A DNA stretch of 41,698 nt, taken from NCBI GenBank assembly GCA_964487475.1, contig CAZAPM010000007.1:1-41698 (forward strand), in the 5' to 3' direction. A model generated the notes under the pieces. That model was not told the origin of the DNA. It searched no databases and was given only the letters and a program-made list of their open reading frames with translations. The DNA is from an uncultured Planctomycetales bacterium. Lineage in GTDB: Bacteria; Omnitrophota; Gorgyraeia; Gygaellales; Profunditerraquicolaceae. A program made the position numbers and the translations under genes. How positions within the stretch are numbered: position 1 is the stretch's first letter; each line of letters starts with the position of its first letter. This document shows positions 1 to 41,698 of this stretch, piece by piece.

Positions 1-157
1 GGGACGCCCTTAAGGGGGACACCCCTTGATTGAAATCAGAGGATTACATGAGTTTATCGAGTGGTTTTATTGTTTTTTTGGGAATAGCAACTGTCTATTA
101 ACAGAATTTGTGCAAAGGGGTGTCCCCTCCAGGGGCGTCCCCTTTAGGGGCGTCCCT
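1..157. repeat. Inverted-arm repeat element, copy A (left arm truncated by the window edge)
   Basis: Left arm 1-26 (GGGACGCCCTTAAGGGGGACACCCCT). Right arm 116-157 (AGGGGTGTCCCCTCCAGGGGCGTCCCCTTTAGGGGCGTCCCT). AT-rich core 27-115 is 89 bp. Arms match those at 25549-25721. Confidence 0.9.
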
Positions 158-168
158 AGGGAGCGTTG

Positions 169-1251
169 ATGAGGTTCGAGATAGCGAAGTTGGATGAGGG
201 GATGATGCAGCGGGCGCAGGCGAGGCTGGATAATCTTACCAAACCTCAGGGAAGCCTGGGCAGGCTGGAGGAATTGGCAAAACGGATCGCTGGTATCACC
301 GGCAAGGAATTCCCCTCTCTTAATCGCAAAGTGATCTTTACCCTGGCCGCGGACCACGGCATCACGGATGAGGGGATCAGCCCGTTTCCCAAAGAGGTCA
401 CCGCGCAGATGGTGTATAACTTCGTGCGGGGAGGGGCCGGGATCAACGTGCTGGCCCGTCAGGCAGGCGCCAAGGTGATCGTCGCGGATATCGGTGTCGC
501 CGGTACGCTCGATGCCTCGCAGCTTAACTCCGCCAGCTTTAAAGACAGGAAGGTCGCCTTTGGCACGAAGAATTTCGCTAAGGGCCCGGCCATGACCCCG
601 CAGGAGGCGCAAAGATCAGTCGAGGCAGGGGTCGAGCTTTTTGAAGAGGAGTACGCGGCCGCAGGGATCGACATCGTAGGCACCGGGGAAATGGGGATCG
701 GCAACACCACTTCTTCCAGCGCGATCGCCGCGGTCTTCACCGGATTTCCCATCGAGAAACTCGTGGGCAGGGGCGCAGGGCTGGATGACGCGGGAGTGCG
801 CAGGAAGATCGAAGTGGTAGCGCAGGGATTGGAAAAGAACGGTCTTGTCCCCGGAGCGGGGAAGGAAGATCCCGGTCCGGATTTCGCCATGGAGGTGCTG
901 GCGAAGGTCGGAGGGCTCGAGATCGGCGGATTGGCGGGAGTGATGCTGGCGGCCGCATCTCACCGGGTCCCGGTGGTGATCGACGGGTTCATCTCTACCG
1001 CCGCCGCGCTCATCGCCGCGGGGATCGATCCCCGGGTGAAGCAGTATCTTATCTCCAGCCATTGTTCCGTCGAACAGGGGCATCTGCGTATGCTCGAGCT
1101 GCTCGGTCAGAAGCCGCTCTTCGACCTGGGAATGCGGCTGGGCGAAGGTACCGGCGCTGCCATCGGGATGATGCTGGCTGATGCCTCGGTCAATATCCTT
1201 ACGCAAATGGCGACCTTCCAGAGCGCCAACGTTTCGGGGAAAGTGCAATGA
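169..1251 (+). CDS. cobT: Nicotinate-nucleotide--dimethylbenzimidazole phosphoribosyltransferase
   Basis: Motifs LTKPQGSLGRLE, ADHG, GEMGIGNTT, MRLGEGTGA. ATG at 169 follows AGGGAG (ORF track starts at TTG 166). Confidence 0.96.
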   Translation: MRFEIAKLDEGMMQRAQARLDNLTKPQGSLGRLEELAKRIAGITGKEFPSLNRKVIFTLAADHGITDEGISPFPKEVTAQMVYNFVRGGAGINVLARQAGAKVIVADIGVAGTLDASQLNSASFKDRKVAFGTKNFAKGPAMTPQEAQRSVEAGVELFEEEYAAAGIDIVGTGEMGIGNTTSSSAIAAVFTGFPIEKLVGRGAGLDDAGVRRKIEVVAQGLEKNGLVPGAGKEDPGPDFAMEVLAKVGGLEIGGLAGVMLAAASHRVPVVIDGFISTAAALIAAGIDPRVKQYLISSHCSVEQGHLRMLELLGQKPLFDLGMRLGEGTGAAIGMMLADASVNILTQMATFQSANVSGKVQ

Positions 1252-2000
1252 GCGCGAGCCTCATGGCTGCGGTGCAGTTCCTGACGATCATTCGGGTGCG
1301 GCTGCGTTCATGTCACGATCATACCGCGCTTTGGAGCATGGCCTGGTTTCCCCTGGTGGGAGCGCTGGCGGGAGCTGCCGGCATCGGCGCGGGTGCGTTC
1401 TCTTCGATGATGGGAGTGGCGCATCCCTGGAGCGCTGTACTGATCGCCGCGGCGCTTTTCTTCGTGACCGGAGGATTGCATCTCGACGGGCTTTCGGATA
1501 CGGCGGATGCGTTCTTCAGCCGCAGGGACCGGGAAGGGATGCTGGCGATCATGCGTGACCCCCATGCCGGTGCGCTGGGCACTTCCACGGTGATCTTTTT
1601 CGTGCTGGTCCAGGTCGCGATGCTGGTTTCTCTCCGGCCGGAGGTGCTGCCAGCCGCGGTGGTGGGTATGTGCGCGGTCAGCCGCTGGGTAATGGCGTTG
1701 GCAATGGCGGTATTCCCTTATGCGCGTCCTCAGGGTAAAGCCAGCCTGTTCTACCGGGGTTCCCGCAGAGGTCCCTGCGCATTCGCGGGATGCATTGCGC
1801 TGGCGCTTTCCTTCCTTCTGGGAGGTATCCCCGGGATCGTGATCGCTTCCGCAGTCACTGCCTTTTCCATGGTTCTGGCATGGATGTTCGCCCGCCGGCT
1901 GGGAGGTATCACCGGGGACGTTCTGGGTGCGCTTAACGAGATCGCGCAGCTGCTCGCCTTAGCCGCGGTTGTTGCCTGGCAGAGAGGGATATATGGATAA
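1248..2000 (+). CDS. cobS: Adenosylcobinamide-GDP ribazoletransferase (cobalamin synthase)
   Basis: Polytopic membrane protein with TGGLHLDGLSDTAD, IMRDPHAG and GGITGDVLGA motifs. ATGA overlap with cobT. Confidence 0.95.
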   Translation: MSASLMAAVQFLTIIRVRLRSCHDHTALWSMAWFPLVGALAGAAGIGAGAFSSMMGVAHPWSAVLIAAALFFVTGGLHLDGLSDTADAFFSRRDREGMLAIMRDPHAGALGTSTVIFFVLVQVAMLVSLRPEVLPAAVVGMCAVSRWVMALAMAVFPYARPQGKASLFYRGSRRGPCAFAGCIALALSFLLGGIPGIVIASAVTAFSMVLAWMFARRLGGITGDVLGALNEIAQLLALAAVVAWQRGIYG

Positions 2001-2664
2001 TCGCGTACTGGTTTCCTGGAGCGGCGGAAAGGACAGCTGCCTGGCCTGTTTCAAGGCGATGCAGCAGGGATATACGGTGCATTCGCTGCTGCATTTCTAT
2101 TCCCGCGGTACCGGCAAAGGGTGTTTCCACGGATTGGACAGCGCCCTGCTCAAACATCAGGCGGAGTGTATCGGCTTGCCATTGTCCGACTGGCCGGTCG
2201 GTCCTGACATGCGCACCTATGAAGAGGAGTTCAAGGCGGCGGTCAATTCCTTCAAGCCCGCGGGTATCGGCGCCATGGTCTTCGGGGATATTTATCTCGA
2301 TGACCACGAGAGCTGGGTGGAGCGGGTGTGCGGCGAGCTGCAGGTAAAAGCCCTGGAGCCTCTATGGAAACTCGATCCTTTGCAGATCATGCAGGAGTTC
2401 TTTTCCCTGGGGTTCAAGACCATGATCGTCAGCTGTAAAGCGGATATCATGGGCCGGGAGTATCTGGGAAAGATCATGGATATGAACATGGTTCGGGAGC
2501 TGCAGGGGCGCGGGATATGTCCCTGCGGAGAAAGGGGGGAATTCCATACGCTGGTGGTGGACGGTCCGATCTTCCGCAAGCCGATCTCGATCATTGAGAG
2601 CGAGCCGCTGCTGCGGGAGAGTTTCTGGACGCATTGGGCATTGGATATCAGGAAGTTCTCATAA
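1993..2664 (+). CDS. Diphthine--ammonia ligase-like PP-loop ATPase (DUF71/Dph6 family)
   Basis: SWSGGKDS PP-loop, FGDI and PCGERGEFHTLV motifs. ATG 1993 follows GAGGG. Confidence 0.88.
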   Translation: MDNRVLVSWSGGKDSCLACFKAMQQGYTVHSLLHFYSRGTGKGCFHGLDSALLKHQAECIGLPLSDWPVGPDMRTYEEEFKAAVNSFKPAGIGAMVFGDIYLDDHESWVERVCGELQVKALEPLWKLDPLQIMQEFFSLGFKTMIVSCKADIMGREYLGKIMDMNMVRELQGRGICPCGERGEFHTLVVDGPIFRKPISIIESEPLLRESFWTHWALDIRKFS

Positions 2665-2667
2665 CTT

Positions 2668-2780
2668 TGAGTGACGCCAGGCTGAAGAAGGAAGTCCCGG
2701 TGAGATCCCGGGCACTGTCGCGCAACGGTATTCCCCATTTCGGGTTAGTCCGGTCGATCTTCTGCCCAGGTCAGTACTCT
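2668..2780 (+). ncRNA. Cobalamin riboswitch, compact (class II / AdoCbl-variant-like)
   Basis: GAAGGAAGTCCCGGTGAGATCCCGGGCACTGTCGCGCAACGGTA...AGTCCG resembles the B12 core (GGAA-CCGGTG.RA.CCGG.CTG.C.CGCAAC.GTA). Lies directly upstream of the receptor gene. Boundaries approximate. Confidence 0.85.
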
Positions 2781-2805
2781 CGCATGAAGAGAAAGGATGT
2801 TCCGC

Positions 2806-4638
2806 ATGAAAAATAAGTACGCACGCGTGATCGCCGCAATCATAGTGTTCCTTTTTTCCTCATTTTCCTCGGCGCTCGCCCAGGAAGAGCTCGACCTTAA
2901 AAAGATCGTGGTGACCCCGGGCAGGATCGAACAAAGCGAAGGGGCCACTGCCAGGACCGTGGATGTGGTCACGGCCAAGGAGCTTGCCTATTCCGGGGCC
3001 AGGACCGCGGCGGAGGCGCTTTCCGCCATCAGTTCCCTTTCGGTCATGGATTACGGCGGGCTGGGAGGCCTTAAGACCGTGCAGATGCGCGGCTCGACCG
3101 CTTCCCAGATGCTGCTGATGGTCGACGGCAGGCCGGTGAACAGCGCCCATTCCGGGGATTTCGACCTCAATACGCTTTCCGTCGCGAGCATCGAAAGGAT
3201 CGAAGTGCTGCGCGGGGGTGCGTCCTCGCTGTACGGCTCAAGCGCGATGGGCGGAGTGGTCAACGTGATCACCAAGAACCCTCCCAAGGAGAAACAGAAG
3301 ACGGCCTTCACCACCGCGTTCGGGAGTTTTCGCACCTATCTGGAACAGATCACCCACGGCGCCCGCCTGGGAAAGTTCGGGTATCTGGCGACCGGCGAAT
3401 ATAAATCCTCCCAGGGGCACCGGGACCACAGTGAATACTCCGCGAAGAACGCGGGATTGAAGCTGGAGTATGAGTTCGACGAGGGCAATACCCTGCGCCT
3501 GGGCAGCGGATTCCACCGCAGCGATTACGAGACACCCGGGCCGCTGACCTGGCTCGATTACAGCGATTATCAGCGCACGTACAAGCGTTTTTACGACCTG
3601 CAATGGGACTGGCAGGCCGGTGAGGGCACTCTTATCAAGTCGAAGATATACGGGAATTACGACCGTTTTGAATATACGGAGGTCCCGGTCCCGCTCGACC
3701 GTTCGGTGCACAACACCATCACCCGGGGGTATGAGATGCAGGTATCCCATGCCTTCAGCGAGATCTACTCCGTGCTCGCGGGGGGGAGCCTGGTCGGTAA
3801 CTATGACGACAGCAATAAATCCGGGAAGCACCGTTATTTTCAGCGCAGCGGATTCATGCAGCATACATTGCAGCCCTGGGAGTTCCTGGCCGTCGAATTC
3901 GGGGGAAGGGCGGACGATTATTCGAATTTCGGGACCCAGCTTACTCCCAATATCGGAGTGCGTTCCGATATCGGGGAGAACACCACGCTGCGCGCCACGC
4001 ATACCCGTTCCTACCGCGTGCCGACGTTCAGCGACCTGTACTGGCCCAATACGGGGTGGGAGGCCGGCAATCCGAATCTGCGTCCGGAAAAGGGCAGAGG
4101 GTATGAGTTCTCGGTCGAACAGCGTATCCGCGAGCGGGCGGTGGTGTCATTGGGGTATTTTCGTAATGATTATTCCCAGTTGATCAAGTGGGAGGAGACC
4201 TCCCCCTGGTTCTGGACCCCGCGAAATATCAGTAAAGCATGCATCCAGGGAGTGGAGTTCGGGGCGACCATGCCCCTCGGTGAACTTTTCGAGGTAAGGG
4301 CGGGGTACACCTGGCAGCGTCCGATGAACAAGATGCTGCACAAGTACCTGACCTACCAGCCGTGGCATAAGGCCACCGGCGCACTCGTTTTCCATGACAC
4401 GGAGGGGTTGCGCCTGGCGTTGAAAGGCCAGTTCGTCGGCCGGGTGTATACCAACGAGGCGAACACCCAGTATCTAAAGCAGTATTTTCTCCTGGGAGTG
4501 GAAGCCTCGAAAAAACTCACCCGTCAGTTTACCGTATTTCTGAATCTTGATAACGTGACCGACCGGGTCTATCAGGTGCAGCGGGATTATCCGGTGCCGG
4601 GTTTTGCCATGCAGGCAGGATGTACGTTGGAGTTCTGA
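2806..4638 (+). CDS. btuB: TonB-dependent outer-membrane receptor, BtuB-like
   Basis: Signal peptide, TonB box (IVVTPGR), plug motif IERIEVLRGGASSLYGSSAMGGVVNVIT, GNPNLRPE, C-terminal Phe. B12 riboswitch upstream. ATG 2806 follows AAAGGA. Confidence 0.88.
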   Translation: MKNKYARVIAAIIVFLFSSFSSALAQEELDLKKIVVTPGRIEQSEGATARTVDVVTAKELAYSGARTAAEALSAISSLSVMDYGGLGGLKTVQMRGSTASQMLLMVDGRPVNSAHSGDFDLNTLSVASIERIEVLRGGASSLYGSSAMGGVVNVITKNPPKEKQKTAFTTAFGSFRTYLEQITHGARLGKFGYLATGEYKSSQGHRDHSEYSAKNAGLKLEYEFDEGNTLRLGSGFHRSDYETPGPLTWLDYSDYQRTYKRFYDLQWDWQAGEGTLIKSKIYGNYDRFEYTEVPVPLDRSVHNTITRGYEMQVSHAFSEIYSVLAGGSLVGNYDDSNKSGKHRYFQRSGFMQHTLQPWEFLAVEFGGRADDYSNFGTQLTPNIGVRSDIGENTTLRATHTRSYRVPTFSDLYWPNTGWEAGNPNLRPEKGRGYEFSVEQRIRERAVVSLGYFRNDYSQLIKWEETSPWFWTPRNISKACIQGVEFGATMPLGELFEVRAGYTWQRPMNKMLHKYLTYQPWHKATGALVFHDTEGLRLALKGQFVGRVYTNEANTQYLKQYFLLGVEASKKLTRQFTVFLNLDNVTDRVYQVQRDYPVPGFAMQAGCTLEF

Positions 4639-4659
4639 TCGTTCCGCCGCCCGGGGCTC

Positions 4660-4688
4660 TTGCAAAGACAGCCGGCGTATGGTAGAGT
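4660..4688 (+). promoter_or_regulatory. Putative sigma70 promoter for the TonB-like gene
   Basis: TTGCAA-N17-TAGAGT with TG at the extended -10 position. Predicted +1 coincides with ATG 4695. Confidence 0.5.
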
Positions 4689-4694
4689 AATCCC

Positions 4695-5396
4695 ATGTGG
4701 AGAGACCATATTTTTTCCATCGCGCTTGCCGTTTCATTCGCGGCGCACGGCGTATTGTTTTTGACCAGCCCCGGGCTGCAGGTAAAGGTCGACAGGACCC
4801 GCACCGGCAAGCCCCTCAACGTGCAGTACCTGGCGCTGCCCAAGCCGCACAATAACGAGCTTATCCCGAAGGAGCCCGCGGTCAAGAAGGACCCGTTGAT
4901 CAAGCTTCCGGAAAAACTCGGAGCCCAGAAAGCGAAGCTCCCGCCTCTTTCCGGAGACCGTCAGCTGGCGGTGAATAAGGAGCAGGCGATGGCTTCGGGC
5001 GCGATGAGCGAGCAGCGGGTGGCGAAGCCCACATTTACCAGGCCGGATATCATCCCGGTCAAGAAGCGCATCACCCTTTCCCAGACCGACATCAACAAGA
5101 ACTCAAGCCCGGCGTACCTGGGGTACTCGCAGATGTGCCGGGAAAAGGTCAAGAGGGCCGCGTACCAGAACTACACCGAGCTGGTGGAGGGGGAGGTGTA
5201 CCTTACCTTCGTGGTGTCGAGCGAAGGGTACTTGACCGATGTGCGGATCTTCGAGGATAAGTCCTCCGCCAACGCGTATCTGCGCGAAATCGCCCTGAAA
5301 AGCATCCGGGATGCGTCCCCTTTCGCCAAGTTCCCCAAAGAGCTCGATTATCCCCAATTGACCTTTAACGTGGTCATTTCCTTCGAAACCGAGTAA
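4695..5396 (+). CDS. TonB-family energy transducer
   Basis: N-terminal TM helix with SxxxH (SFAAH), Pro/Lys-rich linker and TonB_C/TolA-like C-terminal domain. Confidence 0.75.
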   Translation: MWRDHIFSIALAVSFAAHGVLFLTSPGLQVKVDRTRTGKPLNVQYLALPKPHNNELIPKEPAVKKDPLIKLPEKLGAQKAKLPPLSGDRQLAVNKEQAMASGAMSEQRVAKPTFTRPDIIPVKKRITLSQTDINKNSSPAYLGYSQMCREKVKRAAYQNYTELVEGEVYLTFVVSSEGYLTDVRIFEDKSSANAYLREIALKSIRDASPFAKFPKELDYPQLTFNVVISFETE

Positions 5397-5410
5397 AAGA
5401 AAGCCCTTTC

Positions 5411-5439
5411 TTGACATGGCCAGGGCCGTGTGTTATACT
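5411..5439 (+). promoter_or_regulatory. Sigma70 promoter for the cvpA-NIF3-dnaG-rpoD unit
   Basis: TTGACA-N17-TATACT with extended -10 TG. Confidence 0.8.
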
Positions 5440-5494
5440 TCTTCCGTACTTTTTTATCCCATAATATAATTTAGGTAAGAAGGAGAGTGTTAAA

Positions 5495-6070
5495 TTGTTC
5501 AACTTTCTGAGACAATTTAACTGGGTGGATATTTTTATCCTCGTGCTGCTGTACAGGATATGTTATATTTCCATGGCCAACGGTTTCGTGACCGAGCTTT
5601 TCAAGCTCCTGGGAACGGTCACCGCCACCTTTCTGGCGTGCCATTATTACCACAGCCTGCTTTTCGAGTTCAAGGATAAGGTCGGCTCGCAATTTTTTCC
5701 GGTGAATTTCCTGGATTTCCTTACCTTCGTTCTGCTGGCGAGCGCAGGGTATCTGATCTGGACCGGAGTGCGGCTGCTTTTTTCCAAAGCCATTAAGACC
5801 GAGGCTGCGGTCAATTTCGATAAATGGGCAGGGTTGACGCTGGGAGTGGTGCGGGCGGTGCTTCTGGCCGGACTGATCACCTGCGCGTTCATGGTCTCAT
5901 CGATCGAGTATTTCCGGGCGATCACTTCTTCTTCATATTTCGGGTCGCGTTTCAGCCATGTCTCTCCGTCGGTGTACAAGGGGATATGGTATGGGGCGGT
6001 CTCGAAGTTCATGGCCAACGAGAAGCATAATGCAGCGCTGGATTCGCTGTATTCCGCTCCAGAAAAGTGA
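5495..6070 (+). CDS. cvpA: CvpA family membrane protein
   Basis: NWVD...GFVTELFKLLG and DKWAGLTLGVVRA patterns, about 4 TM helices. TTG start after AAGGAG. Confidence 0.8.
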   Translation: MFNFLRQFNWVDIFILVLLYRICYISMANGFVTELFKLLGTVTATFLACHYYHSLLFEFKDKVGSQFFPVNFLDFLTFVLLASAGYLIWTGVRLLFSKAIKTEAAVNFDKWAGLTLGVVRAVLLAGLITCAFMVSSIEYFRAITSSSYFGSRFSHVSPSVYKGIWYGAVSKFMANEKHNAALDSLYSAPEK

Positions 6071-6939
6071 AATTAGGCGACTTCTACCGGCACATCGTCA
6101 ATGTGGGGAAACTGCGCGATCCGCGGCCCCGTTCCCGCGTCAAGGGATTCGAGGATTCCGGGATATTGTTCGGCGATCATTCCCGGGAAGTACGGAAGAT
6201 CCTGGTAGGGATCGATATGGAAGCTCCGGAGCTCGTCCTGGCGGACAGGCTGCGTGAGAAGAAGGGCGTGGATTGCGTGATGGCCCATCATCCGGAGGGA
6301 GCGGCTTTGGCCGGCCTGCCGGAAGTGATGGCGCTGCAGACCGATATCCTGGTGCAGGTGGGGGTATCCCAGGATACGGCGCGCGAGCTGATGGAAGAGA
6401 GGATGCGGGAGGTCTCCCGCGGGGTTTCTCCGGCCAACCACTCCCGGGCGGTGGATGCGGCGAGGATACTGGACATGCCTTTTCTCTGCGCGCATACGCC
6501 GGCGGACAACCAGGTGGCGTATTTCCTGGAGCGGCTCTGCGCCCGCCGTAAACCGCGTACCCTGCAGGCGATCGTGGACATGCTTCTGGAGATACCGGAG
6601 TACCGCTATGCCCGGGAGCAGAAGACCGGGCCGGTGATCATCGCGGGGTCACCCCGCCGCGCGCCGGGAAGGATTTTCGTGGAAATGACCGGCGGTACGG
6701 AAGGCCACCGCGAGGTGTACGATAAATTGTATAAAGCGGGCGTGCGCACGCTCATCTCCATGCACCTGGCGGAGGATCATTTCCGCAAGGTCAAGGATGC
6801 CAATCTGAACGTGATCATCGCGGGCCACGTTTCTTCCGATACTCTGGGGATGAACCTGCTGCTCGACGGCGTCGAGAAGGCCGCCCGCGAGCGGCTGGAA
6901 ACGGTCGATTGTTCGGGGTTTCGCCGCGTCAGAAGGTAA
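6067..6939 (+). CDS. NIF3 / NGG1p-interacting factor family metal-binding protein
   Basis: GID, AHHPEG, HTPADN, MH and AGHVSSD metal-ligand motifs. Confidence 0.85.
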   Translation: MKLGDFYRHIVNVGKLRDPRPRSRVKGFEDSGILFGDHSREVRKILVGIDMEAPELVLADRLREKKGVDCVMAHHPEGAALAGLPEVMALQTDILVQVGVSQDTARELMEERMREVSRGVSPANHSRAVDAARILDMPFLCAHTPADNQVAYFLERLCARRKPRTLQAIVDMLLEIPEYRYAREQKTGPVIIAGSPRRAPGRIFVEMTGGTEGHREVYDKLYKAGVRTLISMHLAEDHFRKVKDANLNVIIAGHVSSDTLGMNLLLDGVEKAARERLETVDCSGFRRVRR

Positions 6940-6968
6940 GTACGGTAACCGAAGGTTTGTGTGAAAGT

Positions 6969-8738
6969 ATGCCCGGGCGTATTCCCGATAATGTCTTAGA
7001 GGATATCTTAAGCAGGGTGGATATCGTGGAGGTGATCTCCGCGTATCTGCCGCTGAAGCGTGCCGGAAGGAATTTCAAGGCCACCTGTCCGTTCCACCAC
7101 GAGAAGACGCCTTCCTTCATGGTCTCTCCGGACAAGCAGATATTCCACTGCTTCGGGTGCGGGGAATCGGGAAACGCGTTCAAGTTCCTGATGAAATACG
7201 AGCGCGTGGATTTTCCCGAGGCCGTGGAATCCCTGGCGCGCAAGGCCGGGGTGGTGCTTCCCCAGGCGCACGTGAAACGCGACGAGCACGGGACGGCATC
7301 GGCCAAGTTCTTTGAGATCAACGAGTGGGCGCTGGAGTATTTCCAGCAGTGCCTTTTCAGCAGCCAGGGCATCCAGGCGGTGGAGTATTTCAAGAAACGC
7401 GGGATCACCAAGGATACGGCGCGGGAGTTCAAGCTGGGGTTCGCGCCTCCGCGCTGGGACGGCTTGTTGGAGCACCTCAAGGCCAAAGGGGTATCCCTGG
7501 AGCTGATGGAGAAAGCGGGATTAGTCCTCCCTAAGGAAAAGGGCGGATATTACGACCGTTTCCGCAACCGCACGATATTCCCGATCTTCGACGTGAAGGC
7601 CAGGCCGCTGGGGTTCGGCGGCAGGGTGCTCGACGAGGGGCTGCCCAAATATCTGAATTCCCCCGAGACCCCGGTGTATGTCAAGGGCCGGCAGCTCTTC
7701 GGGCTGCAGTGCGCCAGGGACTATATCCGGGAAAAGGATTGCGCCGTGGTGGTGGAGGGGTATCTGGACGCGATCCTGCCGTTCCAGTTCGGGATCAAGA
7801 ACATCGTGGCGACGCTGGGTACGGCCATGACCCCGGAGCAGGTAAGGCTGCTCAAGCGTTTCACCCATAACGTGGTGATGATCTACGATCCGGATAATGC
7901 GGGGCAGATGGCTACCCTGCGTTCGCTGGATATCTTCCTCGAGGAGGAGATGGAGGTGCGGGTGGTGTCCCTGCCCGCGGGGCTCGACCCCGACCTTTAC
8001 GTGCGCAAGCACGGGGCGGCGCAGCTGCAGTCGATGATCGACCAGGCCCCGGGATATTTTTCCTTCCAGCTCGGCATCTGGTGCAGCCGTTACAACCCGG
8101 CCACCATGGAGGGTAAGGCGAAGATCGCCTCCGAGCTGCTGCAGACGGTGGCGAAGTGCCGTAATCTGGTGCTGCAGGCGGAGTACCTCAAGATGCTCGC
8201 GGAGCGTCTGCAGGTCGACGAGACGGTGCTGCGCCAGGAGATGAAGCAGGCAAAGTTGCCGCATGTACCGGCCAGGCCCGCGGCAGGCGCGCTGCAGGAG
8301 AAAGAGAAGGACACCGCGCATCCGACGGAGAAATTGCTGGTGACCCTGCTTTTGGATGCGGAGGGGTTTGCGGGAAGGATACGGCAGGCGCTTTCCCCGC
8401 AGGATTTCCAGGACGAGAAGGTCTCAAAGATCGTTTCCACGATCTTCCGGCTCATGGACGAAGGCAAGACCGTGGAATCGCGCACTTTGCTGAACCATTT
8501 TGACGACGATTTGGCGCTGCGTTTCATCTGTCAGACGGCATTCCAGCCCGAGACCAGCGTGCAGGAAAAAGAGAAGATCGTTGACGACTGTATCCGGAGG
8601 ATGAAACAGTGCGGCCTCCAGCGCAGGCGTCATCAGTTGCATGAACGCATCAAGGACGCGCAGAGAAGCGGAGATGAGGTAGTGCTTCAGTCTTTGATGC
8701 GGGAGTTCCAGGAGTTGCTTAAATCCCCGAAAGAGTGA
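6969..8738 (+). CDS. dnaG: DNA primase
   Basis: CHC2 zinc finger CPFHHEKTPSF..CFGC, DRFRNR, KYLNSPET, Toprim VVVEGYLD, DPD. Confidence 0.97.
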   Translation: MPGRIPDNVLEDILSRVDIVEVISAYLPLKRAGRNFKATCPFHHEKTPSFMVSPDKQIFHCFGCGESGNAFKFLMKYERVDFPEAVESLARKAGVVLPQAHVKRDEHGTASAKFFEINEWALEYFQQCLFSSQGIQAVEYFKKRGITKDTAREFKLGFAPPRWDGLLEHLKAKGVSLELMEKAGLVLPKEKGGYYDRFRNRTIFPIFDVKARPLGFGGRVLDEGLPKYLNSPETPVYVKGRQLFGLQCARDYIREKDCAVVVEGYLDAILPFQFGIKNIVATLGTAMTPEQVRLLKRFTHNVVMIYDPDNAGQMATLRSLDIFLEEEMEVRVVSLPAGLDPDLYVRKHGAAQLQSMIDQAPGYFSFQLGIWCSRYNPATMEGKAKIASELLQTVAKCRNLVLQAEYLKMLAERLQVDETVLRQEMKQAKLPHVPARPAAGALQEKEKDTAHPTEKLLVTLLLDAEGFAGRIRQALSPQDFQDEKVSKIVSTIFRLMDEGKTVESRTLLNHFDDDLALRFICQTAFQPETSVQEKEKIVDDCIRRMKQCGLQRRRHQLHERIKDAQRSGDEVVLQSLMREFQELLKSPKE

Positions 8739-8760
8739 GCGGTAAGTAGAGGAGAAGGGC

Positions 8761-10323
<1,563 letters not shown>

Positions 10324-10326
10324 GGG

Positions 10327-10608
10327 GTGTGGGGGGATCCCGTCTTCTGGATGTGCTTCGGGTTCGCCGCGCAGATGGTCTTCTTCCTGCGCTTTCTCGT
10401 CCAGTGGATAGTTTCCGAGAGGAAACGGGAAAGCGTGATCCCGGTTTCCTTCTGGTATTTGAGCATCTGCGGAAGCCTGGGATTGCTGCTGTATTCACTG
10501 CACCGCCGCGATCCCGTCTTCATCGCCGGCAACTCCCTCGGGCTGCTGATCTACGTGCGTAACCTCTGTCTGATCCACAGGAAAAAATCCGCCGCCAAGT
10601 GCTCATGA
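10327..10608 (+). CDS. Lipid A biosynthesis N-terminal domain (LAB_N) small membrane protein
   Basis: RFLVQWIVSE..SVIPVSFWYLS..DPVFI..IYVRNL signature. Confidence 0.85.
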   Translation: MWGDPVFWMCFGFAAQMVFFLRFLVQWIVSERKRESVIPVSFWYLSICGSLGLLLYSLHRRDPVFIAGNSLGLLIYVRNLCLIHRKKSAAKCS

Positions 10609-12098
10609 GCGATCATCACGCGGATACGCGGGCGAAGGGGGGCTGGGACAGGGGGACCTGGGCGCTCCTCGCGATCTGCGGAGTGGGCTGGTTCCTGCGC
10701 GTGTTCAATATCACCGGGCCGAGCCTGTGGCTCGACGAGATCATGACCGTCGGCCGGGTCGCGGGCAGTGCCGCGGAAACCCTGCAGCATGTGTATATAT
10801 CTCCTCACCCGCCGCTCTATTATCTCCTTCTGAACTTCTGGCTGGCCTTAGTCCCGCTCAGCGAGTTTTTCCTGCGTCTGCCTTCCGCGCTCTTTTCGGC
10901 GCTCACTGTCCCCGTAGTGTACTGGATCGCCCGCCAGCTTTTCGACAGGAGGACGGGGCTGATCGCCGCGCTCTTGCTGAGCCTTTCTCCGTATCAGATC
11001 AGTTATGCCCAGGAGGCGAAGTCGTATGCCTTGCTCTGGTTCTTGCTTGCGGTCTCCTTCGGGTGTTTTTTCCGTTTTCAGCGCGACGGATCGGGACGCG
11101 CCCTGCGATGGTACGTGGTTTCTTCGGTGGCAAGTATCTACACCCTGTATTCCGGGTTCCTGTTCATTGCGGTGCAAAACGCGCTCTTTTTCCTGTTTTA
11201 TCGCGGGGCCCGGGAGAAACGATGGTTTCGCGCGCAGCTTCTGATCGCCGCATCATTCATTCCGTGGCTGCCGTTCTTTCTTTACAATGCCTTCCACCGC
11301 TCCGGGATCGAATGGATCTCTCCGGTTACGGATCACGGTAAAATGCTTCTGGATACCCTGGAGTTGATCTCGGGATTGAGCATCCGGGTATTCCGGAATC
11401 CGGCGGAGTTTTGGTTGCTGCTGCTTTTGCTCTCGGCGGGGGTGTTTTCCGTGCATCGTGCCGCGGGGAGGGGATGGTCCGTATCCGGGCCGCGCGATAA
11501 CGAGCGGGTATTGTTGGTGTGGCTGGGCCTGCCTCTGTGCGCGCTTTTCATCCTCGATCTTTTCGGGTGGCATCTTTTCGTGGTGCGTTATGTGGGGTTC
11601 GTCTCCGTGCCGCTGGTCATCCTCGTCGCTCACGCATTGGCCCGGGACCGGCACTGGCTGCGGAGGGTCGCCTTAGGGCTCCTGGTATTATCTACGGTCC
11701 TTCTGCACCTGGTCCCGTTCTACCGGTGGTCGATGAAGGTGAACCAGGAGGATTGGAGGAGCCTTGGGCGAAAGGTGCAGGAAACGGTTACCTCCGAAGA
11801 CCTGTTGTGGGCTACATCCTTTACGGATACAGAGATGTATTTCTTCTCCCGGGGTTTCAGGATATACCTCCCCGGGAAGGAGATCTCGACGGTCAGCCCC
11901 CGATATTCGATACCGGTGCCGGATAAACCGTACCGGAACATTTACCTGTTCTATTTGTATTACCGACCGGCGGTGGATACCCTTCCCGGAGGATACGCGC
12001 TTAAGGAAGAATCGGTGGTCCGGGTGATCGACCGGAATTACCCGCGCAAGCCGGCGGATGCGTGGAAATGCGGTGTGCTGCGTTTTCAAAGGCAATAG
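10605..12098 (+). CDS. GT-C fold membrane glycosyltransferase (PMT_2/ArnT-like)
   Basis: SLWLDE, HPPLYY, LRLPS and YAQEAKSY motifs, many TM helices. ATGA overlap with the upstream gene. Confidence 0.8.
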   Translation: MSDHHADTRAKGGWDRGTWALLAICGVGWFLRVFNITGPSLWLDEIMTVGRVAGSAAETLQHVYISPHPPLYYLLLNFWLALVPLSEFFLRLPSALFSALTVPVVYWIARQLFDRRTGLIAALLLSLSPYQISYAQEAKSYALLWFLLAVSFGCFFRFQRDGSGRALRWYVVSSVASIYTLYSGFLFIAVQNALFFLFYRGAREKRWFRAQLLIAASFIPWLPFFLYNAFHRSGIEWISPVTDHGKMLLDTLELISGLSIRVFRNPAEFWLLLLLLSAGVFSVHRAAGRGWSVSGPRDNERVLLVWLGLPLCALFILDLFGWHLFVVRYVGFVSVPLVILVAHALARDRHWLRRVALGLLVLSTVLLHLVPFYRWSMKVNQEDWRSLGRKVQETVTSEDLLWATSFTDTEMYFFSRGFRIYLPGKEISTVSPRYSIPVPDKPYRNIYLFYLYYRPAVDTLPGGYALKEESVVRVIDRNYPRKPADAWKCGVLRFQRQ

Positions 12099-12131
12099 TA
12101 TCGTTACTTGAGCCCGAGCAAAGGAGGATCC

Positions 12132-12857
12132 TTGGAATATTCGGTGATCGTTCCGGTCTTTGACGAGCGTGAGTCCGTTCCCTTGCTGCACGAGCGCATC
12201 CTTCGTGCGATGAACACGACCGGCGCGCAATTCGAGGTGATCTATGTCGACGATCACAGCGGCGACGGGAGTCTCGAGGAGCTGCGGGCGATACGGGAAA
12301 GGTCCCCGTTCGTGCGGGTGATCTCCCTTGCGCAGCGCAGGGGCAAGTCCGCGGCCCTGGCTGCCGGGTTCTCCCGCGCCGGGGGAAAATGGATCATTTT
12401 GATCGATGCCGATCTCCAGAACGATCCCGCGGATATTCCGTTCATGCTTCGTTCCCGGGGCGAGTGCGATCTTGTGCACGGGATACGCGCGAAAAGGAAA
12501 GATACACTTTTGCGCAAGATATCATCGGAGATCGCGCATGCGGCCAGGAAAGCGGTATTGAAGGATGTCACCGTGGATACGGGCTGCGGCCTTTCCCTGT
12601 TCCGCAGGGAGGTGCTGGACGCCGTGCACCTCTTCGATAACTTCCACCGGTTCATCCCGTATCTGGCGCGTACGCACGGCTTTCGGGTAACGGAGGTCCC
12701 GGTCAGCCATCACCCCCGCAAATTCGGGAGGTCGAAATATTCGACCTTAGGCAGGCTGATGGAGGGGATTTCCGATCTTTGGGGGGTGTGGTGGCTGGAA
12801 AAACGCCGGATAAAGTATGAGGTAAGGGAAGATAAAAATCCCTCTTTACTTCCTTGA
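12132..12857 (+). CDS. Glycosyltransferase family 2 (polyprenyl-phosphate glycosyltransferase, ArnC/DPM1-like)
   Basis: SVIVPVFDE, VDDHSGDGS, DADLQNDP and DTGCG motifs. TTG 12132 follows AAGGAGG. Confidence 0.88.
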   Translation: MEYSVIVPVFDERESVPLLHERILRAMNTTGAQFEVIYVDDHSGDGSLEELRAIRERSPFVRVISLAQRRGKSAALAAGFSRAGGKWIILIDADLQNDPADIPFMLRSRGECDLVHGIRAKRKDTLLRKISSEIAHAARKAVLKDVTVDTGCGLSLFRREVLDAVHLFDNFHRFIPYLARTHGFRVTEVPVSHHPRKFGRSKYSTLGRLMEGISDLWGVWWLEKRRIKYEVREDKNPSLLP

Positions 12858-12873
12858 AAAAATCTGGTATATT
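12845..12873 (+). promoter_or_regulatory. Putative promoter for the tRNA pair
   Basis: TTTACT-N17-TATATT with extended -10 TG. Confidence 0.45.
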
Positions 12874-12957
12874 TAATACTCCTTTTTATGGCCTGCTCCA
12901 GGAATCGTCAGCCGCGGTTGGACGCGGGTGTATGCTCCGTAAGTTATTGCGGTATCG

Positions 12958-13031
12958 GGGCCCATAGCTCAGTCGGTCAGAGCAGGTGACTCATAATCAC
13001 TTGGTCCGGGGTTCGAGTCCCTGTGGGCCCA
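12958..13031 (+). tRNA. tRNA-Ile2 (CAT anticodon, lysidine type)
   Basis: Full cloverleaf with GGGCCCA/TGGGCCC acceptor and CTCATAA anticodon loop. G1:C72 pair excludes fMet. C4/C5 and the anticodon arm resemble ileX. CCA not encoded. Confidence 0.9.
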
Positions 13032-13043
13032 GTTTGAATGTTC

Positions 13044-13132
13044 GTCCCGCGTCATATGCAGCGTCAAAATTTCAAGTTACGAAATTTTGACGTATTCCGC
13101 GGGACTTCACTAAATGCGTGCTACGCACGCAT
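13044..13132. repeat. Two hairpins in the inter-tRNA spacer
   Basis: GTCCCGCG 13044-51 pairs with CGCGGGAC 13098-105 and encloses CGTCAAAATTTC 13062-73 / GAAATTTTGACG 13081-92. Second hairpin ATGCGTGC-TAC-GCACGCAT at 13114-32. Confidence 0.75.
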
Positions 13133-13143
13133 GATTGAGTTCA

Positions 13144-13217
13144 GGGCATTTAGCTCAGTTGGTTAGAGCGCGTGCCTCACATGCACGAGGTCAGAGGTTC
13201 AAGTCCTCTAATGCCCA
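13144..13217 (+). tRNA. tRNA-Val (CAC)
   Basis: Cloverleaf with GGGCATT/AATGCCC acceptor, CGTGC-CTCACAT-GCACG anticodon arm and TTCAAGT T-loop. CCA not encoded. Confidence 0.93.
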
Positions 13218-13232
13218 TTTTTTTACATCTCT

Positions 13233-13958
13233 ATGACCATACCTAACCTTAAAGCGCAGATCGCGGTGCTGAGCGAGTTGCAGAAACTCGACAGCCGCAT
13301 ATACCGTCTCAAGATGGAAAAAGACGGCACCCCTGCGCAGATAAAGGAGCTGGAAGCGGCGTTCGAGGCGAAGAAACAACGCCTGGCCGAGCTGGAAAAA
13401 ACGGTCCTGGAGGTGCAGAAGCAGCGCAAGGAGCGGGAAGGGGAATTAGCCACCAACGAGGAGCACCGCAAGAAGCTGCAGGGCCAGTTGTACTCCCTGA
13501 AGACCAATCAGGAGTATAATACCATGCTCAAGCAGATAGCCGACGCCAAGGCGGATGCCTCCGTGATCGAGGATAAGATCCTTCAACTGATGGATGCCGC
13601 GGATAAGGCCAAGAGCGACGTGGAGCAGGAGAAGGGCCGGGTAGCGGTCGAAGAGAAGGCGTTCAACGAGCAGAAAAAGAAGGTGCAGGACAGGGTCAGA
13701 GAGATAGATGCCGAGGTGGCGACTTTGGACACGCAGCGTTCGGCGCTGCTGCCTTCGGTGGATACGAAACTTCTCGCGCAGTACGAGAAGATATTGCATA
13801 ACCGCCAGGGGATCGCGCTTGCAGCAGTGAAGGACTATTCCTGCCAGGGCTGCAACATGTCACTCCCGCCTCAGAAGGTGAACCTGGTGCAGATGTACGA
13901 CGAGATCGTTACCTGCGAATCCTGCAACCGGATTCTGTATATAGAAGAAACCTCCTGA
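13233..13958 (+). CDS. Coiled-coil protein with C4-type zinc ribbon (DUF164 / CT398-like)
   Basis: LQKLD N-terminus, long coiled coil, C-terminal CQGC...CESCNRILY. Confidence 0.88.
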   Translation: MTIPNLKAQIAVLSELQKLDSRIYRLKMEKDGTPAQIKELEAAFEAKKQRLAELEKTVLEVQKQRKEREGELATNEEHRKKLQGQLYSLKTNQEYNTMLKQIADAKADASVIEDKILQLMDAADKAKSDVEQEKGRVAVEEKAFNEQKKKVQDRVREIDAEVATLDTQRSALLPSVDTKLLAQYEKILHNRQGIALAAVKDYSCQGCNMSLPPQKVNLVQMYDEIVTCESCNRILYIEETS

Positions 13959-14467
13959 TGGAGCAAGTGGAAGTATATATTGACGGCGCCTCTAAGGGCA
14001 ATCCCGGCCCTGCGGGGATCGGGGTGATTGTGTGCCGGCAGGGCGAAGTGATCAAGACCATCTCGCTTTATATCGGGGAACAGACGAACAACGTGGCGGA
14101 GTATACCGCGTTGATCTGGGGCCTGCAGGAAGCGCGGGCCCAGGGAGCGAAGGCAGTGGCGGTGCGTTCCGACAGCGAATTGCTGTGCCGCCAGATGAAC
14201 GGCCTCTACCGGGTCAAGCATCCCAATATCGTGCCTTTGGCGGCGCAGGCCAAACAGTTGCTGGCGGCGTTCCAGGAGTGCGAGGTGGTGCATATCCCGC
14301 GGGAACAAAACCAGGGTGCCGATGCCCTGGCGAACCAGGCAGTGAAGGAATATCGGAAAAATGTGGGGAAAGCCCCATTGTTCGGGGCGGATAGCGGGCA
14401 GCCGCTTTCGCGGGTAACCCCCGCGGGGGAGGAAAGTCCGAGCTCCAGAGGGAAGCGTAGCGGGTAA
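13958..14467 (+). CDS. rnhA: Ribonuclease HI family protein
   Basis: IDGASKGNPGPAG, TNNVAEY, SDSELL and HIPREQN..ADALAN motifs. The 3' end runs into rnpB. Confidence 0.9.
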   Translation: MEQVEVYIDGASKGNPGPAGIGVIVCRQGEVIKTISLYIGEQTNNVAEYTALIWGLQEARAQGAKAVAVRSDSELLCRQMNGLYRVKHPNIVPLAAQAKQLLAAFQECEVVHIPREQNQGADALANQAVKEYRKNVGKAPLFGADSGQPLSRVTPAGEESPSSRGKRSG

Positions 14468-14719
14468 CTCCCGCCGTTCCGCCGCAAGGCGGGGCAGGAC
14501 CAGAGCAACAGAGACGAGTCGCCCGAAAGGGCGGGTGAAACGGGCAATCTCTACGCGGAGCAAGGCCAAATAGGAGGCGAACCGGAATTCCCTCGCCGTC
14601 ACAAGCCTCGGGTTGGCTGCTGGAGCCCGTCGGTAACGCCGGGCCAAGAGGAATGGCTGCCCTTTGGGACGCGTTCGCGCGGCCCTCAGACAAGACTCGG
14701 CTTACGTGCTATCTGCCCT
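14384..14719 (+). ncRNA. rnpB: RNase P RNA, bacterial type A
   Basis: GAGGAAAGTCCGAGCTC, GGTGAAACGGGCAATCTC..GGAGCAAGGCC and 3' ACAAGACTCGGCTTAC. P1 is GGGCGGATAGC / GCTATCTGCCC. Confidence 0.95.
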
Positions 14720-14761
14720 GTTATTTTGTTAACGTTATGAACACGTATCGGAGGAAGCGTC

Positions 14762-15520
14762 ATGTCGGGACACTCTAAATGGAAGACAAATAAGGGTAAG
14801 AAAATGGCAGCGGACGCCAAAAAAGGCGCGCTGTATACCAAGATCATCAAGGAACTGGTGGTGGTCGCCAAGGAAGGCGGCGGCAACCCGGATACCAATC
14901 CCCGCCTGCGCGCGGTCATGCAGAAGGCCAAGGAAGCGAATATGCCTTCGGATAACGTCAAGACCGCCATCAAACGCGGTACCGGAGAACTTCCGGGCGT
15001 GGTGTACGAGACGGCTATGTTCGAGGCCTACGGCCCGGGCGGTGTTGCGCTCATGGTCGAGACCCTGACCGATAACAAGAACCGCACTACGGCCGAGCTT
15101 CGCAATATAATGAACAAGAAGAACGGCAATATGGCCAGCGCCGGTTCGGTAGGCTGGATGTTCACCCGCAAGGGGTATATTCTCATCGAAAAGGCGAACG
15201 CTCCTTCCGAGGACGAGTTGATGGGTATTGTGCTCGAAGCCGGGGCGGAGGACGTCAAGTCGGACGAGGAGAACTTCGAGATCAGCACCGCGGTGGCGGA
15301 CCTGGAGAACGTGAAGGCCGCGCTGGAAGCCAAGAAGATCAAGTGGAAGGATGCGGAGCTGACCATGATCCCCTCCTCGACCGTCAAGGTCGAAGGTAAC
15401 GACGCCAAGGGCGTGCTGGCGCTGGTGGATGCGCTCGAAGAGCATGAAGACGTGCAGCAGGTGTACGCGAACTTCGATATTCCCGACGAAGTAATGGAGA
15501 AGCTTTCCCAAGAGGAGTGA
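14762..15520 (+). CDS. yebC: YebC/PmpR family protein
   Basis: MSGHSKW, NPRLR, EAYGPGG, TDNKNRT, DVQQVYANFD. Confidence 0.95.
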   Translation: MSGHSKWKTNKGKKMAADAKKGALYTKIIKELVVVAKEGGGNPDTNPRLRAVMQKAKEANMPSDNVKTAIKRGTGELPGVVYETAMFEAYGPGGVALMVETLTDNKNRTTAELRNIMNKKNGNMASAGSVGWMFTRKGYILIEKANAPSEDELMGIVLEAGAEDVKSDEENFEISTAVADLENVKAALEAKKIKWKDAELTMIPSSTVKVEGNDAKGVLALVDALEEHEDVQQVYANFDIPDEVMEKLSQEE

Positions 15521-16017
15521 TGAGGATCCTGGGGATTGACCCCGCGCTGACCGTCACCGGTTACGGCGTGGTCGATTGCGCGGGTGGGAAACTGGCCCTG
15601 GTGGAAGCGGGGGTGATCAAGACCGCCAGCACCGAGCCGATCACTTCCCGTCTGGAAAAGATATTCACCGCGCTGCAGGAGCTCATCAAGGAAACCTCCC
15701 CCCAGGTGGCAGTGCTGGAAAAGGTGTATGCGCATTACCGGCACCCGGCCACGGCCATAGCCCTCGGGCAGGCGCGGGGGGCGATCTGCCTGGCGTGCGC
15801 GCTCTCCAAGGTCGCGTTGGTCGAGTATTCCGCCACCCGGGTTAAAAAAGCGGTGGTCGGAAGGGGACTGGCAGGCAAGTATCAGGTGCAGCGGATGGTC
15901 GCGTCTCTCCTGGATATCTCGCAGCCGCCGCGTTATTTCGATGTTACGGATGCGTTGGCCCTGGCGATCGCGCACAGTTATATCGGCCGGGCCGCAACCA
16001 TGAGGCAACGTCCATGA
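15520..16017 (+). CDS. ruvC: Holliday junction resolvase RuvC
   Basis: ILGIDPAL..TGYG, LGQARG, VKKAVVGRG.A.K, DVTDALALA. Confidence 0.94.
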   Translation: MRILGIDPALTVTGYGVVDCAGGKLALVEAGVIKTASTEPITSRLEKIFTALQELIKETSPQVAVLEKVYAHYRHPATAIALGQARGAICLACALSKVALVEYSATRVKKAVVGRGLAGKYQVQRMVASLLDISQPPRYFDVTDALALAIAHSYIGRAATMRQRP

Positions 16018-16643
16018 TCGCGCATATCTGCGGAAAAGTGACGCAGGTCCATCCGCATAAAGTGCTGCTCTCCTGCGGCGGCATCTCCTACGAGGTCCTG
16101 GTCGCGCCCACGGTGCTCCAGAGGGTCAAGGAGCTGGCGGAGTCCGGCACCGAGGTCTCGCTGGTCACCTATCATTATTTCCAGATGGAACCTTCCCGCG
16201 GCGTCCCGGTCCTGGTGGGATTCTGCAACGAAATAGAAAAAGAGTTCTTTGAGGTGTTCATCACCGTTTCCGGGATCGGCCCCCGCGCCGCGCTGCGCGC
16301 GCTCATCGAGCCGATCTCGCGCATCGCCCGGGCCATCGACGAAGGGGATGTGGAGTTCCTGCGTTCCCTTCCCGGCATCGGCCCGCAGCGGGCCAGGGAG
16401 ATCATCGCCAAGCTGCAGAAGAAGGTGGGGAAGTTCGGACTGATGCAGGATGCGCCTTCCTCCGCGGTAAAGGAACCCGGCCGCAGCGATCTGCAGGTGG
16501 AAGCGCTGGCCGTGCTGCTGCAGCTGCAATACAAGAAGCCCGAAGCGGAGGCGATGGTCAAGAAGGCGCTGGAGAGGGCACCGCATATTTCCACGACCGA
16601 AGAGTTGCTCAACGAGGTCTATTCACAAAAGAAACTTCATTAA
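16014..16643 (+). CDS. ruvA: Holliday junction branch migration protein RuvA
   Basis: MIAHICG, two HhH motifs (VSGIGPR, LPGIGPQ) and a C-terminal domain III. Confidence 0.93.
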   Translation: MIAHICGKVTQVHPHKVLLSCGGISYEVLVAPTVLQRVKELAESGTEVSLVTYHYFQMEPSRGVPVLVGFCNEIEKEFFEVFITVSGIGPRAALRALIEPISRIARAIDEGDVEFLRSLPGIGPQRAREIIAKLQKKVGKFGLMQDAPSSAVKEPGRSDLQVEALAVLLQLQYKKPEAEAMVKKALERAPHISTTEELLNEVYSQKKLH

Positions 16644-16658
16644 CGTATGGGTGAGCGT

Positions 16659-17348
16659 ATGCCGGGTGAGCGTATCGATAATGCGAAGGCGGTGTTGGAG
16701 GCGGCGTTGTTCGTCAGCGAGAGGCCTTTGATGCTCGAACAGCTGAAAGCCGTGCTCCAGGGGTATGACGTGAAAGAGATCCGGGAGATGATCCTGGCGC
16801 TGGGCCAGGAGTACGAGCAGACGAACCGCGGCTTGCGGATCATGGAGGTGGCGGGAGGGTTCCGCATGATCACCCCTCCGGACCTGGCATCCTTCCTGAA
16901 GAAACTGTATAAGGAGCGCAAGGTCGAGCGCCTGAGCCGGCCTGCCCTCGAGACCCTCGCGATCATCGCCTATAAGCAGCCGGTCACGCGCTTGGAGATC
17001 GAGTCCATCCGCAGCGTCAAGAACGTCGATTCCATGATCAAGACGCTGGAAGAGAAAGAGTTCATCAAGGTGGTGGGTGAGAAGAAGGCCCCGGGCCGGC
17101 CGAAGGTGTACGGGACCACCCGGCAGTTCCTGGAGTATTTCGGCCTGAATTCCCTGGAGAATCTTCCCAAAGTCGAGGATATCTCCAAGCTGGCGCCGGG
17201 TGAGCTGGAGGCCCGGTTGCAGGAGCGTCAGGAAGTGATGATGACCGATCAGGAAGCATCCGCTCCCGTACCGGCAGGAGAGCAGCAGGTTGAGCCCGAA
17301 CAAGCAGAGGTATCGAATGGACCTGAAGAAACTGCGCACACAAATTGA
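16659..17348 (+). CDS. scpB: SMC-Scp complex subunit ScpB
   Basis: LEAALF, VAGGF, LSRPALETLAIIAYKQPVTR, PGRP..YGTT..FLEYFGL. Start could be 16647 or 16659. Confidence 0.93.
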   Translation: MPGERIDNAKAVLEAALFVSERPLMLEQLKAVLQGYDVKEIREMILALGQEYEQTNRGLRIMEVAGGFRMITPPDLASFLKKLYKERKVERLSRPALETLAIIAYKQPVTRLEIESIRSVKNVDSMIKTLEEKEFIKVVGEKKAPGRPKVYGTTRQFLEYFGLNSLENLPKVEDISKLAPGELEARLQERQEVMMTDQEASAPVPAGEQQVEPEQAEVSNGPEETAHTN

Positions 17349-18378
17349 TTTTCTGGATTCCCGGATCGTGGAGTTGCTGAACAAGCGGGCCAAGGTGACC
17401 GAGGATATCGGCCGGGTCAAGATCTCCCAGGGCAAGAGCATTTATTCCCCGGAGAGGGAGCAGGCGGTGCTGTCGCGGATCATCCGGCTTAACCGCGGGC
17501 CATTGACTGAAGGGGGCCTGCAGGCGATCTACCGGGAGGTGATGTCCTCCAGTTTGGCTTTGGAAAAACCGCTGAAGATCGCGTATCTGGGGCCGGAGGC
17601 CAGTTTCACTCATCTGGCTTCTCTGCGCAAGTTCGGTTCCCAGGTGGGGTATGTCGCCTGCAAGAGCATTACCGAGGTCTTCCTCGAGGTGGAGCGGGGG
17701 GCGTGCGATTACGGGGTGGTGCCGGTGGAGAATTCCATCGAGGGAGCGGTGACGCACACCCTGGACATGTTCATGGATTCCGATCTGAAGATCTGCGCGC
17801 AGACCGTGCTGGATGTTTCGCACAACCTCATGGGCCGCTGCGCGCTCAAAGATATCAAGCGGGTGTACTCCAATCCCCAGGTGTTCGGCCAGTGCCGTAT
17901 GTGGCTGCAGGAGCATCTGCCTCAGGCGGAACTGGTCGATGCGGCCAGCACCACTTCGGCGGCGAAGACGGCGGTCAGGGAAAAGGGCAGCGCGGCGATC
18001 GCCTCCAGCCTGGCGGCACAGGTGTACAAGCTTAAGATCCTGGCGGCGGATATCGAGGATTCCCCGCATAATATCACGCGGTTCTTCGTGATCGGGCTGC
18101 ATCCTACCCGGTCCACGGGCAAGGACCGCACTTCGATCATGTTCTCTATCAAGGATAAGGTGGGGGCGCTTCATGAGATGCTGCTCCCTTTCGCGAAATA
18201 CAAGATCAATCTGACCAGGATCGAGTCGAGGCCTTCGAAGAAAAAGGCGTGGGAGTATTATTTCTTCGTGGATATGCAGGGCCATTGCGCCGAGCCGCGG
18301 GTGAAGAAGGCGCTGGCGGAGCTGGAAGACAAGTGCAAAATGCTTAAAGTGCTCGGTTCATACCCGGTAGGAGACTGA
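17317..18378 (+). CDS. pheA: Chorismate mutase / prephenate dehydratase (P-protein)
   Basis: CM domain (LRTQID..LLNKRA), YLGPEASF, VPVENSIEG, NITRF, ACT domain with IESRP. ATG 17317 follows GAGG. Confidence 0.95.
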   Translation: MDLKKLRTQIDFLDSRIVELLNKRAKVTEDIGRVKISQGKSIYSPEREQAVLSRIIRLNRGPLTEGGLQAIYREVMSSSLALEKPLKIAYLGPEASFTHLASLRKFGSQVGYVACKSITEVFLEVERGACDYGVVPVENSIEGAVTHTLDMFMDSDLKICAQTVLDVSHNLMGRCALKDIKRVYSNPQVFGQCRMWLQEHLPQAELVDAASTTSAAKTAVREKGSAAIASSLAAQVYKLKILAADIEDSPHNITRFFVIGLHPTRSTGKDRTSIMFSIKDKVGALHEMLLPFAKYKINLTRIESRPSKKKAWEYYFFVDMQGHCAEPRVKKALAELEDKCKMLKVLGSYPVGD

Positions 18379-18381
18379 AGA

Positions 18382-19470
18382 ATGGAATTGGTCCGCAGTA
18401 ATATCGCCACACTTAAACCGTATATCGCCGGAAAGCCGATCGAAGAGACCAAGCGTGAGCTGGGTCTGCGCACCGTCATCAAGCTGGCGTCGAACGAGAA
18501 TCCTCTGGGGCCCAGTCCCAAGGCGGTTGCCGCCATGCGCAAGGTCATTTCCCAGGTGCACCGTTATCCGGACAGCGGCGGTTTCTATCTGAAGAGCGCC
18601 CTGGCCAAGGCCTACGGGATCACCCCCGACCATTTCGTGCTGGGCAACGGTTCGGACGAGCTTATCGATACCCTGATCAAGACCTTCGTGGCCGAGGACG
18701 AGAATATCGTCACCGCGGATGTGACGTTCCTGGAGTATAAGATCATCGCCCAGGTGAACAACCGCCAGGTGCGCACCGCGCCCCTCTCGGAGTTCCGTTT
18801 CGACCTGCGGGCGCTGGCCGGGCAGGTGACCCCGAAGACGAAGATGGTCTTCATTGCCAATCCCAACAACCCTACGGGAACATATGTGGGCAGGCAGGAG
18901 TTCGAGGCGTTCCTTTCCTTGCTTCCGCCGGGGGTGATCGTGGTGCTGGACGAGGCGTATGACGCGTTCATCGACGTGAAGGATTTTCCCGACAGCGTCT
19001 CGTACCGGGAGAGGAACGTCGTCGCCCTGAAGACTTTTTCCAAGGCCTACGGGCTGGCCGGTGTAAGGGTGGGATATGCCGTGGCCTCCCCGAGACTTAC
19101 CGCCAGCATGGAGAAGACCCGTCAGCCGTTCAACGTGAACCTGCCGGCGCAGGCGGCGGCAGCCGCGGCGCTGGGGGATAAGGCGTTCCTGCGCCGCACG
19201 CGCCGGGTGGTGCTGGAGGGTAAGAAATTCTTATATGCCGAGTGCCGCAAGCTTGGGGTTACGTTCGTGCCTTCCGTGGCGAATTTCATCCTGATCGATA
19301 CCGGGCGCGACTGCGTCGAAGTGTTCAAGGCCATGCTGCGACAGGGGGTGATCGTGCGCGATATGAAGCAGTACGACCTCGATACCTTCATCCGCGTCAC
19401 TATCGGCATGCAGAAGGAGAATGAGCGTTTTGTGCGCGCGTTTGCGCGCGTTATGGGGAGGGTGGCATGA
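18382..19470 (+). CDS. hisC: Histidinol-phosphate / aromatic aminotransferase
   Basis: KLASNENPLG, GNGSDE, NPNNPTG, DEAY, TFSKAYGLAGVRVG. Confidence 0.93.
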   Translation: MELVRSNIATLKPYIAGKPIEETKRELGLRTVIKLASNENPLGPSPKAVAAMRKVISQVHRYPDSGGFYLKSALAKAYGITPDHFVLGNGSDELIDTLIKTFVAEDENIVTADVTFLEYKIIAQVNNRQVRTAPLSEFRFDLRALAGQVTPKTKMVFIANPNNPTGTYVGRQEFEAFLSLLPPGVIVVLDEAYDAFIDVKDFPDSVSYRERNVVALKTFSKAYGLAGVRVGYAVASPRLTASMEKTRQPFNVNLPAQAAAAAALGDKAFLRRTRRVVLEGKKFLYAECRKLGVTFVPSVANFILIDTGRDCVEVFKAMLRQGVIVRDMKQYDLDTFIRVTIGMQKENERFVRAFARVMGRVA

Positions 19471-20483
19471 TAATCGTCTTAAGGCCGGACGCGACCCAGG
19501 CACAGGTAGACCATATCATCGAGAAGGTCACGACCATCGGTTTGACCCCACATATCTCCAAGGGTACCGAGCGTACCATTATCGGGGTGATCGGTCCGGA
19601 GGACCTGCTGAGGGTGACCCCGCTGGAGGTGTTCCCCGGCGTTGAGACCGTCATGCCGGTGCTGGCTCCCTACAAGCTTGTGTCCAAAGAGTTTCGCAAG
19701 GAGCCTTCCGAGATCGATCTGGGCAAGGGTGCGAAGGTCGGGGGGAAGTCCGTCCTGGTCATGGCCGGCCCCTGCGCGATAGAAGACAGGGCGACGTTGC
19801 GCGAGATAGGTGCGGCGGTCAAGGCCGCCGGCGCCAAGGTATTGCGGGGAGGTGCGTTCAAACCCCGGACCTCGCCCTACAGTTTCCAGGGGCTGGGAGA
19901 AGAAGGCCTGAAGATGCTCAAGGATGTGGGGGACGAGCTGGGCATGGCCACGGTGACCGAGGTCATGGATACCCGGGACGTCGGGCTGGTGGCCAAGTAC
20001 GTCGACATGCTGCAGATCGGCGCGCGCAATATGCAGAACTTCAACCTGCTTAAGGAAGTGGGCAATACGAAGAAACCCGTGCTCCTGAAGCGAGGCCTTT
20101 CTTCCACCGTGAAAGAATTGCTCATGTCCGCCGAGTACATCCTGGCGGGCGGGAATTTCAATGTGGTGCTTTGCGAACGGGGTATCCGCACTTTCGAGGA
20201 TGCCACGCGCAATACGCTGGATATCAGCGCGATCCCGGTGGTCCGGGAGAGTTCCCATTTGCCGATGGTGGTCGATCCCAGCCATGCCGCGGGAAAGTGG
20301 GGGCTGGTGGCGCCTCTGGCGAAAGCGGCGGTGGCGGCGGGTGCGGACGGCCTGATCATCGAAGTGCACTGCCGTCCGGAGGATGCCAAGTCTGACGGCG
20401 CCCAGTCGTTGCTGCCGGAGCGTTTCTCCCGCCTGATGGATGAACTGCGCGTCATCGCGCGGACCGTAGGAAGAGACCTCTAA
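19467..20483 (+). CDS. aroF: DAHP synthase type I-beta with ferredoxin-like regulatory domain
   Basis: AGPCAIE, GGAFKPRTSPYSFQG, QIGARNMQN, LCERGIRTF, DPSH. Confidence 0.95.
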   Translation: MIIVLRPDATQAQVDHIIEKVTTIGLTPHISKGTERTIIGVIGPEDLLRVTPLEVFPGVETVMPVLAPYKLVSKEFRKEPSEIDLGKGAKVGGKSVLVMAGPCAIEDRATLREIGAAVKAAGAKVLRGGAFKPRTSPYSFQGLGEEGLKMLKDVGDELGMATVTEVMDTRDVGLVAKYVDMLQIGARNMQNFNLLKEVGNTKKPVLLKRGLSSTVKELLMSAEYILAGGNFNVVLCERGIRTFEDATRNTLDISAIPVVRESSHLPMVVDPSHAAGKWGLVAPLAKAAVAAGADGLIIEVHCRPEDAKSDGAQSLLPERFSRLMDELRVIARTVGRDL

Positions 20484-20484
20484 C

Positions 20485-21312
20485 ATGCCCATGTTCAAGA
20501 AAGCCGCGATCATCGGCACCGGCCTTATCGGCGGTTCGCTGGCGATGGCGCTCAAGAAGAAAAAGCTTTGCCGTCAGGTGGTGGGTGTCTGCCGTCACGA
20601 ATCGTCCGCAAAAAAAGCGGTGGCATCCGGAGTGCTTGACGAGGGGTCGACGTCCCTCGGAGTGGTGAACGGCGCCGATCTGGTGGTCCTGGCCGCACCC
20701 GTGCAGATGATCATCGAGACCGGCGAGCAGCTGGTGCCTCTGGTCCCGGCCGGTGCGCTGGTCACGGATGTGGGGAGCACCAAGAAACAGATCGTCCAAT
20801 CATTGCAGAAGCTCTTCCCGAATTTCGTGGGGTCGCACCCCATCGCGGGATCGGAAAAAAGGGGCAGCGCCTGGGCGGATGCCGATCTGTTCAAGGGTAA
20901 TCTTTGTGTCCTCACCCCGACTCCGCATACCAATCCGGTGGCGCTGGCGGCGGCCAGAAAGATGTGGCTGGGAGTGGGGGCGAAGGTGGCGGTGATGCCT
21001 TTGCCGTACCATGACCGGGTGTTCGGGTATGCCAGCCATCTGGCGCATGCGGCGGCGTTCTCCCTGATCGCCAGTATTCCGGAAGAGTATGCGAAGTTCT
21101 CGGGCGGCGGGCTTAAGGATACCACCCGCATCGCGGCATCCGATCCGGAAGTATGGGCGGATATTTTCATCAGCAATGCAGTCAACGTCCTGCCGGCATT
21201 GGACGGGTATGCGAAAAAGTGCGGGCAGCTGCGGGCGCTCATCGCGCAAAAAGACAAGAAGAAACTGATCCGCTTCCTCGCCCAGGCGCAACAGCGCCGG
21301 CTGGGCATATAA
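20485..21312 (+). CDS. tyrA: Prephenate/arogenate dehydrogenase
   Basis: GTGLIGGS, TDVGSTK, HPIAGSE, SHL, GLKDTTRIAASDP. Confidence 0.92.
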   Translation: MPMFKKAAIIGTGLIGGSLAMALKKKKLCRQVVGVCRHESSAKKAVASGVLDEGSTSLGVVNGADLVVLAAPVQMIIETGEQLVPLVPAGALVTDVGSTKKQIVQSLQKLFPNFVGSHPIAGSEKRGSAWADADLFKGNLCVLTPTPHTNPVALAAARKMWLGVGAKVAVMPLPYHDRVFGYASHLAHAAAFSLIASIPEEYAKFSGGGLKDTTRIAASDPEVWADIFISNAVNVLPALDGYAKKCGQLRALIAQKDKKKLIRFLAQAQQRRLGI

Positions 21313-21318
21313 TACACA

Positions 21319-21993
21319 ATGGTCATAGCGATCGACGGGCCCGCAGGCGCGGGCAAGAGCACGATTGCCAAGATCCTGGCAAAGAAGCTCGGGTTTTTGT
21401 ACATCGACACCGGGGCCATGTACCGGGCGCTTACCTTGAAAGCGCTGGAAACCGGGGTGCCGATCGAGGACCCGGAGAAGCTATTTGCCATGGCCCGGCG
21501 GACCGTGATCGACCTGCGGCCATTGCCTGACGGCTCTCTGGCCGTGCATATGGACGGGAGGGACGTTTCAAAGGAGATCCGTGAGCTGCGGGTAAGCGCG
21601 CGGGTATCCGATGTGGCGAAGGTGCGCGAGGTGCGGGAAGTGCTGGTCGAACTGCAGCGCAGGCTGGGCGCCCGCGCGGATGCGGTGCTGGACGGACGGG
21701 ATATCGGAAGCCATGTGTTCCCCGATGCCGCGTACAAGTTCTATCTGGATGCGGATGTGCGGGAGCGGGCGATGCGCCGTTTCAAGGAGCTTACCGCGGC
21801 AGGGACGCAGACCAGCCTGGAGGCGGTCGAGGCGGACGTGAAGAACCGCGACCGGATCGATTCTTCCCGGGAATTCGCCCCGCTGTGCCGGGCGAAGGAC
21901 GCACAGTACGTCGATACGACGTCATTGAACATCGAACAGGTGGTGGAGGTGCTGCTGCGCCGCATCACCGATTCAAAGGACAGGAATGGATAA
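21319..21993 (+). CDS. cmk: Cytidylate kinase
   Basis: IAIDGPAGAGKST, DTGAMYRA, DGRDIG, RDRIDSSR. Confidence 0.96.
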   Translation: MVIAIDGPAGAGKSTIAKILAKKLGFLYIDTGAMYRALTLKALETGVPIEDPEKLFAMARRTVIDLRPLPDGSLAVHMDGRDVSKEIRELRVSARVSDVAKVREVREVLVELQRRLGARADAVLDGRDIGSHVFPDAAYKFYLDADVRERAMRRFKELTAAGTQTSLEAVEADVKNRDRIDSSREFAPLCRAKDAQYVDTTSLNIEQVVEVLLRRITDSKDRNG

Positions 21994-23785
21994 GAGCAGG
22001 ATCAGGAATTTCAGTATCATCGCCCATATCGATCACGGCAAGTCGACCCTGGCCGACAGGATCCTCGAGGTCACCGGCGCGGTCGATATCCGTCATCGCG
22101 GGGCCCAGCTGCTGGATGATATGGACCTGGAGAAGGAGCGGGGCATCACCATCAAGGCTTCGATGGTCAGGCTTTCCTATACTTCCCAGAAGGACGGCAA
22201 GGAGTATGTGTTCAACCTGATCGATACTCCCGGCCACGTGGATTTCACCTACGAGGTCTCCAAATCCCTGGCGGCGTGCGAAGGGGCGATCCTGGTGGTC
22301 GATGCGGGGCAGGGGATCGAGGCGCAGACCGTGGCAAATTATTATCTGGCGATGGAGAATAACCTGCACGTCATCCCGGTGATGAACAAGATAGACTTAA
22401 GCTCCGCGGATGTGGAGCGCACCAAGCATCAGATCGTCAGCGTCCTGGGGTTCAAGGAGGAAGAGATCATCATGGCTTCCGCCAAGGAGGGCCGCGGCGT
22501 CCCCGAGATCCTGGAGCGGATCATCGAGGCGATCCCGGCGCCGAGCGGGGAGGAGGGCAATCCCCTGAAGTCCCTGGTATTCGACTGCCGTTTCGACGCC
22601 TATAAGGGTGTCGTGGTGTTCGTCAGGGTGGTGGACGGCATGATCACCCCCCAGACCCCGCTGAAGATGATGCACTCGGGAAGCATCTACAAGATCGAAG
22701 AGCTGGGGGTGTTCAAGAACCTCAAGTATGAGAAGGCGGACACGCTTACCTGCGGCGAGGTCGGATATTTCACCGCCAACATCCGCGACGCCCGCGAGAT
22801 CATCATCGGCGATACGGTCACGGACAATAAGAATCCGTGTAAAGAGGCGTTCCCCGGGTATCGCACCCTGAAACCGCTGGTGTACTGCGGCATCTATCCG
22901 GTCAACCCCAGCGATTTCCCCAATTTGCGCGACGCTATGGACAAGCTCAAGCTCTCCGACGCCTCGTTCGTGTACGAGCCGGAGAACTCCCAGTCCTTCG
23001 GGATGGGGTTCCGCTGCGGGTTCCTCGGGCTGCTGCACATGGAGATCGTCCAGGAGCGGCTGGAGCGCGAGTATGACCTCAACCTGATACTCACGGTGCC
23101 GAATGTCGTCTACCGCGTGCGCGCGCGGGGAGGGGATCTGGTGGAGGTGGATACGCCTGCGAGGCTGCCTTCGGCGCAGGATATCACCGAATCGCAGGAG
23201 CCTTTTGCCAGCCTCCTGATGATCATTCCGGTGGAGTCTATCGAGCTGGTGTGCGATTTCGTCAAGGCCCGGCGCGGGGTATTCAAGTCCAGCGAATATC
23301 TTTCGGAGGACAGGGTCAAGCTTACCTTCGAGATCCCCCTCTCCGAGATCATCGTCGATTTTTATGACCGGATCAAGTCCATGACCCGGGGGTACGGTTC
23401 CCTGGATTATGAGTTCCTCGATTACCGGCCCACGAAGCTGGTGAAGATGGACATCCTTTTGAACGGCAACATCTGCGATGCGTTTTCCACGCTTCTGGTC
23501 AAGGAGAAGGCCATGACCAAGGGGCATGCGCTGGTATCAAAACTTAAAGAGCTCATTCCGCGGCAGCTTTTCGAGGTCACGATCCAGGCGGCGGTCGGCA
23601 GCCAGATCCTGGCTTCCGAGCGTATCCGTTCCGTAGGCAAAGCGGTCACCGCGAAATGTTATGGTGGCGACATCACCCGTAAGCGCAAGCTTTGGGAAGA
23701 GCAGAAAAAAGGCAAGAAGCGGCTCAAGCAGTTCGGACAGGTGGAGATACCCCAGGAAGCATTTTTGGAGGTACTTAAAATATGA
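21986..23785 (+). CDS. lepA: Elongation factor 4
   Basis: IRNFSIIAHIDHGKSTLADR, DTPGHVDF, GFRCGFLGLLH, KCYGGDITRKRKL. Confidence 0.97.
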   Translation: MDKSRIRNFSIIAHIDHGKSTLADRILEVTGAVDIRHRGAQLLDDMDLEKERGITIKASMVRLSYTSQKDGKEYVFNLIDTPGHVDFTYEVSKSLAACEGAILVVDAGQGIEAQTVANYYLAMENNLHVIPVMNKIDLSSADVERTKHQIVSVLGFKEEEIIMASAKEGRGVPEILERIIEAIPAPSGEEGNPLKSLVFDCRFDAYKGVVVFVRVVDGMITPQTPLKMMHSGSIYKIEELGVFKNLKYEKADTLTCGEVGYFTANIRDAREIIIGDTVTDNKNPCKEAFPGYRTLKPLVYCGIYPVNPSDFPNLRDAMDKLKLSDASFVYEPENSQSFGMGFRCGFLGLLHMEIVQERLEREYDLNLILTVPNVVYRVRARGGDLVEVDTPARLPSAQDITESQEPFASLLMIIPVESIELVCDFVKARRGVFKSSEYLSEDRVKLTFEIPLSEIIVDFYDRIKSMTRGYGSLDYEFLDYRPTKLVKMDILLNGNICDAFSTLLVKEKAMTKGHALVSKLKELIPRQLFEVTIQAAVGSQILASERIRSVGKAVTAKCYGGDITRKRKLWEEQKKGKKRLKQFGQVEIPQEAFLEVLKI

Positions 23786-24393
23786 GCGATGCGACGCAGC
23801 AACCGGTAAGGAAGAGCGCCCGCCAGAGACGTCTCGCGGTGATTCGGGAATGGGTGGAGTCGATCGTCGTCGCGCTGCTCCTGGCGATGGTGATACGGGC
23901 ATTCGTGGTGCAGGCGTTCAAGATCCCCACGGGATCCATGCGCATGACGCTCCAGGAAGGGGATATCATCCTGGTCAATAAGTTCCTGTATGGGGCGCTG
24001 GTGCCTTTTACCGACCTTAGGCTGCCCAAGGTGCGCGATCCCCAGCGCGGGGACGTGATCGTGTTCATCTATCCGGAAAACCCGAAGAAGGATTTTATCA
24101 AGCGGCTCATCGGCCTGCCCGGGGACGTCATCGAGATCAAGAACGGCACCATTTTCGCCAACGGCAAGCCGGTGGACCATCCGGTGCTGCGGCAGATGTA
24201 TTATTATAATCGCGGGATGTTCGGGCAGGAGGGGCAGAAGATCACGGTGCCTCCGGATTCGTATTATGTGCTGGGGGATAATTCCCGTTCCTCGCAGGAC
24301 AGCCGGTACTGGGGTTTCGTGCCGAAGAAGAACGTGCTGGGAAAAGCGTTCATCATTTACTGGCCTTTGAACCGGATACAGCTGATCCAATAA
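23782..24393 (+). CDS. lepB: Signal peptidase I
   Basis: TM helix, IPTGSM (catalytic Ser), FIKRLIGLPGD (Lys), GDN..S.DSRYWG. Confidence 0.95.
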   Translation: MSDATQQPVRKSARQRRLAVIREWVESIVVALLLAMVIRAFVVQAFKIPTGSMRMTLQEGDIILVNKFLYGALVPFTDLRLPKVRDPQRGDVIVFIYPENPKKDFIKRLIGLPGDVIEIKNGTIFANGKPVDHPVLRQMYYYNRGMFGQEGQKITVPPDSYYVLGDNSRSSQDSRYWGFVPKKNVLGKAFIIYWPLNRIQLIQ

Positions 24394-24397
24394 GCGT

Positions 24398-24961
24398 ATG
24401 AACTTCGCCAATAAGATCTCCACGTTCCGGATACTGACCGTTCCTCTGTTCATCGCCACGTTGATCTATTATGTGCCGGGGAAGGAGCACCTGCGGTATT
24501 TGGCGTTGGGGATATTCATCCTGGCGGTGATCTCGGACGCGCTGGACGGCTACATCGCGCGCAAGTCGAAGATGCAGTCGGAGGCGGGGATGATCCTCGA
24601 TCCTTTGGGGGATAAGCTCCTGCTGATGAGCGCGTTCGTCTGCCTTTCCTTCGATAAGTTCCCGCTGCATTTCCCCCTGGGCGTGGTGCTGACCGTGATC
24701 AGCCGGGACGTGCTGATCCTTCTCGGGACGATCGTCATTTTCATCGTCAAACAGGACCTGGACATCTCGCCGACGCGGTGGGGGAAGCTGACCACCACCT
24801 TCCAGATGTCCGCGGCGATCGCCGTGCTGCTGCAGTGGACGCAGGGTGCTCCGGTGTTGTGGTGGAGCGCGGTGTTCTTTACCGTCATTTCGGGCGTGGA
24901 TTACGTGATGCGGGGGTTCAAAAAACTCTATGCTGTGGATATTCGCCGGAATACTCATTAG
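24398..24961 (+). CDS. pgsA: CDP-alcohol phosphatidyltransferase (PgsA-like)
   Basis: DALDGYIARK...GMILDPLGDK signature, WGKLTT. Confidence 0.85.
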   Translation: MNFANKISTFRILTVPLFIATLIYYVPGKEHLRYLALGIFILAVISDALDGYIARKSKMQSEAGMILDPLGDKLLLMSAFVCLSFDKFPLHFPLGVVLTVISRDVLILLGTIVIFIVKQDLDISPTRWGKLTTTFQMSAAIAVLLQWTQGAPVLWWSAVFFTVISGVDYVMRGFKKLYAVDIRRNTH

Positions 24962-25562
24962 TTATCTGCTCGGGGCGATCCCGACGGCGTATCTTTTCGG
25001 ACGCCTGCTCAAGGGGATCGATATCCGTGCGCACGGCTCGGGGAACGTGGGCGCGACCAATGCGCTGCGCGTGCTGGGCAAGGGGCCGGGGATCGCGGTG
25101 CTGCTGCTGGACGTGCTCAAGGGCGCGGTGGCGGTGGCGGTGATCGGTCCGATGGCCTCCGCGAGGATGCCTTCTTTCCCGCAGGACGTGTTGCTGGTGG
25201 TGTGCGGGGTGGTGGCGATATGCGGTCACAACTGGACGGTATTCCTGCAGTTCAAGGGGGGCAAGGGGGTGGCGACGTCCCTGGGGGTGCTGATCGGACT
25301 GGCGTTTCGCATCCCCGGAATGCCGCTGGTGATCCTGTGCGTGGTGGCGACGTGGGGCGTGGTTTTCCTGGCCAGCCGTTTTGTTTCCCTCGGATCGATC
25401 ATTGCGGCGGCAGCCCTTCCTATATATATCGCGTTGTTCGTGCAGTCGAAAGTGATCTTAGGCGCCGGGATCCTTCTGGCCCTGTTCGTGGTATTCCGGC
25501 ATCATGCCAACATCTCCCGACTTCTTCAAGGCAAAGAACCCCGCATTCAGGGACGCTCCTAA
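24930..25562 (+). CDS. plsY: Glycerol-3-phosphate acyltransferase
   Basis: YLLGAIP, GSGNVGATNALR, DVLKG, GHN...FKGGKGVAT, RHHANISRL..G.E. Confidence 0.95.
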   Translation: MLWIFAGILISYLLGAIPTAYLFGRLLKGIDIRAHGSGNVGATNALRVLGKGPGIAVLLLDVLKGAVAVAVIGPMASARMPSFPQDVLLVVCGVVAICGHNWTVFLQFKGGKGVATSLGVLIGLAFRIPGMPLVILCVVATWGVVFLASRFVSLGSIIAAAALPIYIALFVQSKVILGAGILLALFVVFRHHANISRLLQGKEPRIQGRS

Positions 25563-25721
25563 AGGGGACGCCCCCAAAGGGGACACCCCTCTTCCTGTTT
25601 TGAGCCAATAAAAAGTTTTATTTCTCATTTCCTGAAAAAATTTCCTCATTTTCACTCCTTATTCAGTTAAATTAGGCTCAGGGGTGTCCCTTTCAGGGGC
25701 GTCCCCTTTAGGAGCGTCCCT
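25549..25721. repeat. Inverted-arm repeat element, copy B (173 bp)
   Basis: 42-bp arms at 25549-25590 and 25680-25721 are reverse complements at 39/42 positions. Each arm holds three GGGACRCYCC units at a 15-bp period. AT-rich core 25591-25679 is 89 bp. Confidence 0.92.
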
Positions 25722-25756
25722 AAAGCAAACGCTTTCGAAAAAACCTCGTTTTACTC

Positions 25757-25785
25757 TTGAATGCCAATGAGTTACGAGACATACT
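25757..25785 (+). promoter_or_regulatory. Putative sigma70 promoter overlapped by a dyad
   Basis: TTGAAT-N17-CATACT. Imperfect dyad CTCGT..ACTC-TTG / CAA-GAGT..ACGAG at 25745-25778. Confidence 0.5.
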
Positions 25786-25790
25786 TTATC

Positions 25791-25869
25791 AAGCAAGACC
25801 CACCAGCCAGCAGTGAAGTGGGGCTGACGGGTTGCCGGATGATCATTAGATACGGCAACCCGTTTTTTT
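25791..25869 (+). promoter_or_regulatory. Candidate attenuator / riboswitch leader with intrinsic terminator
   Basis: 11-bp stem ACGGGTTGCCG 25827-37 / CGGCAACCCGT 25853-63, with a T run 25863-69. Upstream GCAAGACCC 25793-801 can pair with the 5' strand of this stem instead. Confidence 0.65.
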
Positions 25870-25885
25870 AAACCCTGAGGTTAAA

Positions 25886-26221
25886 ATGCGCGATCTGGTA
25901 TTCAAAAACCTGACTTCTGTCGAAAAACGGCGCAAGGTGATTGCCAGCAGCGAAGTGCTCGATAACAACGGCATTCACAGTGTGATCAACCGCCATTTTA
26001 TGTATATGGTCAGGGAAGTGGCGTGCGGTACGGAACTCCCTAAGCCCGAACCATATGTGCATGTGATCAAGGACCGCAATACCAAGGACCAGCGCGAAAG
26101 ATTTTTTTGCAAAATAAAAGGCGGGGTGTATGTGATGCACGAGGAAAAACTTTACCTGGTGAATTACATGCATACGCTGCGCATTCAGCTCACCGCAGCG
26201 ACGATGGGGGCGCAGGGGTAG
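25886..26221 (+). CDS. Hypothetical protein, 111 aa
   Basis: ATG with GAGG RBS, own promoter and terminator, natural amino-acid composition. No family recognised. Confidence 0.75.
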   Translation: MRDLVFKNLTSVEKRRKVIASSEVLDNNGIHSVINRHFMYMVREVACGTELPKPEPYVHVIKDRNTKDQRERFFCKIKGGVYVMHEEKLYLVNYMHTLRIQLTAATMGAQG

Positions 26222-26270
26222 AAACAGGGGGGTACAGGATATTGGTGCCCGCACATTGAGGATATACAGC

Positions 26271-26297
26271 ATCCGGTGGAAACGCCGGATTTTTTTT
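26271..26297 (+). terminator. Rho-independent terminator
   Basis: ATCCGGTG-GAAA-CGCCGGAT followed by a T run. Confidence 0.8.
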
Positions 26298-26298
26298 G

Positions 26299-26326
26299 TT
26301 GACATGCCGCGAAATCTTTTTATAAT
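26299..26326 (+). promoter_or_regulatory. Consensus sigma70 promoter for the 905-aa gene
   Basis: TTGACA-N16-TATAAT, ending 11 nt before the ATG. Confidence 0.75.
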
Positions 26327-26337
26327 AAGAAGCGGCA

Positions 26338-29055
26338 ATGAAAAAAATCATCCTCCCCATACTTCTTGCATCGGTTTTCGTTGCGGCCTCTTGTTCTTCT
26401 CGCGCGCTCGCGCAAAGCCAGGCAGTACAATATCTCAATGAGTTAGGGGCTACCTATTACAAGATGGGCAAGTTCGATGATGCCCTTCAGGAGTTCGAGA
26501 AGGTCCTTCTGATCGAGCCCGGCAATCCCACCGCACAGAAATACGTTTCCGCAATTTTCCGCCGCGATACCGAGATCGATATCAGCGAACGCCAGAAGGC
26601 TCCCGAAGAAATGAAGCTTTCCCGGCTTTCAAAGGTCTCGGGTACCCTCAACCGCATGGAAAAGCGCCTGCAGGCACCCGTTGATGAGGGGGTCCCGGAG
26701 GAAAAGAAATCAAAGCAGCTCGGGCCCTTCTCGGTCAAAGGGGAGATGCAGGTAAGCGCCGGCATTGACGAGCGGGATTTCATCTGGAAGCAGGCCAACG
26801 CCGATCTCAATGAAAAGAATTACCGTTTGCTCTCCGACCGGGCGTATGACCGCCGTACCAATACCTTCGACGCGCGCGTCTTCGACCGGGTCAAGGTCGA
26901 GCTGGATACGGAATACGAGCAGGGGTTCAATGCTCACAGCAATATCGTGGTCGATCCCTGGAGCTTTGTGGGTAAGGGGCCGAAGACCACCATCTCCAGC
27001 GATTTCGGGGATACGGCCGAGGTCGAGCTTAAGTACTGGTCCAATACCCGTTATCTGGTCAACGAGAAGGTCCTCAGCGACCGGTTCGGTAATTCCCTGA
27101 ATATCCCCGAAGTGAAGGTCTATAACGGAGAAGTGCAGGCGTTCACCGTCCCCGGCGCATTTACACCGAACGATACTTTCCGTATCCCCGACACCAAGAT
27201 CGATATGGAGTTCAAGCCGATCCGGGAATTCTGGGTGGATTATACCCAGCCGGGCACCAAGTTCCGGGTGTTCCCGATCGCCTATCAGGATCAGGCGTTG
27301 AGCACGAGCGATCCGCTGGCCCTTTCCAACAATCATATGTACTGGCAGCAGAGCCCCTGGCTGGACAGCTGGAGGCCGGGCAAGCTGAATTACGGAGCAA
27401 CTCCGGTGGATTTCACCAAGGGCAAGTTCGACGATTCGCTCTCTTATTTCACCCGTGACAGCGACGGCACCAGGCTCACTTCGCTGCGCGGCGCGTCCCT
27501 GGAGATGTCGCCTCTCGAGGGGGTGAATTTCGCCACGACTTTCGCCACACCGCTGACCCTGTGGCAGGATTATGATGATTTCAACAACCTTATCAGCGCA
27601 TCCCGGATGACGTACCGGATGCTGGAGAACTTCAGCATCGGCGGGCTTTTCACCTACCGGGTGGGCTTGAATCAGGATAATGACCGGGATTACACCAATG
27701 CGGTGTGGGGGTATGATGCGGCGTACGAACCGGTAGAGGGCGTGCAGGCCAAGATGGAGATCGCCGGGTCCCAGACCGGCCGGGATAAGACCAACGACGA
27801 TTACAAGACCGAATCCCGCGGGAACGCCTATATGGTCTCGGTGATGGGCACCTATCCCCAGCGGCCGCTGATGGACCTGAAATTCGGGTATAACGAGCTC
27901 AAACCAGAAGAGGATCAGGATGTGTTCGCCAAAGCCAAGCTTTTCGCGGCGCATATGGATCAGGGATTCGATCCCGCGCTTTCCAATTACCGCGAGACCA
28001 GGGACGATACGTTCTGGTCCAGGCACATCCATTTCCGCAAGCCGTTCCAGTTCTATTACGAGGGGTTGTCCTCTCCGAGCTTAAGCTGGGATGATATCTC
28101 GCCGTACCGTATCGGCGACGGTATCGATGTGGGGCGCGATTCCATAGGTTTGCGCGTGGAGACGGTGTTGCCCCAGTCGAGGCTGGAGAACCTTTTCGAC
28201 GTGCGCAACGTGCACGAGGCGAACGGTAAATTCATAGAGAATGTGATCAGGGACGAGCTGACGTTCGGCCTTACTGATAAGCTGACCGCAAAACTGCTGG
28301 GTATCTATCACAAGCTGCCGAAGACCACGGGCGGGGTGGATCCGTTCATATTCGATACCGCGACCGGGGAATACCTGGCGAATGCCGCCATCCAGGACGA
28401 GATGAGCCCGACGCTTAAGACCGGTTCGGCGGGGCTCGAGTATGCGTTCACCGAGTGGGCTGCGATCTCGGGAGTGTGGGAGCGCACGAATGATTCCACC
28501 CTGGGCACGGATAACTTCCCGCGCGGTGTCCTCAACAGCTCGAGCATGACCACCTTCTCCGAGTATGACCGTAACTATCGCCGGGAATATCCGTTCCTTT
28601 ACAGCCAGGGATTTTATCCGCTGCCCCCGTATGATTACTTCGATATCTTCAAGACCGGCTTGCGCCTGTCTCCCATGGAGACCATGGAGATCTATCTTGA
28701 TTACACCCGCAATGAGTTTAAGGGCGCGGGTATGATCGACGACAACATGAACCATATCGGCCTGGAGGTCGCATATATGCCGACCAAGAAGCTCGGGCTG
28801 CTCTTCAAGTATACCTATTCTCGCTGGAATGACGTCAACCGGCTGCTCGACGGCCATGACAAGATCTATATGGGCTTCCACAACTTCTTCTCGGAGTTGC
28901 GATACCTTCCCTGGCAGGACGACGAACTGGTGTTGCAGTACGGGGAGGGAGGAAGAAGCCCCATTGCGTCGGTTACCTTCGATCCCTTCGGAGGGAGCCT
29001 TTCCACGCTGGAGACCCAGCATATCTTCAGGATGTATTACCGCAGGAAGTTCTAA
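26338..29055 (+). CDS. Exported protein with N-terminal TPR and probable outer-membrane beta-barrel
   Basis: Signal peptide, TPR motif (LGATYYKMGKFDDALQEFEKVLLIEPGN), alternating aromatic beta-strands and C-terminal ..MYYRRKF. Confidence 0.7.
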   Translation: MKKIILPILLASVFVAASCSSRALAQSQAVQYLNELGATYYKMGKFDDALQEFEKVLLIEPGNPTAQKYVSAIFRRDTEIDISERQKAPEEMKLSRLSKVSGTLNRMEKRLQAPVDEGVPEEKKSKQLGPFSVKGEMQVSAGIDERDFIWKQANADLNEKNYRLLSDRAYDRRTNTFDARVFDRVKVELDTEYEQGFNAHSNIVVDPWSFVGKGPKTTISSDFGDTAEVELKYWSNTRYLVNEKVLSDRFGNSLNIPEVKVYNGEVQAFTVPGAFTPNDTFRIPDTKIDMEFKPIREFWVDYTQPGTKFRVFPIAYQDQALSTSDPLALSNNHMYWQQSPWLDSWRPGKLNYGATPVDFTKGKFDDSLSYFTRDSDGTRLTSLRGASLEMSPLEGVNFATTFATPLTLWQDYDDFNNLISASRMTYRMLENFSIGGLFTYRVGLNQDNDRDYTNAVWGYDAAYEPVEGVQAKMEIAGSQTGRDKTNDDYKTESRGNAYMVSVMGTYPQRPLMDLKFGYNELKPEEDQDVFAKAKLFAAHMDQGFDPALSNYRETRDDTFWSRHIHFRKPFQFYYEGLSSPSLSWDDISPYRIGDGIDVGRDSIGLRVETVLPQSRLENLFDVRNVHEANGKFIENVIRDELTFGLTDKLTAKLLGIYHKLPKTTGGVDPFIFDTATGEYLANAAIQDEMSPTLKTGSAGLEYAFTEWAAISGVWERTNDSTLGTDNFPRGVLNSSSMTTFSEYDRNYRREYPFLYSQGFYPLPPYDYFDIFKTGLRLSPMETMEIYLDYTRNEFKGAGMIDDNMNHIGLEVAYMPTKKLGLLFKYTYSRWNDVNRLLDGHDKIYMGFHNFFSELRYLPWQDDELVLQYGEGGRSPIASVTFDPFGGSLSTLETQHIFRMYYRRKF

Positions 29056-29084
29056 CGCCGCGTTACCAGTCTGCGTAAAAATAT

Positions 29085-29124
29085 AAGGCCGGGATTATCG
29101 ATCAGATAATCCCGGCCTTTTTTT
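29085..29124. terminator. Intrinsic terminator between convergent genes, probably bidirectional
   Basis: AAGGCCGGGATTATC-GATCA-GATAATCCCGGCCTT (15-bp stem) with a T run after and an A-rich run before. Confidence 0.85.
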
Positions 29125-29136
29125 ATGGTCGGTGCG

Positions 29137-32100
29137 TTACTTCAGTTCGATGGATATCTCTTTGATGCGCTTCTCGCGCACCTGCGCGGCGTAAGGGGCG
29201 GGAATGGTATCTCCCTGGATGGTAACCGCTTTGCCCTGGGCGCAGGTAAAGGATATCCGTGTAACCTTCGCGCCCTTTGCTCCGAAGGTATCCTTAAGCG
29301 AAGGGTTCAGGTAGGTTATCTTGACCGAGCCGAGGAACGTGCACTGGTAGGTCTTGGTGCGCGGCGCAAAGAGCCATTTCGCGAGCGCCGGGGCGAAACG
29401 CAGGTTAAGCTGTTCCTGAGCGTTGAGGAAGAAGGGGGCTGGCCCGTAGTTCATGGTAAGCAGCATCTGCAGGAACTCGGCGGTCGAGCCGGAGAGCCTG
29501 GCCACAAATCCCGTGCCGTGCTGGGACTTGTCCGGAAACGCGCTGCTGGCGATGAAGGACGAGTTCTCCAGGACGCTTCTTCCGTAAACGCTTGGTTTCA
29601 TGAACGGTATCAGGGTCTGCGGTATCTCCGCATAGAATTCCTCGTACATTCCCTTCTTCAGCAGCTCCAGGAGGTATTTATACTCCATATGCAGCCAGAT
29701 GGACTCGTTCTCCAGCCAGCCGGGAGCGAATACCCTGCAGCGTCCGATCTCCAGCGGCATGGGTGCAAGCGGCGAGGTCACTTTGTACATCCCGAGCTTC
29801 TTGTCGAAAAGAGGGCTCTTTTTGGTCGAAAGGTGCAAGGCTTTGGCTTCGCGCGTTGCGAGCGTCTTCATGGCGTGTACCTGCGCTTCCAGGAAGAAGG
29901 GAAGCTTTACCTGTTTGAATGAGGTGACCTTGACCAGGGGAGCCTTCGTCAATTCAAATGTCACCGGCTCATGGATGAAATACCCGTAATACAGGCCGCT
30001 TTCTTTATCTTTTGCCGCCGCGATACCATCATCGAGCTTCCGGCAGGCAAGGGTGAGGAACTCTTTGATCTGGGGAACGGGCGTCCCGGTTTCGGTCCCG
30101 GAAAAACCCAGGCGAGTCTTCTGCCAGTACAGTTCCTTGACCGTGTGCGTGGCATCCCAGAAGGCGAAACGGATATCGTTCTCGTCGGCGTAGGTGTCCT
30201 TGATCGCCGCAACCAGCTCCTGCATCAGTGCCGCCACTTCTTCCGTGACAGGCAGGGTGTCGGACCTGTGGAGCGTAAGGGCATCCTGCATGAACTGCAT
30301 CAGCCTGCGCAGCTCCAGGGTCTCGTTCAAAGAGGAGCCGAAAAGCGCCGGCAGTCCGTTAAGCGCGTCATACCAGTTCGGCTTGTCCGCTTCCATCTCG
30401 ATCCCCATGCCCATGGGGTCAAGCGAGGCGAATTTGTTGGCCGCCAGGCATAAGAGCTTGTTGAAAAGGCTGGTGCTGTATACTTCGTCCGTCGTGCCGT
30501 ATCCCGTGCGCGCCGTATGGGGAAGCTGGAGGCGCTTCTTGAGCAGCTCTTTTTTTGCGGTATCGACGCCAACCGAGTGTAACTGCTTGACCTTGCCGTC
30601 GTGCAGCTGGTGTTTTTCGCTGCGCGGCTTGACGTACTCGGCATTGTCGAAGAAGGTGAAGATCCTCTTTTCGAAGAGGAGGGAGCGTTTCTGCTCCGGG
30701 TACAGGGAAAGGTAATTCTCGATCAGGTCGAGGTTATAGGTCCAGTGGTCGCTCCAGAAACCTTCTCCGTGTTCGGCGTCCTGCATCTTGCGGGAGAAAC
30801 GGATGGCGGTTTCCACGATCTCGTCCATCGATTTGCTGTCTGCGGCCAGGCCGTGCTGTTCCAGGTAGATGGCCAGGTCACCGGGAGTGAATGGTTTGGC
30901 CAGGAAATCGCAGAGTTTCTGCACTTTTGCCTGGTCCTCCGCCGGAAGAGAGGCCCGCAGCGCATCCTGCATGCCCCGGCAATCTTGCAGGGTGAAGGTG
31001 GAGCCTTTGACCACGAGCGGATTGTACCCGTCGGATTGCAGCAGGTTCATGAAGGCCACGATATTGGAGTCACCGACCTTCGGATTGAACCAGGTGTCGA
31101 GCCTGCGGTTCTGGTTGACATCGCGGTAATTGCCGTTGCCCTGGGAGAAGTAGGAGGGCTGGATCTGGAAATTGTTGTAATCCCGTTCCAGGTCCCCGTG
31201 TTTGCGGGAATAGAGGTAGAACACTTCCCCCGACGAGAAGGTGAGGGGGAAACCTCCGCGCAGGAGGTTGTCCAGATATGTCTGCTTGCAGTAAAGATCG
31301 AACTCTTTGGAGGCGCTGGCCGTTTCGACGTTGGCTTCCAGGGAGGCGATGAGCGTCCTGTTCTCCGCCTTTTTCGCTTCCAGGTATCCCGGGGTAAGGC
31401 ATTTCTTTGTCAAGGACCCGAGCAAATCCTTGGAGCGCAGGTAACCCGCCACTGCGGAAAAGGACTTCGATTTTCCCGCTGCCAGGGTTGCCCGCAGATG
31501 AAGCATGGCGCAGGGGGTTTTACTGGTGGTGGTCTCATGCGCAGGCGCAGTGAAGCGTTTTGCGGAAAGGAAGGCGTGCGGCTGCGAGAAATCGGTGATC
31601 TGGCCGAATACCGTCGCGGGGTCGACCAGGGGCTTGAGCAGCTTTTTAACGCCGCGCTCCTCATGCACCCCGAGATAGAAATTGCCTTCGTGGATGTGCA
31701 CCACTTCCGGCCGGTCGGAAGGATCGACCGCCAGCTTGAAATAGGGCACTCCGTGCTCGAGGTTCTCCACGTTCATCCAGCCTTCGATGGTCCGCGAGAG
31801 GTGTTTCAGGAACCAGTTGTTGGTGCCGAAGGGGACGATCTGGGGAAGTCCGTCGATGATCTCGATCTCTTTGGCGCTGCGGGAGGTGTTGGTGACCGTT
31901 ACTTCCCTTACCAGCGCGCCGTAGGAATCGTTGGGGATCGTATAATAGTGCACCCGGGTGTGCAGGCCCAGGGTCTCGTTCGTCTCCTCCAGGATCAGGT
32001 CGGAAGAGGTGATGCGCATCAGGTTGTGCAGGGAGAAGCGTTCGCTGGCGTATCCGTTATGGAAAGGTTCGTAATAGGTCTGTTTTTTGCCCGAGACCTT

Positions 32101-32361
32101 GTAAAAGGTGCGGAATCCGTGGTTGCTGACGAACTGCCAGGTCTTATTGGCCGGGAAGAACTCGAGGATGGCGTGGTCCTTATCTTTAGTCCCGAAACTG
32201 GCGATCGCCTGGCCCCGGTTGGCGTAGAAGACCCAGATGGGTACGCCGTACTTGCCCGCTATGCCGGGGAAGAAGTTGGCGAAGGGTTTGGCATAATTAT
32301 AATTCTCAATGACGAATGAATTGTCTTTATCGAGGTAGTACTTCGGTGCGGTGGTTGCCAT
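29137..32361 (-). CDS. Glycoside phosphorylase, probably GH161 beta-1,3-glucan phosphorylase (GH94-related)
   Basis: 1074 aa with no signal peptide. Motifs PFANFFPGIAG..WVFYANRGQ, YSRKHGDLERDYN, QGNGNYRDVNQNRR, GFWSDHWTY, WYDALNGLP, GWLENESIWLHMEYKY, ARLSGSTAEF. AGGAG RBS. Confidence 0.8.
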   Translation of the reverse strand: MATTAPKYYLDKDNSFVIENYNYAKPFANFFPGIAGKYGVPIWVFYANRGQAIASFGTKDKDHAILEFFPANKTWQFVSNHGFRTFYKVSGKKQTYYEPFHNGYASERFSLHNLMRITSSDLILEETNETLGLHTRVHYYTIPNDSYGALVREVTVTNTSRSAKEIEIIDGLPQIVPFGTNNWFLKHLSRTIEGWMNVENLEHGVPYFKLAVDPSDRPEVVHIHEGNFYLGVHEERGVKKLLKPLVDPATVFGQITDFSQPHAFLSAKRFTAPAHETTTSKTPCAMLHLRATLAAGKSKSFSAVAGYLRSKDLLGSLTKKCLTPGYLEAKKAENRTLIASLEANVETASASKEFDLYCKQTYLDNLLRGGFPLTFSSGEVFYLYSRKHGDLERDYNNFQIQPSYFSQGNGNYRDVNQNRRLDTWFNPKVGDSNIVAFMNLLQSDGYNPLVVKGSTFTLQDCRGMQDALRASLPAEDQAKVQKLCDFLAKPFTPGDLAIYLEQHGLAADSKSMDEIVETAIRFSRKMQDAEHGEGFWSDHWTYNLDLIENYLSLYPEQKRSLLFEKRIFTFFDNAEYVKPRSEKHQLHDGKVKQLHSVGVDTAKKELLKKRLQLPHTARTGYGTTDEVYSTSLFNKLLCLAANKFASLDPMGMGIEMEADKPNWYDALNGLPALFGSSLNETLELRRLMQFMQDALTLHRSDTLPVTEEVAALMQELVAAIKDTYADENDIRFAFWDATHTVKELYWQKTRLGFSGTETGTPVPQIKEFLTLACRKLDDGIAAAKDKESGLYYGYFIHEPVTFELTKAPLVKVTSFKQVKLPFFLEAQVHAMKTLATREAKALHLSTKKSPLFDKKLGMYKVTSPLAPMPLEIGRCRVFAPGWLENESIWLHMEYKYLLELLKKGMYEEFYAEIPQTLIPFMKPSVYGRSVLENSSFIASSAFPDKSQHGTGFVARLSGSTAEFLQMLLTMNYGPAPFFLNAQEQLNLRFAPALAKWLFAPRTKTYQCTFLGSVKITYLNPSLKDTFGAKGAKVTRISFTCAQGKAVTIQGDTIPAPYAAQVREKRIKEISIELK

Positions 32362-32374
32362 AGGTCTCCTTGTT

Positions 32375-32449
32375 GTAGGGACGGTTCTCGCTCGTGAGGA
32401 GAACTGTCCCCTTAGGGGACAGTTTTAACCGTAAATCAGAACCGTCCCT
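32375..32449. repeat. REP-like four-arm palindromic element (GTAG-tagged)
   Basis: GTAGGGACGGTTCTC..GAGAACTGTCCCCT-T-AGGGGACAGTTTT..AGAACCGTCCCT. Arm 1 (32377-88) is the perfect reverse complement of arm 4 (32438-49). Arms 2/3 form a perfect 11-bp palindrome. Confidence 0.8.
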
Positions 32450-32535
32450 GGATCAGAATAATTTATTTTACCTAAATCATAGTGTTTGTCCAGGGGTATT
32501 TGCGCGTTTTGCTGCCGGAACAGGCCGAAAAAGCC

Positions 32536-32564
32536 TTGAATTTCCGAAGGTATTGGAGTATAGT
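32536..32564 (+). promoter_or_regulatory. Sigma70 promoter for the response regulator-gatCAB unit
   Basis: TTGAAT-N17-TATAGT, with GGAGG RBS downstream. Confidence 0.65.
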
Positions 32565-32587
32565 AGATTGCGTATTTGGAGGTGTAA

Positions 32588-32938
32588 ATGCCGAAAAAAA
32601 TTCTCGTGATAGATGATGAGCAGGACGTGGTGGAGTTCCAGAAGGCATACCTGACCAGGAAAAAGTTCGAGGTCTACTGCGCCACCACTACTCCCCAGGC
32701 CATGGAACTGCTTGCCTCCGTGCGTCCGGATGTGGTCTTTTGTGATATGCGTATCGATTCCGACCGCTCCGGCCTGGATATCCTGGAACAGGCGAAGAAG
32801 AACGACCCGGAGGTAGCGTTCTACCTCATCACCGGCCTTTCCGACGGTACGATCGAACAGCAGGCGCTGGCCGCGGGCGCCCGGGAAGTGCTGGTCAAGC
32901 CGATCTCCAACGAAGAGATACTGAAACGCCTGGAATAG
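32588..32938 (+). CDS. Single-domain response regulator (receiver only)
   Basis: ILVIDDE, phospho-acceptor Asp in FCDMRI, ITG, VKP. Confidence 0.9.
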   Translation: MPKKILVIDDEQDVVEFQKAYLTRKKFEVYCATTTPQAMELLASVRPDVVFCDMRIDSDRSGLDILEQAKKNDPEVAFYLITGLSDGTIEQQALAAGAREVLVKPISNEEILKRLE

Positions 32939-32956
32939 AAAGCTAAGGACACACCC

Positions 32957-33244
32957 ATGTCCATCGACCGAAAGACGGTAGAATACGTTTCACATCTGGC
33001 AAGGATCGAGCTGGATGAGCAGGAGCTTTCCGTGCTCGCGGGCCAGCTTACGGGGATCCTTGATTTCATCGATACCCTGACCGAAGCGGATATTTCCGGT
33101 GTCGCTGCGACAAGCCACGTATTGAACCTGCGCAATGTCCTGCGCGAAGACCTGCCCGGTACTTCCCTGGAGAATGCTGAGGCGCTGCGCAATGCGCCGC
33201 GCAGGGAAGGCGAATTCTTCGGCGTTCCTAAAGTGATCGAATAA
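32957..33244 (+). CDS. gatC: Asp/Glu-tRNA amidotransferase subunit C
   Basis: [17 protein letters not shown]...FFGVPKVIE. Confidence 0.93.
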
Positions 33245-33266
33245 TCCTGGATCCGGCATCTTCTCT

Positions 33267-34706
33267 ATGGAAAAGAACTCCTTGACCGCACAACAATTAC
33301 TCTCGAAGATCGGCGCGAAAAGCCTTGCGGCAGACGCGGTCATCGACGGATTGCGGGCGCGTATCGCCGCGGCCGACCAGAAGATCAACGGCTATGTGCG
33401 CAAGGACTCGAACCCCTTCGTCATTCCCGCATCATCCGCGGCCGCGGGGGGGATTTTGCGCGGACTGCCGGTATCCCTGAAGGATAATATCTGTACCGAA
33501 GGGGTCCGTACGGAATGCTGTTCCCGTATCCTGGAAGGGTTCGTCCCGCCCTATGACGCTACCGTCGTGACGAAGCTGAAGGAGGCAGGCGCGTCCCTGC
33601 TGGCGGTCAAGACCAACATGGATGAGTTCGCCTTCGGATCTTCCACCGAAAACTCTTTTTTCGGCCCTACCCGCAATCCCTGGGATTTACAGCGGGTGCC
33701 GGGAGGCTCCTCCGGCGGTTCGGCTGCGGTAGTGGCCGCTGACGAGGCGATCTGGGCATTGGGATCGGATACGGGAGGTTCCATCAGGCAGCCGGCAGCG
33801 TTCTGCGGAGTGGTAGGGGTCAAGCCGACGTACGGAAGGGTATCCCGGTACGGATTGATCGCGTTCGCCTCCAGCCTGGACCAGATCGGCCCGCTCGCCA
33901 AAAGCGTTGCGGACGCCGCGCTGCTGCTGCAGGTGATCGCCGGCCATGACCCCCGCGATTCCACCTCTGCCGATGTCCCGGTGCCGGATTTCACCGCCTG
34001 TCTCGGGGAGGATATCAAAGGCATGACCATAGGCATCCCGAAGGAGTATTTCATCGAAGGGATCGATCCTCAGGTCGATGCTGCGCTAAAAGAGGCCATT
34101 GCGCTGCTGCAGCAGAAGGGTTGTACGGTCCGGGAAGTCTCCCTGCCGCACACCAGATACGCGGTGCCGGTGTATTATATCGTGGCGACGGCGGAAGCCA
34201 GTTCCAACCTGGCGCGTTTCGACGGGGTGCAGTACGGCCTGCGCGTTCCCGCGAGCGCGCTGATCCCCATGTACATGAAGACCCGCGGTGCGGGGTTCGG
34301 CCCCGAGGCCAAGCGCCGCATCCTGCTGGGCACCTTCGCGCTTTCGCACGGGTATTACGACGCGTATTATCTGCGGGCGCAGAAAGTGCGCACCCTGATC
34401 GCCCGGGATTTCGAAAGGGCGTTCGCCCAGTGCGATTGCCTGCTCACCCCTACCGCGCCGACACCGGCATTCCGCATCGGGGAGAAATCGCAGGACCCCC
34501 TGCAGATGTACCTTTCGGACATATTCACCATCTCCGCGAACCTGGCGGGGATCCCGGCGATGTCCCTGCCGTGCGGGTTCACCAGGGAGGGGCTGCCGGT
34601 GGGAATGCAGCTGCTGGCGAAGAATTTTGACGAAGCGACGCTTTTCCGCGTGGGGCACGCGTATGAACAGGCGACCCCCTGGCATACCATGAGGCCCAAG
34701 GTATAA
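33267..34706 (+). CDS. gatA: Asp/Glu-tRNA amidotransferase subunit A
   Basis: [47 protein letters not shown]. Confidence 0.96.
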
Positions 34707-34713
34707 TACGCAT

Positions 34714-36150
34714 ATGGCATACGAGACCGTGATCGGACTGGAAGTGCACGTGCAGCTGAAGACCCGCACCAAGGCGTTCTGCGGATGCGCGACGGAATTC
34801 GGCGCGCCCCCGAACAGCCAGGTGTGCCCGGTGTGCCTGGGATTTCCGGGGACCCTTCCCGTGCTCAATGCCGCGGCGCTGGACCATGCCATCAAAGTGG
34901 GGCTGGCCCTGCATTGCACCGTGCAGGAATATACCAAATTCGACCGCAAACATTACTATTATCCCGATCTGCCCAAGAACTACCAGATCTCCCAGTATGA
35001 TATGCCGGTCTCCAAGGACGGGTATCTGGATATCGAGACGGATGCAGGGACCAAGCGCATCGGGATCGTCCGGGCGCATCTGGAGGAGGATGCCGGGAAG
35101 CTGGTGCACAAGGAGGAGGGCAGCCTGGTGGATTACAACCGCACCGGGATACCCTTGCTCGAGATCGTCAGCGCTCCGGATATGCGCTCTCCCCAGGAGG
35201 CGTATGAATACCTGACCAGGCTCAAGAGCATTCTGGAGTATCTGGAAGTTTCCGATTGCGACATGGAAAAAGGCCTCCTGCGCTGCGATGCGAACATCTC
35301 CATCCGGCCCCGGGGACAAACCGAGCTGGGCACCAAGGCGGAGTTGAAGAACCTGAATTCCTTCCGGGCGGTGCGCGATGCGCTGGCATTCGAGGAGAAG
35401 CGCCAGGCCGAGGTGCTGGACGAGGGAGGGCGGGTGGTGCAGGAGACCAGGCTTTGGGATGCGGATACGCTGACCACCGTGTCCATGCGCTCGAAGGAAG
35501 AGGCTAAGGATTACCGGTATTTTCCCGAGCCGGACCTGGCCCCTTGCCTGATCTCACAGGAAAAGATAGCGGGTATCCGTGCGACCCTGCCGGAGCTGCC
35601 GGACGCCAAGCGCGCCAGGTTTGTCTCTCAGTACGGGATGCTGGAGGCGGATGCCGCCGTGCTGACGCAGGTCAAACCGGATGCGGAATTCTCCGAGGAG
35701 TGCCTTCGGCTCTTCCCTGGAGCGGATAAAAAACCCGTGGTGAATTGGCTTACCGGCGCGGTGCGTTCCCTGGCCGCAGCCCTCGGTAAAGAACGGATCG
35801 GCGAGCTGGGGATTTCCGCGGCAGGGCTGGTGGAGCTGGCCGTGGCGGTGCGCGACGGCGTCATCTCCAACCTTGCGGGAAAAGAAGTGCTCAGGGAGAT
35901 GGCCTCATCCGGAAAGAAACCGGGAGAGATCATCGCCGAGAAGAATCTGGGGCAGATATCGGATTCTTCGTCGCTGGATGCGTTCGTGGCGGAGGCGGTG
36001 GCGGCCAACCCGAGGTCGGTCCAGGATTTCCTCTCCGGCAAGGAGAACGCGCTGATGTTCCTGGTCGGACAGGTGATGAAAAGGTCCCAGGGCAAGGCGA
36101 ATCCGAAAGTGGTGCAGGAGTTGTTGCGCAAAAAACTGCAAGGAGCTTGA
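34714..36150 (+). CDS. gatB: Asp/Glu-tRNA amidotransferase subunit B
   Basis: IGLEVHVQL, YPDLPKNYQISQ, HLEEDAGK, RCDANIS, DYRYFPEPDL. Confidence 0.97.
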   Translation: MAYETVIGLEVHVQLKTRTKAFCGCATEFGAPPNSQVCPVCLGFPGTLPVLNAAALDHAIKVGLALHCTVQEYTKFDRKHYYYPDLPKNYQISQYDMPVSKDGYLDIETDAGTKRIGIVRAHLEEDAGKLVHKEEGSLVDYNRTGIPLLEIVSAPDMRSPQEAYEYLTRLKSILEYLEVSDCDMEKGLLRCDANISIRPRGQTELGTKAELKNLNSFRAVRDALAFEEKRQAEVLDEGGRVVQETRLWDADTLTTVSMRSKEEAKDYRYFPEPDLAPCLISQEKIAGIRATLPELPDAKRARFVSQYGMLEADAAVLTQVKPDAEFSEECLRLFPGADKKPVVNWLTGAVRSLAAALGKERIGELGISAAGLVELAVAVRDGVISNLAGKEVLREMASSGKKPGEIIAEKNLGQISDSSSLDAFVAEAVAANPRSVQDFLSGKENALMFLVGQVMKRSQGKANPKVVQELLRKKLQGA

Positions 36151-36152
36151 CG

Positions 36153-37478
36153 ATGTCTACGCGTACGGCAGGAAGAAGGTTGCTATGGGTGACGGTGTTC
36201 GCTTCGTTATCGGCACTGGCGCTGGCCACCTACAGTATCAGCGCCACCGATAAGAAGAAGGATGACGACCTTTTCAGGCAGATCGAGCTTTTCTCCGATG
36301 CGCTGACCTACGTGCAGTCGGATTATGTCACCGAGGTCAAGTCCAAGGACCTCATTTACGGCGCGCTCAAGGGGATGCTTTCCTCCCTCGACCCGCACAG
36401 CCAGTTCATGGATCCGGATGCGTACAACGAGCTTAAGACCGACACCGAGGGCAAGTTCGGGGGGATCGGTATCGAGATATCGCAGCGGGACGGGATATTG
36501 ACCGTGGTCACCCCCATCGAGGATACTCCGGCCTGGAAGGCGGGGTTGAAGCCCAACGACCGGATCGTGAAGATCGACGGCAAGGTCACCCGGGATATGA
36601 CCCTTCCGGAGGCGGTCAAGATGCTGCGCGGCAAGCCCGGGGATCCCGTGACGGTGACGGTACTGCGGGAATCGGTGAAGAAGGTCATGGATTTCAAGCT
36701 GGTCCGGGGGATCATCACCATCACCGATATCAAGGAGGCGCGGATCCTCGAGGACGGCATCGGGTATATCCGCATCGTCGAGTTCCGGGAGGATACGGAC
36801 AAGAATCTCATCTCTTCCCTGGAAAAGCTGCAGGGACAGGGGATGCAGGCGCTGGTGTTGGATCTGCGCAATAACCCCGGCGGTCTGCTCGACAGCGCGG
36901 TGAACTGCGCGGACGAGTTCGTGGAGAACGGAAAGGTCATCGTCTCCACCAAGGGGCGAAAGAAGGACCAGGATACGGAGTTCCTGGCCAAGAACCCCAA
37001 GCCGATGCTGACGTTGCCCATGGTGGTGCTGATCAACGAAGGATCGGCATCCGGAAGCGAGATCGTGGCCGGCTGCCTGCAGGATTACAAGCGGGCGGTG
37101 ATCATCGGGAATAAATCCTTCGGCAAGGGGTCGGTCCAGACCGTGATCCCGCTCGCGGACGGTTCGGGGCTACGTCTGACCACCAGCAAATATTATACTC
37201 CGTTAGGCCGGGAGATCCACGGCAAGGGGGTAGAGCCGGATATCGAGGTTCCCGTGCCCGACGTTTCCGAGGATGACGCGAAGGATAAGAATAAGGATGA
37301 GGCGGCGCTGAGCATCGAAGAGGTGTTCGATCAGGTGGATGTTCCCGCCGATCCCGCGAAACCAAACGCGGTAAAGGAAGCGTACGATTATAAAAAGGAC
37401 GTGCAAGTGGTCAGGGCGCTCGATGTGCTTAAGGCGCTGCGAATCGTAGGCGCGGCGAGGACGGAACCCAAGCGATGA
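36153..37478 (+). CDS. ctpA: S41 family C-terminal processing protease
   Basis: LDPHS, PDZ domain (FGGIGI), LDLRNNPGGLL, SASGSEIVAG, SFGKGSVQ. Start could be TTG 36147 or ATG 36153. Confidence 0.93.
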   Translation: MSTRTAGRRLLWVTVFASLSALALATYSISATDKKKDDDLFRQIELFSDALTYVQSDYVTEVKSKDLIYGALKGMLSSLDPHSQFMDPDAYNELKTDTEGKFGGIGIEISQRDGILTVVTPIEDTPAWKAGLKPNDRIVKIDGKVTRDMTLPEAVKMLRGKPGDPVTVTVLRESVKKVMDFKLVRGIITITDIKEARILEDGIGYIRIVEFREDTDKNLISSLEKLQGQGMQALVLDLRNNPGGLLDSAVNCADEFVENGKVIVSTKGRKKDQDTEFLAKNPKPMLTLPMVVLINEGSASGSEIVAGCLQDYKRAVIIGNKSFGKGSVQTVIPLADGSGLRLTTSKYYTPLGREIHGKGVEPDIEVPVPDVSEDDAKDKNKDEAALSIEEVFDQVDVPADPAKPNAVKEAYDYKKDVQVVRALDVLKALRIVGAARTEPKR

Positions 37479-38401
37479 AACAAAGTACGGGAGGCTACAG
37501 AGGGATCATCGCGCTGTTGGCAGTGATCGTGGTGCTGCAGTGGGTGATCATGTTTACCGGAAAGCAGCAGCCTGCCCGCAAGGTCAAGCCTGCGGCGAAG
37601 CGCCCGGTTGCGGCTAAAAAAACGGTGAAGGCCTTCGTGCCTGCGCCGCCTCCCGCACCCGCGGTGACCGTTCCCGCGGTCGTGCCTCCGGTAGCGCCGG
37701 TAGTATCCGGGTCCAAGGGGTATATCGCCATCGTGCTCGATGACTGGGGGTATAATCTCAACAATATGCAGGAGCTGGAGCAGATCCAGGCTCCGATCAC
37801 CCTGGCGGTGCTGCCGAACCTGCCGTATTCCGAGATCGTGGCTGCCCGGGCACATGCTTCCGGCAAAGAGGTCATCTTGCATCTGCCGATGGAGCCGTAT
37901 GAGCGGCTGCACTGGGAACGCAACACCGTGCTGACCACCATGGATCCCGCGCAGATACGGGCGATCCTCTCTGCCGACCTGGATGATCTTAAATTCGCGA
38001 AGGGCGTGTCCAACCACCAGGGGTCGAAAGCGACCGGTGACGATAAGGTGATGACCGTGCTGATGAAGGAATTGCGGCGCCGCCGGCTTTATTTCCTGGA
38101 CAGTTACGTGACCTCGAAATCCGTGGCCGCGGCCAAGGCGTCCCTGGAGCGTGTCCCCAGCATTCCCCGGGATGTCTTCCTGGACAACCAGAGCGATCCG
38201 CAGTATATCCGCGGACAGGTGAATAAGCTCAAAAAGAAGGCGGCGCTTTCCGGCCGGGCAGTGGGGATAGGCCATGACCGGGTGAACACGCTGCTGGTGC
38301 TCAAAGAGATGGTCCCGGAGATGATCGCCGAGGGATACGAGATACTTCCCGTGTCGGCGCTGATCGCCAGGCCTAAGGCCGGGGAAGGAAGGAAACAGTG
38401 A
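37475..38401 (+). CDS. Divergent polysaccharide deacetylase (YibQ-like)
   Basis: TM anchor, Pro/Ala linker, IAIVLDDWG, LHLPMEP, NHQGS, FLDS, RDVFLD, IGH. Confidence 0.9.
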   Translation: MKQSTGGYRGIIALLAVIVVLQWVIMFTGKQQPARKVKPAAKRPVAAKKTVKAFVPAPPPAPAVTVPAVVPPVAPVVSGSKGYIAIVLDDWGYNLNNMQELEQIQAPITLAVLPNLPYSEIVAARAHASGKEVILHLPMEPYERLHWERNTVLTTMDPAQIRAILSADLDDLKFAKGVSNHQGSKATGDDKVMTVLMKELRRRRLYFLDSYVTSKSVAAAKASLERVPSIPRDVFLDNQSDPQYIRGQVNKLKKKAALSGRAVGIGHDRVNTLLVLKEMVPEMIAEGYEILPVSALIARPKAGEGRKQ

Positions 38402-39396
38402 TGTTCGTGCTGGGGATCGAGACCTCCTGTGATGAGACCTCCGCGTCCATCGTGGCGGACGGCCGCAAGGTGCTTTCCAACGTCACGGTATCCAGCGTGC
38501 GGCAGCACCGCAAGTACGGGGGGGTGATCCCGGAGATCGCTTTCCGCATGCAGCTCGAGACGATCGCGCAGGTGACCGAAGCGGCGATCGAGGAGGCGGG
38601 CATCCGCAAGCCGCAGATCGGGCTGGTGTGCGTCACGCAGACCCCCGGGCTGCTGGGTTCCCTCCTGGTGGGGGTGAGCTTCGCCCAGGCGCTGGGCCAG
38701 TCGCTGGAGGTGCCGGTGCTGGGCGTGAACCATATCCTCAGCCATATCTATGCCGGTTATCTGCAGGATAAGGCGCTGCGACTGCCTTTTGCCGGCCTGA
38801 TCGTCTCCGGCGGGCATACCAGCCTGTATGCGGTGAAGGATTTCGACCGTATCGAACTGCTCGGCTCGACCCAGGATGACGCCTGCGGGGAATCCTTCGA
38901 TAAGGTCGCCAAGATCATCGGCCTGGGATATCCCGGAGGCCCGGAAGTGGAGAAAGCCGCGCGGCAGGGGGATCGCCGGGCGTACCGTTTCTCCTGTTCC
39001 AACACCGCCAGGCCATTTGATTTCAGCTACAGCGGTATCAAGACCGCGGTGCTTTATCACGTGCGCAAGGCAACGCGCAACGGCGCCAGGAAATTGAGCC
39101 GGAAGGAAGTATGCGATATCGCGGCATCCTTCCAGGAAAATGCCCTCGAGGTCCTGGTGGCTAAGTCGGTGGCTGCCTGCCGGGCTACGCGCCTGCGTTC
39201 CCTGGTGGTAGGAGGAGGCGTTGCGGCGAACAACCGGCTGCGGGAGATGGCGCAGGAGCGCTGCCAGGAGGAGGGGATCAAGGTCTATTTCCCTTCCAAA
39301 CCCCTGTGTATGGATAATGCGGCCATGGTGGCGGGTTTCGGGTATCAATTGTTCAAAAAGGGTGCGACTGCGGGTATTCTGAAAGCCGTATCGTAA
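38401..39396 (+). CDS. tsaD: tRNA threonylcarbamoyltransferase TsaD
   Basis: LGIETSCDET, GGVIPE, HxxxH, VSGGHT, DDACGESFDK, FSYSGIKT, GGVAAN, DNAAM. Confidence 0.95.
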   Translation: MFVLGIETSCDETSASIVADGRKVLSNVTVSSVRQHRKYGGVIPEIAFRMQLETIAQVTEAAIEEAGIRKPQIGLVCVTQTPGLLGSLLVGVSFAQALGQSLEVPVLGVNHILSHIYAGYLQDKALRLPFAGLIVSGGHTSLYAVKDFDRIELLGSTQDDACGESFDKVAKIIGLGYPGGPEVEKAARQGDRRAYRFSCSNTARPFDFSYSGIKTAVLYHVRKATRNGARKLSRKEVCDIAASFQENALEVLVAKSVAACRATRLRSLVVGGGVAANNRLREMAQERCQEEGIKVYFPSKPLCMDNAAMVAGFGYQLFKKGATAGILKAVS

Positions 39397-39406
39397 AGGA
39401 GGGGGC

Positions 39407-39874
39407 ATGAGCGATAAGGAAATCGCGCTGCGGTTGGTGTTGTCGGCATTGTTGGGCGGGCTCATCGGGTTAGAGCGCCAAATGGTAAGGAGAAATGCCG
39501 GCTTGCGTACGCACATGCTGGTGTCTTTAGGCTCCTGCCTTATCATGTTGACATCGATGTATGTTTTTGATATATATAGCTCTAAAGTAGCGATGGACCC
39601 CAGCAGGATCGCCGCCGGGGTGATCACGGGCATCGGTTTCCTGGGTGCAGGCGCGATCATGAAGGAGGGGGTGGACAGGGTGATGGGCCTGACTACCGCT
39701 GCCAGCCTTTGGGTGGTGGCCGCGATCGGCCTGGCCGTAGGATGCGGTTTTACCAGCGCGGCGCTCCTGACCACGGTATTGACGCTGGTGGTACTGTTCT
39801 TTTTGAGGTATTTTGAAGCGCTATGCTTCGATAAGCGCGAATGTCGGAAGGGGGGCGAGGAGGATGGCATTTAA
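39407..39874 (+). CDS. MgtC/SapB family membrane protein
   Basis: GGLIGLER, AGLRTH, DPSRIAAGVITGIGFLGAG, GLTTAASLW. Confidence 0.93.
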   Translation: MSDKEIALRLVLSALLGGLIGLERQMVRRNAGLRTHMLVSLGSCLIMLTSMYVFDIYSSKVAMDPSRIAAGVITGIGFLGAGAIMKEGVDRVMGLTTAASLWVVAAIGLAVGCGFTSAALLTTVLTLVVLFFLRYFEALCFDKRECRKGGEEDGI

Positions 39875-40376
39875 CAGCAGGAAGAAGGACGAGGAGCGGG
39901 TACTGGATGTCGATGCCTCCATGCAGGGGTCCATGGTATTCAAAGAGCCGGTCAACCTGCGGATCAACGGCAAGTTCGACGGCACTCTGGAGACCAAGGG
40001 TAACCTGACCATCGGGCCTTCCGCCCTGGTGACGGCAGATATCACCGGCGATAATATTATCGTCGGAGGCAAGGTCAAGGGCAAGATCTCCGCGCGCCAG
40101 CGCCTGACGCTTCTGCCGACCGCGTCGGTCGAGGGGGATATCTTTCCCGCGCGGTTGAACATCGCCGAAGGCGCGGTGCTGGAAGGCCGTTGTTCGATGC
40201 TCCATGATTTTTTCAATATCGATGAGGTGGCCCGGTATCTGGAAGTGGACGTGAAGTCCGTTTCGGAGTGGGCCGCGGCCGGGAAGATCCCCTGCCAGAA
40301 GGAAGGGGAAGTGTTCAGGTTCGACCGCCGGGCGGTCGATAACTGGATCGCCTCAGGGGAAGTGGCCAAACGATAA
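39864..40376 (+). CDS. Bactofilin fused to a C-terminal excisionase-type (HTH_17) DNA-binding domain
   Basis: Beta-helix repeats LRINGKFDG..LTIG..IIVGGKVKG..VEGDI..IAEGAVLEG, then FNIDEVARYLEV..VSEWA..GKIP..FRFDRRAVDNWI. ATG 39864 follows GAGGAGG. Confidence 0.85.
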   Translation: MAFNSRKKDEERVLDVDASMQGSMVFKEPVNLRINGKFDGTLETKGNLTIGPSALVTADITGDNIIVGGKVKGKISARQRLTLLPTASVEGDIFPARLNIAEGAVLEGRCSMLHDFFNIDEVARYLEVDVKSVSEWAAAGKIPCQKEGEVFRFDRRAVDNWIASGEVAKR

Positions 40377-40391
40377 GGATGGATACCTGCA

Positions 40392-40700
40392 ATGGCTGTT
40401 GAAAAACTGCTTACCATACGGGAAGTATCCCAGGTGCTGGGAGTCTCCGAGCGCGAGGTCATCGACTTCGCGGAGTCAGGGGTGCTGCCTGCCTACAAGG
40501 TGGGCGGAGTGTACCTCCGTTTCAAGAGGCTCGAGGTGGAAGAGTACCGCAAAAAGCACCGGCCTTCCGCGCATAAGGCCGCGGCCGCGCACGCCTATCC
40601 TATGGGCGAGCGCATAAGCGATTTTTTCTATTTCAACGATTTTTATATCCTGGCGGCGCTCCTGGTCATCCTGATGGCCTGGTTCATCGTGCGGGGATAA
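40392..40700 (+). CDS. Excisionase-type HTH protein with C-terminal transmembrane helix
   Basis: LLTIREVSQVLGVSE..G.LPAYKVGG..LRF, and C-terminal FYILAALLVILMAWFIV. Confidence 0.82.
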   Translation: MAVEKLLTIREVSQVLGVSEREVIDFAESGVLPAYKVGGVYLRFKRLEVEEYRKKHRPSAHKAAAAHAYPMGERISDFFYFNDFYILAALLVILMAWFIVRG

Positions 40701-40703
40701 CGC

Positions 40704-41390
40704 ATGCCTGCGCGACGCGCGTATGCCGATATCGGGTGCGCGAAGCTCGATACGGACCGCTGCCGGCGCCGGGGTTATGCCGAGGCGGTGTTCTGCCAGG
40801 GTAAATCCCGCCCGCATCTTTCCAAAATAGTCGGAGAGTTGCTTTGTCATTCGCAGGACCCGATCCTGACCAGGCTGGACGCGCCGACGTACCGCTGGCT
40901 GAAGAGGAAGTTCCCTTCCCTGCGTTATCATGCGTTGGCGCGTATCGGGTATGTTTCCAAGGCCCGCGCCGCGGCAGAGGGCAAGATCGTGGTGATCACC
41001 GCAGGGACCAGCGACATTCCCGTTGCGGAGGAGGCCGCGGTCACCCTTGAGATCATGGGTCAGAAGGCCGAGCGCATCTATGACGTAGGAGTGGCGGGAG
41101 TGCACAGGCTTTTTGCCAGTCTGGAGCGGATACGCGAGGCCAGAGTGGTGATCGTGGTGGCCGGGATGGAGGGAGCGCTGGCTTCCCTGGTGAGCGGCCT
41201 GGTGCAGGTCCCGGTGATCGCGGTGCCGACCAGCGTAGGATATGGCGCGAGTTTCGGAGGGCTGGCCGCGTTACTGACGATGCTTAACGGCTGCTCCCCG
41301 GGCGTGACGGTGGTCAATATCGATAACGGTTTTGGCGCCGGGTACAGCGCGGCGTTGATGAATCCTCCTGCGCTCCGGGGCAGGCGGTAA
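40704..41390 (+). CDS. larB: Nickel-pincer cofactor biosynthesis protein LarB
   Basis: LDTDR..G..E.VFC.GK, AGTSDIPVAEEA, DVGVAGVHR, AGMEGAL, PTSVGYG, VVNIDNGFGA. Confidence 0.93.
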   Translation: MPARRAYADIGCAKLDTDRCRRRGYAEAVFCQGKSRPHLSKIVGELLCHSQDPILTRLDAPTYRWLKRKFPSLRYHALARIGYVSKARAAAEGKIVVITAGTSDIPVAEEAAVTLEIMGQKAERIYDVGVAGVHRLFASLERIREARVVIVVAGMEGALASLVSGLVQVPVIAVPTSVGYGASFGGLAALLTMLNGCSPGVTVVNIDNGFGAGYSAALMNPPALRGRR

Positions 41391-41392
41391 GC

Positions 41393-41698
41393 ATGTTCTT
41401 TTCCGTGCTATTGACGGGGATATTGGCGGCGGGGGTGTGGCTGCGCCTCATGATGCTTCGGATGCCTTACTGGTATGATGAGGCGATCACGGTGTATGCC
41501 ATCAATCTCCCCTGGGACCGGCTGTTGCTGCATCTTTCGGGCACGCGGGATATCCTTTCGCCGTTCGCCTTGCTTATGTACCGGTTGCTGCTGCATCTGG
41601 GAGTGCCGGTCGAACTGTTCAGGGTGGTCAACGTCGCTCTGGGCGCAGCATCGTTATATGTGGGATACCGTATCGTCGCGCGGGCGTACAGCCGGGCG
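41393..41698 (+). CDS. Partial GT-C-like membrane glycosyltransferase (runs off the window end; not in the ORF track)
   Basis: My translation, MFFSVLLTGILAAGVWLRLMMLRMPYWYDEA...FRVVNVALGAASLYVGY, has the LR...WxDE pattern shared with 10605-12098. No stop before the window end. Confidence 0.65.
   Translation, partial: MFFSVLLTGILAAGVWLRLMMLRMPYWYDEAITVYAINLPWDRLLLHLSGTRDILSPFALLMYRLLLHLGVPVELFRVVNVALGAASLYVGYRIVARAYSRA

Follow-up and report, generated by a model that had tools for sequence, protein, structure and literature searches.

The element at the 3′ end of plsY in the window, meaning the whole 41,698-nucleotide stretch of DNA that was analyzed, is a head-to-head pair of the end repeats of a transposase and likely a non-autonomous derivative spread in trans by that enzyme, which is encoded on another contig (C8) of the same genome. 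By kind it is a non-autonomous, REPIN-like dimer of the terminal inverted repeats (TIRs) of a TIRtron, which makes it a variant of an established type. The sequence-only reading had proposed it as the best candidate for an undescribed system, but a modal length combined with a variable spacer has been published for REPINs and REP dimers, and TIR dimers have been published beside tyrosine transposases (PMC3733652). The basic kind of element is thus already known.

Two copies are present in the window, one at each of the places listed here together with the host genes around the plsY copy.

1..26, + strand: left arm of the second copy, two units visible, the arm being cut by the contig start
27..115, no strand: AT-rich core of the second copy, 89 bp, with the inward motif at both ends
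116..157, − strand: right arm of the second copy, three units, ending just upstream of cobT
24930..25562, + strand: plsY host gene, 3′ end occupied by the element, scoring over the TIGR00023 cut-off
25549..25590, + strand: left arm (terminal inverted repeat), three units with a 15-bp period
25591..25679, no strand: AT-rich core, 89 bp, 30% G+C
25597..25610, + strand: left copy of the inward subterminal motif, approximately RWWTTRA-nnn-AWWA, positions 8 to 21 from the arm
25660..25673, − strand: right copy of the inward subterminal motif
25680..25721, − strand: right arm, three units, inverted
25886..26221, + strand: conserved downstream host ORF of 111 aa, present in 54 of 60 family genomes

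The left arm at plsY has two outer units of the form GGGACGCYCC and an inner unit, GGGGACACCCC, and it supplies the last three codons of plsY together with the TAA stop (25560-25562). The right arm is complementary to the left one at 39 of 42 bases. Three units per arm, as had been proposed, were present in the plsY copy but not in the arm at 1-26, where two are visible at the contig start. Arm-to-arm pairing of the whole plsY element gave −57.7 kcal/mol. The units had been read as mini-hairpins; single arms, however, folded no better than shuffled sequences (z of −1.3 and −1.1) and what was borne out was the pairing of the arms with each other, a combination which fits TIRs better than REP hairpins. 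Core folding relative to shuffles gave z values of −2.0 and, for the second copy, +0.6. The inner arm edges are indeed 89 bp apart at both 25549-25721 and 1-157, and the reported ungapped core identity of 36/89 with one core reversed was exact (31/89 unreversed). This identity is slightly greater than chance, shuffles giving 25.5 ± 4.1 with 94 of 10,000 reaching 36. An Rfam search produced no match at the element, while a promoter search detected 0 sites at 25500-25900 and 1 weak site at 1-250. Terminator-like sites numbered 4 against 0.5 expected and were mostly the arm sequence itself. No RNA data set was listed as containing the element. In one public contig (run X1), 22 bp of the right arm are tandemly duplicated at window position 25689, which is either a strain variant or an assembly artefact.

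A census of the genome (1.87 Mb in 36 contigs, 94.6% complete) detected 46 arms at 30 loci, of which 18 had two units, 23 had three and 5 had four. Adjacent-unit pairs occurred 79 times, whereas none appeared in any of three order-4 Markov simulations of 900 kb. With one mismatch allowed, single units in the window numbered 32 for an expected 27, which is no enrichment; the enrichment is limited to unit arrays. The two window copies are not the only ones, and 13 inward-facing pairs were counted. The 15 inward pairs listed comprise nine with long cores, four with short cores, one that spans part of folC and was left out of the element count, and one that holds the transposase. Measured between inner edges, the long cores are 89, 89, 90, 90, 90, 62, 101, 111 and 135 bp and the short ones 0, 5, 11 and 11 bp, so that cores of 89 to 90 bp make up five of the nine long-core pairs. 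With one homologous pair counted once, 4 of 8 fell within 2 bp of each other (P of ∼0.002 under a uniform 60- to 140-bp null that was chosen post hoc). The element is genuine, and chance does not account for the 89/89 spacing, but the length is not fixed: there is one favoured value per genome and no universal length. The two arms of a copy showed no sign of concerted evolution (p of 0.36, 13 pairs).

The sequence-only reading had suggested that a RAYT or IS200-like HUH gene flanked by the same arms might be encoded elsewhere. Such a gene was found.

C8:96041-96631, outside the window: HUH/Y1 tyrosine transposase of 196 aa, bracketed by three-unit arms

These arms are identical in type and inward orientation to those of the element. 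The protein has intact catalytic motifs, HFH at 60-62 and YIERNP at 120-125 (Y-x-x-x-NP), and H60, H62, Y120, N124 and P125 were invariant across 12 aligned proteins. It scored over the cut-off for Pfam Y1_Tnp and, at 63.9 bits, below the cut-off of 80 for NCBIfam REP_Tyr_transpos (NF047646). No domain other than Y1_Tnp, and no helix-turn-helix (HTH), was detected at E values up to 1 in any of four proteins searched. As a single-sequence fold was poor (pLDDT of 45), an alignment-based fold was utilized instead, giving a predicted model with a pLDDT of 87. The best PDB match of this model was 4ER8, the E. coli TnpA-REP protein (E of 6e-9; 14% identity), followed by the ISDra2 and IS608 transposases. 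The model also contains a helical 50-aa extension, which could correspond to the extension of subgroup 2.1.1.

Association of the arms with this type of enzyme was surveyed in 200 family genomes, of which 25 hold a close clade of the C8 transposase (42 to 50% identity). Including C8, 23 of 26 clade loci had an arm upstream and 23 of 26 an arm downstream, using a pattern that was tuned on the clade loci and had 0 matches in 129,779 bp of control loci. The loci with missing arms were two truncated loci, one with a reversed arm and variants beyond the pattern. These counts and the C8 gene support the proposal that the element is non-autonomous and served by an HUH enzyme encoded elsewhere. At least five arms were present in 16 of 25 genomes with the clade versus 10 of 175 without it, the genomes being incomplete and kin not independent. 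In those 10 genomes no full-length clade member was found, although one has a truncated member, and 9 of the 25 clade-bearing genomes have fewer than five arms. In all five genomes checked, the dispersed arms carried the variant found at the ends of that genome's own transposase. An exact two-unit pattern had 0 matches in 60 relatives; relatives use arm variants. A metagenome contig retrieved by DNA pattern alone (L054) contained arms around another such transposase. In another organism (L052:1001-1393), arms bracket 345 bp with a 70-aa Cys-rich ORF, possibly representing cargo or two insertions.

Insertion of the element into plsY was indicated by comparison with syntenic relatives. Arm-free sites, which the sequence-only reading had advised looking for, exist at the 3′ end of plsY: 18 of 18 syntenic relatives lacked the arm, a nineteenth locus being cut inside plsY. 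The conserved ORF at 25886-26221, which lies outside the element and matches no NCBIfam family, served as the synteny anchor, and the right arm directly adjoins the conserved box upstream of this next gene. Across the genome, 9 of 45 arms supplied the terminating TAG of open frames that span 100 codons or more, some of these frames being perhaps spurious. Comparison of five genes with orthologs from five genomes detected in-frame arm inserts in PriA (five orthologs), FolC (five orthologs; two inserts), an AddB-like protein (two), an Fe-S protein (two) and a dUTPase-like protein (one). The reading frame is kept because the unit period is 15 bp. No empty allele, excision joint or circle indicative of movement was detected in public data, which consisted of contigs only. 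Six of 45 arms, one of them a likely spurious case, end 1 to 12 bases before a start codon (G000 C6:26678, C8:98778, C12:57796 and C10:69638, and window position 157 were among these sites); judged by sequence, the AGGAG or AGGGG of the arm could act as a ribosome-binding site. Capture of cargo between distant arms was judged unlikely, as the intervening genes appear to include ordinary operon genes such as lrp and a leuB/icd-like gene.

The cores were then compared by reading 17 half-cores inward from the arm, one module-bearing half being omitted. A common motif was observed at positions 8 to 21, with 7.2 bits of information versus 2.2 ± 0.3 in shuffles (0 of 5,000). The short AATA patch shared between the window cores is due to this conserved end motif, which occurs at both ends of most cores; the description of the core as sequence-variable, therefore, holds for the middles but not for the ends. 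The middle 43 bp of the plsY core was unrelated to those of the remaining 89- to 90-bp cores. Among the five cores of this length, the middles were unrelated in nine of 10 pairwise comparisons (lowest p of 0.05 in 18 comparisons), and one core pair was homologous without gaps (70/92). Four unrelated core middles, nevertheless, agree in length within 1 bp. Core self-complementarity was low (z of ≤1.5). Two candidate sources of the cores were rejected: captured spacers, for which neither the genome nor phages offered a source and plasmid matches were short and at chance level, and remnants of a transposase leader, whose match was not significant (126 of 2,000 shuffles). The C8 gene is flanked inward by a different module and, hence, the cores are not simple deletions of this gene.

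Relatives had favoured core lengths of their own. These were measured between pattern ends, a scale on which the value for this genome is 95 to 96.

G085: core length of 12, 9 of 10 pairs
G202: core length of 56, 6 of 6 pairs
G171: core length of 63, 3 of 3 pairs
G029: core length of 114, 4 of 6 pairs
G016: core length of 145 to 146, 4 of 5 pairs

Within relatives, the cores form a gap-free divergence series from 89% down to 36% identity, with 32 to 50 of 56 positions identical in G202, 56 to 61 of 114 in G029 and 52 to 67 of 145 in G016. The cores of this genome matched the core motif of the relatives marginally (86 of 2,000 shuffles). As far as the sequences indicate, core length is a property of the lineage, core sequence goes back to founder copies and the motifs at the ends remain in register. 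The claim of length conserved without sequence was, thus, partly upheld, there being a favoured length within a genome but also cores that are plainly homologous and have conserved ends. The retention of one length across unrelated middles implies a constraint, but lengths vary both within and between genomes.

A mechanism can be proposed by analogy with TnpA-REP and the IS200/IS605 transposases. The C8 enzyme would bind arms on transiently single-stranded DNA, with both arms pairing on the single strand and looping out the core, and its nicks would fall at the outer T-A ends or close to them. The element would then be joined into AT-rich sites, and the copies that survive such joining may be mostly those at the ends of genes or inserted in frame within loops. 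The favoured length of each genome would be that of the founder copy, inherited by its descendants; at the core ends a degenerate AT-rich motif would be retained, its register relative to the arms unchanged, and the middle would drift by substitution. Changes in core length are likely to be selected against because they would shift this register during mobilization.

Three other explanations were weighed against spread by the C8 enzyme. One is that the host now keeps the pairs as protein-bound bends or regulatory sites, with an IHF-like protein on the AT-rich core and a spacing set by helical register, however they were originally spread. The agreement in length of the four unrelated middles would suit such a role, and the long cores of relatives contain an inward palindrome, TAAC-N20-GTTA-like, with 16.4 bits versus 3.1 ± 0.4. 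Matches to the IHF consensus with at most one mismatch were present in 15 of 27 relatives' cores versus 5.3 expected and, after removal of near-duplicates, in 10 of 21 versus 4.3 expected (5 of 1,000 shuffles), in a test that was post hoc, the motif having already been seen. The sole HU/IHF gene of the genome, on contig C10, is closer to the IHF model (89 bits) than to the HU model (55 bits), and IHF sites within miniature inverted-repeat elements (MITEs) have been published (Delihas 2008, PMC2229807). The cores of this genome, however, exhibited no IHF enrichment (3 of 9 versus 2.0 expected); a protein-bound loop, as raised in the sequence-only reading, would be suggested by the cores of relatives and not by those of this genome. 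Moreover, favoured lengths vary from 12 to 146 between genomes, the sites are lineage-specific and pairs with 0- to 11-bp cores exist. We regard maintenance as host sites as improbable; IHF-like binding is compatible with spread by the C8 enzyme, in a helper role.

Even less probable is an ordinary MITE that duplicates TA and depends on an IS630/Tc1-type DDE transposase for its movement, with the Y1 gene merely lying inside one copy. In this genome 13 of 14 pairs have T-A at the outer end on the right and 9 of 14 have it on the left, the arm ends reading YTAG-GGAC, and AT-rich MITEs that end in TA and form in-frame fusions have been described (Delihas 2008, PMC2229807). There was, however, no DDE_3 match in the 94.6% complete genome, the G085 copies have no T-A at their ends, and the arms bracket the Y1 clade at 23 of 26 loci per side and co-vary with it. 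Site-specific inversion or cassette recombination, of an attC- or dRS3-like type in which the core would invert or be swapped, can be given hardly any weight. The 42-bp inverted arms are near-perfect and half-cores look mixed between copies (a weak signal, z of 2.4 to 3.9 in 72 comparisons), but both tyrosine recombinases are located ∼9 and ∼11 kb from the nearest arm, the copies are dispersed rather than arrayed, and the cores have no source in the genome, phages or plasmids. The one public contig spanning the plsY element had an identical core in an unchanged orientation with no strand-switch joint listed, and the inversion cassette raised in the sequence-only reading, therefore, found no support.

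Comparison with published systems places the element closest to the TIRtrons, whose Y1 transposases (TIRYTs) are flanked by terminal inverted repeats and not by GTAG hairpins (Di Nocera et al. 2013, PMC3733652). The inner unit GGGGACAC fits the published TIR motif GGGGWSAS, present in the majority of published TIRYT cases, but many arm variants of relatives depart from it. Shared features also include a moderate copy number and repeats occurring as singles, dimers and groups, here 46 arms and 13 pairs. The arms differ in being 2 to 4 tandem 15-bp units and the 196-aa protein in that no HTH was detected. Neither dimers that have a subterminal AT motif and a core length specific to the genome nor a genome-by-genome matching of arms to enzymes is described in the passages compared. 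The TnpA-Y1 subclass 2.1 holds most TIRYTs (Quentin et al. 2018, PMC6006769), and the C8-type enzyme probably belongs to this subclass, which is equal to RAYT group 1 (PMC5581495). The HTH-bearing TIRYTs of subclass 2.1 have a C-terminal HTH (Bac_DnaA_C, HTH_23 or HTH_28) that was not detected in the C8 protein.

In REPINs the spacings are modal and every spacer differs in sequence from the others (Bertels and Rainey 2011, PMC3337134), and the element resembles REPINs in its two inverted conserved ends, overall length of ∼100 to 170 bp, modal spacings and a spacer that differs per copy. A single-copy cognate transposase per repeat family and several families per genome are further shared features (bioRxiv 10.1101/2021.07.10.451892). 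Unlike REPINs, the arms lack a strong GTAG-footed hairpin and the core does not extend the hairpin; there are tens rather than hundreds of copies, several of them inserted in coding sequence, and the enzyme resembles RAYT group 1, which is reported with only weakly repeated flanks (Bertels et al. 2017, PMC5581495). The element, thus, works like a REPIN, lacks the REP hairpin and has the features of a TIRtron except for the HTH. The E. coli TnpA-REP/BIME system provides the best structural match of the C8 protein, with an HUH motif, a catalytic Tyr and mosaic repeat modules (Messing et al. 2012, PMC3479197; 4ER8), but differs in sequence and in having a GTAG guide. Insertion in frame in conserved genes, with ends giving stops, is shared with intragenic REPs, Rickettsia RPEs and Correia elements (PMC3733652; PMC2229807). 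The AT-rich interior may bind IHF, as in IHF-site-bearing MITEs such as Correia or in RIB-like repeats, but Correia-type MITEs have DDE transposases and TA duplications whereas the enzyme here is HUH/Y1 (PMC2229807). Nothing on BIMEs being bound by IHF was found in the portion of PMC6907758 covered. Integron attC sites and Neisseria dRS3 differ in being arrayed and linked to a tyrosine recombinase. No account of this arm family was found in the literature searched on Omnitrophota repeats and insertion sequences; the figures and supplements of papers on the known systems may already list such arms.

TIRYT proteins are one of the largest HUH transposase groups, yet a little-studied kind, and no TIRYT biochemistry was found in the literature searched. 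This family offers matched enzyme-arm pairs per genome, dated insertions and core lengths that form a natural series (12, 56, 63, 90, 114 and 145 across genomes), through which the rules of recognition and spacing are directly testable. For annotation, the arms explain odd GTPLK, GVPFR and GASPL peptide inserts and altered C termini in Omnitrophota proteins. A broader and rather doubtful proposal is that TIRYT-type HUH enzymes actively breed their own symmetric miniature elements across Omnitrophota and need an IHF-like host protein to bend the degenerate AT-rich core for synapsis of the arms. Such breeding would contrast with the view of TIRYT enzymes as largely domesticated, and an IHF-bent synapse would explain how length is kept without sequence and would give a single-strand enzyme a TIR-bounded, bend-assisted way of transposing.

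Several further features were observed near plsY and in other parts of the genome. Between the element and the downstream ORF (window 25723-25885), a palindromic AAA-CGCTTTC-type box, which we take to resemble a LacI/CcpA operator, precedes a −35/−10 pair in all 19 relatives as judged by eye. In ∼16 of 19 relatives the same interval has a leader containing CCCCACCAGCC together with a strong stem; it had no match in an Rfam search and is a candidate unnamed regulatory RNA. At L114 (G000:C13:40200-43350), a single open frame comprises EF-G, a long coiled-coil at the N terminus and a Pro/Glu-rich linker, and an arm is located at the junction.

A second TIR family is represented in the window by a compact pair at 32378-32448, of the GGGACGGTTCT ... 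AGAAGTGTCCC type. This family has 33 arms genome-wide and brackets a second Y1 transposase, at G000:C16:9589-10068, whose score exceeds the NCBIfam RAYT cut-off. Two more distant C8 homologues (L085 and L087) have arms of this second type, and hybrids of both arm families were present at C9:71513. A third hairpin module, GCAGAAAG..GCACCGGCCAC..GGCCGGGTGC, was detected at L113 (G000:C8:95885-96030) and ∼10 further sites; it is attached inside or outside arms, the C8 transposase having it at each end, and FolC contains two translated copies.
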